A DNA stretch of 63,508 nucleotides, counting the filler, from Licmophora abbreviata (taxonomy: Eukaryota): the NCBI GenBank assembly GCA_900291995.1. It is 8 parts of 8 records of this genome, joined end to end, with 100 filler letters (N's around TTAATTAATTAA, not from the genome) between each part and the next. Parts side by side here need not be neighbours in the genome. Positions count along the whole stretch, not along the records: positions 19,135 to 30,283 come from OLMU01003945.1; positions 30,384 to 42,072 come from OLMU01003946.1; 6 more parts are not named here. The stretch is one strand, 5' to 3'. Below, one piece after another: positions 1 through 63,508 of this stretch. The notes under the pieces are model-generated. The model searched no databases and was not told the origin of the DNA. It was given only the letters and a program-made list of their open reading frames with translations. How positions within the stretch are numbered: the stretch's first letter is position 1; each line of letters opens with the position of its first letter. The position numbers and the translations under genes are program-made.

Positions 1-1
1 C

Positions 2-313
2 TGTGTCAACACTACCACTAGCGTCAGTCTGAATATCAGCTGGGACAGCCACGCATCTCCCGCCGGACGACCAGGGGAGTGTGACGACCCCGTGGCTCAC
101 ATTCTTATGAACGATGGAGAAGAAGACTATGAGCTACTGGTACAACATGATCGTAGTATTCATCCGGGGGGAGACGAAGACGCGTCCATGACAGCGAGTA
201 GTAGTGACACGAGTGGAAGTGCTGCGCCTGTGGCGAATTGGACGACTGCCGTCAACCATGGAGGGATCGTGCGCCCAGTGCCCGCTCGTGCTGGTGACAG
301 AATGTCCTCGTGA
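2..313 (+). CDS. 3' end of an unidentified protein, truncated by the window edge
   Basis: The frame is open from position 2 to TGA at 311-313 and encodes a low-complexity S/D-rich tail with no recognisable motif. Confidence 0.45.
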   Translation, partial: CVNTTTSVSLNISWDSHASPAGRPGECDDPVAHILMNDGEEDYELLVQHDRSIHPGGDEDASMTASSSDTSGSAAPVANWTTAVNHGGIVRPVPARAGDRMSS

Positions 314-1088
314 GTGAGGCAAGTGAAGCAGAAGAGACGAGCTATTGAAGAAGTATTTCTGAGTGAGTCACAAGTCTCTTTGTTTGTTGCATAGGTAGGG
401 CGCCGTCAATCATGGACGCCAACGTCCCATATAAATAGCATGTGAAGTATTGAATGTACAACCCTCGTACCCTTGCAGAGTACTGTATTTTGATCTTCGA
501 ACTATGAAGTCCTGCTGCACCTTTCTATCTCGTCGGGCCACGTAGAGCAGAAATAATGTAGCATGTAGTAAGAGTCAGTCGTCCTCCTACTCAATTCACG
601 ATGTTGCTCCGCGCTCATCCCCTGCTCAAGGGGACCTATACGCCAGGTGAGAGAGATCAGCCTTCTCGAAGTGCCGGTCGTGAATCATACGAACATGTCA
701 GGTGTGTAACGGTAGACCCAGCTACGACGTACTCGGAGTAGTTAATAGCTTAGTTAGAGCTCCTTCACTGCGGCGTTCTTGTCATGCAGTTTGGTCTTTC
801 GTTTGGGGTCCCGTTGCCGCGCGCGCCAATATATATTTTAATACTCATGAGCTTCCATTATGTAAATGCTATCATTAACTATTATATTCATTAGCTACCA
901 CAGTATTAATGTCAAAGGAACAGAAAAATAATTAAGAATCGCTCCAGCCGCGCATTCGTTCGTTTGCTCACAATTTGATCGGTGCCAAGAAAAGCAATCC
1001 AAGCCTTCGCCGATCTATCTCATCAAACACATGAAATCCGTAGAAAATTGTTTGTTGCTTGATTGGTCACATTGACTTACCGAGATCC

Positions 1089-3737
1089 ATGTCAACAAAA
1101 AGAAGTCCCAGTTCTACGCCCCTTCGCAGCGACTCGATTCGCGATCGAGTTCGTCTCTTTGAGCAGCTGTCGACGCCGCGAGATATCAGCACTCCTGCCG
1201 CCTGTGAAGGTAGGACGTCGGCAAAGCAGCAGACCTCGTTCTTTTCTCCTGAGAGACACCATGCCATACAGCGTTTCCAAAGATCATCGTCCAAGAGGAC
1301 GCTGGCGTTCCAGTCGCCGCCGCCCAGCAGCAACGGGCTGGGAGCTAGGAAAGGCGAACGAACACGTCCAGCTCACGGTCGTCAACAACACGACATCATA
1401 AAATCGACGGTGGTCGAAATCAAGACTCCTCTAGCCAATGTCACAAATGTCAAGCAAGGCCTCTCTACCATGGAGAATGCTAGTCACCAGGTTTCGAGCA
1501 AGTTTATGATCTCCGCCGGGACAGTCGAGGATAGACGAAGCATTGCAGGCAAGATTCACGCATGGCCAGTCGCCGAGACGAGCCGGGTGAACTCTCCCTG
1601 GACCGTCGAGCAGATGAGAGATAATTTCAGCAATCCCCCTCACAACCCATCACAAGAGACGAGCCATGAGGAGGTATCCGTGGTAAGGAGGCTTCAGTTG
1701 CAGTTTGAAGGAATGAATGCCGAGCGACGACGAAAGGCTGCTCTTTCTGGTTTCCTACCCGAGTTCAACCTACCTTGGCTGCCAGTGAAGGTAAACACCG
1801 TCCTTAGAGGACTTCTATTGGATTCGCCTTCTACGAAAACCAAAGTTACTCGACGAAAGAGTAACGAGCAAAGATATAGGAAGTGGAAACGCTGCTGGGA
1901 GATCCTGTACGCAATCTTGGCCATCGCTGAATTGCTCATTTGTTCGAATGGAGTGGGAATTGTCAAGCCGCAGAACGTAGCCATGGAGGTGTATCAAAAT
2001 GATGTGGATATTCCCCTCGCGTTTGCTACATCACCACCAGTAATGCCGGTCTCTTTGAACCGATACAGAGAAAAGGCCAAGCATCGTAGGCAGAGACGGC
2101 GGATTCCTTTTGTCGGCAAGACCAAAACGCTCTACTGGCACCGCACTTTCTTTGAGACGCTTCGCAAGATGACATGGCAAGACTTGATCAACAGAGTGTT
2201 TATAGTTTCTATAGCGATACATTCCGTGATGGAGTCGTGGAGGGCCGCATCATCCTGGAAGAAACGTGACGAAGAAAAGACTGTGCGATCATCACGGAAA
2301 GTCACCAAAAGGTCGAAGCGTCGGGTGCACAAGCTGGATACATCCTCTACCAATCGGCACTTCATCATGCGCTGGAGTGGAAACAGAGTCGAATGGAGCC
2401 GAACGACAACGGAAATTCTACTGTTTACATTCACTCTTGTACTACTGAGACTTCTTTTTCTTCCATTCCTGACGAAAAATCCGTTCACTCACGACAGAAC
2501 TGGAGATATACAAACATCTGCTCCACTTCGAGCGGAAGAAAGACTGTTGTCTCTTGGAGATGCTATGCTCATGGCCTTCACATCATGGTTTTACTCCAAG
2601 GCAACAACGCATCTTCGACGAAAAGTCAAGCAGTACGCAATGCAGTTTGTAACAATTGCAATAACAAGGCCGTGGGAAGCGTCGATTCGGGTGCAAAAGG
2701 GTTTCACTATTATTAGGTGGGCTAAGTTCTTGGCGCCATTGATCGGAACATCCAACAAACTCCGGGGTCAATACAACGACTATGTGAAGAAGAGTGATCG
2801 GAAACGTCGATCGGACATTGCGCAGCGCAGATGGGCCCAACTAGTGCGATTCATTCGGAGGGAACGGCAGCTGGATAGGGCCGTGGTACAGATGCAGAAA
2901 CGTTTTCGGTCAAAGCGCCAGCTGAAACTCCTACAGGGACTTCCAGTCAAAGAGCAGGCCCTGGTAGGCATTATTAAGGTGCAAAGACGATTCCGTTCTC
3001 GATCCGGCCTTGACCGCGTACGCGTCATCCGTGCGAAACGTAGACTATCTGAAATCGGGATCACGCAACGAATTTTGATACCGGAGACCGATCTGATAGT
3101 ACTCAGACTCCAAAGAGAGATACAGAGGTGCACTCGACGAAAGAAACCGATTCTGCTCCGTCCCAATACATCGTTCTCTGTTGCATGGAAACGCTCAACG
3201 ATCATGTGCGCAGTGATTGAAATCGCACAGCTACTCCTTGCACCCAGGCTGTCCCCGCATCTACGCAAGGTGCCAGTCGACGAGCTGCTGCGGCGCCTAC
3301 TGACGCCAAGTACGAAGACAAGCGCTGTGACGGTTCTGTGGCTCCAAATCTGGCTTATGTGCGTCGAGTTCCTCTCTTTCCGAACTGCGGAGTTGATAAG
3401 CTTGATTTGTTTTTTGGATGTCTTTGTGACATTCTTCACCGGCGAACTCGACAGCCGTACAGGGATGCTCATCCCGAAGTCCTTCTTCCGACGATGGATA
3501 CTGCCAGGCGTGGTACTTCAGCTAATTGTGAATCCTACAATGAAAGATTTGAGTGAAATCGCCAGAAGGGGAGTCAAATTCGCTCAATTGGTGGGACCGC
3601 TGCGAGTCTTTCATGTTTTGGTGGCGCTAATGCCAGTTTTCCGTGCGCTGACGGAGAATGTTATCGACATGTTTCATAAATTCATTTCGAGGGAGAACCG
3701 AATATCGGAAGACGCAAGGAAGAAGCTGCTGATTTGA
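1089..3737 (+). CDS. Membrane protein with two IQ-like motifs and a C-terminal segment resembling S1-S3 of CNG/EAG-type channels
   Basis: ORF of about 880 aa from the first ATG at 1089. IQ-like motifs are AVVQMQKRFRSKR and IIKVQRRFRSRS. The segment LLRPNTSFSVAWK...ICFLDVFVTFFTGELD resembles the start of CNBD-channel voltage-sensor domains. No GYG pore or cyclic-nucleotide-binding domain is visible. Confidence 0.7.
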   Translation: MSTKRSPSSTPLRSDSIRDRVRLFEQLSTPRDISTPAACEGRTSAKQQTSFFSPERHHAIQRFQRSSSKRTLAFQSPPPSSNGLGARKGERTRPAHGRQQHDIIKSTVVEIKTPLANVTNVKQGLSTMENASHQVSSKFMISAGTVEDRRSIAGKIHAWPVAETSRVNSPWTVEQMRDNFSNPPHNPSQETSHEEVSVVRRLQLQFEGMNAERRRKAALSGFLPEFNLPWLPVKVNTVLRGLLLDSPSTKTKVTRRKSNEQRYRKWKRCWEILYAILAIAELLICSNGVGIVKPQNVAMEVYQNDVDIPLAFATSPPVMPVSLNRYREKAKHRRQRRRIPFVGKTKTLYWHRTFFETLRKMTWQDLINRVFIVSIAIHSVMESWRAASSWKKRDEEKTVRSSRKVTKRSKRRVHKLDTSSTNRHFIMRWSGNRVEWSRTTTEILLFTFTLVLLRLLFLPFLTKNPFTHDRTGDIQTSAPLRAEERLLSLGDAMLMAFTSWFYSKATTHLRRKVKQYAMQFVTIAITRPWEASIRVQKGFTIIRWAKFLAPLIGTSNKLRGQYNDYVKKSDRKRRSDIAQRRWAQLVRFIRRERQLDRAVVQMQKRFRSKRQLKLLQGLPVKEQALVGIIKVQRRFRSRSGLDRVRVIRAKRRLSEIGITQRILIPETDLIVLRLQREIQRCTRRKKPILLRPNTSFSVAWKRSTIMCAVIEIAQLLLAPRLSPHLRKVPVDELLRRLLTPSTKTSAVTVLWLQIWLMCVEFLSFRTAELISLICFLDVFVTFFTGELDSRTGMLIPKSFFRRWILPGVVLQLIVNPTMKDLSEIARRGVKFAQLVGPLRVFHVLVALMPVFRALTENVIDMFHKFISRENRISEDARKKLLI

Positions 3738-3778
3738 TTTGCTTCGGTCGAACGAAGTCGACGAGCCTCAACATCTTG

Positions 3779-6700
3779 TCATGAGCCATTTCGCGAGTCT
3801 TTCTGATATAGGTCCTTAACGTCCGAAATCAGTCCGCTTATGTCACGGTCCTCGTATTCGATACGATCGTACGCCCCGCTCGTAATCAATGCTGAGCAAT
3901 GATTCAAATGATAGCGCAGGTGATTCGCAACAATCCACTTCATAATGTCCTGTAGACAGAGAAAATTGGTGGATCAGCTATTAAACAGCAATTGCCCTTT
4001 GCAACAAACTGACACCACAAGCGTACACTGCTTACATCTTCGGGATAGTAGAAAACTTTGATATAGGTGTCGACGTACTGCTTTCCACGGTCTGTAGACA
4101 CGGGTGACGGGGGTAGAACCGACGCGTCGTAGCTGATACGCTTCATCATCGACTCAGTACGAATTCCGTTCGCATAGTCGGACAGATCCATACTCATCAG
4201 CGACCGCCCTTCCGTGGAGCAGAACGGGACCCTTGAGAAACCCTCGAGAAGTGCGAGGAATCCTCCTTCCACCATGTGCTCGAAAGTTTTCTGTCGAACA
4301 ATGGAGGGGAGTGGTGATTCAGACAACGATAGAAGTTTCCAGATAACGGCAACAGCATCGCACAATGCCTCAACATAATCATTCGAATGCTCATTTAGCT
4401 GAGATGCCTCCCAAATCAAATCGACTGCAAGAATCTGAAAGCAGCGCAAATGGAACCAGAATGAGAACGGGAACGCGTTGGTCGACATTGACTCAAGGTA
4501 CACAGAACGAACTCAATCGCCTAGCCCACGCGTTTGTCGTACCTCTTGAACAACTTGTCTCCCCGCAATAGCGCGGACGCTCGAGACCTGGCTGGCGAGA
4601 CCAACCATCAGAGGAGACGCGCGGCGTGCGTGTGCCACGTAGGTGTCGAATACCCGATGCCGTGATTCCTCCCGTTTTCTACCGTTTTCCGTATCGTGTC
4701 CATTTGACGGATCGGTGCACGTCTCTATGAAGTGAAGGATAACCTCAAGAAACTCCGATACCAGCAAACAGCTCCATGCGGCTCCTTCGCGCTTTGCAAG
4801 CGTAACTGCGACGCTTTCCACTGAACTCTTCACAGAAGCCACCGGCGACGACACTGCGTCAACAGGATCGCTCATCCACTGCTCAATTTTCTGAAGGTTC
4901 ACTATGCCTTCCAGACTTCGCTGGCCTCTTTCAATGAAATCTCGGACCAATGATCTCTCAACCCTATCAGACGAAAGCGGCGCACATATTTCGGCGTCAA
5001 CCGTTCCCGGAAGTGCTGAAAGTTGGCCTTTTCCACGAATCGGCAGTTTTGTGCTACTCGGCCGTCGACCAAATGCGATACGCGCGGACCCCGACGATCG
5101 TCTTCTATGATGGCTTCGCACATGAGGCTTAGCAGGTTCCCGCTGCTCTTTGGGGGGTTCCAATGGTGATGGGGGTACAGACCCTAGGATGATTTCCTCG
5201 TTCCTGGAGTTGCCAGCGCACAGTCGAAACACAGTAGTAAAGTAGAGATCACTGAGATTCGTGACGACATCGCAGACATCGTCTGTAATCAGGGGCATCT
5301 TCTTGGCTACGGACAAGAGACGTCCATACCACTTCACGAGACACTCGGAAATCGAACGCGTCGCAAACAATCGGATAGAGTCAGAATCACACCCTAACAA
5401 GGAGATCATCAAGGCCTCCCGCTTTGCTTCATGTGGCTTGTGGACCATCTCGCCCACACCAAGATTGTCACCGGAACTCGCCAATTGCATGTCGAAGAAC
5501 GGGTTTCCTTCCGTATCGGAGTTGAAAATGGGAAACTTTGCATTTGTTTTCTGGTAGACCTGGAGGCTGTTATGCCAGTATCTTGCTATACGCGTTCTCG
5601 AGTCTTTCGTTTCTATAATGGACATCTGTCTAGCAACTGAGTCATGCAAATGCTGCGCACGGATAAAGAGAAGATGCATGAGAAGACTTTCACCGTTCAC
5701 AGCGCCTGCACCCGCCACGTCTACTTACTACTCCAACCGACCGGCCACCACCGTTTCCAGCACGGCTATTGTCGAATTTACAAGACCCGAGGCCGCTCAG
5801 TCGCCAGTCCTCTCTAGAAAGCGCCACGCCGGTCGAATTCATGGCTGCTACATGTACAGCTCGGAGATGACGGCGAAAGAGTTCACAAAGCTTCACACGC
5901 AGTTCGTTTTCGACGCTCCTGTCCAAAAGGCACTTGATTTTGGAAGAATCCCCCCCATCGTCGCCAAGGAACCCCCTTCCGAGAGTGAGAAATTGCTGCG
6001 TAAGTTGCAACACGGCATGCTGACTTTCCATGTCCGCCGACCAGAGAGAACCCTCGTCCGCTTCGTCCTCGGGAAACAACACAATTTTACCCGCAGTGTG
6101 CAGGTACCGATCCAGACATTTGACCAGGGCACCCTCACATCGTCTCCAAAGTTGTATCTTAAACTCACCCAAACGTCGAGCTGTTCTATCCTGTTCATGA
6201 TTTGAGCGGGTATGCCAACGAAGCAAAATACTGTGACAATGCAACACGTCTGTAAGAAGCGCACAAAGTCGATGATAAACCATAGGAAGATAATGAAGAT
6301 CCGACTCAAAACCGAATCGAATTGTCACGAGATTGTGAGTAAGCGAAAGGAGCTTTGCAACGTCGTAGTTGTCGTGTCTCAGCTCGAATCCTAAGTGGAT
6401 AAGATCCTTGTCAAACTCAGAGTCTTCGGCATCGGTCGGATCCAAGAGGGCACGAGCGAAGCACTTGTCAACCTGAAAGCACAGCGTTTCCTGTATGCTC
6501 TGCGACCAGGAAGAAGAGAGGTCGAGATCAGTGAGATCACCACTTGTGATCGCCTCTTCTGTACCGTCTAGAGTCAATCGTTGTGTATCTTGCGAAGCCT
6601 TCACCAGAGCTTCATAATCGACCTTTGAATACGACCTTGGAGCTTGACAAACTAGTGATACGTAGACTCGAAGGACAGTGTCAATCCTTATCGAAAACGT

Positions 6701-8128
6701 ATCGAAAATGCCACTGGCTCGTTGTCGGAGGCCCTCAAGACATTTTAATTTCGACAAATGGTCGTCTCGCAAGGCTTCGGTCGAAAAGCGAGATGACATC
6801 GATAGGATTTCTGTGTGGCCGCCTCTGACTCCAAACGACTCCATCTTTTCTCGTAAACGTCGTTCCATCTCCACCAGTCTTGCAGTCTTCTCGAGAGCAA
6901 CTCTCAACTCTTTGTACTGGTCCCGAAGATCAAACTCTCGCAGTAGTAGCTCTCCGCCGACAATTCCAGAAAAGTCTGCTTCGCTACCTCGAGCAACCTT
7001 CAACGAATCTTCGGTACGAGCAGAATACATTTTGGCCATTGTCAAATTACTATCCAGATCTTGCAGTAGTTGATTGCCGGTATCCAGCAGGTGTGTCCGC
7101 TGGAAAATATCCTTCATAAGCTTGGCTTGCACCTGGACATGGGATGCGTCCAACTCGGAAAGCTGACGTGTCACGAAATCGTCCATGAGTGTCAGGTCGG
7201 GGTTCTTACTGACCAACGGGACATGATCCCACGGTGTCGACTGTAGGACTCTCAATGTGGCATCAATTTTGGGAAGGTTGTCGTTCCAAGCAACGTCGTC
7301 AAGCTCATGGCCGGTGACGCCGTCTTTGTAAGCCGCCTCCAGCCGACGACGAGCAAAACGTCCCTCCGGGGATGTTACGTCGGTGAAGGGTAAAATGCCA
7401 TAGATCGACGTCGATCCAAACACTACTTGGCGTCTGTGTGTAGGTGTCCGTGTTATAATCTCGTCGTCTAAGTGCAGCGGCACATGAATGGTATCGATCG
7501 GCAAATCGTTGACCTGTACAGGATCATTTGCTGTCCTTTCTGCGGCTCCGTCATACTCTGCAACCGACCCGTCTACTACTGCAACGTTCGCCTCCTGGAA
7601 ATCACCAAATTCATTTTCGTCATCGTCAACAACCCCAGAACTCTCAACGGATACGTCCATTTTACCACACCCTTCCACAAGACCGTGCTCGAGAAGCAGT
7701 GCGTCAAGCTCGGGCAGTTGGTTCAGCTCGTCGGCTAGTTCCTTACTGCGTGCTTGTTCAGTTTGTATCTTCGAATCGCCATCCAGAATCCAATCATGCT
7801 CTAGTTTCGATATTGAGGCTGCCGATGGCTGATCATAGGCTTCGTGCAAGGCTGACATTGCCTCGTCAATGTTGCTGCAGAGAACACCGCCAGGATATAT
7901 GGGAAAATCTTGCTCATTGAAGAACGAGCTGTCGTCCCAATGGCTTGAGGAGTCATCTGCTCTAGCATGCTGGCTTTCTACTTGACTCTCGTTCTGGTCA
8001 AAGAGAGTCTCGTTCCTATTCGACAAGGAAGATAGCGAGTGCTTCATCCAGAGCTGCATGCGGCGAGTCCGCTGTCGTGTCTGGCTCCAAGCGCCCGGAC
8101 GCTGTGGAGACGGCGATGGCAATGACAT
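3779..8128 (-). CDS. VPS50: Syndetin / VPS50 (EARP complex subunit), 4 exons
   Basis: Exons 8128-5729, 5652-4543, 4434-4036 and 3949-3779 are joined in frame by GT..CAG introns. C-terminal motifs LLEGFSRVPFCSTEGRSLMSMDL and YVDTYIKVFYYPE match the syndetin C-terminal domain. Confidence 0.8.
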
Positions 8129-8678
8129 GTTCAATCTTTATTGTCTCGACTTTCGTATCAGGAATCTGCGCCACTGAAGGTCGTCTACACATGTTCAGGC
8201 GGGGATAGTTAGGGCAGATGAACGATCTTCTGTTGGTAGACCCCCGGCCCCCGGCGTCTTTTGTTCTTGTTGGCAGATGAACTATGAACTCTCGTCTCAT
8301 GCTTCGGCAATTTTGGAATTTACCAAAATTCGAACTTTCGGCGGGAAATTGGATACCACGGACCGGCTACGACGGTACACTTCATCACTGTACGTAATAG
8401 ACTAAGACCAGCACGAACAGCCAAAAGCCATGCCCATGCCTCGCGTCTGCGTTGGTGATCTCTCTCTTGAATGGAATGCAAGCGGAAGTGGAAAGCGACC
8501 ATTTTGAAGTTGTGCCAATCTTCGTCGAAAAAATGACTAATACACCACACGCATAAATCTAGTACTAGTCCCCATGACTGCGGCATGTGTGTCCATTCTG
8601 TGTACCGTTATTGTTGCTACTGAAAATTCCCTTCAACACAAAGAAAGGCTAAGGGGAACGATACCGTCCACGCGCGTC

Positions 8679-10447
8679 CTATTTCACGTACTGAATGTAG
8701 ACAAACACAAAGACGATAGAGACTTGGTGGTGAGCACGAACTCGTCCTCTGTAAACAAACAACTGAGTCAGCACACGCCCCCATCTTACCTCCCAGTTCT
8801 GCACCATAATCTTGGAGACGCACTGCAACGCGTGGCGCTGGAGTTCCACATTCTCATGCTCGATCAGTGGCATGACGAGATCCTTAGCACCGAGACGCTT
8901 GACAATGGCTCGGCCATTCGGGTAATGGCGGACAAATTCACCAATGTCGTAGCACGCAATGGCGGCAACGTCCTCATCTTTACTGCCAAGCAGCGCAATA
9001 AGAACTTTGACCAGATGAAAGTCGCCATCACTACCCTCCATCATTCGGGCGTTCTCCTTGAAGAAGGCTTCCGTGTGGGTCGATCCCCACTGGAGACGTC
9101 CCGACTCGACTTCGTTCTTGTAAACTTCCCAGCGGCTCATTTCTTTGTAGTTCTCTACCAGCAGCTTGTGAATCAATTCAACATCTGAAAAGGCCAAATC
9201 GAACATCGCGCATGCCGTCTTAGCCACGATCAAAACCAGACAAGCAAGAGCAAATCCATAGCATTAATCTTACCTTCGATAATGTCAGGATCCGTGAATT
9301 GTCTGTCGCGCAAGTTATCAATCGCCTTCATCAGGCCGCAAGCAATCATTTCGGAAACAAATGCAGACCCATCCAACTTGGGTAGTCCCGCCGGAGGGGG
9401 TGCCGCCTCGGACGTGCACGTGGCCAAGTTGCGAAGTGCCGCCAGGGCGACGCGTACCACCTTTTCACGAGGCGCCACCGTCACCAAGTCCACCATGGCC
9501 GCTACAGCAGCCGTGTCCTTGGCAAAGTCGACGCGGATCTTGTACGAGTTGTTCAATTCATATGTGAGCGTCCACAAGCAAAAGCAAAGTTCGTACAATT
9601 GCTGCACAGAAGCTTGGCCAATCTTCTTCTTGCTGTCGGCTCCGCCCTTGGAGCTTTTGGAACCAATACGAAGCTGACGGCACAAGTACTTGACTCCTCC
9701 CGAGGAGGAAAACAAGGAACGCGTCTCAGATACGGTCATTAGACTTGTCAGCGCGGGGATACACAGTCCCACACCGGTGCCGCCTGAGTTCTTCAAGTGA
9801 CTGACAATCCAGGTCGTTAGAGCATCCAAGGGCTCGGCCGCAGAAGCGTACGAGATGGGCCGAGACTTAATGGGCTTTCCATCCTTGTCCGTCGTGGGAG
9901 CCAACTGACGCTGCGAAGGACACGACGTGAGCAGGATGAGCGTCAGGCAAAGGGCAGCTGCCTTCTGCGAGTAGGCATCTCCCTTTTCTCCCTTGTTGAG
10001 GATACGCAAGAGGGCCTTCCACTGATCGACCAAGACGCCGTCCTTTCCAACGTAAAAGACAGCCCCGACCGTCACGCCCGACACACCCGTGCTCAATGTG
10101 GAAATGATTTCGTGAAGTTTGGAGAGCGCATAGTGCGTCACAACGCCGAGGGGGTCCAACTCCAACACCTGCATCGCTTGTTCGTCGGTGCAGGAGTCCG
10201 TGAGTTGGGATAGTTCACCGCTTCCAGCTCCGGCGGCACTCGCCTCAGCAAGAAGCTTGAGCAGAACACGAGCGTACATACTGGCATCGCGAGAGTCTGC
10301 CAAAGTGTACTCAATAGGGTTCGTCTCGGCCATGCGGAGGAGAGCCGTCTCTTGTGCCGTCAGTCGGAGAGAACCAAGCGGGTCCCACTGGATGTGAGGA
10401 AACGCGTGCGCCACTGGCGACGTCGGGAGAGATGATGGACCACTCAT
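8679..10447 (-). CDS. ATP6V1H: V-type H+-ATPase V1 subunit H, 3 exons
   Basis: Exons 10447-9274, 9184-8790 and 8690-8679. Motifs QQLYELCFCLWTL, REKVVRV, LQWGSTHTEAFFKENA and ACYDIGEFVRHYPNGR are typical of VMA13/VHA-H. Confidence 0.92.
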
Positions 10448-11231
10448 ATTGAGCGAAAACGGCGGAGAGAATCAATCACCTGAGAATGGCGGATAGGGGG
10501 GGGGCTGTGAGTACATCGGCGACAGGCGGTGGATTCCGGACAGAAACCAAGCAAGAGACAAAGAGAATCGAAAACTGAAACGCGGCGACCACCATTCCAA
10601 ATTCAACCAAATTTCGTCTCTGAATCTCTTGCTCCTAACCCCGGGATATGCGCCAGTTGGTAGTACCGCCGATGGCACAGAATTGTCGTAAATTACATGT
10701 CATGGTGAGAGTGCGACGAGTACACGCCAACTTCTTCCGCGGAATGGATCTTTCGACAAATCTGGCTTTTTCCATCGTTTTTCTTTCAGAACTCGCTTCC
10801 TCTGGCCTCTACTACTTCCAATTACATCGCAAGGCACCAAAAATACGCACAGATGCCTCTCAAACACGCAAAGCGGCGAACAACACACGCACCCTATCGC
10901 GGCTTTCTAGCGATACTGCCAAAACCAAGAGGAGTGAAAAGATGAAAAGAAGCGGAAGAGGAGGCTAATCGGTGTTCGAGGTAGGGTTCGCATATCTCTC
11001 AGATTTATTCAACTGTGAGGCTGTGCATAACAATAAGTGAGTGACGTACTGATAGGGGGAAGTCACATTCGTACTTTTCAGTAGGACTTGTACGGGACCG
11101 TCGCAAATCCTCGTTTGGCGGGAAATATCTGAAACCAACCCAAACAGACTGCGAATGATGGTCCGACGACGATGGTGTTGTCAGTGCAGTCAGTGTCTTC
11201 CGCCGCCCGTCTTGGAATGATCGGTTCCACC

Positions 11232-12068
11232 ATGTCGAGACCATGGGTTCTGGCTCTCTTGCTTGTGGTCGCTACGAACAGTCTTGTATCGCCCTTTCGC
11301 TCGAGGACTCTCTCGCCCAGCTCAAAGAGGGTTGTACTATCTAGATGCGCCATTCGTTCTGTCGATAGTCCACTGCTCAAAACCACTGCAGGGCAATCGT
11401 CAATCCATCCCGTCACCGTTCTCTCAATGGTGACAGGCAATAAGAAATACACAAAAATTGGGATTCAAACGGCGCAGCTTCTCATGGACCCTACAAAGCA
11501 ACATACTCTCCGGGACGACCTATCTAGATCCTTTCCACTAGTCCCTGTCGAGGTGATTGACGCTCTCCTCAGCATCCTGTCCGACACTTTCAAGAGCTTG
11601 ACACCGAGAGAGTTTCAACAAGCACTACGCCCTGGATGGATCGAGAAGAATCGATCCAAGTTAAGAACTCCAATTGTGGATGCTGTGCTCGATAGAGACT
11701 TCGTAGAATCGATCCCGGTTCTTAGCACCGAAACCAAAACTGATTTGATCGCAAACTTGGTCGATTTTGCTATTGACCAGGTATTGCAGGACGCCGATGG
11801 GCTCTTAGAAGATCCAGAAGTTCGATTGGCGGTCTTGGAAGAGCAAGTTCGTGAAACGAAAGCAGATATGGGGTCCCTGCGATTGTTCCTCTTCAGAATT
11901 CGTCAGAGGCCCGTGTGCTTTCTCAGCATGGCCGCCCTCTTCACAGCTGCCATTTACGTGCAAAGAAGTGAAGTCATGTGGAAGGCAGTGACAGTGACGG
12001 CTCAGAAGATCTTTGATGCAGCTGTGTCTTTGTGGAACGCAGTTCGACCTCTAGTGAGAGTTTCTTGA
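11232..12068 (+). CDS. Hypothetical protein with a signal peptide (possibly plastid-targeted) and a C-terminal hydrophobic segment
   Basis: ATG at 11232 gives MSRPWVLALLLVVATNSL followed by an S/R-rich transit-like region. The ORF could instead start at 11172. No family recognised. Confidence 0.6.
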   Translation: MSRPWVLALLLVVATNSLVSPFRSRTLSPSSKRVVLSRCAIRSVDSPLLKTTAGQSSIHPVTVLSMVTGNKKYTKIGIQTAQLLMDPTKQHTLRDDLSRSFPLVPVEVIDALLSILSDTFKSLTPREFQQALRPGWIEKNRSKLRTPIVDAVLDRDFVESIPVLSTETKTDLIANLVDFAIDQVLQDADGLLEDPEVRLAVLEEQVRETKADMGSLRLFLFRIRQRPVCFLSMAALFTAAIYVQRSEVMWKAVTVTAQKIFDAAVSLWNAVRPLVRVS

Positions 12069-12432
12069 ATGCGGATACAGGAAATGAAACAAGCGACCAC
12101 AGTTCCACTAGAATCTCAAAGTATGGGAAGTAGACTACGAGTGCGCTTAGCGAGTCATGTAACACCCAGGGTCTTGCCAAGTTCCGGCTAAGCCCTCATC
12201 AGGCGTTCCATACAGTGTGACATCAACCGACATGTTTCGGAACGATTTATCTGTCAATGTGCATGCTCGTATCGAGCCACTCTTTTCACAGGCACTGACT
12301 AGACAACTGTAGGTTGTGTACCCCATGAAAGACAAAATCTTCGTTCGAACAATTTGAAAAGATGAAACTTCATTCCCACAGTGGCACAGCATATGCGTCG
12401 TATTCGAATGGGATCATCGAGCATGCGCGCAG

Positions 12433-13416
12433 TCATCGTGTCAGGGTGCAATTCGCAGCAGCAGCGAGGCGTTGCAACTCATCCTCGTGACGCTCCATCA
12501 AGTCCTGGTCTACGACAATCCACTCGGACAAAGGCCTTCGATAATAGGGAGTGTATATCACTAGCCCATTGCGATTTAACATGGCTGGGGCAAATGAAAA
12601 GGAGCTTCTGCTCATGATGAGTATGTCCGCTGATATGAAAGCTCTCCATGCCGAGACCATGTCCGTGTCCAAATTGACGACGTAGTTGCGTCTTTCAAAG
12701 ACATTGAAGGGCTCCCAGGATTTGCTTTCCGAGTAGATCTGTACCTCATAGTCGCCATCGAATTCAGAAACGTACCGGTCAATCAGGGCCAAGTAGTGGG
12801 AGTTGGGCGAGTAATGTTCAGCGTTCTTGCATGGAGTTGCATCGCCCCGCCGGATATGCACCGCTACTCTCTGTTTATTAGTGTTCTGAGGTTTATAATG
12901 GACCAGAGATCGAATAAGTTGGAGCCATTCAGGCGTCCACAAATCCTCGCCATCGCTTCGTCTATACATATGTTGCTTCGTCAGGAGTACTTCGCGCTTG
13001 CCATAGGTGGCATTGGTCGGGCAAGCAAACGGTAACACATCTTCAAGGCCGACCCCGCGAAGTATTGCCATCTGGTGAGATCGACGGTTTGTCCGCATTG
13101 TATGAAAGCGCTCCCTTGCCTCTCGGGAAAGATTGAATTTGTCGAGCGACACGGCACACGCTCCCCCGAAAGTTGCTCCTTCGGCAAAAGCAAAGGCGTG
13201 GGCCGACAGCATGTTTGTAATGACGGACCCCGCTCGGTCATGCTGAGCCTCGATGTACAGAATGGCGCCGGCATAATTCGTCAAATTTGTGGGCTGATGA
13301 CGGATCATACTAGAAATGTCGTTGACAAGGGGCAGGCTACTCTCCGACCAGAGGTCTGCAAGGAGCCCTGCCCCTAAAAGAAGTAAAATCGCAAGGATGA
13401 AGACGCGCCTCTCCAT
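12433..13416 (-). CDS. Type II membrane glycosyltransferase, GT11-like (fucosyltransferase-type)
   Basis: N-terminal TM anchor, VAVHIRRGD motif and ADILIMSRSSFS motif, as in GT11/GT23-type fucosyltransferases. Confidence 0.7.
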   Translation of the reverse strand: MERRVFILAILLLLGAGLLADLWSESSLPLVNDISSMIRHQPTNLTNYAGAILYIEAQHDRAGSVITNMLSAHAFAFAEGATFGGACAVSLDKFNLSREARERFHTMRTNRRSHQMAILRGVGLEDVLPFACPTNATYGKREVLLTKQHMYRRSDGEDLWTPEWLQLIRSLVHYKPQNTNKQRVAVHIRRGDATPCKNAEHYSPNSHYLALIDRYVSEFDGDYEVQIYSESKSWEPFNVFERRNYVVNLDTDMVSAWRAFISADILIMSRSSFSFAPAMLNRNGLVIYTPYYRRPLSEWIVVDQDLMERHEDELQRLAAAANCTLTR

Positions 13417-13869
13417 CTTTTTCTCAGTGTGACGGATGAGGGATGAGAAGTTAGTAAGTATCGTGTAACAGTTTCAATACCATGCACGATGCACGACCGA
13501 GAAATGCTGTATGTAATGCGTGGAGGCAACTTCAACTAATAGTACAGTTGACCACAGTATCATGATACATGTACTTGGCGCTCTCTTCATCAGTGATGAG
13601 GGTTCGATAGAGGCCCAACGCGACGGAGTCTCACGGGAAAGTTCTTCGCGCAGCATTTTTCGAACATTTTATACCTTGACGTCATTTCTGTCGTAGAGCG
13701 GTCCTATGCTGTCACTTCTAACAGAAAATCATGTATGATACATACAATGAACTACGGCCAAATACGCCGTCGACGACCGGCACAAGCTCAAGCGCACTAC
13801 ATGAATCGAAGACTCCCGAAAGTAGATAGCAGAAGTCGCAGTAACGTATCATGTTAAACACAAGGCCAA

Positions 13870-15312
13870 CTATTTCATTTGCTCTGGCGGTATCTCGGCC
13901 AGTTTCAAGTAGACAACACGACGTACTCCTAGCACATCCTCCAACGTCACTGCCAGCTCTTGTCCCTTGACACACACTTCCAACTCAGCTCGAAACTCTT
14001 CGAACGAAGTTATCGGCTTGCTTTGAATAGCCACAATCGCATCGCCTGCCACAAGCACACCGTTTGAATCTACCCGTAATGCTTTGACACCTGCTGTATA
14101 CGCCGGTGACTCCCGATCGACTCGCGTCACCCAGCACTGCGTGAGGTTCGTCGCATTCCGCTTCACACTACTACTCTCCACAACACTCACGCCCAAATAC
14201 CCCATACTCCGTTTTGCTCCGCTTCGTCGGCGGTCAGTCGCGATCATGTCACTCACAACACTTTCGACTTGGTCTGATGGGACGGCAAATCCAATCCCCG
14301 CATTGCTTCCAGACGTCGTTACAATGGCAGTATTGACACCGATGACTTGGCCATTGAGATTCAGCAGTGGTCCACCTGAGTTCCCAGGGTTAATGGCTGC
14401 ATCCGTCTGAACACAGTTTCGAATTGGACGAAGGCTCCTGCCGTTCTGGTTTGACACTTGCAGCTCGCGATTTAGTGCTGAGACGACTCCCGTCGTCACG
14501 GTCTGGCTTAGACCAAAGGGGTTTCCGATGGCCACCAACGACTGTCCGACAAGCAGATCGCCACTGTTCCCGAATGGCACACTGGGCGTCGTCGATGACA
14601 CGGCAGTCGTCGTGTTGACCAACTTCAAGACGGCCAGGTCCACTTCGGGTTTCACGTCGACCACTCGACATAGCAGAAAGTCAGAGCCCGACAGTTCCTC
14701 ACTTCGAATGTAGATGAGCGGTGTTGGTGGTGTTTCCGGAATGAGTTTTTGTAGAAAAGGTTGTACCGAGGATCCAAAATACTGAGTAATGTTTCCCACG
14801 ATAGTCGCATTGACTTCCTGATAGCTTCGTTCTGCTTCCAAGAGTCGATAGGCATTTTCAATGACGTGAAAATTGCTCACCAGATAACCATCCGAAGAAA
14901 CGAGAAAGCCTGAACCAGATCCGAGTGCACGTCCCGGCGGTAGTTTTGACCTTTTGTCGTTTTTGGTGTCGTGTGTAGTCCGCTCTTTCTGTCTTCTTCT
15001 CCCCCTCGTTCGCCCGTCTATTGGAAAGGGCAGCACACTGGTCACAAAGACGACACTGGCGGCAGATTGCTTAACGACCGTCGCGACCGATTTCTCGCTG
15101 CTCGTGAGGTTCTCAATCATATCTTGGAACGGAACAGCGAAGGAAGACGAAGAAGATCCATACAGAGTAGTCGTGGACCCGTAGCGTCCACGAGGAAACC
15201 ATGATGGAGAAACTACTCCGAAGGCAAGGGCATCGGTGGTGCTCGTGGTCGTGGTGGCGAGACCGGCGAACAAGAGACACGATGCCGTTGCCAACGAGGA
15301 GAGCGAGCTCAT
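13870..15312 (-). CDS. Deg/HtrA serine protease with PDZ domain, probably plastid-targeted (Deg1-like)
   Basis: GSGSGF, catalytic triad SNFHVI / DLAVLK / QTDAAINPGNSGGPL, and a C-terminal PDZ (GYLGV, SPA, GD). The signal peptide ends in ALA-F. Confidence 0.92.
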   Translation of the reverse strand: MSSLSSLATASCLLFAGLATTTTSTTDALAFGVVSPSWFPRGRYGSTTTLYGSSSSSFAVPFQDMIENLTSSEKSVATVVKQSAASVVFVTSVLPFPIDGRTRGRRRQKERTTHDTKNDKRSKLPPGRALGSGSGFLVSSDGYLVSNFHVIENAYRLLEAERSYQEVNATIVGNITQYFGSSVQPFLQKLIPETPPTPLIYIRSEELSGSDFLLCRVVDVKPEVDLAVLKLVNTTTAVSSTTPSVPFGNSGDLLVGQSLVAIGNPFGLSQTVTTGVVSALNRELQVSNQNGRSLRPIRNCVQTDAAINPGNSGGPLLNLNGQVIGVNTAIVTTSGSNAGIGFAVPSDQVESVVSDMIATDRRRSGAKRSMGYLGVSVVESSSVKRNATNLTQCWVTRVDRESPAYTAGVKALRVDSNGVLVAGDAIVAIQSKPITSFEEFRAELEVCVKGQELAVTLEDVLGVRRVVYLKLAEIPPEQMK

Positions 15313-15971
15313 GCTTGTACGTTAATTACTGCTCAAGCAGATGCTAAAACTGAGGTCCGGCAAGAGCTCAAGTACTGTAAGGCAGTTGTCTGGATGCAAC
15401 ACGGTATCTCTATGCAGAATTCACCATTGTCGTCGGTCGTCGGGAGACTGACTCATGACTTTTTGGCGCCAAAGAAGTTTGAGAAAGCGAACTCGATGAA
15501 TTGAATGAGTCGAAGAAGTCCTTCCGCTTGAAGCTGCAAGTTGAAGTTGTGTTGTAGAGTGATGTCATGATGACGTTTCAGGTGACTCTCACATCTTTCA
15601 AGTGCAACTCGTTAGCGAAGTTGCAGATGGGCGCTGAAGAGGAAGACATTCCTTGGCGCGCCACGCATTCAACAGGAGCCACGAAGTGTATTTTGTTGAC
15701 ATGAAATTTGTGAGTGCAACGCTTCTCTGTTCTTGACAAAGACACGCAGTCGTTTGGCGTCATTCGTGTGATTGAACACATTGCTTCTTCTGTGTCCTCT
15801 CCGTCGTGAGCCAACCGCTGGCCTCTTTCGGGATTATCATTTTTACTCTTCATTGTCAGTTCCACGAGGAAGCGCTCAAACTTTCACCTCACTTTTTGGA
15901 CCACTGAAACGTAAAACAGCTGCTAGGCTTCAACCTTCAACTGGAAACTCAGCTCAGTTCATAGCACTGCC

Positions 15972-17639
15972 ATGATGACCAGACATACTGCTGTTTCGCT
16001 GCTGCTACCGCTCTTGGCCTCGCCGACGTCCCTCCTGGTACTGGCGTTTGTTCGTGCTCCTACTACTCGTGTGACACCACAGCAGACTCGCCAATGGTCG
16101 CCGTTTGGTTCTGTGACGACCTTTTCCCCGGCGAGAGTGTCTTCACAGAGCACTCGCTTGTATTCTACGGCCAACGCTACCGTCACGACTGCTTCTTTGT
16201 CCGAAGAGGAGGCGCCGACATCCTCAGCAGCCTTGTTGGAGGATCGTACTCCTCATCAGCAGCGACATGAGAGTGCCGGCACTAGCACAAATAGCTGGCT
16301 CTCCTATCAGCAAGCCACGTTTGTTCAGGAGCCGGCCGAAGCGAGTAGTGCTGTTCGGCCGTTCGAGTCATCACCTTCCTCGTCTACTTCCGTGCCCTGG
16401 TTCACGGAACTCAACAAGGCACGCATACTATTGTTGGCGGCGGCAGCCTTGTATGGTACCAACTTTTCCGTCGTTAAGGTATTGGACGAAAGCTTGCCGG
16501 TGGGCATTGCGGCGACCTTGAGATTCGGTATTGCGACACTCTGTACGCTTCCGTGGCTACTGGCCCCACCCAAGCAACAGCAACAACAACAACAGCCAGA
16601 GTCCGACTCATCGCGCGTCCATTCGAACCTTTTTGCCGGTATGGATGAACCTACGGTCGGTGCTATTGTCACTGGTGTAGAGGTGGGCTTGTGGAACAGT
16701 ATCGGGTACTTGGCGCAGGCTGTCGGATTGCAAACCACAGATGCTAGCAAGAGTGCCTTCTTGTGCTCCCTTGCCGTCGTCATTGTACCCTTGCTCGAGT
16801 TCATGACGGGCAAGAGACTTCTAGCGCGCGAGCTGGTGGGTGCCGGTGTGGCGGTCGTCGGTGTTGGCTTTCTCGAACTCGGCGGCGGGAGTAGTGCGGA
16901 CGTTCTCTTTACTCAGGGCGATCTTGCAAGTCTCCTACAGCCCCTGGCCTTTGGCATTGCATTTTGGCGTATGGAAAGTGCCATGCGCAAGTATCCAAAC
17001 GAAGCGAATAGGAACAGTGCGGCTCAGGTGTTGGCTGTATTCTGTTCGTCCTTGCTATACTGTTTTGTGACGGAACGAGAGAGTTTAATGAATGCGCATC
17101 AGATCGTGGAATGGATTAGTACGCCTGCTGTACTGGGAGCCCTATTTTGGACGGGCACTGTCACGACAGCATTGACAGTTTACATGGAAGCAGTGGCGCT
17201 GAAGACTCTTTCGGCCGCCGAGACGACCGTTCTACTGTCTGCCGAACCTTTGTTTGGAGCTCTATTTGCCTCTGTGTTGATTGGAGAAACCTTTGGCATG
17301 GATTCCGCCATCGGCGCCGGCTTGATTGTTGCCGGGTGCATCTATAGTAACCTGGGAGTAGAGGGAATACTGGGGCAGAGAAGTAGTGTCGACGACAAGG
17401 ACGCGAGCTACACGAACGTCGTTCTGGAACAGCAATTACAAGATGACTCTTCTACTACCACAACAATAAGTGGCGCCACCAAGAAACCTTCGCCGCTACT
17501 CGTTAAGGCCGGGCTTGCTGGTGTGGCCAGCAGTATTGTTGCGGCGACCGCCAAGACGGCGGCTGTCAACGCTGCTGCTTCCGAAGAGATCGACCTCGTC
17601 GTGGAGGAAGTGCTTCGGAACACGTCCGATTCTCTGTAA
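15972..17639 (+). CDS. EamA/DMT-family transporter, probably plastid-targeted
   Basis: About 10 TM helices with LYGTNFSVVK, TLRF, QAVGLQTTDASKSAF and LSAAETTVLLSAEPLFG. Bipartite presequence VLA-FVR. Confidence 0.85.
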   Translation: MMTRHTAVSLLLPLLASPTSLLVLAFVRAPTTRVTPQQTRQWSPFGSVTTFSPARVSSQSTRLYSTANATVTTASLSEEEAPTSSAALLEDRTPHQQRHESAGTSTNSWLSYQQATFVQEPAEASSAVRPFESSPSSSTSVPWFTELNKARILLLAAAALYGTNFSVVKVLDESLPVGIAATLRFGIATLCTLPWLLAPPKQQQQQQQPESDSSRVHSNLFAGMDEPTVGAIVTGVEVGLWNSIGYLAQAVGLQTTDASKSAFLCSLAVVIVPLLEFMTGKRLLARELVGAGVAVVGVGFLELGGGSSADVLFTQGDLASLLQPLAFGIAFWRMESAMRKYPNEANRNSAAQVLAVFCSSLLYCFVTERESLMNAHQIVEWISTPAVLGALFWTGTVTTALTVYMEAVALKTLSAAETTVLLSAEPLFGALFASVLIGETFGMDSAIGAGLIVAGCIYSNLGVEGILGQRSSVDDKDASYTNVVLEQQLQDDSSTTTTISGATKKPSPLLVKAGLAGVASSIVAATAKTAAVNAAASEEIDLVVEEVLRNTSDSL

Positions 17640-17876
17640 TGAGGGGCATCGATGGGCAGGATCAAGATCATGATATAGACAGGACGTTCACTGCGCGGCG
17701 CTGAGATAGAAAGAGCAAATCCAGTACAAACGAAAACAATGCCGCTACTGACCGCCACCAGTAGAATGGAGACTACAATGAATACGACAAACCACGATAG
17801 ATAGACCGCAGACTGCTACTACCACTGAATGCTGACAGAGCATCAGCAACAACAATAATAGACAGAACATCCGCTG

Positions 17877-18984
17877 CTACCACCGTATTCTCATTCGCCA
17901 AGCTTGCTTGATGCGCTGCCAGAGGACATGTCGCAGCGTTAGCCGTCTCGTTTCCCCTACTTTCTCCAGCGCCGCGTCTACAACGAATGGCGAGGAAAGA
18001 TGCTTCGCCGGTATATCCAATACCACGATGCCATTCTTGGAATAGACAAAATCTTCCTCACTATCGTCATCGGAGGTGATGCTTTGTTCAGTAGTGTCTG
18101 TCCCTGCATAGTCCACGATAGTTTGATTCGTACTCGACCCAACCACCCTAAGAATCGCCCCCGAGTGTCGGAACGTCATGTGTCTCACAACGGACTGGAA
18201 CAGATCGGCTGTAGAGCTACTGCCACTACTACTTCTCGAAGTAGTAGTAGTAGTCGTAGTCGTCGTATCGAGGCTACCGCCACCGCGACCTTGCACAGAT
18301 CCCGTGACGAAGACACCGACGCCACCCTCCAACTGCTTCTGTCCCAGCCAGTGATCCACCGTGACGGGTGTGATAGCTTCATGCACGTGCTTCGTTGGAG
18401 GATGGATCTTGCCATCGTTGTTGGTGTTGTCTACTACCACGACGGCTACGCGCAAACCACGGGCCGCCAGTGCCTTGGCCCAGGCCTCCTTGCTGTCAGC
18501 AGCATGATCATCATCATTGAGCAATAGTATTAAGGCCCATCGCCCATAGTTCAGTAAAGGTCTCCGAGTCTGTCGCTTCATAAGGTATGCATAGAGCCTC
18601 CATGTAATAACCCAGACTGAATGTGGTACCAGGTACCAGGTAGTAACAGCAAAAGCATCAGTGACACGACGAGACTCGCGGTCAAAAATCAACCAAATCA
18701 AATCAACTTCAATCTTTACACTTCAAACTTCTTGTGGAAGCAGACTCACCCGTTACTTCTCTCCACCACGAAAACACATGCCATGGCCTCCATTCGTACC
18801 AGAACCACCGCACCGCCAAGATGGACACGACAAAGGTAGCAAACTGCCTGACTTGCTGCAGCGCTTTGGAGGGTGTCGACGCGGCCGGAGCTTCTCGAAT
18901 GTCTCGAAGTGTACTGGTGCGAGTGGAAGTACTTTTAGAAGTATTGCTAGTCTTCATGGTGCTGCGACGATGCAACAGCGACAT
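17877..18984 (-). CDS. Degenerate SDR related to very-long-chain 3-ketoacyl-CoA reductase / HSD17B12, 2 exons
   Basis: Exons about 18984-18750 and 18616-17877 (GTGAGT..CAG intron 18749-18617 restores the frame). NYGRWAL, AKALAARGLRVAVV, MTFRHSGAIL and YSKNGIVV echo KCR. The TGxxxGxG and YxxxK motifs are broken. The start is uncertain because a gap follows. Confidence 0.55.
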
Positions 18985-19034
18985 GCTGATGCTGGCTTGT
19001 ACCTCATGGTCTCTTATGAAATACGAGTATGTGC

Positions 19035-19134
19035 NNNNNNNNNNNNNNNNNNNNNNNNNNNNNNNNNNNNNNNNNNNNTTAATTAATTAANNNNNNNNNN
19101 NNNNNNNNNNNNNNNNNNNNNNNNNNNNNNNNNN
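19035..19134. other. Artificial scaffold spacer (44 N + TTAATTAATTAA + 44 N)
   Basis: An identical 100-nt structure occurs 7 times. The 12-mer gives stop codons in all six frames. Confidence 0.98.
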
Positions 19135-19409
19135 GGATTCTCTTGCTTGTGTTCTAACGGTACTCATCCCAGGCACTTGAACTCACCGTAAAGATAACTA
19201 CATACTCATCAAAGTACCTCAATAGTCTACAGCAGCTTCTCGAAACAACAGTAAATAGAACTGGCTTGGTCGGTATGGTACTGGTACTGGTACTGCGTCG
19301 AGAGACTTCGGTCCGCTGCTCTTCACGGTCACAGCGTTTGAGTTCACCGCTACCCATACGCCCCATTGTTGTCGACGATTTCTCTTAGCTCCAAAGCATC
19401 CCTCGTTTC

Positions 19410-20325
19410 TTACCCTCCGTACACCAGCTCGTCCAAGTCTGCCAAAAAGGCAGATCGCCCTGGTCCTCCGTACGAGATGTCCGTCAAGTCCTCCACATTC
19501 TTTAATGGACCCTGTGCAAACTTAATCCTCTTTCTCACTTCAGGTGGAAAGAGGGGGGTGAACAACTTGGCCAGTGCTCCAAGCAGGGCTGGAAGATTCA
19601 ACAAGAGTGAAGGCCCGTTCAAGGTTGGATAAAGGTCGTTGGCCTTCTTCGAAGCATCGCTGAGCGCTGTTCGAAACGTGGCGTCGCCTCCTACCAACTT
19701 GACGCCCCCCAGATCGTTGGCTGTCAACACATACGCCAACTTGTCATTCTGCATACTCCGTTGATTCGCAACACAAGCGTTGATTTCCTTGCAATATAGA
19801 AAGAAGTCAACCATGTCGCCGGCACTATCCAGACTGCTCATGAGAGCGACATCATCAATTTTGCCTGCGCGAATGCAGTACACCAAATCGCCCTGTGCAC
19901 TCGTCGTGGTGATGATTTGAGTAGACGTCAAGAACTGATTGATCTTGTTGGCATGCGGAGCTGCCTTCCTCACTGGATCATTGTTCCACTCGACGGAAGA
20001 TGTCGCCTCCGCAATCGCAGTCTGCGCTGCGTCGCAAATCGTCTTGCCCTCGCCCTCTCGCCACTGTAAGTTCTGTTTGAGGGTTTCCACACGATCAGCG
20101 TTCTGATTCAAAGTCCTTGAGGCAGTAGCGTAGAAAGAACATATCATTCGAATAGGGCTCTGCATCGACACTGGAAACAATCTTGGACGCCTCATCCTTG
20201 AGCTGCGCCACGGTCGCTGCGTGTTCCTTTAGCAGAGTCGATACCGGCTTATCCGTCACCGAAAATCCACAGGATGGTCCAAAGAGGCAAAGAATGAGGG
20301 GGAGAGACCACAGAGGCGTCTTCAT
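19410..20325 (-). CDS. CRAL-TRIO/Sec14-like lipid-binding protein with a signal peptide; +1 frameshift near 20100
   Basis: NDMFFLRYCL...TLKQNLQWR (CRAL N-terminus), ANDLGGV, LYP...LLNLP and PLFPPEVRKRIKF. The two ORFs (20325-20095 and 20195-19410) join if one extra base in GAA-C-GCT is removed. Confidence 0.7.
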
Positions 20326-20718
20326 GGTCGATGAAGTTGTGAAGCAGAGTAGCTAGCGCAATATCTACGTCGTAGACATTGGAGGGCGGCGTCAAAGATC
20401 TTCATAGTTTCCGACGCGACGGAAAAAGATCCTAAGGCACCCGGACGTCATGCAGATTGAATAGGGCAGAACAGTCCAAAAAGCGTTCCCGTTCTTCAGC
20501 GGCAACTGATGCGATAGGCGGATTCTGATTGGTCAAAGACTTCGCAACTGACATTCTCTGAGTGATACAATTGATGAGGTGTCAATTTGCGAACCCCGAT
20601 CCGACTGTTCAGCCAATGGTGACACGTTCACAAAATCGAAAATTTGGAAGGGAAAGTGCTAGGTACCTTCATTTCGCATTGGATTCAGCCTACTAAAGCG
20701 AAAGTTAGCACCCGAAAG

Positions 20719-23306
20719 ATGGGTGATCAAGTGAACACTGTTCCAGAGGTCGCTGAGGACTTCCTTCAGGCTTGCATTGGAAACTTTGACAGCTTCCCAT
20801 GCAATGCCAACGCCATCAAGGCCGTGTCTCTGGCGCTTGCCGCTGGAGCCGTCGGACTCATGATGGTCATTTGGCTCATAAAGAGGGTAAGCTCGGCACT
20901 CTGTGTGATATTCAGGCATCCAATTCTTTGTCAGAACCTTGTCCTTCGAGTTGTACTGCTCTGGAACTTGCCTGACTTTCCCTTCTTTGTTCTCAACACG
21001 CACACAGCTCAAAACGGCACCCCGAGGAAATGACCTCATGAACAAAATCTCGGACCAGATCAAGTCAGGAGCCAAGGCCTTCCTCACCACAGAGTACAAG
21101 TACTTGACTCTCTTTGTCATTGTCGTCTTTGGAGTTCTGGTTCTCATCTACTCCATCGATCCACCCTCCAACGAAAAGACTGATGGCATTCGATACGGAT
21201 CCTGCTTCTTGGTCGGAGCTGCTCTCTCTGCTGCCGCCGGCTGGGGCGGTATGGCTGTCGCTACTGACGCGAACGTTCGTACTACTCAGGCTGCTGACAA
21301 GGAAGGACTCTCTGTTGCACTCCGTGTCGCCTTTACGGGTGGCGCCGTCATGGGCTTCACGGTTGTCGGGCTCGGACTCCTCGGAGTCAGCCTCATGTAC
21401 TACTTTGTCCAACTTGGTTACGACTCGACCCAAGCACAAAACCTCATTTGGGCCGCCGACACACTCTCTGGGTTTGGATTTGGGGCATCTTCTATTGCTC
21501 TCTTTGCTCGTGTCGCCGGTGGGATCTACACCAAGGCGGCAGATGTCGGGGCTGATCTTGTCGGCAAGGTCGAGATGGACATTCCCGAAGACGACCCTCG
21601 AAACCCCGCTGTCATCGCCGACAATGTTGGAGACAATGTTGGTGATGTTGCGGGCATGGGGGCCGATCTGTTCGAGTCCTTCGTGGGAAGCATCATCGCC
21701 GCAGTCACACTCGCGAATGGCGACATCGTCCTCGTCATGCTTCCTTTCTGGATTGCTGGAGCAGGTATCATTGCCGCCGTTGTTGGATACTTCGCAGTCG
21801 GAACCAAGGATGGAGCCTCGCAGAAAGATCTTCTCTTTGCCCTACACAAAGGGACCATCGTCTCATCCATCCTCGTGGTTGCCTTCAGCGCCATCATCGT
21901 CTCCCAGCTCTTTGACGGGCGTTCAAGCGACGGGTGGAAGGTGTTCGGATGCATCGATATTGGACTCGTTGCAGGCGTCTTGATTGGACAAGTCACCGAG
22001 TATTTCACTTCCTATGAGTACTACCCCACGAAGAGCATTACTGAAGCGGGTGTCACAGGACCTGCTACGGTTATTATCCAAGGTCTCGGTATTGGCATGA
22101 TCTCAACCGTCTTTCCCGTCCTCATCCTAGTCGCTACCTATTCTCGGCTGCGACGCCCTCGCTGGAGAATACGGTATCTCCATGGCTGCTGTCGGAATGC
22201 TTTCTACTCTGGGCGTTACGCTCGCAACTGATGCATACGGCCCTATTGCCGATAATGCCGGTGGCATTGCGGAGATGGCGGAACTCGAAGAACGCGTGCG
22301 GGACACGACAGATGCTCTCGACGCTCTCGGAAACACCACGGCCGCGACCGGCAAGGGCTTTGCCATCGGCTCTGCCGTTTTGACGGCCATTTCGTTGCTG
22401 TCGGCCTTCAAAGACAAGGCTGGAATCGTTGTCGTTGACATTGGAGAGCCAACTGTCTTGGCCGGTGTTTTGATTGGGGCCATGTTGCCATTCCTCTTCG
22501 CCGCCTTGACCATGCTTTCGGTGCAGAAGGCAAGTGTTGGGGTATTTTGATCTTACTGTGGAGTATATTGGACAAACTGATATTGTCTAACGTATGCGCT
22601 CTCTTTTTTCGCTACTCGACAGGCTGCCGGTGCCATTATCATTGAAGTACGTCGCCAGTTTGCCGAGATCCCGGGACTTCGCGATGGCACAGCCGAGGCG
22701 GACTCGGACCGGTGTGTTGCTATCTCTACTCAGAGCTCTGTCGAAGAGATGATCCTCCCTGGTCTCTATGCCATTCTCTCCCCCATCACTGTTGGGTTCC
22801 TGATTGGACCCAAGTGTTTGACTGGGCTTCTTGGCGGTGCGATTGCGTCTGGCATGATGCTTGCCATTATGATGGCCAACGCTGGCGGCGCATGGGACAA
22901 CTCCAAAAAGTACATTGAGATTGAGGGAGCTTGCGGTGGAAAGGGAACCGAGACGCACAAGGCGTGTGTCGTCGGCGACACGGTCGGTGATCCGTTCAAG
23001 GACACAAGCGGCCCGGCCTTAAATATTCTCATCAAGTTGATGAGCATCATCTCTCTTACCATGGCTCCGTTGATCGAAGGCGATGGCAACTGGCCTGATA
23101 CGTGGTATTATGGACTCATTCCGTTGGCTTTGATGATGATCGGTACGTATCTTGTCTACTTCTTCTTCTGGCGGCATGGAATCGACATTACAGCTGATGT
23201 CGGTGGCGACGAGAAGGACTTGGAGACCGGAAGCGAGATCGAAAAACCTCTCGTCGAAGAAGCCGTCGAAGTGGGACACGATGGTGATGTTGTCAAGGAC
23301 GAGTAA
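20719..23306 (+). CDS. K+-dependent membrane-integral pyrophosphatase (H+/Na+-PPase family), 3 exons; +1 frameshift near 22139
   Basis: Exons 20719-20886, 21008-22529 and 22623-23306. Motifs [61 protein letters not shown] and [14 protein letters not shown]. The second intron is GC-AG. Confidence 0.93.
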
Positions 23307-24219
23307 TCAACTCGGCTTGCCCGCAGAATGTTATCGATCTGTCGCGGCTTTTCATGTTTGTGTCTTTGAGTATGGTCCTAACAGTCTTTGAGTATGGTCA
23401 TTGAGTATTTGTGTTAAATGAGGCTGAGACGAGTCCTGCACACTCGAAGACTCGTAGTAGCTGCTTTGCTTAATAAAAGTAGTAGCATACCTCTTGTCCT
23501 TGTGTCCAGCAGTAGATTGCCCCTATTTCGTCGCACTATTACCAGCTACGCCATGGGCAGACTGATAAGATGGCAGATTGAGGTTGTGCTGATTGCTGAA
23601 GCAAGATCGTCTTTTTCTTTTTCTTCGTACCAGGATACCGGTGCACAGATACGAGTCGGTGTTTTGGGTACCGGTATCGATCCGAGATGCCGTACAGTCA
23701 GACTGTACTATGAGGAGTATCATCTAAGAAGGTGAGTTAAATACTTATTCAAGTAGGTGAACTCTTTTCTATTTTGTACTTAAGGAGTACTCAGAAGTGA
23801 CGTGTGTGTGGATTGGATACCGCGTGCTGTGAACACGTCGTCGCTGGTTCGCAAGACGAAAGTGGAAGCGCGACTGGACCACATCGCACATCGACACCAA
23901 CACGACGGCAGCACACCTTGGGACAGGACTGTACGAAAGAGCAGTGCTCAGTCGGTCGACGAGAAGCTGGGAGCGGTGCCAAGGCGGCCAAATCTACCGA
24001 TTAAGATAGGGAGGGCTCGTAGTAGCTAGAGGACATTTTACCCCCGCGACGAAGCGAAGTTGGCGCAGCGCTGAAATCTAGTCTGCAGTAGCTGGCAACC
24101 ATAGCGTCCGTCTATTCGTTGCAGTGAAAGTTATTTTACACGAGTCCTGTGCATTAAAAGGACCAGGAATAAGGCCACTTCTGCTACTCTAGGCTTGAGT
24201 TTCCTGCAACAGTTACAGG

Positions 24220-25637
24220 ATGAGCTCCGTTCCAGAACAATCTGCCGATCTCCCGATCAAGAAGAATCGCAAGGTCAAATACCGCAAACCCCCTCAGGCT
24301 CCGCGACGTTTTAAGTCGGCCTACATGTTCTTTTCGACTGAGAAGCATAGGGAGATCCGGGAACGACTTAAGAATCTGGGAAAGGAAGAAAAGGTGAGCA
24401 ATAACATCGAAGTCTTGGTCCTTACACTTTCGTGTAGGGAATCGCGAGCTCAACAACATTCTTTGTCGTCTCTCACCACTGCACCTCGCACACGATTCGA
24501 TTCGTTTTGTTTTCTTTCAATAACACAGACTACCAATATTGCTAAGATGGTGTCGCTAGAATGGAAGGCGATTTCCATAGACGAAAAGCGTCCCTGGGAT
24601 GAGATGGCGCGGAAGGATAAGGCGCGGTACGATCTTGAGAAGAGCATGTACACTGGGCCATGGCGGGTGCCCTCCGCGAAGCGTTCCTCTAAAAACCCTT
24701 CTGCTCCTAGGCGTCCAATGAGTGCATTTCTCAGCTTTGCGCAGGGGGAACGATCCAAAGTTAGAGACCAGCATCCTACAAAGACGAACACGGAGGTGTC
24801 ACGACTGTTGTCGCAGATGTGGAAGGAAGCTCCAGACGAGATTCGGAATCATCACATTGAACTGGAAAAGACACGGAGGGAAGATTATAAAGTGAAAATG
24901 TCAGAGTGGAAAGAAAACCATGAAAAAGAATTGGCCGGTCAAAGGCAAAAGCGGGAAGAGAATGTACTGGCGGCCATCCGAGCGGGTGTGAGACCCATTG
25001 ACAGAGAAGGACACGGGCCGATTGACCACGCAACGCTATCGGCGACTGGCGTCTCAGGACTGCACCCGGGAGTGTCGATGCAGTATACTGGAAATCAGCC
25101 CATATACTATGAGGGCGACCCGATGGGAGCGTACCCGTACTCGGCATACGATGGGTACCCGCTACCAGTGCCGGGGCGAGGGTACCGGGAGCTGGACCAG
25201 GACGGTTCGCAGCGGATGCCATACGGGCCAGAAGGAGGCTACGTGGGGGACCCTTATGCGATACAGACCGGCCCGTATCAGGAAGCACCAGAGGCTATGT
25301 ATCAATACTATCCGCCTCAAACCTACGTTGGGACGCACCCACAGTTTGCCGGAGCTGCTGCCCAGTACGGTACGTAGTTCTTCAATGGAGCTGGATGGGC
25401 GTTTATTTCCTTGTTGCGCCTTGGCGTTCTTTGTCATATTTTGCTCACTGCCCGGTTTCTTCTTAACCAGATCAATACTACGGTTCAGCGATTGCCCAGA
25501 TACATGACGCCGCGACCAACGGAGGTTCGCATAGCCTCGGAGGCTCACCGGAGGGGTACGCGTATCCGCCGCCTCAGCAACCACAGCAACACCCGCAAGA
25601 AGGGGACTATCCACCGCAGCAGTATGGTCAGTACTAA
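24220..25637 (+). CDS. Tandem HMG-box protein, 3 exons
   Basis: Exons 24220-24393, 24529-25369 and 25471-25637. HMG boxes APRRFKSAYMFF...WK...DKARY and APRRPMSAFLSF...LSQMWK, followed by a Y/P/Q/G-rich tail. Confidence 0.88.
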
Positions 25638-26151
25638 TGGGGAACATAGACATAGACGCAGTAAATGATCGAAATGCGATGCGAAATGGAAATCTCAACT
25701 CAACGAAGCGAAAGTATATATGACTGTGAGAAACTGACTAATTGAGTTTAAAGATTACCCACAACATTTTCCCAAAGGCAACGTTGTCTCCCGTTAGGAG
25801 CGCGCCGGGGGCATACCTGTTATTCTGAGGCGTCCTGCAAAACGCACATAGCGTACCGGGAACCTGATGATACTGAAGATTGTAGATTGACTGATGACGC
25901 CGCCTACAAGCAGACGTCCGGGGGTTGGTTTGCATGGGTGTCCGATTTTTTAATTTTTTCTCAGAGCTCGCCCAAGAGCCAACCAATGGGAACGCCCGCA
26001 AGCCCTATTGACATGAAGCAGCCACACCAACACAGACAACGACTTCGCCAGCTTATCCTCCGACGTTATCGCGCACAAGTTTTCTCTCACTCACAACACA
26101 CACGCGAATGGTGGTGAAGGTTCAAGGTGCGGCGTCCTTATTGTGTCGGCG

Positions 26152-28296
26152 ATGAGCGGCCGTGCACCAGCCTCGCAACAGGCCATGTCCACGGATGCTC
26201 CTGATCCGATGGCAGGGGCCGGGGATGCGTCCGAATCAGCTGGACTTCCCGGTGTCCGCGTCGTTCAAGATCCCGCGGCGATCCAGCTCCGGTTGGATGG
26301 AGCCATGACCGTGCAGTCGATCAAGAACCTTCTGAAGAATCAGGGGTCGACGGAACAGTTCTTTGGAAGAGATGGAGAGCCTGTGTCAGAGCCTATGGAT
26401 AACGATGTGCTTTGTGGACGAGGAGGGCTCGCCAACAATCATGTCGGGAACAAGTGGTTCCGAGAGCTTGTTCGTTGTAACAGAGAACTCTACCATAGGT
26501 CCAAGAAACAGCAGAAAATGATGGTCAGCAAGGCCATCGTCGCCGCCATTACATCACAGCAGCCCCCTGGGCGCTTCTTGGAACTCAGCTGTAAAGACAA
26601 GCGCTGGTATCCAGTCGAATACAAACGAGCAGTCAACAAGACATCGCAGACGCTTCGAGAGAAACCAATCGATCCGCCTGGCGCTGCGACGCCGGCTAGC
26701 GGAGAAATAGAGCGCAAAGCATCCTTGCTTTCGAATATCGGCGCTCTTTCAAAAACTATGGATGGTATCAAGAAAACTTCGGGGCTTGGGCTCCTCAATG
26801 ATCCTAGCAGCAAACCCGCACTGAATTTTCCCGCAAATGTCGGCGTGTCCATCAAGCGGAAGTACCCGGCGGGACAAGAAGAGGAGGTACGGCCACAAGA
26901 GCCAGCGAAGAAGCGTCCTATGTCCAGCCCTAGCGACGAAGACCCTGAATCTCTGCCATTGAACGAACAGCCTTCTGCCTCTCCAAGTCTTGTGCAGTTC
27001 TTGCATGACACCGTCTCCTTCATTTCCGGCAAGAAGAATCCTTCAATCAGTGCCGCCAAGCAACAAAATCAGGGCGAAGGAGCAGAGGCGCGCCGACGAG
27101 AGCTCGTCAAGAGACAGAGAGAACTCCAACAGGAACAGATCCGCCAGATGGATGTGTTGAGACGCCGACACGTTGCGCAGCAGCAACGCCTCCTTCAACT
27201 AGCGGGCATGGCACCTGGAATGCTGCCGTTTCAGACGATTATTCCAGCTCATCAGTTCCCCCCAGCTTCTATTCTTCCTCTGAATGGTTCGCCCACAATT
27301 CGCCCACCACCACTCGGCATGCCGTCAGGTGCGGCAGCCCATAGTGCCACGCCGAAGCCCATTCTGTCCCGCGGGTCACCGCCGAGTCTTCTTCAGACGC
27401 GCGGTCCGCACGCCTCTGCGACCACCAAGCCACCAACAATGGCTACTCGGTCGAGGTCGCAGTTACTAGAAGAACATAACGAGCCTGAAGATGGGCCAGT
27501 GCCAATGTTGCCGTTCTTAGTGAGACCTTCCGGTGGACCTTTCGCCATGCCGCCTCAGCCAGACGATAAGCCGCCTGAAGAGGACACTCCAGACTTTCCG
27601 CTCGCTGTTGTAGAAGTGCCTGGCGCTTCTGCGGAAGAGTCGGTCACCGCGAGTGCGACGACTATGGAGGATACTCCCGATGCTGACCCTGAAGGGCCGC
27701 CGCGGACGCGACTCACCAGTCAAGTCTCTGACTGGCTACAGTCGTTCTTTCCTCTCCCCACGGAGGGTGGAGCGCCGGATGTCAGCGCTATGGACGAAGC
27801 GTATCGCCTTGAAGTTGTCGTGGGCGATAAGAAGCCCCCGGCATCGCATGCTGCTGATGAAGTCGGGGGCTCTGCTGACGGAGTCGGCTTAGCAGACGGC
27901 ACTGCTACAGACGGCGAGGACGAGATCCCTCCTCCTCTACCATTGGCTCGATCAGTTAGCTCGGCACTTTTGGCGTTGGCCACAAGCCCATCCCGATTCC
28001 TCTCTGGTCTGACGGCACTCTGGGATCGAACTCCGTCAGGAGGCGAGCCGGAAGGCGATGAAGACGAGGCCATTTTTCCGCCAAATCTAACATTCGGTAC
28101 ATCGCTGGGATCCCTCAGCATGCCTCCATCGCTAGGTCAGACAGAGGTAGTTGCGGTGCCCCCGCAGGCTCAGGGGCATTTATCTTGGGGGACGCGAATG
28201 AGAGGCCGCGAGAAACAACATTCGCTTCTCGACGACGTGGAAGAATCAGAAGATGAACAACGATTTCGGAGCTTACAGGCTCCATCGGATGCTTAG
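26152..28296 (+). CDS. DUF6824-type domain protein (diatom-expanded family) with a long disordered C-terminus
   Basis: PMDNDVLCGRGGLANNHVGNKWFRELV...PPGRFL...W...KTSQTLRE is the characteristic motif set. Confidence 0.8.
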   Translation: MSGRAPASQQAMSTDAPDPMAGAGDASESAGLPGVRVVQDPAAIQLRLDGAMTVQSIKNLLKNQGSTEQFFGRDGEPVSEPMDNDVLCGRGGLANNHVGNKWFRELVRCNRELYHRSKKQQKMMVSKAIVAAITSQQPPGRFLELSCKDKRWYPVEYKRAVNKTSQTLREKPIDPPGAATPASGEIERKASLLSNIGALSKTMDGIKKTSGLGLLNDPSSKPALNFPANVGVSIKRKYPAGQEEEVRPQEPAKKRPMSSPSDEDPESLPLNEQPSASPSLVQFLHDTVSFISGKKNPSISAAKQQNQGEGAEARRRELVKRQRELQQEQIRQMDVLRRRHVAQQQRLLQLAGMAPGMLPFQTIIPAHQFPPASILPLNGSPTIRPPPLGMPSGAAAHSATPKPILSRGSPPSLLQTRGPHASATTKPPTMATRSRSQLLEEHNEPEDGPVPMLPFLVRPSGGPFAMPPQPDDKPPEEDTPDFPLAVVEVPGASAEESVTASATTMEDTPDADPEGPPRTRLTSQVSDWLQSFFPLPTEGGAPDVSAMDEAYRLEVVVGDKKPPASHAADEVGGSADGVGLADGTATDGEDEIPPPLPLARSVSSALLALATSPSRFLSGLTALWDRTPSGGEPEGDEDEAIFPPNLTFGTSLGSLSMPPSLGQTEVVAVPPQAQGHLSWGTRMRGREKQHSLLDDVEESEDEQRFRSLQAPSDA

Positions 28297-28857
28297 TCCG
28301 GGTTCAACGTGTCTCAGCTATTCTTTTATAACTTGTTTCGAAAGACGAGACGTGCGCCGCTTCTTAGCGAGACGCACCTGGGGGAACGTACCGCACATCT
28401 GTTTCAATCGGAAACAGGCTGTTTTGCCGGGGCGTGTAATTGCATTCTGTGGCCATGCGCAGACCAAACAACTTGCCTATATTATTGCTAACTGATAGCC
28501 AGGCCATGATCATCTTACACGGCGCGAATTCATTCAACTCCTTCGTTCGTGGCCAGTAGACTAAGCGTCGATCATGACTCTGCTTCGGTTTCCTCGTTCT
28601 TCACGAGCCCTGCAAGTGGAGGAAAATGTGTAAATATGTGTTTTCAGGAGAAGCCCATTGGCTGGCCCTACTGTCAAGTGTATATAGGAATAGACTTGAC
28701 TTGAGAATCGTTTTTTGTATATCTGCGTGGTGTCCATGCATTATAAAAGTAAACAAATAGCTCTCTGAGCCATGCCGAATCTATCCTGTGTCCTACCCGA
28801 AATCGCCCCCCAGGCTTATGAGCTCCTCACAAGTCCACCATATGGAATTCAAATATG

Positions 28858-30282
28858 CTAATCATTGCAACGCTCTTTGAGAGAAGAGAACGCAGTTTTT
28901 ACCCATTCGTCTTTCGACGTTTCCGGCAGGTCTTCGATCTCGCCGAGGTCGAACAAGGCTACCTTCTTTGTCAATGGGTGGCAACCAACGTGTCGCCAGC
29001 GCACATCCATGTGCTGCTTTCCTTTGTGTGCAAACACATAAAGTGCCTTCCAAAGTGGCCCCTCCCCCTCCTTAGCTGTGTACCTGGTCCGATCACCCTG
29101 TTTAATGGGCCAGAAATACGGCATAATCAGACAAATCTTGCCACCCGAAAGCTTCGCGACGATAGACTTCCCAAAATGTTCTCCATAAACCATTTTCCAG
29201 TTCTCCAGTTCCACCTTGGCTACGCGTTCCGACGCCGATTCAGTCTTTTCCAGTTCCGACGGGAGTAGCCTTTCAGGCGTTGCTGCATTCTTCCTGTCGA
29301 CCTCAGGAATATTGTAAAACTTGACGACGCAAACTCCAGCCCCGCCATGAGAGACAGCCAAACAAGCTGAGCCATTTGCTCCAAATCCGAGTGGCTGCAA
29401 CAGATAGAGATATTTCAACTGCGCATTCGCCAAGGCGTACTTTAGGTAATTGATTTTGCCCGCTGAGAGTTTCTGAAACGCAAACACAGTGTTTTCAGTA
29501 CTTTGGGACTCAGTGTGTACAGTACAGGGGGATGTGTCGCGGAACCGGATCTTTCGCGCGAGCTTGTCATTGCCCGAGTGGAGCTGAGAGTAGTAGGCCA
29601 GACCTTTCGCTGACTTGTACATGAGCAAGACAGCAGACGCAATCAATTTGATCATGTCATGACCTGAACCTGGACCGTCAATGGTCTTGGCTGCGTAGAG
29701 TACTCGTGATTCTCCATCACAGTCTTTCTCGGTTAAACCATTCGCCTCGCCGCGCTTGCGCTTATTGTCATCAGAGGAAATGATGGCAACTTCCAAGGCG
29801 GTCTCCTCATCCTCATGGAAGAGTTGTACTGGTGAGCAGCCATTTGTGGTCGTATCTTCTGCCATATCATCATTCTCTGGGTGGAAGGGTTGTTCTGGTG
29901 AGAAGCCATTTGTGGCCGTATCTTCTGCCATCTCTTCAACCGCTATGTTGCGACAAGCGTCGCATCGTAGAGACGCCGTAGATGCAAGCATCCACTTGTT
30001 TCCCGTTGTGATAATTCCAAATGCTTGGGGCATGCCCCCTAGACGAATGGTCTGAAGTTGGTCGTAAAGCTGCCCTGCCACCTTGCCGCTCCCGAAAATC
30101 TTGTCGTCGTTTGTCTCGTCATGAGGCTTTTTGATTTCTATACATCCGATTGGGAGTTTTTTGGAAGCCAATACCAGCATCACATCGAACTCCATTGACA
30201 ACATGCTTCGTTGGACTACTACGTGGATCATGTGGCGCAAACCAAGTGCGCGGATGACAGCAGCAGCGAGGTTTGAGACCCT
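28858..30282 (-). CDS. PD-(D/E)xK nuclease-like domain plus degenerate kinase-like domain (Crinkler-type C-terminal architecture); 5' part runs into the gap
   Basis: The frame is open from the gap edge. REase-like motifs are FDVML..PIGCIEIKKP, GQLYDQL and AFGIITTGNKW. Kinase-like motifs are LGFGANG, VVKFY, LIMPY, HMDVRWRHVG and LFDL. Confidence 0.7.
   Translation of the reverse strand, partial: RVSNLAAAVIRALGLRHMIHVVVQRSMLSMEFDVMLVLASKKLPIGCIEIKKPHDETNDDKIFGSGKVAGQLYDQLQTIRLGGMPQAFGIITTGNKWMLASTASLRCDACRNIAVEEMAEDTATNGFSPEQPFHPENDDMAEDTTTNGCSPVQLFHEDEETALEVAIISSDDNKRKRGEANGLTEKDCDGESRVLYAAKTIDGPGSGHDMIKLIASAVLLMYKSAKGLAYYSQLHSGNDKLARKIRFRDTSPCTVHTESQSTENTVFAFQKLSAGKINYLKYALANAQLKYLYLLQPLGFGANGSACLAVSHGGAGVCVVKFYNIPEVDRKNAATPERLLPSELEKTESASERVAKVELENWKMVYGEHFGKSIVAKLSGGKICLIMPYFWPIKQGDRTRYTAKEGEGPLWKALYVFAHKGKQHMDVRWRHVGCHPLTKKVALFDLGEIEDLPETSKDEWVKTAFSSLKERCND
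29814..29931 (-). repeat. 66-bp in-frame tandem duplication (MAEDTATNGFSPEQPFH / MAEDTTTNGCSPVQLFH)
   Basis: Two near-identical copies with period 66, ending at 29865 and 29931. Confidence 0.9.
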
Positions 30283-30283
30283 G

Positions 30284-30383
30284 NNNNNNNNNNNNNNNNN
30301 NNNNNNNNNNNNNNNNNNNNNNNNNNNTTAATTAATTAANNNNNNNNNNNNNNNNNNNNNNNNNNNNNNNNNNNNNNNNNNNN
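30284..30383. other. Artificial scaffold spacer
   Basis: 44 N + TTAATTAATTAA + 44 N. Confidence 0.98.
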
Positions 30384-30796
30384 TTTTCCTCTTTCTCTTT
30401 ATAGTTCGCGATTGTTTGGTCATCCGCCTTCTTTTCTTCCTTCCGCATCTTCTCTTTCTCTTCGTCTTTCGCCTTCATTTCCTTCTCCCGCCTCTTCTCT
30501 TTCTCTTCAAAATTCGCCTTCATTTCTTCCTCCCGCCTCTTCTGTTCCTTCTTTATCTTTTTGATCTCTTGGTCTTTCGCCTTCATTTCCTTCTCCCACT
30601 TCTCCTCTTTCTCTTTAAACTTCGCCATCATTTCCTTCTCCCACTTCTCCTGTTTCTCTTCAAACTTCGCCATCATTTCCTTCTCCCACCTCTCCTGTTT
30701 CTCTTCAACTTTCGCGATCGTTTGGTCTTTCGCCTTCATTTCCTTCTCCTGCGACTCATCCTTTTCCTTCTCCCACGCTTCGTTTGTGCTTGTCAT
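30384..30796 (-). CDS. E/K-rich repeat helix (15-aa units such as KWEKEMMAKFEEKQE); probable N-terminus of the 28858-30282 gene
   Basis: ATG at 30796, open to the gap, with a 45-bp tandem period (AAACTTCGCCATC at 30617 and 30662). Same strand as the ORF on the other side of the gap. Confidence 0.6.
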
Positions 30797-30937
30797 CGGA
30801 TTCGATCGAGTGATAGGGCTTCGCCGACAGAATGTCGTCTGCGGAGCGCGTATTGCAGCGGGTCGCTAAGATGCAGCACCAGTCGTGTCAAGGCTAACTA
30901 GCGCCCTTCGAGTGGAAGAGAATTCTTCGTTGATGAC

Positions 30938-31048
30938 GAAATCTGAAATCTGAAATCTCGAAATCTCGAAATCTCGGGTTTGTCGACGTCGTGGCGCTCT
31001 CCCAAGTCGCAAGACTGATTCGATTCATTCGATTCGACTGATTCATTC
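30938..31048. repeat. (GAAATCT[C])x5 tandem plus a GATTC/ATTC cluster in a divergent promoter
   Basis: Read directly. Related arrays occur at 46011-46033 and 57699-57768. Confidence 0.85.
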
Positions 31049-31178
31049 AAACAGAAATTCGATTGCTGGACGTTTGCTAGGATTCGTACGACGTACAGTC
31101 GTTCTCTCACAGCCGCACAGTTTTCGTCACAGTTCAGATTTTGGACCACGCGGTATTCCCACGAGCAACAGTTTGATC

Positions 31179-31758
31179 ATGGCCAAGTGTGTTTGCAGTC
31201 TCGTAAGCGAAAGCGGATCGGCCGTGACGGGCGTATTGCGCCTGTCACAGAACAGCGAGGATGCTCCCACTCTCATTGAAGGCGAGCTCAGAGGTTTGGG
31301 CCCAGGAAAACACGGTATCACCGTCAATCAGGCGGGCGACCTGTCGGAGGGAGCGGCGACCTGTGGTCCCATTTTCAACCCGTTTGGTGAGTGCCATCGC
31401 GTGCGCCCATGAAATAAAGACCTGTCAAAGGTGGTGAGGGATTCTACATTTCGAAGAGTGTTCTCACTTTGTGGCCCTCTTCTCGCTGGTTTCGCCAGGC
31501 AAGACGCACGGCGCCCCAGAGGATGACGAACGGATGATGGGGTCACTAGGAAACGTTGTGGTGGATGAGACTGGAAAGTGTAACGTGGCGATTCAAGATA
31601 AGGTCTTACAGCTTTTGGGTCCTCATTCGGCGGTGGGAAGGTCCATCGTGGTGTATGCCAGCGAAGACGATCGCGGAAGAGGTGGGCACGACAACTCGCT
31701 CTCGACCGGGAACGCTGGGCCCAGGGTAGCGGCGGGGGTCATTGGAATCTGCGTGTGA
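31179..31758 (+). CDS. Cu/Zn superoxide dismutase-fold protein lacking most metal ligands, 2 exons
   Basis: Exons 31179-31386 and 31499-31758. GLGPGKHG, GD, FNPFGKTHG, LGNV, VGRSIVV, DDRGRGG and TGNAGPRVAAGVIG align to SOD1 over its full length. Confidence 0.88.
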
Positions 31759-31828
31759 GAAGATAGAATATACTGAGACGTTATCGAACTTCTTGACGGA
31801 CGCGGGAAATTGCATGCTTAACTAGGGC

Positions 31829-34800
31829 TTATACTGTAATTCCTTCGACTACCACTGTCCACTGCAAGGGGAAAACGTAGGAAACCGACTTTGAGGCATG
31901 TGTGGTTGTGATGCGAACAGACTGTAGGTCGTAGACGCCCCCCATCATCACGGCCGCCTGCATGGGTACAGTGATCTCTTCTCCAGCGCTTAGTGCCCAC
32001 TCGAAATGCTCGGCGCCAATATAATCAAACGAAGCCTTTGGCCTTTCCATGGAGAACTCAAACTCGACATCATCTTCGAGAAGTCGGTTCCTTACTGTCA
32101 CATCAAAGGGAACATACTACAGCGGGCAGGGAATCAAAGGAATAGTATCATGAGTGATTGTCAATGGGCGTCATAACTTGGAACATGATTCAACAAGCCA
32201 AAGGACAATAACTCACCAGTGGACCCCGTTCAAAGTTGTGTGATACGAATGGCGGGTGTTTGCTGGTGATGGATAGCGGACATCCCTTGTTGTTCTTTCC
32301 TTGTCTCACCGACAGCCCAGTTACATAGTTCTGCCCGTAAAGGGTTGCTACATCCGCTCCTTCGTCTGATGTGCTCCATGAGCATATGATGTTAATTTTC
32401 GCGACGCTGTCGCCAGCGGGGCAGAGCCTAGCGATAGACGTCGGATGAGCAGGAGCGGATGGGTCTGATGAGTACTCTTCAGTATCAGTACTATATCCAT
32501 CGCTGATTTCGCTTACAGAACTCTTTGCTCGTCGAATCTGCGCGATAGATCGAGGATGGGACCCGTTCTCTTCGGCGGTCGCTCTTGCAATTTCCATTTG
32601 ATGCATTGACATAGCAACCTTAGCGATGAGGGCCAACACGAAAAAGAGCGCGTCAGTGGAAGATGAGAGTAGGAATGCTCTCGCATCGCGGGGCAATATG
32701 GCAACGGAAGCCGCTTACCTGAAACTCTTCATGCGCATGCTTGAGACAAAGGAAACCACCAGCTTCCGCGGCTGTGTAGTCCCGGACGACTGTTGTGCTC
32801 CCTCCATCGAGTGGGCACTCCGTAACGGTGCAAAGTTCACTCTTGGATTCGAGAGGAATCACGCGGTAGTGCATTGTGACGCGTTCCTGCCAGCCAAGTC
32901 GAATCGCTGACGCATCCGTCGCCGTATCAGCAAGCTGGTTCTGCAATGGCTCAATTCGGTAGTGCCGACTGAGAATACTCAGCTTGTCAATATGCACCGA
33001 AGTTTCCGTTGACTGGTCAGAACGATAGTTCGTCATCTGTTTTGCGAATACGTACGGAAGCGAGCGAGCGTTTAGAAGTTGAGCCGGTAAGACAGCAATC
33101 ACGGCAACACGCATTGCATTGCATTTACCTCGACCGATAGGACATGCTCCTTCTTCTGCCAGAAAGAAGGCATCAAGGAGGCGGTGAATGTAAGCGATGG
33201 ATAAACTGGAACTTCGACCATCTTTCGAAGCCAACGGCATCTTGACTTCTGACCAGAGTCTCCACAAAGCTCATATCGATACAACATGTAAAAGTCTTGC
33301 TTGCCCCCTACAGCAGATCGGATCAGGATAGGCACGTCGACGGTCTCGCCAGGATGGATTATTCCTTCCTGCTTCAAGCTTGGACTGTGAAGCGGAATCG
33401 ACAGGAGAGTTCCACTCGGACCAACACAATGGGGCAAAGGGGCCGTTTCTCGTAGGGGCTTCTGATCGTGGGCCTCAAGCCGGATCCATGGCATGTTCGT
33501 CTTTAGTGTCAGCAAATTAGCTGGAGCTGTGCCAGCGTTCGTGAGCTGGAGTGTCCATGCGCTGATCTGTCCCAGGAGCATCGGTGAGTCTCCTTTCTCT
33601 TGCGGGGTAGACGTCGAGTCGCCTCTCGGAATTAGATGAGCAGTCAGTCGCGGCATGTCTTCCTTGACTTGTGATTTGAGCATCATGGACTCAGCTCGCA
33701 CTGTGAAAAACACGCCAAGATTATGTCACCGAATATCGAACACAGCACCATTTATACTTCAAAAGTCCAACAACTTACCTCGGTTAGCACGATTGAAGCT
33801 CGTATCCTGCAACAGTGGGCCCTTCACATGTAGCGGTTGGTAGATCCAAACATCGTTGAAGAGCCTAGATCGCACGCCCACAATCTCGAGGTCGCCTTTC
33901 ACCAACTGCCAAGAGATACTCTCACTTCGCTTCCCGAGTCAATCGTCAAGTCCTCCTTTGTCACGACAAAGTAAGCCTCCTCAAGCGCGGTGGACTTCCA
34001 TGCACCTGTCCCTGACTGGCCATCAGTTGGTGATATGCGCCCAAACTCAGGCGACTTGAACTCGCGGTTTGAACTCTGGAAGGTCCACTTCTTACTTTCC
34101 AATGTACTAGTCTCAGGGGCGTCAATCGAAATTGCATCTTCGCTTGTACACACGCATCTGCTCTCCGACGCCACAAGTGTGGCGACGAGCTGAATGTCGG
34201 TAAGCTCGATCGGCACATTCAAAGGATTGTGCATAGAGAATTCTACCAATAGAGGTTCCATCCGAGCTTGAACAGCAGGGCTTTGCTTCTGGTTTGCAGA
34301 CTTCTTCGCACGTGCCATGATATTCAAATTCATCTTCTCTTTGTCAATCTGTGCAATAGTCTGACGAATAATCGGGTCGTCGATCACAGCGAGCGCGCTG
34401 GGAAGGTCGTCCTCTGTAGATTGAGAGGTGTGGGTATTTGCTATCTTGAGCTCGGCTTCTGCGCTGCACATGAGATCTTCCCAGACGCTTTCGTCCCCAT
34501 TATTGCAAGTTCCAAATGACGGGATAAACTCATGTTGCTCCTTCGCCTCGGCCTCTACCATGACCGTGATCGATGACTCATCCAGATGCGGCAAATCCAT
34601 GTTCGGTAGCTCAAGAATGCGTCGGGAGTGCGGGGTGAACGTCAAGACCTGATCCATTCGGTCGAAGCGAGCCTTTCGCACCTCAATGTTGCTGGTTCCA
34701 GGCGTTGCCATCTTGTCGGCGCCCTCCAGAGCCTTCTCTGAGTGTTGCTTACAAATATCGAGAAGATGGTTGACGAACTTTTGCTGCGACTTGACGGACA

Positions 34801-37138
34801 CGCGGCCGCCTCCATCGGTACCAACCAATTTTGCGTAGAGCTCGAGCGACACCGCCATTCGACCAAGAGAATACAGCTGAGCAGCGAGCGCAGAACGCAA
34901 ATGGTTGTGCAGTTCATCCCAACGGCCGTCCTGATAAATGTACAGAGCCGATGTAAAGCATCGAAACGCGTGGTGCTCTTGCGCGGCTGAACGAAACATG
35001 TGCCCGCTCATGAGCATATGGAATGCGTATTTGCGAAACATCTCCGCTTGGTAGTAATGAGCGGAACTCTGTTCGAGCAAAACTGCGGCCCCGAGAGGGG
35101 TTTCGTGTGATGACGCTGAAGCCAACAGATCAGCTACCTCGAGGGGACGTTCAATCTGGGACATCGATGACATCACGAGACAAAGCCGCGTCGCGAGTCG
35201 GGTCGCCACGGTGGCCTGCGTGGGACGCGAGATTCCGGCAGGACGGTCGTCTTCTGCGACACGAGTGTAGTTGTAAAGCGCCGTCTCAAGAAACGAGAAA
35301 ACCTCCCGTGAGCGTCCATACGAGTCCAGCATGTACGATGAGAGCGCCATCATTTCTTGCACAGAAGCATAGTGCATCGTGGCTTTGTCGTGCTTGTAGT
35401 CGTCCTTGATCAGCCTATACATGCCATGCGCAGCTTCCCAGTCTCGCATCAGGAAAAGAGTATCCGCAAGTAGGCGGACTTGACTCTCAATGGAATCGTA
35501 TCGATACGCGACTCCTCCTTTCGTCGTCGTCTGCCGAGTCGGCGACGCCTCCTCCTTCGGCTTCCTCCAGAGGCTCTTGAATACATTTTTTACGCCCCTC
35601 TTCTTGTCTGTTACGTTCACATTCAGATCAGCGATTCGTCGCTCTAGTGCAGGAAGCAGACTTGATGTAACCATAGTTGCAATATATCGACGCAGACTTG
35701 CTCGATCCGATGTACTGAGGCAGTGACCACTGCGACCGCCGCTGTTCCAAATGTCACTTCCTTCTTGCTCAGCCAGCAGCTGTGCCGTTGCCGGAGTCAC
35801 GCTATTCATACGCACGACAGTCGCGCCGCTACCATATTGTCGTTGCATCGCCTGTTTCAGTGCGACCTCGTTGAGGTCTTTCGGGCCGTCGACTTCGTCG
35901 TGCAGCACCAAAGCTTCTTTTCGCAATTGATGTGGGTCCATGATGCCAGTTCGTCCAAAAAATGCCTGCGGCAAGTAGTGCAGACTACCCAAATCACGCA
36001 GGCAGTCGAGAGGCGATATGAGTTCATGCGAGCTGCATACTAGTAGTACAAGTGGTGGCGCATGAAACAACTCATGAGGTAGATAGTCCGTAGTTGCGTC
36101 GAGAGTGCTCCGGTACCGTACGAGCCAGGGAATGTCTGGTGGCGACGTCAAACGATATGCATCGCGCGTGACCTGCTCCAGTCGCCGCTGCCGTTCCTTG
36201 TGTAGATCCATTGTGTGCGTGTCCGATTCGTCCGTCTCCTGACTCGAGACAGGCGGATTGTCGGCCAGCAAATGATCAATCTGGTCTTCCAGCAAAGTCA
36301 TGTCGCTGGTCACATCTCCATCGCGAGACTGCAACGCAGCTTCTTCGTGCAACCACGCTTGCGCCAAGGCGTCGTCCTCAGCCAATCCTTCCTCAAAGTC
36401 TGACGCAAATAGAAACTTCACTTGCAAATCCTTCCAGTTCAACAACATGCTGCGATTGGAACTACGAAATGGAGGCAACGGCACATTGGCGCTTGCCAAG
36501 TCGCGTGAGAGTCCTCCAAGCAAGTCAGTGAGTCTCAGATTGTTCTTCCACGCCATCTGATTCGCGTGTTCTGTACTAATGACAAGAATTGGAATATGAG
36601 TCTGACGACTCGCCAAAAACGGGGGAGTGGAAGGCGACGGCGGAAAGAAGACTTTCGTCGGTTCTCGCATATGCTGTTGTTGAGCCTCCTGTTCGGAAGT
36701 TACAGGGGCGGTATCTTCCTGAACCAACAGCGGTGGTGGAGGCGGGGGGAGACTCACGAGGGTAGCTCCTGCTGACCCACTCATTCTAGGGGGAGGGGGT
36801 AAGTCCCTGACGGTTGCGGGCGTCTGAGGCACTGGGGGAGACGCAGTCGAGGCGCGAGAAGTAAAATTACTGGCAGCGCCGCCGCTGTCGCCGAAAGTCT
36901 CTCCGATTTCAGCAAATGCACTTAAATCAGCGCCCGAAGGCGGAGCAGATGGCAGCACAGGAATCCGTTCCGTCGTGACATGTAAACGAGGAGGAGGTGG
37001 CAAACTTGGAGGAGGAATGGGCAGCTCAACGGCATGGTGTGACCCCACATGGTCTTCGGTCGAAGGCAACCCCTCTCTGTCCGGTGGACTTTCCTCGTTC
37101 GCTAATTTCATGGCCGTGGCCGCGTCCTGACCGTCCAT
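31829..37138 (-). CDS. TRAPPC8: TRAPPIII subunit TRAPPC8/Trs85, 5 exons; frameshift near 33905
   Basis: Motifs YLPHELFHAP, LLPALERRI, YDSIESQVRLLADTLFL, DDYKHDKA, AAVLLEQ and RKYAFHMLMSGHMF. Introns 33778-33701, 33128-33037, 32718-32619 (AAG acceptor) and 32216-32117. Confidence 0.88.
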
Positions 37139-37589
37139 GCTGTAATTCTAGTCACAGGAGGGTCGCGCAATGGCAGTGCAAGGCGAGAAGCAGAGGCTGT
37201 CGAGAAGAATCGAACCATTGACCATTCATCGTCGAGCGACGAGTCAGTCGCCAGCGACGGCAACAAGAACGACAAGATTGCTCCTCACGATGCAGAACGC
37301 ACTGACGTCATGTGCGAACCCATTTCTAGTAAAATACAAAATACAGTTCCTAGGTCGATAGATGCAGGATAGATGCCATGCATCGGAGAACGAATGAATC
37401 GAACAACCTCCAAGCCAAGCGATGCGACGGACAACAAACTTATGTTTACGGTGCAGAGATTCGTGCTTGTAGAGCTCCTACCAATAAGACTAGATTGCTC
37501 GACACGTGATAAAAAATTAGACAATATTGTAATGTACTACTTTTGTCAAGTAAGTAGGTTCCCTGCGCACCAGAGGCACCCCGCCCAGT

Positions 37590-39312
37590 CTACGACGCAG
37601 CCTCCCGCCGCTGAATCTTTAGGTCTTCCTCTTCCTCTTCGTCCATGGCGATCTCTTCCACTTGCAACTGTAATAGCCTGGCGATGTCGCTCCTTCCTCG
37701 TTGGAGAACTTCGTGGCAAGCAGCTCGGTAGAAGTGCTCATGCTCAGAAACGACAGAAAGGAAAGACACGAATGACGACGACGATTCGTCTGCGCGCTGC
37801 CGCTCTTGCTGTATCTGTTTCAAGACCACGTGAAGTATCCGGATACATTCACTTGATATCACTGGTTCCCAGTTCAAGACTGCAGACCTGTAGAATACTT
37901 GAACCACCACGCCAACACCGGAGCAAGCGAAGCGGCTTACATCCATCGCAAGCTGCGTCCTCATGGAGCGGACACCACGCAAAGGAGATCGACACAAAGT
38001 GTATTGTATGACTTGAAGAATGCTAACAAGAAACGCGGCGCTCACTAAAGGCATACGGGGTCGGAGGGCGGTGTACTTCGTCTCCAATAGATCCAGCAAG
38101 ATGCCGAGAAAGTCGTGCGACAAGTCATCCAGCTCTTGGACGCACAACCAGCCCCCACAGTCCCGAAGTAGCTTCAAGGACTGAGTAGCGCGCTCGAGGT
38201 GGCCGTCATCGCTCGGTGGTGATATCGATGAATCTTTCATCAGCAATGTCCTCGAGGAGCGACTTGCCTTGACGGCGCCCTCGGAAGAAACAAGTAGGGG
38301 GAGAAGTATCTTGACAATCGGCGCCGTCGAACTACCACAGAGCAACCTCTGCCAAAAGGACATTTCGCTTGCTGGGACATCCGATAGCAACGAGGCAAGA
38401 ATTTGAATCTTTATATGAGCATCCAAGGATAGTAGCTCTTCCTGCAAACGACTGGCGACTTGTCGTGTGTACAGAACGTGCTGTGGGTCATGTCCAGTTG
38501 AAGCCGTTGAGGAATGCTGTGCGGCCGCCCCCAGCGGTTCGCGTATTGACAAGGACATCTGATTCCATGACATGTCTCCACCGCCGCTGATCCGACTGTG
38601 CGACGTAGGTGTCGCCGATTGCGTGTAGTCGCCTCCATTCATCGCATTCCTAAGTTCTCTCCTCGCCCACGCACTGTATGTGAGCACATCGTTCAGCCAC
38701 TGCCAGTTCTGAAATTGCTGCGTATCGCCGCCCGCAAGACACATGTCAACAAGCTGCCAGAGTAGATGGCTCGTCGCATTGTATGGGTTCGAAGCAGGAG
38801 AGTCGAGCAGCGCGAGCAGGTTCGTGGGTAATGACGAGGCATGGGGCTGCTGAAGTAGATGCTGGATCAGAGGGTACGATAGGGATGAAGTCTGAGTCAG
38901 GGAGTCATATCTCGATTCAATAGAAGCAGCGCTTTCCTTTTGCCCACCAGAAACTATCGGCTTTCCGGTCATCGCAGGAGTGACGGCGATGCCTCTTGTG
39001 CCGTGTGGCCGCGCTGCCACCTGTTTTCGAATCTGCGCCACCTTGTAATCGGCTTCCGCTTGGACACTTGCCATGGTCGCCGACAATTCAAAGTAGGCAT
39101 CATTCTGTTCTTCTAGCGACCGTTGGAGTGACTCAATCTGGAAATGAGGGGAGACCCAGGGACAAAGATGAGCGTCACTGTAAGGGCGATCATCGGTATA
39201 TCCATGAAAGGCCGGACGACGCGTCGTCGACTTTCTTCATTTGAGAGCGTACCTGTTGCTGAAGACTTCGAACGTGTGCCGGATCGGTCAAACTCTGATG
39301 AAGGGACGACAT
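37590..39312 (-). CDS. Hypothetical protein with an N-terminal coiled coil and helical body, 2 exons
   Basis: Exon 39312-39253, intron 39252-39138 (GTACGC..CAG) and exon 39137-37590 join in frame (LQQQ|IESLQRSLEEQ). No family recognised. Confidence 0.6.
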
Positions 39313-39800
39313 GTTAGTGGCCGATGATCAGACAAGCAGACGAATCGCCATCACTCTCGTCGACAGCATCATGGGCATGGGCTGGTGGGCGCTGTGCGAT
39401 GTTCGATGTACGAGCCGCGACAAAACACGAGGATACCGCAGGCGGTGCCGTGACTGTCTGTGCGTCAGCCCTTTCGATTCACAAAAGCCCACTCGTGACT
39501 AGACCAATCGAGTCACGAGCAACGTTGCGGCCGTTTAGCGAACGAAGACGCGTCGATTTTATTTTCCAATTTGCGTTTGTTCAACTTGCTTACCTGTGCT
39601 CTGCATCCACAAGGTATCGGTAGAGGAGATCTGGCAGCTTACCGATAGTCTACACCTGGCACCCATCACAGTGGAAATGCCAGCTCCCACTGCAGCACAC
39701 AACCACATCAAAACCTTGTCTAAACATAACGATTAACAACCTGCTAATTGACAGTTCAGCCGCCTCTCGATAGCACATGCCCACCTCCATGCTATGACTA

Positions 39801-41350
39801 TTACTTGCTTCGCTTGTAAATCTTCTTCAGCAAGAGCTCAAACACATCCCTTGGCATAAGTGTCACCTTATCCAAATTCGCCTGGATCGCCTTGTAGCTA
39901 TCCTCCTCGTACTTTTCAAAGATGGCTGGCAGTCCAAGTTCCTCCTTGTAGAGCTTCTTGACTTTTGCGACCTTGCGATCGTCCCACTGACCGTAGTTAT
40001 CGTTCAAGAGCTTTCGCTGTGCCGGCGTAGCGCGATCCAGTGCCTGAACGACGAGCCACGAGCATTTGTTGTCTTGAATGTCGGTTCCGACCTGAAACCA
40101 AGCACGACAAATGTGAAAAGAGAACGTGAGACCTGCAAAGGATCGGCACAGATTCTATGCCCGACATGTACAGACCTTTCCGATGACTTCGGGGTCTCCA
40201 AAGCAATCCAAGTAGTCGTCCTGGATCTGAAAGTACTGTTGGGGCGCGGCAATGAATAGAACAGACCCGCGTTAGTTCCGAAGTCACGAACGGAAAATCA
40301 ATATAATGCACAGGACGTACCTCGCCCATTTGCAGACACAGCTTCTCCGCCAAGTCGAATGCCTCATCACTCTTGACGCCACTCGTGATCATTCCAATTG
40401 CAACCGGAAGATAGAACGTATAGTAGGCTGTCTTGTACTTGACAATCTGCTGGTATCGTTGCAACGTGAACCGGGACAAATCCATCTTGGGCTTCTTCGT
40501 ATTGTGATCCATCGGCTGACTCGTCAAGTCGAGCAGCTGACCGATTTCCGTCTTTTGAGTTACATCCAAGAAAAGTCTGTACGAGAGAGTAGCCATATCA
40601 TCAGTGACATGTAATGTACAAGTTTCACTTCGCACCTCGCGTCTTTCTCTGAACTTACTCGACTAGCTCCAGGTAGTACGGCTCGTCGCCAAAGTGACGC
40701 TTCAAGAGATAGAACACCATGCTCTCCAGCAGAAAGGAATCGTTAATCGCGATGAGCTGCACTTCAGGAAGACGGAACCACGCAGGTTGTCCGCGACGTG
40801 TCGGCGAATCGTCCATGACATCGTCTGCGACGAGAAAGAAAGCTTGAAGAAACTCAATGGCCCATCCCAAGACACTCGCTCTGGCAATCTGAACCGGAGT
40901 CAACCTGCCACCAGACAGAGTGCGATGGACACTAACGACGGTGGTACCGCGATTCAATTTTCCTCCCGGCACCGTATAGTCCATCATTCGTTGGATCCAG
41001 TCGAGCGACTCCTGCGGCAGATTCGTTTTGGTTTTGAAATACTCCAGGATTTCCTCTCGCAGCATGGGATACATGCATTTAAATTGATCTTTTTCAGTCG
41101 AGGCCTCTTTGATTTCCTTCCAAGGATAGCTGGATTTCGTTGCTCTCTTCGACGAAGCCCCAGAGTAGCTGCCGTGGCTTACGCTGACGGCACAAAACAC
41201 GAGACTGAACAGCAGCCCCAGAAACGCCAGTTGATCGATCGTCGTCAACGTTTCGAGAAATCCATCCAAAGTTTGATCTAGAATTCCAGAACTGTTCAGA
41301 CGGCCCAAGCAAAAGGCCATGGTGGCCATGGAGATGGCCAAAGCGCTCAT
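39801..41350 (-). CDS. FDPS: Farnesyl diphosphate synthase with a hydrophobic N-terminal extension, 4 exons
   Basis: Exons 41350-40659, 40576-40321, 40235-40176 and 40091-39801. Motifs [25 protein letters not shown] (FARM), [21 protein letters not shown] (SARM), [11 protein letters not shown] and C-terminal KIYKRSK. Confidence 0.95.
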
Positions 41351-42072
41351 GGTCGACGGGTCTCAATGAATGCTCCTTGTACGAAATGTGTCGGCGCTCG
41401 GCGCAGCGGTGCGGATTATCTACGTCATCGTCATTGGAGGCACATGCAACGCACACTGGTAGACGGCTCAAATGACTGACTCGACTCGACTCGGCTCCCT
41501 CGACTAGCGCTGGTTCGGCTTCGCGCACTAGCTAGTGCAGCTAGATCCTCTTTGATTGCTCTTGTCGACCCTCCGGAAGGCTTTCTCCCTAACCAAGTCA
41601 TTCTCGTTTTCTAATTCTGCTAGTTCTGCTAGTTCTGCTACTTATTATTGGTTCTTCTTGTCGACCATCAACCCAACATTGCAACGACGGTTGAAAATGA
41701 CGAATCAAAGACGTACTGGCTTTCTGAGGGTACGGACTACGAAAGGTTGTTGCTCTAACTATAATACTGGTAGATCGATCCTACAATTGAAGAATTGGCT
41801 TGGTACCACGTAACGCTAATTTATTGCACATAGGTGTATCATAGCTATAGTCAAATCAAGAGACCCACAAGTCAACTTAGTTCCAAGCCAGCGCAGCAGT
41901 CGCGACGCTTCCGACAGTTGCCACCCATCGGTTGTGATATGTGCTCGATACCGCGGAGGTAGGAGTGAAAGAAGCCATCGATGGACTGATAGATGGCAGT
42001 GATGACATTGGCGGATTATCAGTAGGCGGTGGAGCAGTGGACGGCGCGTCGGTGGGGTCCGGGGCGATCGTC

Positions 42073-42172
42073 NNNNNNNNNNNNNNNNNNNNNNNNNNNN
42101 NNNNNNNNNNNNNNNNTTAATTAATTAANNNNNNNNNNNNNNNNNNNNNNNNNNNNNNNNNNNNNNNNNNNN
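42073..42172. other. Artificial scaffold spacer
   Basis: 44 N + TTAATTAATTAA + 44 N. Confidence 0.98.
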
Positions 42173-43069
42173 TCACATTCAGCACCGGAGCGATGGAGAG
42201 CGAGGAGAGAAGCGAGAAGGAAGAAGGTCTTTGTCGCAACGGAAGCGAGCACAAACGTATGATTGGAACAGTGCACGCGGCTGCTACTTCTTCTGGATCT
42301 TTGTGCATGACCGGACGGAACTCGTCGATGACCTTCGCCCATCCAAGCAGGACATAGATGTCTCTGCCACTGTCGAAAGCAGGAGCTAGTGACCATCATT
42401 GAAGGCAAAAAATTTCCATCATGCAGTCGAGTCATACCTGGTACAAGGGTGACTAGAGATTGGCGCGCAGTCAGCAGCATTGAGTGAACACAGCAGACAA
42501 AGTTATGTATGATACTGGCGTGCTCTCACGAGCATTAGCATCATGATGCTGCGCGCATTCCGCCTTCGTATGTATTGCCCAACGGAGACACTTTATTTAT
42601 GCCCACAATTTCCGTTAAGTGCGTTGGACACTTATGACTCACACCAGGCTGAATTAGTTCAATCTACATTTTTACGTCCATCCACGCGTTCTTTTCTGTA
42701 CTTACCGAGCCAGGCCATCTCGGATGGAAAGGCCGGCGATTTTCTACCAAGTTTATACGAACATCCGCTCGTAGCAATTGCCGGCTAGCGTGCTCTCTAA
42801 CAAATGCTCTCCTCCGATCGCTATCATTGCAATCGCTAGTGCGCCGCCCAGCAAAATTGAAAATGACGAAAAGCGTTATCGACTTTGGCAACGCCGTGGT
42901 GGAGGTGAGGGCCTTCCAACGCACATCTTTCTAACGCTCTCTCCCATTCATATTTCGATGGTCATATCGGACTAATGCAGCCACGGCGGATCTGATGGAG
43001 TCGTCGGTTTGGCAGTATGGCAAAAATTGATCGAGATATGGCTGATCGAATCTCCCAGTCAGCGCCTTT

Positions 43070-43678
43070 TTGTGCGGCTCGTCAAGACTACAAAAGTCGA
43101 CCGATCTCAAGGATGACGATCGTTTCTCGACAGCAAGAAGAGGAAGAAGCACTCGATGCATGATACCTGACCATAACATTTTAGTTTTGTTTGTCCGTAT
43201 GAGCAAGGGCGTCTTTCTCTGTTGTGGCAAGTGTCGCGCTTTCCCGCCGAACCCTGTGGATCTCGGGTCAGAGCGCGCGTCGGGCGACTGGTCGCTTGTT
43301 GAACTGACTCTAGAGCTACTAGACTGGGCTACACTTCAGAACTGCGACGATTTCAGCAAAATGGTTGATCGCGATAGCGCTACACTCGATCGCACGGACG
43401 CAAAAGTGACCACCGGTGTGCGGCGCAGAGGCGGACGCCTGCAAAGTAAACACTCGCGCGGGCTGCGGGGTACGCCATTGGACGAGATAGTGCTTGCGGG
43501 CAACATTGTCGGTGCTGTAACCAAGGCGTTGGAACGGTCACGCGCTAGCCTGGAAGAGAGGTCTCTTGAATTCGGTCTGTTGACTCTGAAGAAAGAGCTG
43601 GAGATGGCGTGTACTCCTCGAGCAATCGAAGCGGTCCGGGTCGTTGACGAGATAGCAACGAGACTACACGAGTCTTGA
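43070..43678 (+). CDS. Possible hypothetical protein or last exon; 5' structure unresolved
   Basis: 202-codon ORF with a protein-like helical C-terminal half. I could not build a clean upstream exon. Confidence 0.3.
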   Translation: MCGSSRLQKSTDLKDDDRFSTARRGRSTRCMIPDHNILVLFVRMSKGVFLCCGKCRAFPPNPVDLGSERASGDWSLVELTLELLDWATLQNCDDFSKMVDRDSATLDRTDAKVTTGVRRRGGRLQSKHSRGLRGTPLDEIVLAGNIVGAVTKALERSRASLEERSLEFGLLTLKKELEMACTPRAIEAVRVVDEIATRLHES

Positions 43679-43858
43679 CGGCTTTGGGGATGCCCCTTTC
43701 TCGCGTGCAAGAAGTGGTGGTATAAGTCTCTTCGTTAAGTTTCCTAATTAAATTTAGGTTGCGTTGGGTTGCTGTTGCCTTCACTAGTGCCATATCTAGT
43801 CGCTCTACACATTAGAGCATTCCCGAGCCAGCTCCTCATGCCCATGAATGTCGACCCC

Positions 43859-43958
43859 NNNNNNNNNNNNNNNNNNNNNNNNNNNNNNNNNNNNNNNNNN
43901 NNTTAATTAATTAANNNNNNNNNNNNNNNNNNNNNNNNNNNNNNNNNNNNNNNNNNNN
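43859..43958. other. Artificial scaffold spacer
   Basis: 44 N + TTAATTAATTAA + 44 N. Confidence 0.98.
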
Positions 43959-44077
43959 AAGAGCACCCAGACTTGTTTCGTCAATAGGTTACTGAATCGT
44001 ACTACACTTGTTCCAACGACTGATATTCTAATATTTGAAAGTTCGCCCTAGCTAGAGTGTCGCTCCCAACTTTGTCT

Positions 44078-45853
44078 CTATATTTTGCTACTTGGAAAGC
44101 GTGGTGGTTCTCCGACTCCTCTGCAGAGGTCGTGGACGAGCTGAGCCGCCTTGGACGCTAACGCATCGGCATGTTGAGGCAATGACGCTTCGGCGTAAAC
44201 TCGCACCACATTCTCGGTTCCACTAGGACGCACAAAGCACCTCCCTCCTTTTGTTGCCTTCATGGCATCGTCCAGAGCATTCTGCAGTTCAATTGGATGG
44301 ACGCACTTGGTCTCGTTCTCGTTTGTCTGAATGACGGACCGGTCCTGAACCTTGACCTTGCACTGTCGACTTGGAAGATCTCGATATAGTCCGTCCCAGT
44401 CTTCCATAGACAATCCCTGTAGCTTCAAGATTGCATCAACCAAGAGCATGTCACTCAATGCATCGCCGACGGCCTGGTTGACGAGAGATGGTAGGAGACA
44501 AAGGCGGCGAAGCGCCATGCAGTCGGTGTCACTTCCAAGAATCATCTTGGCGTTGCCCATCGCATTGTCAAATTTCTCACCAAATAAAACTGTGCCGTGC
44601 CCGTTCGCTTCAAAGTAGACACCTACATCCAACCTAGTCTCCGCTGTGTGATGAACATGCTTTACACCAGTCTTGGCGATCAGCACGCGGTGCTCGCCGA
44701 GAACGTTTCGGAGATAGGCCGTCGAGGCCCCGTTTGCGTATGCCGTCTGCACAACACCCAGTTTCAATAGCGGTTGCAGTGAAGCACCTTTGAGTCGCAG
44801 TGCAGCTTCTAGCTGCTGCATCTCGTGCTGAAGAAAGGCACAAATTAACGTCGCAATCTTATCACCGTCAGCCAAGGCGATCGTGTTGCGCTTTGTCGAA
44901 AAGAAAACGATCCGATCGGCATCTCCGTCAAGCGAACAAGCGTACGGGAGCGTGCTGCCATCAAAGGAATCCTCTTCGTCGTACCATTTCGGAGGACATA
45001 CTTCTTTCTGCACGTGCTCCGATCCACAATTCTCGTTGAGGGGTCCTTCTCCCGGCGCGTTGCGCGCTACGAGCCGTCGACAAGCAGTTGGATCGAGCTT
45101 TTGCAGAATTTCATGCAGACGAACGACGTGGCCGTATCCGACACCACACGCACAGTCCACTACCATCGGAAGGACCGGTGTACTACCTGACGGCATGGAA
45201 CCATTCGTCAAGATCAAGTTGTGGTAGGAGTGCGCCAACAAGTCGTAGTAGCCCGAGACATTCGGTCGAGGTGGAATCAAGAGTGGCAGATATTGCGGGT
45301 TGGCGTGTCGCACAGCGTGATGTAGCATTGGTGTCGTAACGACACCATGAGAGGCAACGGGGACTCCCATGGCCTGGGCTGCCCGCATGGCAAGCTGCGA
45401 GAGGGCAGGCGAGTGCGATCGAGTGTCCCTGCCGACATGCACCAGTGCCGAAGGGACCCCGGCATCGCTGCTCTGTTTCTGAATCCAGTCTATGACTTCC
45501 TCAGTATTGCTCATGTTTGCGAGTTCCACCGCCATCGCTTCGCCGTCGCTTGCCATCATTCCTCCATTGGGATCCGAAAGCTTGACTCCATTGTAGCTTT
45601 CGTCATTGTGCGACGCGGTGATCATGATTCCGACGTCTTGTCCGAGCTGGGTGGCTCGGAGCGCTGCGAGAATTCCCACTCGAACCATGATAGACTCCAA
45701 CAGGCTTGCATCGTAACGAAAGCCAGCGGTACCGTACGAGAATGAGAAAGGCTTGCCCGTATGACTGTCAGTGGGCACCGGATATCGCTGTATCAGACGA
45801 GTCAGTTCATCATCGCTTTTTTTGGCGGGAAGCACATTCGGACGATCTTCCAT
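44078..45853 (-). CDS. PGM3: Phosphoacetylglucosamine mutase
   Basis: YGTAGFR, MITASHN (phospho-Ser loop), SLDGDADR (metal loop), YFEANGHG and FVRPSGTE. First ATG at 45853. Confidence 0.95.
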   Translation of the reverse strand: MEDRPNVLPAKKSDDELTRLIQRYPVPTDSHTGKPFSFSYGTAGFRYDASLLESIMVRVGILAALRATQLGQDVGIMITASHNDESYNGVKLSDPNGGMMASDGEAMAVELANMSNTEEVIDWIQKQSSDAGVPSALVHVGRDTRSHSPALSQLAMRAAQAMGVPVASHGVVTTPMLHHAVRHANPQYLPLLIPPRPNVSGYYDLLAHSYHNLILTNGSMPSGSTPVLPMVVDCACGVGYGHVVRLHEILQKLDPTACRRLVARNAPGEGPLNENCGSEHVQKEVCPPKWYDEEDSFDGSTLPYACSLDGDADRIVFFSTKRNTIALADGDKIATLICAFLQHEMQQLEAALRLKGASLQPLLKLGVVQTAYANGASTAYLRNVLGEHRVLIAKTGVKHVHHTAETRLDVGVYFEANGHGTVLFGEKFDNAMGNAKMILGSDTDCMALRRLCLLPSLVNQAVGDALSDMLLVDAILKLQGLSMEDWDGLYRDLPSRQCKVKVQDRSVIQTNENETKCVHPIELQNALDDAMKATKGGRCFVRPSGTENVVRVYAEASLPQHADALASKAAQLVHDLCRGVGEPPRFPSSKI

Positions 45854-46151
45854 CTTTGTCGGAGGGGAATCAGGGTGCAAAGAGATCAAATGTACACTGA
45901 AGATGGGCGTTCGGTATGTATGAATGAACGCAGGGTGAGTCAATCCAGGACCGTCGTGGCTGCCACTCCAACTTTGTGGTCATTCTGTGTCGAAAGAAAT
46001 GTCGAAACTGGAATGAATCTGAAATCTGAAATCACGAGCCGGCCCGTCGCGCTGACCTGTCCGCCGACCCCATCGCAATTTTTGGCGCGCAATGATAACT
46101 GCGCTAACATCGCACGGCACTCCAAAACTCATCCCACACCGGAAAGCCACC

Positions 46152-48126
46152 ATGGCGAAGCATGCGAAGCATTCCTCGCTGCTTGACGAGAATGACTCGT
46201 CCGACGACTCCCTTCTCCTCGACTATAGTCCGTTTGGCTCCAGGTCGTCAAAGAAGCGAACGCGACGTGAACAGGAAGAAAACTCGCACCGCAAGGAGCG
46301 CAAGCGCAGCAGGCAGAAAACCGAGCAAGACGTACCGCCGCAGACAGAACCAGCAGCTGTGAGCGTCGATGTCCCGAAAGATGAAGGCTGCATGGGGGGA
46401 CGTGACGACTCTGACAAGGATAGTATCGCATCGGAAGACATGGAGACTCCCTATGCAGAGAACCTGCTGTCCGACGACGATGACATAGACTGGGACGAAG
46501 ACACGCTTTCCGATAAGCGCACAGAACCACTGCGACCTGGAGATGTCATTGCCTACTGTGATCCAATCTTTGTGGCCGGGGATTCGCGTGGCAAACGAAA
46601 AGCTACTGTCCTCAACACGGACCCCGATCGATCCACCATGATCACACTGTCGAACGGGGAAATACTGCCGAACGACACGGAGGTCAAGCGTACGAAGGTT
46701 TTCGAGTATGGGAAACTTCATCCGCATCCACACGGGCTTTTTCGTCCTATTGAGTCCTTCCGAATCACCAAGCTGGGATCCGGTGGACTCGAGGCAGGCT
46801 TTCAGCACGCGGCACGTCGCGTCAGCCGAATCGTTGACAAGAACGTCGTCAAGCTACAGAAACGTGCAAAGTTGGATGGGTTTGCTCCGACGGACATACT
46901 TCACAAGGGAATCAACTCACGCATACCTAAGGGAAACCCCACGACTTCTAGTGATCCCTGTGAGAGCATTGAATCCTTTAGCGACGAGTCACGTCCACCG
47001 AAACGAAGGGCTCCCGTCGGTCCCGGTCCGAGTAGCACTCTTCGTGGCCGTCGCACGAAACGACTTTGCAGTGTGAAGAGACGATATGCCCGATCCTCAG
47101 AGCTAATCAATTCAGAATCAGAGGTGGAGGAACGTTCAGTATTACACCCGAAGCTGACAGGAATCGATAAACCTACATGGAACGCCACGTCTGCGGCTTT
47201 GAGCTCGTCTGAATCAAGCGATTCCGAGCCCATCGGTTTCGTCCAGGATCGGAAACGCAAGAACCTTGTAGAAGCTCGGCCCAAACATAAAGACACATTG
47301 ACCAGGAACAGCGACTCTGAAGCCTCCGTTGATTCTGTCGAAGAAGGGATTACCAAAGGCGCGCGGCCCCCCGCTCTGACGAACAAGACCTCTTTGCCGC
47401 GGAGAGTCGGCGTTGGCCTGCAACATACTCGCCGTGGTTCGAAGAAAGCCGAGAAGAAGACGCCTGTCTTGAAGCTATCCTCGCTTCGAAAAAAGTGCAT
47501 ACGCAATGATAACGATGTGGGCCTGTCCAGCGATAGCAGCAATCATTCGGCCTGCCGAAGCATGGATTCGACAGGCAAAACTGGCGTTCCGGGTGCAGGC
47601 AGTCACACGAGCACACAAGCTTCTCCCAACGCAACGCTATCATCGATCCAACAGACCTTTAGTCCCGTTGTCGATCTAACCCAGGAGACGAAGCTTGCGA
47701 GTTCAACTTCTATGNNNNNNNNNNNNNNNNNNNNNNNNNNNNNNNNNNNNNNNNNNNNTTAATTAATTAANNNNNNNNNNNNNNNNNNNNNNNNNNNNNN
47801 NNNNNNNNNNNNNNCACAGCTCGCGAAAGGACCGCCAGCATATCAGCGTCACGGATTTTTTGAAGACACCAACGGGAGCTCCGGAGGGAGAGACTGATTT
47901 TCTGGATTCGGACGACGACGACGAGTCCAGGCGTCCTGCTCTGCACATGAAGCGTTTGTCGCGTTCTGCTGGGAACTCGTCGGCCTTCAAAGAGAACCTG
48001 AAGGCTTCCCCGCAGTCCCCTGTTGAAGACATGGCATCGAATTGGAATACGCCCAGGACCTGTAGCTCCAAGAAAACCCGCAAGACGTACGGTAGCAGGA
48101 GCCGCAAGTATCATCCGAAGACCTGA
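46152..48126 (+). CDS. Large low-complexity hypothetical protein interrupted by a gap
   Basis: Open from 46152 to 47714 up to the gap, and from 47815 to 48126 after it. One globular-looking block (LRPGDVIAYCDPIFVAGD...FRPIESF). Continuity across the gap is inferred. Confidence 0.6.
47715..47814. other. Artificial scaffold spacer
   Basis: 44 N + TTAATTAATTAA + 44 N. Confidence 0.98.
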
Positions 48127-48324
48127 GGCATCCAATATCTCTCGCACCAGTAGCGTCGTGCTTTCGACGGCGAGCCATGCGTCGCGACATTCCTCGATTT
48201 CAGACTGTACAGAAATACGGTAGACGTAAAGATAGGTTCATATGCACCAACATTTGCAACAACAATTCGACCTACGGTAGACAAGAACTGTTCTAAATAG
48301 TGCGATATCCCTCTACGTGGACTA

Positions 48325-49691
48325 CTACATGACATCACAGTCTCCGCTTCTGCCTCCCCCGTGCTGCGCGTCGACGCAGCTGTCCGAAGCCACGACCGAC
48401 TCCATCCCAAGCATCGACACACCTTCACCTTCATCTTTGCTGTCCCATGCCTCTCCTATCGTCGCTCGCTCAAGACAGATCTTCTCCTCGATTTTTGCGT
48501 TAAGGGGATCGGCCGGATGAGCTGCCAGGATACGGTTGCTCATGACCCACGTAAAGTTGACATAGTGCATGACGCTCAAGTCAATCACGTCACTTCCGTA
48601 CGGGTCGGCCATCCTTTGGCCCAGAACGCGAAGACCGATCACGAAGACGGACTGCAAGAACACAATGAGCCCGGAAACGACGTCGGAAACCCAGTGCACA
48701 TCGTCTCCTGTACCGGCGTCAAGTGCAAAAGAAATTGCAAACAGCGGAAGATACAAACAAGACAAGAGGCAAATGAAATGGACGTAGAAGAATGAAATAG
48801 GTTGGTCCGCAAGGTTGTACATTGCGCTGAAGCTTCTCTGAAGTTCGAGAACAAGATCACGAAATTGACATGCGAGTCGACCGTCAATTGTGCCCTCCTT
48901 TTGTGTCCTCTGAACCTCCTCCATGCACCAAGAGATAATCTCGCGCAGAGAAGATCCGCCCTTGTTCATATCGATCCTTTCAATCCTGGAGATCTCCGTT
49001 GGTGTGAGATACCGGTTCTTCCGGTTCAATGGCTCGAAGAAGTTAGAAGATGAGTAAACATCCGACAACCCAACGTATCCAGCTACGTGCTGCGGCAGCA
49101 AACGGTAAATGTGAGCATGTTTCCAGTGAGTTCTCCGTTGGTAGTATGCATAGAGCATGATGCATGAGACGGAGATTACATTGCCTTTAAGGCAAGACGT
49201 ACCGCGGCGTTCATATACCGGACCAGTCGAAGTGCGTTTTCACGAGGCAAGGTCGCTTTGGATAGCTGGGCGGTGTCCAAAATCCGACCCTTGCACCCCA
49301 TAGACATGAGATAGAGTAGATCGAAGCGCTTGTTACTGGTAACGACGAAAAATACCAGGAAGAAAGAGAGGAATACGCCAATGACCCCAATGTTCGCGCC
49401 TCCAATCACAGTGAAGACTTCTGGCAGGTCGAATCGAGCCCAGACACGTACACCAATGTAAAGAAACATTGTGAGATACATGAGTGGATCGGTAACCAAC
49501 ACAGTCAGGACAGTACCATCCCAATACGAGAGAATCCGGTTGAAAGGAAGTTCTGAGCGCTGGAGGATCGCCCGTCGTCGAGCCTCGATCGCGTTGAGCT
49601 GCTCCCACGTGATCTCGTCGTCGCTTCGCACTGCCCCTGCGACGTTCTTTGCCATCTTTTTGGCAGACGACATAACTCCTCCTTCTCCCAT
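48325..49691 (-). CDS. Bestrophin-family anion channel-like protein, 2 exons
   Basis: Exons 49691-49203 and 49089-48325. Motifs WDGTVL, FLSFFLVFFV...KRF, QPISFFYVH and GQRMADPYGSDVIDL. Confidence 0.8.
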
Positions 49692-49800
49692 TCTATTCGG
49701 TTTCTTGTTCTATGGACAGAGGAAACGTCAGTCAGGGACGAGGGGACGCGAAAGATTGATGATTCAATGCCGTTACTGTCTTGATGTCATGTGTCGAAGA

Positions 49801-49900
49801 NNNNNNNNNNNNNNNNNNNNNNNNNNNNNNNNNNNNNNNNNNNNTTAATTAATTAANNNNNNNNNNNNNNNNNNNNNNNNNNNNNNNNNNNNNNNNNNNN
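49801..49900. other. Artificial scaffold spacer
   Basis: 44 N + TTAATTAATTAA + 44 N. Confidence 0.98.
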
Positions 49901-50454
49901 CAGAATGTCAGTGCGAACACCCTTGCTTGCTCATCGCCACACTCTCGTCTCACTTCTCGAATTCTCGAGCGCCGCGTCCTGACCAACGTGGTGAGTAGCG
50001 CCATGGCGAGTCGGCCTTTTCGACGTCTATGAGTCCCCCCTTTTAGATTCTGTTATGTGTTACAGTGCATGTATGTCAGGGAGTGACGATCGTGCTCGCC
50101 TGTGCGGTATTCTGAACTATTTGGCAACAAATCCTTGTCATGGCAGATCTTCCGCGTGTCGCGGCGAAGTTGAGGAGCGCCAGGCGTATCTTGTGATTTT
50201 CTCCACCCAATCGCTTTCGTTTCGCATCGTGAACTTTCCAGTGAATAAAGTGGATGAAGGGATCCTAATTTGGTGCTCAAGATTTGTGGAAGTGGACGAC
50301 CAAGATCGCATTTTGACTAGCAGCAGTATTTGCTGGTTTCGGCGATCGTCCACGAGATTTCCACCGCACAAAATGCTCTCCACCTTTCTCGTCGCCGTTG
50401 CGCTTGCCTCACTTTCTCTTTTCGATTCTTGACAGAATATTCAATTGCCTCACC

Positions 50455-52326
50455 ATGAATCTTGGAACGGAAAAAGAATCCGATTATGGATTCATCTTCA
50501 AGGTCTCTGGACCTCTTGTCGTCGCCGACGGCATGAGTGGAGCTGCCATGTACGAGCTTGTCCGTGTCGGACATTCCAAGCTTGTCGGAGAGATTATTAA
50601 GCTTGAGGGCGACACTGCGTCCATTCAGGTCTACGAGGACACCTCCGGACTTACCGTCGGCGACCCCGTTCTTCGCAAGAAGCAGCCACTTTCCGTCGAA
50701 CTCGGTCCCGGTATCATGGGAACCATTTTCGATGGTATTCAGCGTCCCCTCGAACATATTTTCCGCAACTCTGGAGATGTGTACGTTCCTAAGGGTGTTG
50801 ACGTCCCCTGTTTGACACGTGATGTTCGCTGGACGTTTACCCCTGGAAACTTCAAAGAAGGGCAGCCCATCAGTGGCGGCGACGTGATTGGTATCGTATA
50901 CGAAAATGAGATCATCGACTCCCACAAGATCCTCTGTCCTCCCAATGTCTACGGCACTGTCAGCAAGATCTACGCTGCTGGAACCGATGGAAAAGATACC
51001 TTTCTCGTCGACGACATTGTCATGGAAGTCTACAATGAGTCGCAAGACAAGACACACAAGTTGTCGCTCAGCCACTTCTGGCCCGTGCGTCGCCCACGCC
51101 CTATTACGGAGAAGCTCCCAGGTAACGCTCCCCTGATTACTGGTCTTCGTGTCATTGACGGTCTCTTTCCCTCCGTCCTTGGTGGAACCTGCGCTGTGCC
51201 CGGTGCCTTTGGATGTGGAAAGACTGTGATTTCCCAGTCGCTATCGAAGTTCTCCAACTCTGATGCCATTGTCTACGTCGGATGCGGCGAACGGGGTAAT
51301 GAGATGGCTGAAGTGTTGTGTGATTTCCCTGAGTTGACCATGACTATCAAGGATGAGGTGACCGGTGGTGAGAAGGAGGTCGGAATTATGAAACGTACGA
51401 CTCTTGTCGCCAACACGTCCAATATGCCCGTGGCCGCCCGCGAGGCCTCCATTTACACCGGTATCACCCTTGCTGAGTACTTCCGTGACCAGGGCATGAA
51501 TGTTTCTATGATGGCCGACTCTACGTCGCGATGGGCTGAAGCTCTTCGTGAGATCTCCGGACGTCTCGGAGAGATGCCTGCTGATTCCGGTTACCCCGCC
51601 TACCTTGGAGCACGTCTTGCTGCTTTCTACGAGCGCGCTGGTCGCGTTTCCTGCCTTGGCTCGCCGGAGCGCGAGGGTACAGTGACTGTGGTTGGAGCTG
51701 TGTCTCCTCCCGGCGGAGATTTCTCCGATCCCGTTACGGCCGCTACCCTCTCGATTGTACAAGTGTTCTGGGGTCTCGACAAGAAGCTAGCTCAGCGCAA
51801 GCATTTTCCGAGTGTGAACTGGCTCATCTCGTACACGAAGTACATGCAGGTTCTCGAGCCGTACTTCAACGGCATGGACGATCAATACTCTTATTTACGT
51901 AATCAGGGCAGGACGATTCTTCAGCAAGAGGACAACCTTTCCGAGATTGTGCAGCTCGTCGGAAAGGAGTCTCTTTCCGAAGATCAGAAGGTTGTCATGG
52001 AGGTCGCCAAGCTCATCCGCGAAGATTTCCTTGCGCAGAATGCTTTCACGGAGCACGACTACACGTGTCCTCTGCACAAGACTGTCGGTATGCTCAAGGT
52101 CATCATCACGTTCTACGATCTTTGCCAGAAGGCCATCGCGGACTCGCCGTCTGATGCCAAGCTGACGTACGCCCATATCAAGACGGCGCTTGCCCCGATG
52201 ATCCAGAAGGTCGTTGACAGCAAGTACCTCGATCCCAAGTCGCATGTCCCGGAGATGGACAAGTACTACAAGGACATTGTCGAGGATATGCGTCTCGAGT
52301 TCCAGACGTTGACCGATGGCATGTAA
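50455..52326 (+). CDS. ATP6V1A: V-type H+-ATPase catalytic subunit A
   Basis: [10 protein letters not shown]-loop [51 protein letters not shown] and [12 protein letters not shown]. The CDS has no introns and no intein. Confidence 0.98.
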
Positions 52327-52672
52327 GTTGGATCGCGGACGGCCTCGGTTTCTCGAACGTTAGCATTCGTAGCAATAAATCGGCAGCTTTAAGAGGAGTT
52401 GGATATCGTGATCTAGCTAGGCACATTGAGTGCGAAGCCCCCCACCCAATCTCATATCATTGCTGGATAAACCCGTACTGCTATTTCAATTGCTTGATAA
52501 ACCCGTACACAGCTATTGTACTCGTACGCCCTGAGGTTTGCATACGAGTAGACAGATGAAAGACAAACTCTCGGTTATATTTTGATGGCTTAGCTAAATC
52601 GTTCTATTGTCTTGGTTCACGCCCCATCAGCGTTTAACCTCGAATAAGCGTGACCTGGTCCCCCGTACCGAA

Positions 52673-53695
52673 CTAGTCCTTATTCTTGAACCAAGAACCT
52701 AGCGTCGTTCCGTATGGAGCCATGACGCAGAGAGCACCGCCCACGATGTTTCCGAGCGTCACAGGGACAAGGTTCTTCATGAACATTTGCGAGATGGTGA
52801 TTTCAGCGCCGCGGAAAATGCCGAGCGGGAGGATGAACATATTTGCGACGCTGTGATCTAAGCCGAGTGCGACGAAGGCACTAATGGGGAACCAGACGGC
52901 CGTCATTTTTCCAATCATGGTACTGCAGCCCGACGCCATGTACACTGCCATGCAAACCAACCAGTTACACATGATCCCTCTGACAAACGCGACATCCCAC
53001 GGCATAGAGCACTTGGCTGTCGCGATGGCAGCCGCAGCGGGTCCATTACCAAGCGTTCCTCCCTTGTAGGCAAGGTAAGCAAGCAGAAGCGACCCGACAA
53101 AGTTTCCGACATAGGACGCGGTCCAGTTCTTGATGAGATTTTTCTTGGTCGTTTTTCCTTCCATCAGAGCTCCAGTGACCAGAGCCGTATTTCCAGTAAA
53201 GAGTTCACCGCCAGTGACCAGAGTCATGATGAGACCAAACGGAAGCCCGAACGCTCCAAAGATGATCTAGCGACGTTGGCAGATATTTAATATGCAAACA
53301 TGAGCGGGGCGGAGCCAACAATGATGCCTAGGAGCAACTGCGCAACGCTTCTTATTTATAACTTGACGTACCTTTTGAAGTCCTGGATTCGCTGCTGCGA
53401 TTCCGGGACAGGCACCACCAACACTGATAGCGAGAAAAGCGCCAAAGGCAATGTGAGCACCGGAAACCACTCCAAGCTTGAAGATCTTGGCAAAGGGCGC
53501 AGCAGCTTTGGCAGCGCCCGCAGCGACAGCTCCTTCGTAGAGGGATGCAGGAGGCTTAAGATCAAGAGGTGCCGCATCCCCGCCGGACATTTTGAGGGCG
53601 ACCGACTTGGCTGCAAAGGTCGAGGGCTGAGGGATGGCAAACGCCGAGCTGGACGCTGCGAGGAGACAAAAGATGAACGTGTTTCGAGCAAGCAT
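52673..53695 (-). CDS. Formate/nitrite transporter (NAR1-like), plastid-targeted, 2 exons
   Basis: Exons 53695-53372 and 53266-52673. Motifs GGELFTGN, NFVGS, GIMCNWLVCMAV, LDHSVANMF and VTLGNIVGG. Presequence ASSSA-FAIP. Confidence 0.93.
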
Positions 53696-54369
53696 GATTC
53701 TTCTCCTGTCGACAAGGTGGGAACATAGGACACATTGAAAGTGAGAGACGGATCCTGAAATTGGACACTCATGTGCTGCAGTGGTCGAGTGAAAGTCCAC
53801 CCACAATCTTCCAGAAGTGCCGTGCCTGTCGAAGGTATCCGTTTCCCGCCAAAAAGAAGTCAAACAAATGACCACGAACTTGCCCCCAGGAACAGTATCG
53901 GGTCAGCGGAAGGATGCGGTTCGTGGCTTCTGAATATCAACGCCAGTGGGCAGCGCTCATCACATCTTACCTTTATTACCGTCGCGATTGGCGATGAAAG
54001 TTGCAAAAGTTGAAAGTATGAGTCAAGTTCACCGATACCATGAAAATCTTTGGCGCGCTTTGTCACCGCGTGATGAACGCGGCATTGGCGCGATGAAGCG
54101 AACTTCCGGAATATTGTACCATACACAGACTGGTGCTCCTCGGAAAGGTGGCTGTGTCTCTCACCCGCACACAGACTCTCCAACCGCACGCACACCTTCG
54201 CGCGCTTTTTCCTTTTTCAGCTCGCCGGAACACATTCTGAACTTCAAACTCACTCTCAACTCACTCACTGCCATCGGTTCACTCAGCCCGTGTAGGTTCC
54301 TAGACTACATGTCTAAGATACGAATGTTCAAAGTAACTAGACTGCCACCCTTCCCACAATAGCAACACT

Positions 54370-55590
54370 ATGTCCACTCCGCTTCTTCGTACTGGCACTG
54401 GATCTGATAGCGGTAGTCCTCTTTCCCCTTCGAGCAAGCTGCAGCTGGCACCAGCGCCTGGGACGACATCGTACCTGAACAACGCAAGCGACGTCTTGTC
54501 TGCCAGCGTCGACTCTTCCGCGACCGAACTGCTGCGAAACGAGCAGCTCTGCCATGTCGCCACTGCGCTTTGTCCCTTTCTCATCACGAACGGAAACTGC
54601 GACGACCCTGATGAAAATGGAGAGAATACCACCGCTCATCAGCGTTGCCTCGAGACCAGGACTCTGGCGGGAGGATTGTCGAATGCCTTGTTCGTGGTGT
54701 CGTCGCCGTCGAGGTCTGTGCTGGTCCGAATTCATCCCGACACGGGTATGATTCTCGATCACGACGAAGAAAATAGAATCGTCGCTTGGCTCAGTCGTCT
54801 TGGGAAAGCTCCCTTGTTTTACGGCAGATTTAGAAATGGCAGAGTCGAGGAATACTACCAAGGCTACAATCCACTATCATGTCACGATATGCCAAAGTAC
54901 GCAACGAGGATCGCCGCTATGATGGCCGATCTGCATGCGTTGTCAGTCCCTGCCAATGTCTTACCGTCTGTAGCCATAGGGCGGGTGTGGTCTTTGGTGG
55001 AAGAATGGTTTCAACGGTCCTTGTCAGGAGAGCATCAACAAGGACCCACTCAGATGCCGCTCGATGTAAACTACATGTACCAGCAATGGAGATGGCTACG
55101 AACTCAACTCTCGGCAACCTCGAATCTACCCGGCATTGCGTTTGCACGTCAGCTCGTATTTACACACATGGATGGCCAGAGCCTGAATATTCTCAGGAAC
55201 AGCAAAACGGGCGACATGAAACTTATAGACTTTGAGTACTCGGCAATGAATTCACGAGCCGCCGACATTGCCAACACTTTCTGTGAGTACTGCGACATGA
55301 ACAATTTGAACGGAAAATGGGATGCAGAGTACCCATCCGAGGCCCAACAGCTCGAATTCTTGGATGCGTACTTGAAATGCTCTGGGATGGAAGACTTGGA
55401 CGACGCGTCGCGAAGGCAATTCCGAGACGAGGTTAACAAGCACACCTTGATTTCGCACATGGGGTGGGCGATGTGGGGTATCCAGCAGAGTTTCATCTCT
55501 AACATTGAGTTCGAGTATTTAACCTATGCCCAGCATCGGTTGGATGGCTATCATCACTTCAAGGCAATGTTCTGGCCGGACGACATGTAA
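54370..55590 (+). CDS. Choline/ethanolamine kinase
   Basis: LAGGLSN, VLVRI, FRNGRVEEY, Brenner motif FTHMDGQSLNIL, LIDFEYS and DIANTFCE. Confidence 0.9.
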   Translation: MSTPLLRTGTGSDSGSPLSPSSKLQLAPAPGTTSYLNNASDVLSASVDSSATELLRNEQLCHVATALCPFLITNGNCDDPDENGENTTAHQRCLETRTLAGGLSNALFVVSSPSRSVLVRIHPDTGMILDHDEENRIVAWLSRLGKAPLFYGRFRNGRVEEYYQGYNPLSCHDMPKYATRIAAMMADLHALSVPANVLPSVAIGRVWSLVEEWFQRSLSGEHQQGPTQMPLDVNYMYQQWRWLRTQLSATSNLPGIAFARQLVFTHMDGQSLNILRNSKTGDMKLIDFEYSAMNSRAADIANTFCEYCDMNNLNGKWDAEYPSEAQQLEFLDAYLKCSGMEDLDDASRRQFRDEVNKHTLISHMGWAMWGIQQSFISNIEFEYLTYAQHRLDGYHHFKAMFWPDDM

Positions 55591-55711
55591 AAACACTTCC
55601 AGCACGACACGAATGGAACAACGTCGCGATTGTCCCTTTAGTACCTAGTAGTAGGGAGACAGATTATCTATTAGCTTAGCGTACATGGTGTAGGATATCG
55701 ACAATCGTCTC

Positions 55712-57424
55712 TTAGAAGTCTTCAAGGCCGTAGGGATCGAAACTCTCCAAATTCTCATCACCGAGCTCGAGTGATGTTGCACTCGAGTCGTCCCCGTACA
55801 GCAGTTCATAGAGATCTCGTCGCTCCTCACGCAAGCGGTTGATGCTGCCATCAGGTTCGACCCCCTTTGAAACCTTTTGTTCTTTTTCTTCGCTAGTCTT
55901 GGCAGCCTTGGCTCGTTTCTTTCGACTTGGCTCAGCTCTGACCGCAGCCGCGCCCTCCATGCCCGCGACGTTCGCCTTCTTCTTGACACTCTTCTTCGCT
56001 GATTGCGTTTTCTTTTTCCTCTTGGCGCGCGCAGGTAAAACTACTCGCACGTCATCCATTTTCTCTCGTCGCGTTGCTCTTGCTGACGATTTTGGAGCGG
56101 CCGCTTTGGCTGCCTTCGGCTTGGGAGCAGCCTTTGGTCTCGGGGGTCTTGATGCAACCGCTTGCGCTCGCTGCCTTTTAATCGATGCAACGGTCTTCTG
56201 CCGATATTCGGCATCTTGCCACTTGGCCTTCAAGGCTGCACTTATCTTTTCACGATGCGATTTTGCGTGCGGACCTGCCGGTTTCCGTCGACTCGCCATT
56301 TTCTCCAGCATCGCCGCTCGGAACTCTGGATTCTGCCATTTCTTCTTAAGTGCATGGCTGATTTTCTGTTTGACACTGGGATCAGCGTTGCTCGAGTGAG
56401 ACTTCTGTAGCATGTTTTCGCGATACTTGGCATCCTGCGACCATCGCTTGCGCAGCGATTCGCTGATCTTTGCTCGGGTTTCTTCCGAGTGCGTAAAACC
56501 TCGACGTACTTTTGTTGGATCTACGGAGCGCTTGCTCATTTCGCCATTGGCCCATTTCTTCTTGAGAATCTGACTGATCTTTTGCTTTGTCTCTTCCGTA
56601 GGTTTGTATCCACCGTTTGCAGTTCGACGCGCTCTGCGTTCGGCGTCCTTTCGTCTTCGCTCCTCCTTCATTCGAGCCTTGTGCTCTTCCTCCGTCAGAC
56701 CCATATCCTTTAGCTTTTGCAGAAAAGACTCTCGATTTCTTGCGCGAACCCCAGCTGCAATTCTGGCGCGGACTTCGGGCGACCGATGCTTTCCTTTGTT
56801 CCATGGCGTTTTCCCCTTGTTGGCTGCCGATATCTTGGCCTTGGAGGCTTCGGTATGCGAATATCCACCGTTCGCCGTCGGTTTCGGAACGTCACAGTCA
56901 GTATCATTTAAAGTTACGCCATTTGAAGCTGGAAGCGACGGTGTCGACCCGTTCACAACCGCCACCTTGATCGAATCCTGGTGTCCTGCGACGCTATCAT
57001 TGACGGCATGGCCATTGGCATCAGCGTCGGTTGCATTTCTAGAATCCACGGCTTCCAGAGAAGGCAAATCTGATTGTATCGTTTCCGTTGCTGAGCTATG
57101 CAGGCGCAGCAGGAAAGGATCCCGTCTCCGATGCGTTTGGCTGGATTGACTCGACGACATGACCGAATGAAGTCTATTGTTCTTTGAAAAGGGGAGGATC
57201 CCAGCAGGGAGCGAAAAGGGCCGCCCTTGGAAAGCAGAGACCATCGCTATCACTGAAATTATGGTCAAGGACGACAAGAAGAACGAGGACGGCGTTCGTC
57301 GCCTCCGTCGGTATCGTACCGATCGATCCTCCGAGGAATAGTACAGGATGTGTGATGGCGTCGCTCGATTCTCGCTACCGAAACCGCCGGTAAAGTTTTG
57401 AATTTTGTTGAATCTTTCCACCAT
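55712..57424 (-). CDS. NUMOD3-repeat nucleic-acid-binding protein, probably plastid-targeted
   Basis: HTEASKAKISAANKGKTPWNKG, PTEETKQKIS, HSEETRAKISESL and HAKSHREKIS. A hydrophobic segment ends in VSA-FQ. The true start is uncertain. Confidence 0.8.
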   Translation of the reverse strand: MVERFNKIQNFTGGFGSENRATPSHILYYSSEDRSVRYRRRRRTPSSFFLSSLTIISVIAMVSAFQGRPFSLPAGILPFSKNNRLHSVMSSSQSSQTHRRRDPFLLRLHSSATETIQSDLPSLEAVDSRNATDADANGHAVNDSVAGHQDSIKVAVVNGSTPSLPASNGVTLNDTDCDVPKPTANGGYSHTEASKAKISAANKGKTPWNKGKHRSPEVRARIAAGVRARNRESFLQKLKDMGLTEEEHKARMKEERRRKDAERRARRTANGGYKPTEETKQKISQILKKKWANGEMSKRSVDPTKVRRGFTHSEETRAKISESLRKRWSQDAKYRENMLQKSHSSNADPSVKQKISHALKKKWQNPEFRAAMLEKMASRRKPAGPHAKSHREKISAALKAKWQDAEYRQKTVASIKRQRAQAVASRPPRPKAAPKPKAAKAAAPKSSARATRREKMDDVRVVLPARAKRKKKTQSAKKSVKKKANVAGMEGAAAVRAEPSRKKRAKAAKTSEEKEQKVSKGVEPDGSINRLREERRDLYELLYGDDSSATSLELGDENLESFDPYGLEDF

Positions 57425-57698
57425 TCTCGAGGATCAACTGTCTTGCTAAGGTCTCAGGGGATGGAAAGGAAAGCGGAAACACCGCGTAGTTGGTCTTCTG
57501 CCTGCGGGCTGATGCCGATTGGCAGAAAGCGTCAGCGTCAATGGTCAAATTGGTCGTCCCGTCTATTTCTGCTTGTTCTTTTTCTATGGCCGCAAATCAA
57601 TTGCGGCTGACGTACGTACCATAAGTGCCTGTACGCCTGCCCGTCGTTTGTCCGTTTCAGTACATGTATCGTCAGGCGTCCGTCATGCGCTCCAAACC

Positions 57699-57768
57699 TG
57701 AATGAATGAATTGAATCGAATCAATCAATCGAATCTGAAATCTGAAATCTGAAATCTGAAATCTGAAA
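57699..57768 (+). repeat. GAAT/GAATC cluster followed by (GAAATCT)x4, about 22 bp upstream of the ATG at 57791
   Basis: Read directly. Confidence 0.9.
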
Positions 57769-57790
57769 CCAAAAATTGCAATAACTAACC

Positions 57791-59192
57791 ATGGCGGCTT
57801 CCGAAGCAGCGGCTCCTCCCGGCGCTCCAGCGCCCCCGCCGAATGTCAACAGCAACTCTAAGGCAAACGATGAGTCTCAGAAACCAAGGGAGTACAACCA
57901 GCGCTGGCTTGGATACTCCTGCATCATATTTGGCTCCACGATATCGTTTGCGTCAATCTCGAATGTGCTTCGCAGCGACGATGATGATTCTGCCAAACAA
58001 GGGCTGTGGGTTACTGGGCAAATTTGCGGGGTCCTCACCTTCTCACTATCATTCCTGATTCTTCTTTTTGATCGATTCAAATGTGCTGAAAAGTTTTTTG
58101 ATTACACAAAGGCGCTTGATGGGAAAGTGGAAGGATACGCACTGCTCTTCTTCCTTGTGACCTGGATCGTGGGGTACGTAGACAATCGAAGCCAAACACC
58201 GCGTCGAACCTGCTTCTTTGTGTGCATTCCCTGGTATTTATTGAACCACAACGTAGACTACACGGACTAATGTTCCTACTCACTGCTGCTCGATCACACA
58301 GCGTGGCGGTGTTGACGGTCCCTGATGGACTGGCATACTACACGTCCAACATATTCTTTTCTTCCTGGGGAACTCTCGCCGCCTGCGCTTACACGCTCAA
58401 CGAATGGACTTCCGAGAAGGACATTATATCCTTCCGCGAGCTGACACAACTCAGTGCGACACTCAAAACTTGGTATGTTTTGCTACTCCTATCGAACATT
58501 CACTTTGGCTCGTCCGTCGCCATGTTCAGCGAAGTCAGCGACAAATTGCAAAACGACGCGGCCTTTTCTCTTTCAATTGGACTTTTGTCCAGTCTCATAT
58601 CGCTGACATGGATACTAATCCACTACAAGTTCTTCGAGGGGATAAAACCGGGAGGATGGCTGGAGCTCGCCACGGCCTTCTTCCTCATTCTTATGTGGAC
58701 AATAGGGTAAGGACGCCATATGCCTTGTTTTGACTCTCGTGCCGCTACTGGTACCGGTGCGCTACGTGCTCCTGATGATAACAGCATAGGCCATTCACTC
58801 ATTCGCCATTGCGCTCTTGTTTCAGTCTAACAATCTTTACCAACTACGAGGGAATTTCCCCGTCGGCTGTGGGAAGCGGTTGCCGAGCCGACCTTGAGCT
58901 ATCCCAGTTTGAAAACTGTACCGTGATTACTGAAAAATTCTCAAAAGAGCTCAACGAAACGATTATTGAATATATGGACTGCTCATCACTCTACCAATCC
59001 GATACACCTGGATCGAACTTGTACCTTACCGGCTGGGGTGCACTATTTGCGTCAGTCAATTTGACTTTGAGGTGGAAAGCAGCGCAAGCATTGCAATTCG
59101 CGCAGGCAGCTCAGAATCTTGCACGCGCAAGTTCTTCCGAGCAGAACGGTGCCGACGCTGCCGACGAAGAAGACGACGACGATGCCATTTAG
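57791..59192 (+). CDS. Multi-pass membrane protein of unknown function, 3 exons
   Basis: Exons 57791-58173, 58302-58706 and 58826-59192 join in frame. Two similar four-helix halves (E...W..GV..LT...SNIFFSSW / E...W..GL..FT...SNLYLTGW). Confidence 0.75.
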
Positions 59193-59787
59193 CAAGAGTG
59201 TGGATGTGACCTTTTTTGTTCTTTGTGGAGCGAGATCGTGTCTGCCGTCGACGGCTCTACACCACGCACAATAGGGGTTATGCCTTACTACGTACTACGT
59301 CGTTTGGATCGCTGACATTGCAGACTCCAACGGGGTGGGCCTGTCGCTCGTCTGAACGCGAGAGTGATCTCACAGGCATAGGAGCATCCGTCGAAGCGCG
59401 TTCGACTCATTCAGGAATCATCGGTGTCCTTCGGGCATAATTCGTTGTATTCGCTCTCGTGCGAGCGTGAGACATTTGCTATTATGGTGGTAGTAGCTAC
59501 GCGGTGGAGTTCAAGAAGATCAACTTGCAGATGCCACCGCCGTGGCGTAAGCGTCGAACGCGGCCATTGAGATGCGACCTCGTTGACATCGTGAGATGTC
59601 GAAGGATCTCGAGGCCGACTCCTTATAAGCAACCCTCAGACTATTTGTTTCGAATTCAGGAGAAGCGATAGACTGCCCCCGATGTCGCATCCCACGTGCC
59701 ACGACCATGGATGTTTTCGCCGGCCACAAATGGTAACGAAAACATTTGACCATTCTTCTAACACTGACTAAGCTAGCAAGCTGCGAC

Positions 59788-60894
59788 CTAACTAGCATTA
59801 CTACTAGTAGCAGTGCTCTTATCAAGAACAGAAGCATAGTCTTTTCGGACCACGCTACCGTACATTGTCGTAACGTAATAAGTATACCGCGACGCGCCTC
59901 GTCGAACACAAATGATGACATGCGCAATCAACAGAATTGCGTGACTCGTTTGGCTCCGATAGCATGGATACGCCAGTACATAGACTGCAATGTACGCCAA
60001 GAGCGCATGAAGAGTCATATACAAAGCGAAATCACGGAGTTCGTAGTGGTCGCTTTCCATTTGCTGCTTGCTGGTGCCTATAGGGCGACCCCAAACTATG
60101 TTGCCGACAGACGCAACCAATCCACCCCGCACAGTACTGTGGAATACTGTATCAAATTTGGCAACTATACGTGACCCGCCCTTCGAGACTCGGTCCTTTC
60201 TAGGAAGATCTAGACCAACCAGAAGCATCCAGCTGACATATGGTATCCACCACATCACGTAGAGCGCAACCGCATTTCCGGCAATGGTTCCGAGATCTCT
60301 GCCAGGCAAAACAAGAAAGTGCCCTTCTGGGGCAAACGGGACATTTTCCAAGTAGTCTAGTTTGAAGACAGATGGCCACGCGGTAGCAACTTCGTTGGCA
60401 TGCCACCGTAACGTATACATGCCGATCGGAGGCAAAATGTGAATAAAGAGCCCGGTCATGATGACAACGTCATGAAAGACGACAGAAACGAAGGGGAGCA
60501 GTGTCGCAGATCCCATCAGAGGGCCACACGAGACCCCGAAGAATGTCGCATACACATGGAAGCGAAAGTCGTCCGTAATGTCCCACCCGATGAGCTGATG
60601 ACACGCCAAGGCGACTAAAACTGCAACCCCAGCGTAGTTCATGATCCAGCAGTAGTCTAGAAAGTACAGCACTTGGTTGAGTGGTTCTGCATACCAGCTA
60701 CTATAGACGCGATGGGGCAGAAGCAGGACGAGCTCAACCAAGAATAGGAGCCAGAAATGCTCCGGATAGCGCCCGAAAACGAATGTCAACAAGAGACAGT
60801 TTAGAACGCCGAGCGAAAAGTTCCTTCTGTTGAAACCTTCGCTGGCGCGCTTGGCCGAAACCTCGTCGATGCTATCGAGAATCTTCTGGATGGT
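59788..60894 (-). CDS. Glycerophosphocholine acyltransferase GPC1/GPCAT-like protein, 5'-truncated by the gap
   Basis: LYFLDYCW, VVFHD...TGLFIHILP and RGASRY match the GPC1 (DUF2838) pattern. Multi-TM. Confidence 0.75.
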   Translation of the reverse strand, partial: TIQKILDSIDEVSAKRASEGFNRRNFSLGVLNCLLLTFVFGRYPEHFWLLFLVELVLLLPHRVYSSWYAEPLNQVLYFLDYCWIMNYAGVAVLVALACHQLIGWDITDDFRFHVYATFFGVSCGPLMGSATLLPFVSVVFHDVVIMTGLFIHILPPIGMYTLRWHANEVATAWPSVFKLDYLENVPFAPEGHFLVLPGRDLGTIAGNAVALYVMWWIPYVSWMLLVGLDLPRKDRVSKGGSRIVAKFDTVFHSTVRGGLVASVGNIVWGRPIGTSKQQMESDHYELRDFALYMTLHALLAYIAVYVLAYPCYRSQTSHAILLIAHVIICVRRGASRYTYYVTTMYGSVVRKDYASVLDKSTATSSNAS

Positions 60895-60994
60895 NNNNNN
60901 NNNNNNNNNNNNNNNNNNNNNNNNNNNNNNNNNNNNNNTTAATTAATTAANNNNNNNNNNNNNNNNNNNNNNNNNNNNNNNNNNNNNNNNNNNN
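60895..60994. other. Artificial scaffold spacer
   Basis: 44 N + TTAATTAATTAA + 44 N. Confidence 0.98.
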
Positions 60995-61140
60995 CATATC
61001 TGAGGTATTTGTGCATGCTCCGCGCGTTCGGCGATAGACTGCAAACAACACAAAGTTGACACCGGGAAAGATTGAGCGAAAATCAATGGACAAGCGATCT
61101 GACGACAAGATAGATATCGACGAAACGAACGAGCTGATCC

Positions 61141-62390
61141 ATGTCTATCTTCGATAGCTGCGACGAGTCCTGTGGCTGGATTGCAGCTGTAGTCGGGGCG
61201 ATCACATATGGCTCATTCGGCGTCCCTGTGCGAGCGACAGCGCACATTCAAGTGCACCCGCTCGTGATGCAATCCTACAAGACGACAGTGGTGTTTCTGT
61301 CGTCCTGGCTGGTTATTCTAATGGGAGAACAAGTCCGCTGGACACCATGGGGTCTCTTGTCGGGCTTGCTTTGGGTATCGGGAGGCACCTGTGGTATATA
61401 CGGGATTCGATCAGCCGGTCTTTCTGTCGCTGTCGGAGTCTGGGCGAGTGTTATGGTCCTGGGAAACTTCTTTTGGGGAGTCCTGATCTTCTCCGAACCT
61501 ATCCATGACCTCGTGGGAACCACCTTGGCATTCGCACTGCTGGGGATTGGTCTCGTGGGCATGAGTCGTTACTCGGCACCAACCCATAGTGGTGAAAATG
61601 ATAGTGATCCTGACGAGGAAGTCGCCCACAATGCATATGAGCCTACCACCGGGGACGACCAGCAGCATGGCAAAGGACGACCTTCGTCGGCGTTTCAGAT
61701 TCTTTCCGATAACGACACCGCTGAACTCACTGGATCGGCCAACGCGACGGTCGTCGTGATAGGTGGCCGCCGTTTCGCATTCACGCAGAGACAGCTCGGA
61801 ATCTTTGGAGCAGTGTGCAACGGAGTGCTCACAGGAAGTTCTCTCGTTCCGGTTCACTACGCCAAGCAACAAGGATTGGGCGGAGCCACGTACATGATTT
61901 CCTTTGCGACTGGCTCTCTTCTTGCCAATGCTCTTCTTTGGAGTCTGTTCTTCTTCTACGAACTGTATCGTGTGGGGGGACTGTCGTCGGCTTACCAGGC
62001 CATGCCCATGTGGCACGTAAAGACGCTCTTGCTGCCAGGATCTATCGCTGGAATGTTGTTGGCCATTGCCATGTTCTGCAGCATCCTCGCAGTAACTTAC
62101 TTGGGACAAGGGGTACGTGTGACCAACAGAGCTGCAATCGTTCCTGACGTGCACGTGCTCGGTGCTTACAGCTCACTCCTATTCCGGTTCTTCGAATCTT
62201 ATTGCAGGTCGGAAACTCGGTGGTCCAGTCCAAGATTCTCATTAGTGGACTTTGGGGAATCTTCGTGTTTCAAGAGATCCGAGCCCGCCATGCGATCTTT
62301 ATGTGGTTCATGTCGGCTCTCGTCGCCATTAGCGGTATCTTGTGGATGAGCTACGAGCGCGAGAGGGCAGTGTCCGATAGCGAGCGCTGA
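61141..62390 (+). CDS. TMEM144-like DMT transporter, 2 exons
   Basis: Exons 61141-62112 and 62208-62390. Motifs YGSFGVPV, PWGLLSGLLW, GLSVAVGVW, LGQG|VGNS and ISGLWGIFVFQEI. Confidence 0.8.
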
Positions 62391-62881
62391 TGGTTGTGGC
62401 TGTGTTGAGTGCATGCACAGCGTCACCTATTTTATTCATAGATGCGATGCGCGAGTGTGGAGCTAGCAAAGGCCACGGTATGTAGACGACTACTAACTTG
62501 GCAAGACAAATAAGACTGACTTTGTCCCATCGTAGCAGACTAGCTCTAGTAGAGTATAACTCAACCTGATGTTTGTGGTGCTACGTATTCGTCTATGGTC
62601 TGCACTCATCTCGTTCACCTACAGTTGGCAAACAAAACAAGGATAGCCACCCCCTCTTTAATGGCATCAGAGCTTGGTAACCCAATCGTACCTGCACATG
62701 CCTGGTACGGTTACGCTCGATTGCTCTCGCCTTGCTCACTTTGTCCTGAGCCGCTTCGGAGATTTATCAATCCATTGTGACCCGTTCGACGTCACATTGC
62801 TTATGGCCCTGTTGAGTGAGTCATGATTTCGACCGAGATTTATGCCGCGTCCAGAGTTTATTTTCATAGACAGCCGAGACC

Positions 62882-63508
62882 ATGGTGATGCTTTCCTACC
62901 GTTTGCTCGCCTTGAGCTCCTTTCTCATGATCGCACGCGCACAGGATCCCTTATTAGAAAGGATGGATGCGGAGGAGTGTACGTTACAATGCAGAAACGA
63001 TGGCGTTTGCACGCTTGGAGAAGCGAACTTTGGGTTCGCCAGCCAGCTAGAAGACGAGGACCCCATTCCTTTTGCGGAGCAGGAACACACTCAATTCTGC
63101 GCTTGTCCAGAGGGGTACACTGGTCTGCAATGCGAAATTAAATTCGTGACCTGTGCAGGTCGATCGCATACCTGTTTTAACGGAGGAGAGTGCGCGATGG
63201 ATGAAACTGATCAAGGCGAGAACTTTTTTCATTGCGAGTGTGATGCAGCTCACTCGGATCTGTCGCGAGCGTACGCGGGACACTTTTGTCAGCATGTCGC
63301 AACGACTATGTGTGCGAGTGACACGTCGACAAACCATTCCTTTTGTACGAATGGAGGCAGGTGTCGGGAGATGATCAGTACCGACAACGACGAGTAAGTT
63401 TGGAAGTGCGGAAGTCGCGTCTCTGTCGAGAACGAAGAGTCGTTCTCTTTTTCTTACCCCGGACGTGCCCTCGTTCCTATCTCCATACTAGACACAAAGG
63501 ATGCGACT
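62882..63508 (+). CDS. Secreted or surface EGF-like repeat protein, 3'-truncated by the window edge
   Basis: Signal peptide, then CRNDGVC..CACPEGYTGLQCE, CFNGGEC..CEC..YAGHFCQ and CTNGGRC. Intron 63394-63491 continues into EHKGCD. Confidence 0.88.

Follow-up and report, generated by a model that had tools for sequence, protein, structure and literature searches.

What does a motif-rich reading frame that breaks off at a contig end in the genome of Licmophora abbreviata encode, and does the E/K-rich repeat frame across the adjoining assembly gap belong to it? Both frames lie in a window of 63,508 nucleotides, by which we mean the whole stretch of DNA that was analysed, spacers included. An earlier note had read them as a Crinkler-like nuclease and kinase gene with a charged repeat header, standing among housekeeping genes of a diatom. 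The host assignment is supported by the neighbouring V-ATPase A, whose named best matches, all of which we take to be diatoms, show 86-92% identity, and the housekeeping character of the neighbours was confirmed around the nuclease-kinase gene.

Translation of the minus strand from 30282 to 28858 yields 474 residues followed by a stop codon, in a frame that is free of stops from 30283 down to 28858-28860. This frame is truncated at the contig end (30283) and has no start codon at its opening. It contains D33...E49-I-K51-K-P (EIKKP), GQLYDQL, GIITTGNKW, LGFGANG, VVKFY, HMDVRWRHVG and LFDL, all of them present by direct translation exactly as quoted before. The E/K-rich repeat ORF that had been reported on the same strand across the gap is likewise present, starting at an ATG and running for 137 codons. 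The features of the locus are as follows.

28861-29415, minus strand: predicted minimal protein-kinase-like domain, residues ~290-474; stop codon at 28858-28860
29416-29967, minus strand: linker, residues ~106-289
29968-30283, minus strand: predicted PD-(D/E)xK nuclease domain, residues 1 to ~105; its first helix lacks the start, which falls in the gap
30284-30383, no strand: spacer, N44-TTAATTAATTAA-N44, a 12-nt piece between N runs
30384-30796, minus strand: header ORF of 137 codons, ATG at 30796, open into the gap; probable N-terminus of the gene
30797-31178, no strand: intergenic region and presumed promoter, 382 nt separating the minus-strand header ATG from a divergent Cu/Zn-SOD-family gene

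The Cu/Zn-SOD-family gene starts with an ATG at 31179 on the plus strand. Two short microsatellites are present in the 382-nt intergenic region.

The model of residues 1-130 (pLDDT 87) shows an alpha-beta-beta-beta-alpha-beta-beta core with the secondary structure elements H2-12, E19-27, E30-38, E44-50, H56-81 and E88-92. D33 is located within strand E30-38 and E49 within E44-50 of this model, and K51 lies one residue past the latter strand; the respective codons are 30184-30186, 30136-30138 and 30130-30132. Residue conservation and Pfam counts were determined on 70 relatives, out of 150 hits, and the three positions are kept almost throughout (D33 69/70, E49 68/70, K51 70/70). Structural comparison with VIA-align returned the nuclease domain of BpuSI as the best match (Z 11.4; 112 aligned; rmsd 3.5), 3.5 above the next row, which was Vibrio vulnificus HsdR (Z 7.9, rank 2; 3h1t). 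PD-(D/E)xK enzymes account for nearly all of the top 50, and the neighbours at Z 5-7.5 include tRNA-splicing endonucleases, Cas4, MGME1 and Dna2. BpuSI was also the best Foldseek match (E 6.3e-3; TM 0.63), which is weak by Foldseek alone. The restriction endonuclease fold that had been expected in the first half was thus recovered by structure search, with D33, E49 and K51 near-invariant, and according to the model residues 1-105 adopt the fold of a PD-(D/E)xK nuclease with its catalytic residues intact.

The N-terminal domain of BpuSI and the N-terminus of HsdR, the two best structural matches, have the same D...ExK layout as the window protein, and the Pfam models HSDR_N (E 0.0015) and VRR_NUC (E 0.0046) were each weakly matched by one relative. 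Unlike type IIG and type I restriction enzymes, however, the window protein carries no methyltransferase, helicase or specificity modules, and its setting is eukaryotic and presumably nuclear.

The C-terminal part matched Pfam DUF5898 (E 1.6e-13; 51 bits, cut-off 28.9) with residues 298-434 (28981-29391) on profile positions 2-108 of 109. The same family was matched in 69 of the 70 relatives, the match extending from the N-lobe as far as the catalytic loop. No function is assigned to DUF5898, whose model has 109 positions and is silent on nuclease, header and biology; DUF5898 belongs to the Pfam PKinase clan, and a list of the members of that clan is the only place in the literature where we found it named (PMC9758233). 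The G-loop of the window kinase is formed by G299, G301 and G304, followed by K321 (29320-29322) and E358; the catalytic loop reads H424-x-D426...H431, with D426 at 29005-29007, and the Asp of the xDLG motif is D445 (28948-28950). Conservation is again high for G299 and G301 (69/70), K321 and E358 (70/70 each) and D445 (67/70), and position 426 is occupied by D in 52 relatives and by E in 11. The position of the catalytic-loop Asn is taken by His in 60/70 and by Asn in 7/70, and xDLG replaces DFG, so that the variants which had suggested an atypical kinase turn out to be family-wide.

Profile and structure searches agree with the kinase-like fold proposed for the second half. Besides the DUF5898 match, comparison of the family profile with PDB sequences gave CK2 (2.4e-7) and TTK and CK1 at about 2e-7; Foldseek returned AAK1, Rio2, Myt1 and CK1 at E ~4e-6, and VIA gave Z 10.8 to residues 1-208 of CK1-delta and Z 10.7 to OspG, with 155 of the 169 OspG residues aligned. 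A full ePK C-lobe (activation segment/APE, helices F-I) is absent: the protein stops 29 residues past D445, a single helix (454-473) follows the xDLG motif and the CK1 alignments end at about residue 208. The model thus has residues 290-474 fold as a minimal kinase of the size of OspG. OspG/NleH and RIO resemble it in fold and size, the domain ending one helix after the DFG-equivalent motif, but a sequence relationship beyond the kinase fold is undetectable. Moreover, OspG is an effector that bacteria inject and RIO a factor of ribosome biogenesis, and neither is fused to a nuclease, unlike the window protein.

Between the two domains, the linker includes an acidic segment of low confidence in which 22 residues are duplicated (29816-29938), as well as a KRKR cluster at residues 174-177. 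Towards its end there is a helix (207-234), after which a beta hairpin runs into the kinase. Indel variation was seen beside the linker duplication in a metagenome relative.

The family to which the protein belongs is large, very divergent and eukaryotic, with hypervariable headers. Matches were obtained with 575 cluster representatives at E <= 1e-3 and with 148 at E <= 1e-10, none of them above ~41% identity. Full-length relatives consist of a variable heptad-repeat header, a conserved region of ~75 residues, the nuclease, a disordered linker and the kinase, and their N-terminal parts, up to the first residue of the window protein, have a median length of 155 residues. Exact tandem repeats were detected in the N-terminal part of 25/69 relatives, with a period of 7, 14 or 21 in 23 of these 25. 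Metagenome scanning with alignment A3 gave 6 loci, and each of the metagenome loci L001 and L002 encodes header, nuclease and kinase in one ORF free of introns, 601 and 605 codons long, respectively. With the single protein as query, the metagenome scan gave no relative, and word-indexed protein searches gave no match with the window protein and only a member of the query alignment with A3. No relative was found in viral contigs and prokaryote genomes by pattern-limited scans, and the window protein had no match in PADLOC or NCBIfam. One relative weakly matched the MADS kinase model (1.1e-6) and the PD_DExK model (0.0018). Our literature search found no paper on such a diatom family among those listed, although an earlier CR survey may list diatom members, and no mention of DUF6824.

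Two paralogs are alike in the coding region only and share no flanks; their headers are 35% identical, compared with 54-68% elsewhere. The reading frame is broken in one metagenome copy. Basic C-terminal tails occur in 34/69 relatives, as judged with a loose pattern; the window copy has no such tail and only the internal KRKR.

We give an even chance to the whole reading that these data suggest to us, namely a nuclease that acts inside the cell under the control of its own kinase, takes part in genetic conflict and is encoded by one gene together with the header. As the effector, the nuclease would cut nucleic acid, probably nuclear DNA. The minimal kinase attached to it, devoid of a substrate-docking C-lobe, would gate or neutralise the nuclease in cis or in trans, either by autophosphorylation or by phosphorylation of a shared target, and the repeat header may set self-association or specificity. 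Such a protein could act as a single-protein toxin-antidote or selfish element, or as a switch in intracellular defence or cell death. That a kinase restrains a nuclease has been shown experimentally for fungal SPOK (PMC6660238, in excerpt) and proposed for the REase+kinase tails of Crinklers (PMC5289972, in excerpt). Evolution of a conflict type is suggested by the 575 divergent clusters, by the divergence of the paralog headers and by the repeat and indel variation. Counting against this reading are the absence of the basic C-terminal tail from the window copy, the housekeeping setting, the paralogs without shared flanks and the lack of inverted repeats or other mobile-element marks flanking the gene.

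A setting among housekeeping genes without transposon marks would be explained by a housekeeping nucleic-acid enzyme, that is, a nuclease in DNA repair, recombination or RNA processing with a kinase-fold regulator and no conflict role. In Ire1 and RNase L the nuclease is likewise under the control of a kinase or pseudokinase domain, and the structural neighbours given above include tRNA-splicing endonucleases, Cas4, MGME1 and Dna2. Both active sites are near-invariant over the 70 relatives, which favours such an enzyme but, judged from sequence, would fit any enzymatic role, housekeeping included. We consider a housekeeping function rather unlikely, as the best match of the protein is only 33-39% identical, an extreme divergence next to the 92% reached by the neighbouring V-ATPase A, the headers are hypervariable and the paralogs dispersed, one metagenome copy is frame-broken, and no named repair family was matched in Pfam or NCBIfam.

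Seven identical spacers of 100 nt occur in the window, among them the one at 30284-30383; they are an artificial linker with stops in six frames, so the length of the gap is nominal. Most likely, the minus-strand region 28858-30796 is a single intronless gene interrupted by this gap, since the full-length architecture of the relatives makes it probable that the two ORFs belong together. The distance from the family motif 'RSL..P..D.T.S.PH...CDSE' to the position of window residue 1 is 68-85 aa in the 15 relatives where the regular expression found the motif. At least ~225 nt of the gene, corresponding to ~68-85 or more codons, are probably hidden in the gap, and they should encode the conserved region of ~75 residues that carries this motif and perhaps more repeats. 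A 93%-identical metagenome contig extends 131 nt beyond 30282; its first 10 codons, S-I-D-S-E-G-C-V-V-I, are in frame, and the nuclease frame of this relative enters the 'DSE' of the family motif upstream of 30282. Contigs placed on the left side of the gap were short pieces, none bridging to the header.

The header ORF is, as described before, a charged repeat: E and K make up 55% of its residues, and the tandem repeats are 15 and 21 residues long (periods of 45, 63 and 153 nt). We infer that it is helical and oligomerising; prediction of a homodimer gave a score of 0.30 against a mark of 0.32. No Pfam family was found at E <= 1. The best blastp match to the headers of the relatives had an E value of 1.4, which is not significant, so it is the architecture that links the two ORFs. 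They would be unrelated if the spacer joins non-adjacent contigs or if a separate gene ends in the gap, in which case the nuclease-kinase gene would have a different N-terminus and the E/K-rich ORF would be part of another protein. Such an arrangement would be in line with the artificial, fixed-length spacer that recurs seven times, with the dissimilarity to the headers of the relatives and with the lack of the 'WL..NP.H' motif which precedes the repeats in close relatives. It is nevertheless improbable in our view, because both frames reach the gap on the same strand without a stop and one of the two begins with an ATG, the family architecture predicts just such a repeat header followed by ~75 missing residues, and the nuclease frame demonstrably extends upstream in a close relative.

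With regard to the Crinkler assignment, the C-terminal pair was recovered, and membership of the Crinkler/CR family remains putative. About one CR C-terminus in six is of the REase+kinase type, the REase being considered the toxin and the kinase regulatory (PMC5289972, in excerpt), and tails such as that of P. infestans CRN8 have a REase-fold domain followed by a protein kinase, as does the window protein. Among Atlas feature look-alikes an oomycete kinase cluster came second (0.96), a lead only. Unlike in Crinklers, the window header is a charged tandem repeat, and a Crinkler or ubiquitin-like header family was found in 0/70 relatives and not in the visible 137-residue header ORF. The signal peptide is missing as had been noted: by inspection, the N-terminus of the header ORF begins MTSTNEAWEKEK without a signal-peptide-like segment, and MTSTNEAWEKEKDESQ shows no hydrophobic stretch. 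One could also suppose that the diatom directs the protein, secreted or translocated in the manner of a Crinkler effector, at other organisms. In favour of this, REase+kinase is a common Crinkler pair and CR proteins are present in free-living eukaryotes (PMC5289972 and PMC12957317, in excerpts), but it is very improbable given this header start, the absence of the header families and the basic clusters, resembling nuclear-localisation signals for use inside the cell, in which many relatives end.

The layout of the Podospora spore killers Spok1-4, unnamed in the earlier note, is equally close (PMC6660238, in excerpt). According to this source, the Spok order is a variable-length repeat or coiled coil, a PD-(D/E)xK domain with catalytic Lys and a kinase with catalytic Asp, an order shared by the window protein; in SPOK3, killing depends on K240 of the nuclease and resistance on D667 of the kinase. 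V. vulnificus HsdR, the best HHpred match of the SPOK3 nuclease therein, is also the structure (3h1t) found here at Z 7.9, and the SPOK kinase, described as nearer to ELKs such as Kdo than to full ePKs, is comparable to the minimal window kinase. Killing by SPOK1 acts via DNA damage (PMC9972908, in excerpt). The Spok proteins and the window protein would both be intracellular, and where SPOK has an N-terminal coiled coil the window protein has tandem repeats, like the 25 relatives mentioned above with their mostly heptad period. SPOK2_N-bearing clusters also occurred among the Atlas look-alikes (0.92-0.93), again as a lead only. On the other hand, the Spok cysteine cluster C-x3-C-x13-C-x5-H-x7-H was found in 0/151 sequences (150 relatives and the window protein, relaxed pattern), Pfam SPOK2_N in 0/70 relatives at E <= 0.01 and not in the window protein at E <= 1, and the window kinase is DUF5898 by Pfam and not Kdo-like. 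The host is a diatom and not an ascomycete, and the likeness is one of layout, whether by homology or convergence. Spok and Crinkler were co-mentioned in the literature found only in unrelated papers. To our knowledge, the Spok nuclease-kinase single proteins are the only one-gene toxin-antidote meiotic drivers.

The locus of this free-living diatom thus shows the same arrangement of three parts, both active sites being intact, and has hundreds of very divergent relatives. According to a review (PMC5289972, in excerpt), REase-kinase modules have already been proposed for free-living eukaryotes, and what is new here is the lineage and the variant, not the principle. If the kinase does gate the nuclease, a function could be assigned to Pfam DUF5898, and the family would offer a first handle on intragenomic conflict or the control of cell death in diatoms. 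A bolder proposal, drawn by analogy and itself doubtful, is that diatoms carry a large, fast-diversifying family of Spok-like single-protein toxin-antidote elements, each a nuclear DNase restrained by its own kinase and bearing an allele-specific header. Were this so, the repeat header would decide which copies protect one another, and these proteins could be drivers acting at meiosis or the gamete stage, or switches of self/non-self recognition (allorecognition, abortive infection), in a major group of marine algae.

The nuclease-kinase frame runs on the minus strand from 30282 down to 28858 and translates into 474 residues followed by a stop codon. All of the motifs that the earlier note had picked out are present in it (EIKKP, GQLYDQL, GIITTGNKW, LGFGANG, VVKFY, HMDVRWRHVG and LFDL). 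Because the frame is still open where the contig ends at 30283, the start of the ORF is missing; residue numbers refer to the 474-residue translation.

The N-terminal half is, according to alignment and model, a predicted PD-(D/E)xK nuclease domain. Residues 1–130, folded together with 56 relatives, gave an alpha-beta-beta-beta-alpha-beta-beta core at pLDDT 87. In an exhaustive VIA search the nuclease domain of BpuSI was returned at Z 11.4 (112 aligned, rmsd 3.5), 3.5 units over the row ranked second, HsdR of Vibrio vulnificus (3h1t, Z 7.9). The other top-50 rows were almost all PD-(D/E)xK enzymes; the top 50 include Cas4, Hjc, lambda exonuclease, RecE, the nuclease domains of AddAB/AdnAB, tRNA-splicing endonucleases and MGME1. 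The restriction-type fold that had been expected of this half was thus found with VIA, whereas Foldseek alone was weak: its best match was again BpuSI (E 6.3e-3, TM 0.63, rmsd 2.8, 104 columns), and it returned no match at 1e-3 or better. In the model D33 lies in strand 2, E49 in strand 3 and K51 just beyond the end of strand 3, and this triad is kept in the 70-member family alignment (D33 in 69, E49 in 68, K51 in all 70). Weak Pfam matches were seen in one relative each, to HSDR_N (E 0.0015) and VRR_NUC (E 0.0046).

The C-terminal half is predicted from profiles and model to be a minimal kinase. Residues 298–434 match Pfam DUF5898 over the gathering score (E 1.6e-13), and the methods section of PMC9758233 lists DUF5898 within the PKinase clan of Pfam. 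Compared with solved kinases, the 70-member family profile matched CK2, TTK, CK1 and others at E about 2e-7. The AlphaFold model of the protein (mean pLDDT 78.4) returned kinases and Rio2 in Foldseek at E about 4e-6, the kinase-like fold that the earlier note had anticipated. VIA-align gave Z 10.8 with CK1-delta, but restricted to CK1-delta residues 1–208, and 155 of the 169 residues of the Shigella minimal kinase OspG align with the query kinase (Z 10.7). The modelled protein ends 29 residues past the DFG-equivalent Asp, with one helix, and the kinase domain has neither an activation segment nor a substrate-docking C-lobe. Conservation among the 70 members is high for G299/G301 (69/70), K321 (70/70), E358 (70/70) and D445 (67/70); at position 426, 52 members have D and 11 have E, and the place of the catalytic-loop Asn is taken by His in 60, with Asn itself in seven. 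The HxDxxxxH and FDL variants suspected of marking an atypical kinase are hence real and family-wide.

The gene product belongs to Pfam DUF5898 and, at the superfamily level, to the PD-(D/E)xK and kinase-like groups. Look-alikes in the Atlas, taken as leads only, were a DUF5898 cluster (0.98), an oomycete kinase cluster (0.96) and SPOK2_N clusters (0.92–0.93), and for the nuclease part clusters under 0.9. When 1.84 billion cluster representatives were searched exhaustively with HMMER, 575 proteins matched at E ≤ 1e-3, of which 148 reached ≤ 1e-10 and 10 reached ≤ 1e-30; the best 150 of the 575 are no more than 25–41% identical to the query. By contrast, the neighbouring V-ATPase A, an unusually conserved yardstick, had matches at 92% identity; the protein collection searched held no close orthologue of the nuclease-kinase gene. 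The organism-named V-ATPase A matches (Odontella, Conticribra, Thalassiosira, Skeletonema, Discostella, Cyclostephanos) are all what we take to be diatoms, which supports a diatom host.

Full-length relatives have about 550–650 residues, with a median of 155 N-terminal of query residue 1. This extension opens with a short segment that often bears a 'WL..NP.H' motif, continues with tandem repeats, and ends in a conserved 'RSL..P.L.D.T.S.PH...H..A.V ... CDSE' region to which the first nuclease helix is joined. Of 69 relatives, 25 have exact tandem repeats, with a period of 7, 14 or 21 residues in 23 of the 25. By a loose pattern, 34 of 69 relatives have a C-terminal tail with a basic cluster; the window copy has no such tail, its sole cluster being an internal KRKR (residues 174–177). 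In its acidic linker, at 29816–29938 (minus strand), 66 nt (22 residues) are duplicated in tandem with 89% identity. Beside this duplication, a roughly 91%-identical metagenome contig has the 46 nt at 29769–29816 swapped for 10 other letters, which points to indel variation between relatives.

Pattern scans of JGI/ENA contigs with a 15-sequence alignment located six metagenome loci with relatives, and similar scans of IMG/VR viral contigs and GTDB prokaryote genomes found none. In loci L001 and L002 the entire protein is a single intronless ORF (601 and 605 codons) among ordinary eukaryotic genes. The DNA similarity of these paralogs is confined to the coding region, so there is no larger mobile unit; their header blocks are 35% identical, as against 54–68% for the other blocks, and their heptad repeats are unrelated. 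The copy in L004 (about 6001–7328) otherwise resembles that of L001 (5527–7332) but is one base shorter overall, and its frame is broken close to 'GMIATGN', a strand of the nuclease domain, through either a sequencing error or decay of the allele.

Upstream of the missing start lie a spacer and a second frame:

19035–19134, 30284–30383, 42073–42172, 43859–43958, 47715–47814, 49801–49900, 60895–60994: seven identical 100-nt spacers, N44-TTAATTAATTAA-N44
30796–30384, minus strand: header ORF, 137 codons, ATG start, open into the gap

The seven identical spacers make the window a chain of eight contigs in which gap lengths are nominal. A 553-codon plus-strand frame is open into the spacer at 47715, with a 103-codon open frame beyond, and a 368-codon minus-strand frame is open into that at 60895; other genes of the window are therefore likely to be split as well.

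The header ORF is 55% Glu+Lys and built of 15- and 21-residue tandem repeats (periods 45, 63 and 153 nt), the charged repeat described earlier. We consider it likely that it forms one gene with the nuclease-kinase ORF, because both frames lie on one strand and are open into the gap, one from an ATG, and because the family layout predicts a repeat header and, after it, a conserved region. In 15 pattern-positive relatives this region spans 68–85 residues (median 75) ahead of query residue 1, and so at least about 225 nt should be missing in the gap at 30284–30383. Marine-metagenome contig pieces of 268, 118, 197 and 151 nt show 0 differences to the gene, and a 457-nt contig with 22 differences over 326 nt (93% identity) extends 131 nt past 30282. 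The first 30 letters of its overhang, translated by hand, read in frame S-I-D-S-E-G-C-V-V-I and so supply the 'DSE' with which the helix begins in the family; hence the nuclease frame goes on upstream in the way expected from the relatives. Against a single gene counts that the header ORF had no significant match to relatives' headers (best E 1.4), although this is expected for low-complexity, hypervariable repeats. Among the marine-metagenome contigs placed at the gap edge, none bridges to the header ORF.

The surroundings comprise the following features:

31179–31409 and 31471–31755, plus strand: Cu/Zn superoxide-dismutase-family gene, two exons (Sod_Cu E 3.7e-11 and 7.5e-20)
30937–30976 and 31017–31048: two short microsatellites within the 382-nt divergent intergenic region, one (CGAAATCT)x5 and the other a GATTC-type repeat
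26152–28296, plus strand: 714-codon protein gene (Pfam DUF6824, E 4.8e-27), adjoining the nuclease-kinase ORF downstream of its 3' end
55712–57424, minus strand: 570-codon ORF with a NUMOD3 motif (E 3.8e-20)
46092–47714 (plus), 1089–3737 (plus) and 5690–8128 (minus): long ORFs of 541+, 882 and 812 codons with no Pfam match at E ≤ 1e-5

The ATG of the header ORF faces the divergent superoxide dismutase (SOD)-family gene, 382 nt apart. Exon 1 of the latter reads HGITVNQAGD by eye, at a position where SODs carry two metal-binding His, and its product may be an SOD-like protein without a copper site. The DNA-binding module NUMOD3 is typically found in homing endonucleases, and its ORF is unusual for a nuclear gene amid housekeeping neighbours. 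No naming paper for DUF6824 was found in the literature searched, which likewise held no description of the diatom family and no function for DUF5898; the key survey of Crinkler (CR) proteins may already include such proteins.

Filing the gene as a Spok, the Podospora spore-killer proteins, was rejected, as the Spok Cys cluster occurs in none of 151 sequences (the window protein and 150 relatives) and Pfam SPOK2_N matches none of 70 relatives. The Crinkler-like gene proposed in the earlier note stands as regards the REase-fold and kinase pair and the lack, by inspection, of a signal peptide, but no Crinkler header family was detected in the header ORF or among 70 relatives; filing as Crinkler was rejected on these latter two points. 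According to a review (PMC5289972), about one in six CR C-termini is an REase and kinase pair, in which the REase is described as toxic and the kinase as regulating it; the review also places CR proteins in free-living eukaryotes. For SPOK3, sections of PMC6660238 report that the PD-(D/E)xK Lys K240 is required for killing, and kinase Asp D667 and the Cys cluster for resistance, that the N-terminus is a coiled coil from a variable-length repeat, and that the nuclease's best HHpred match is the V. vulnificus HsdR fragment, which ranked second for the window nuclease. Kinase-dead SPOK1 breaks up DNA in E. coli and yeast, as stated in part of PMC9972908.

In the family, the residues of both active sites, the nuclease triad and the kinase catalytic set, are intact and highly conserved, while header and linker vary freely. 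From these active sites, from SPOK as the closest worked example and from the Crinkler precedent, we infer that the protein may be a nuclear nuclease checked or licensed by its own minimal kinase. The repeat header would mediate self-association or specificity, and the role of the protein may lie in genetic conflict, as a toxin-antidote or a defence system.
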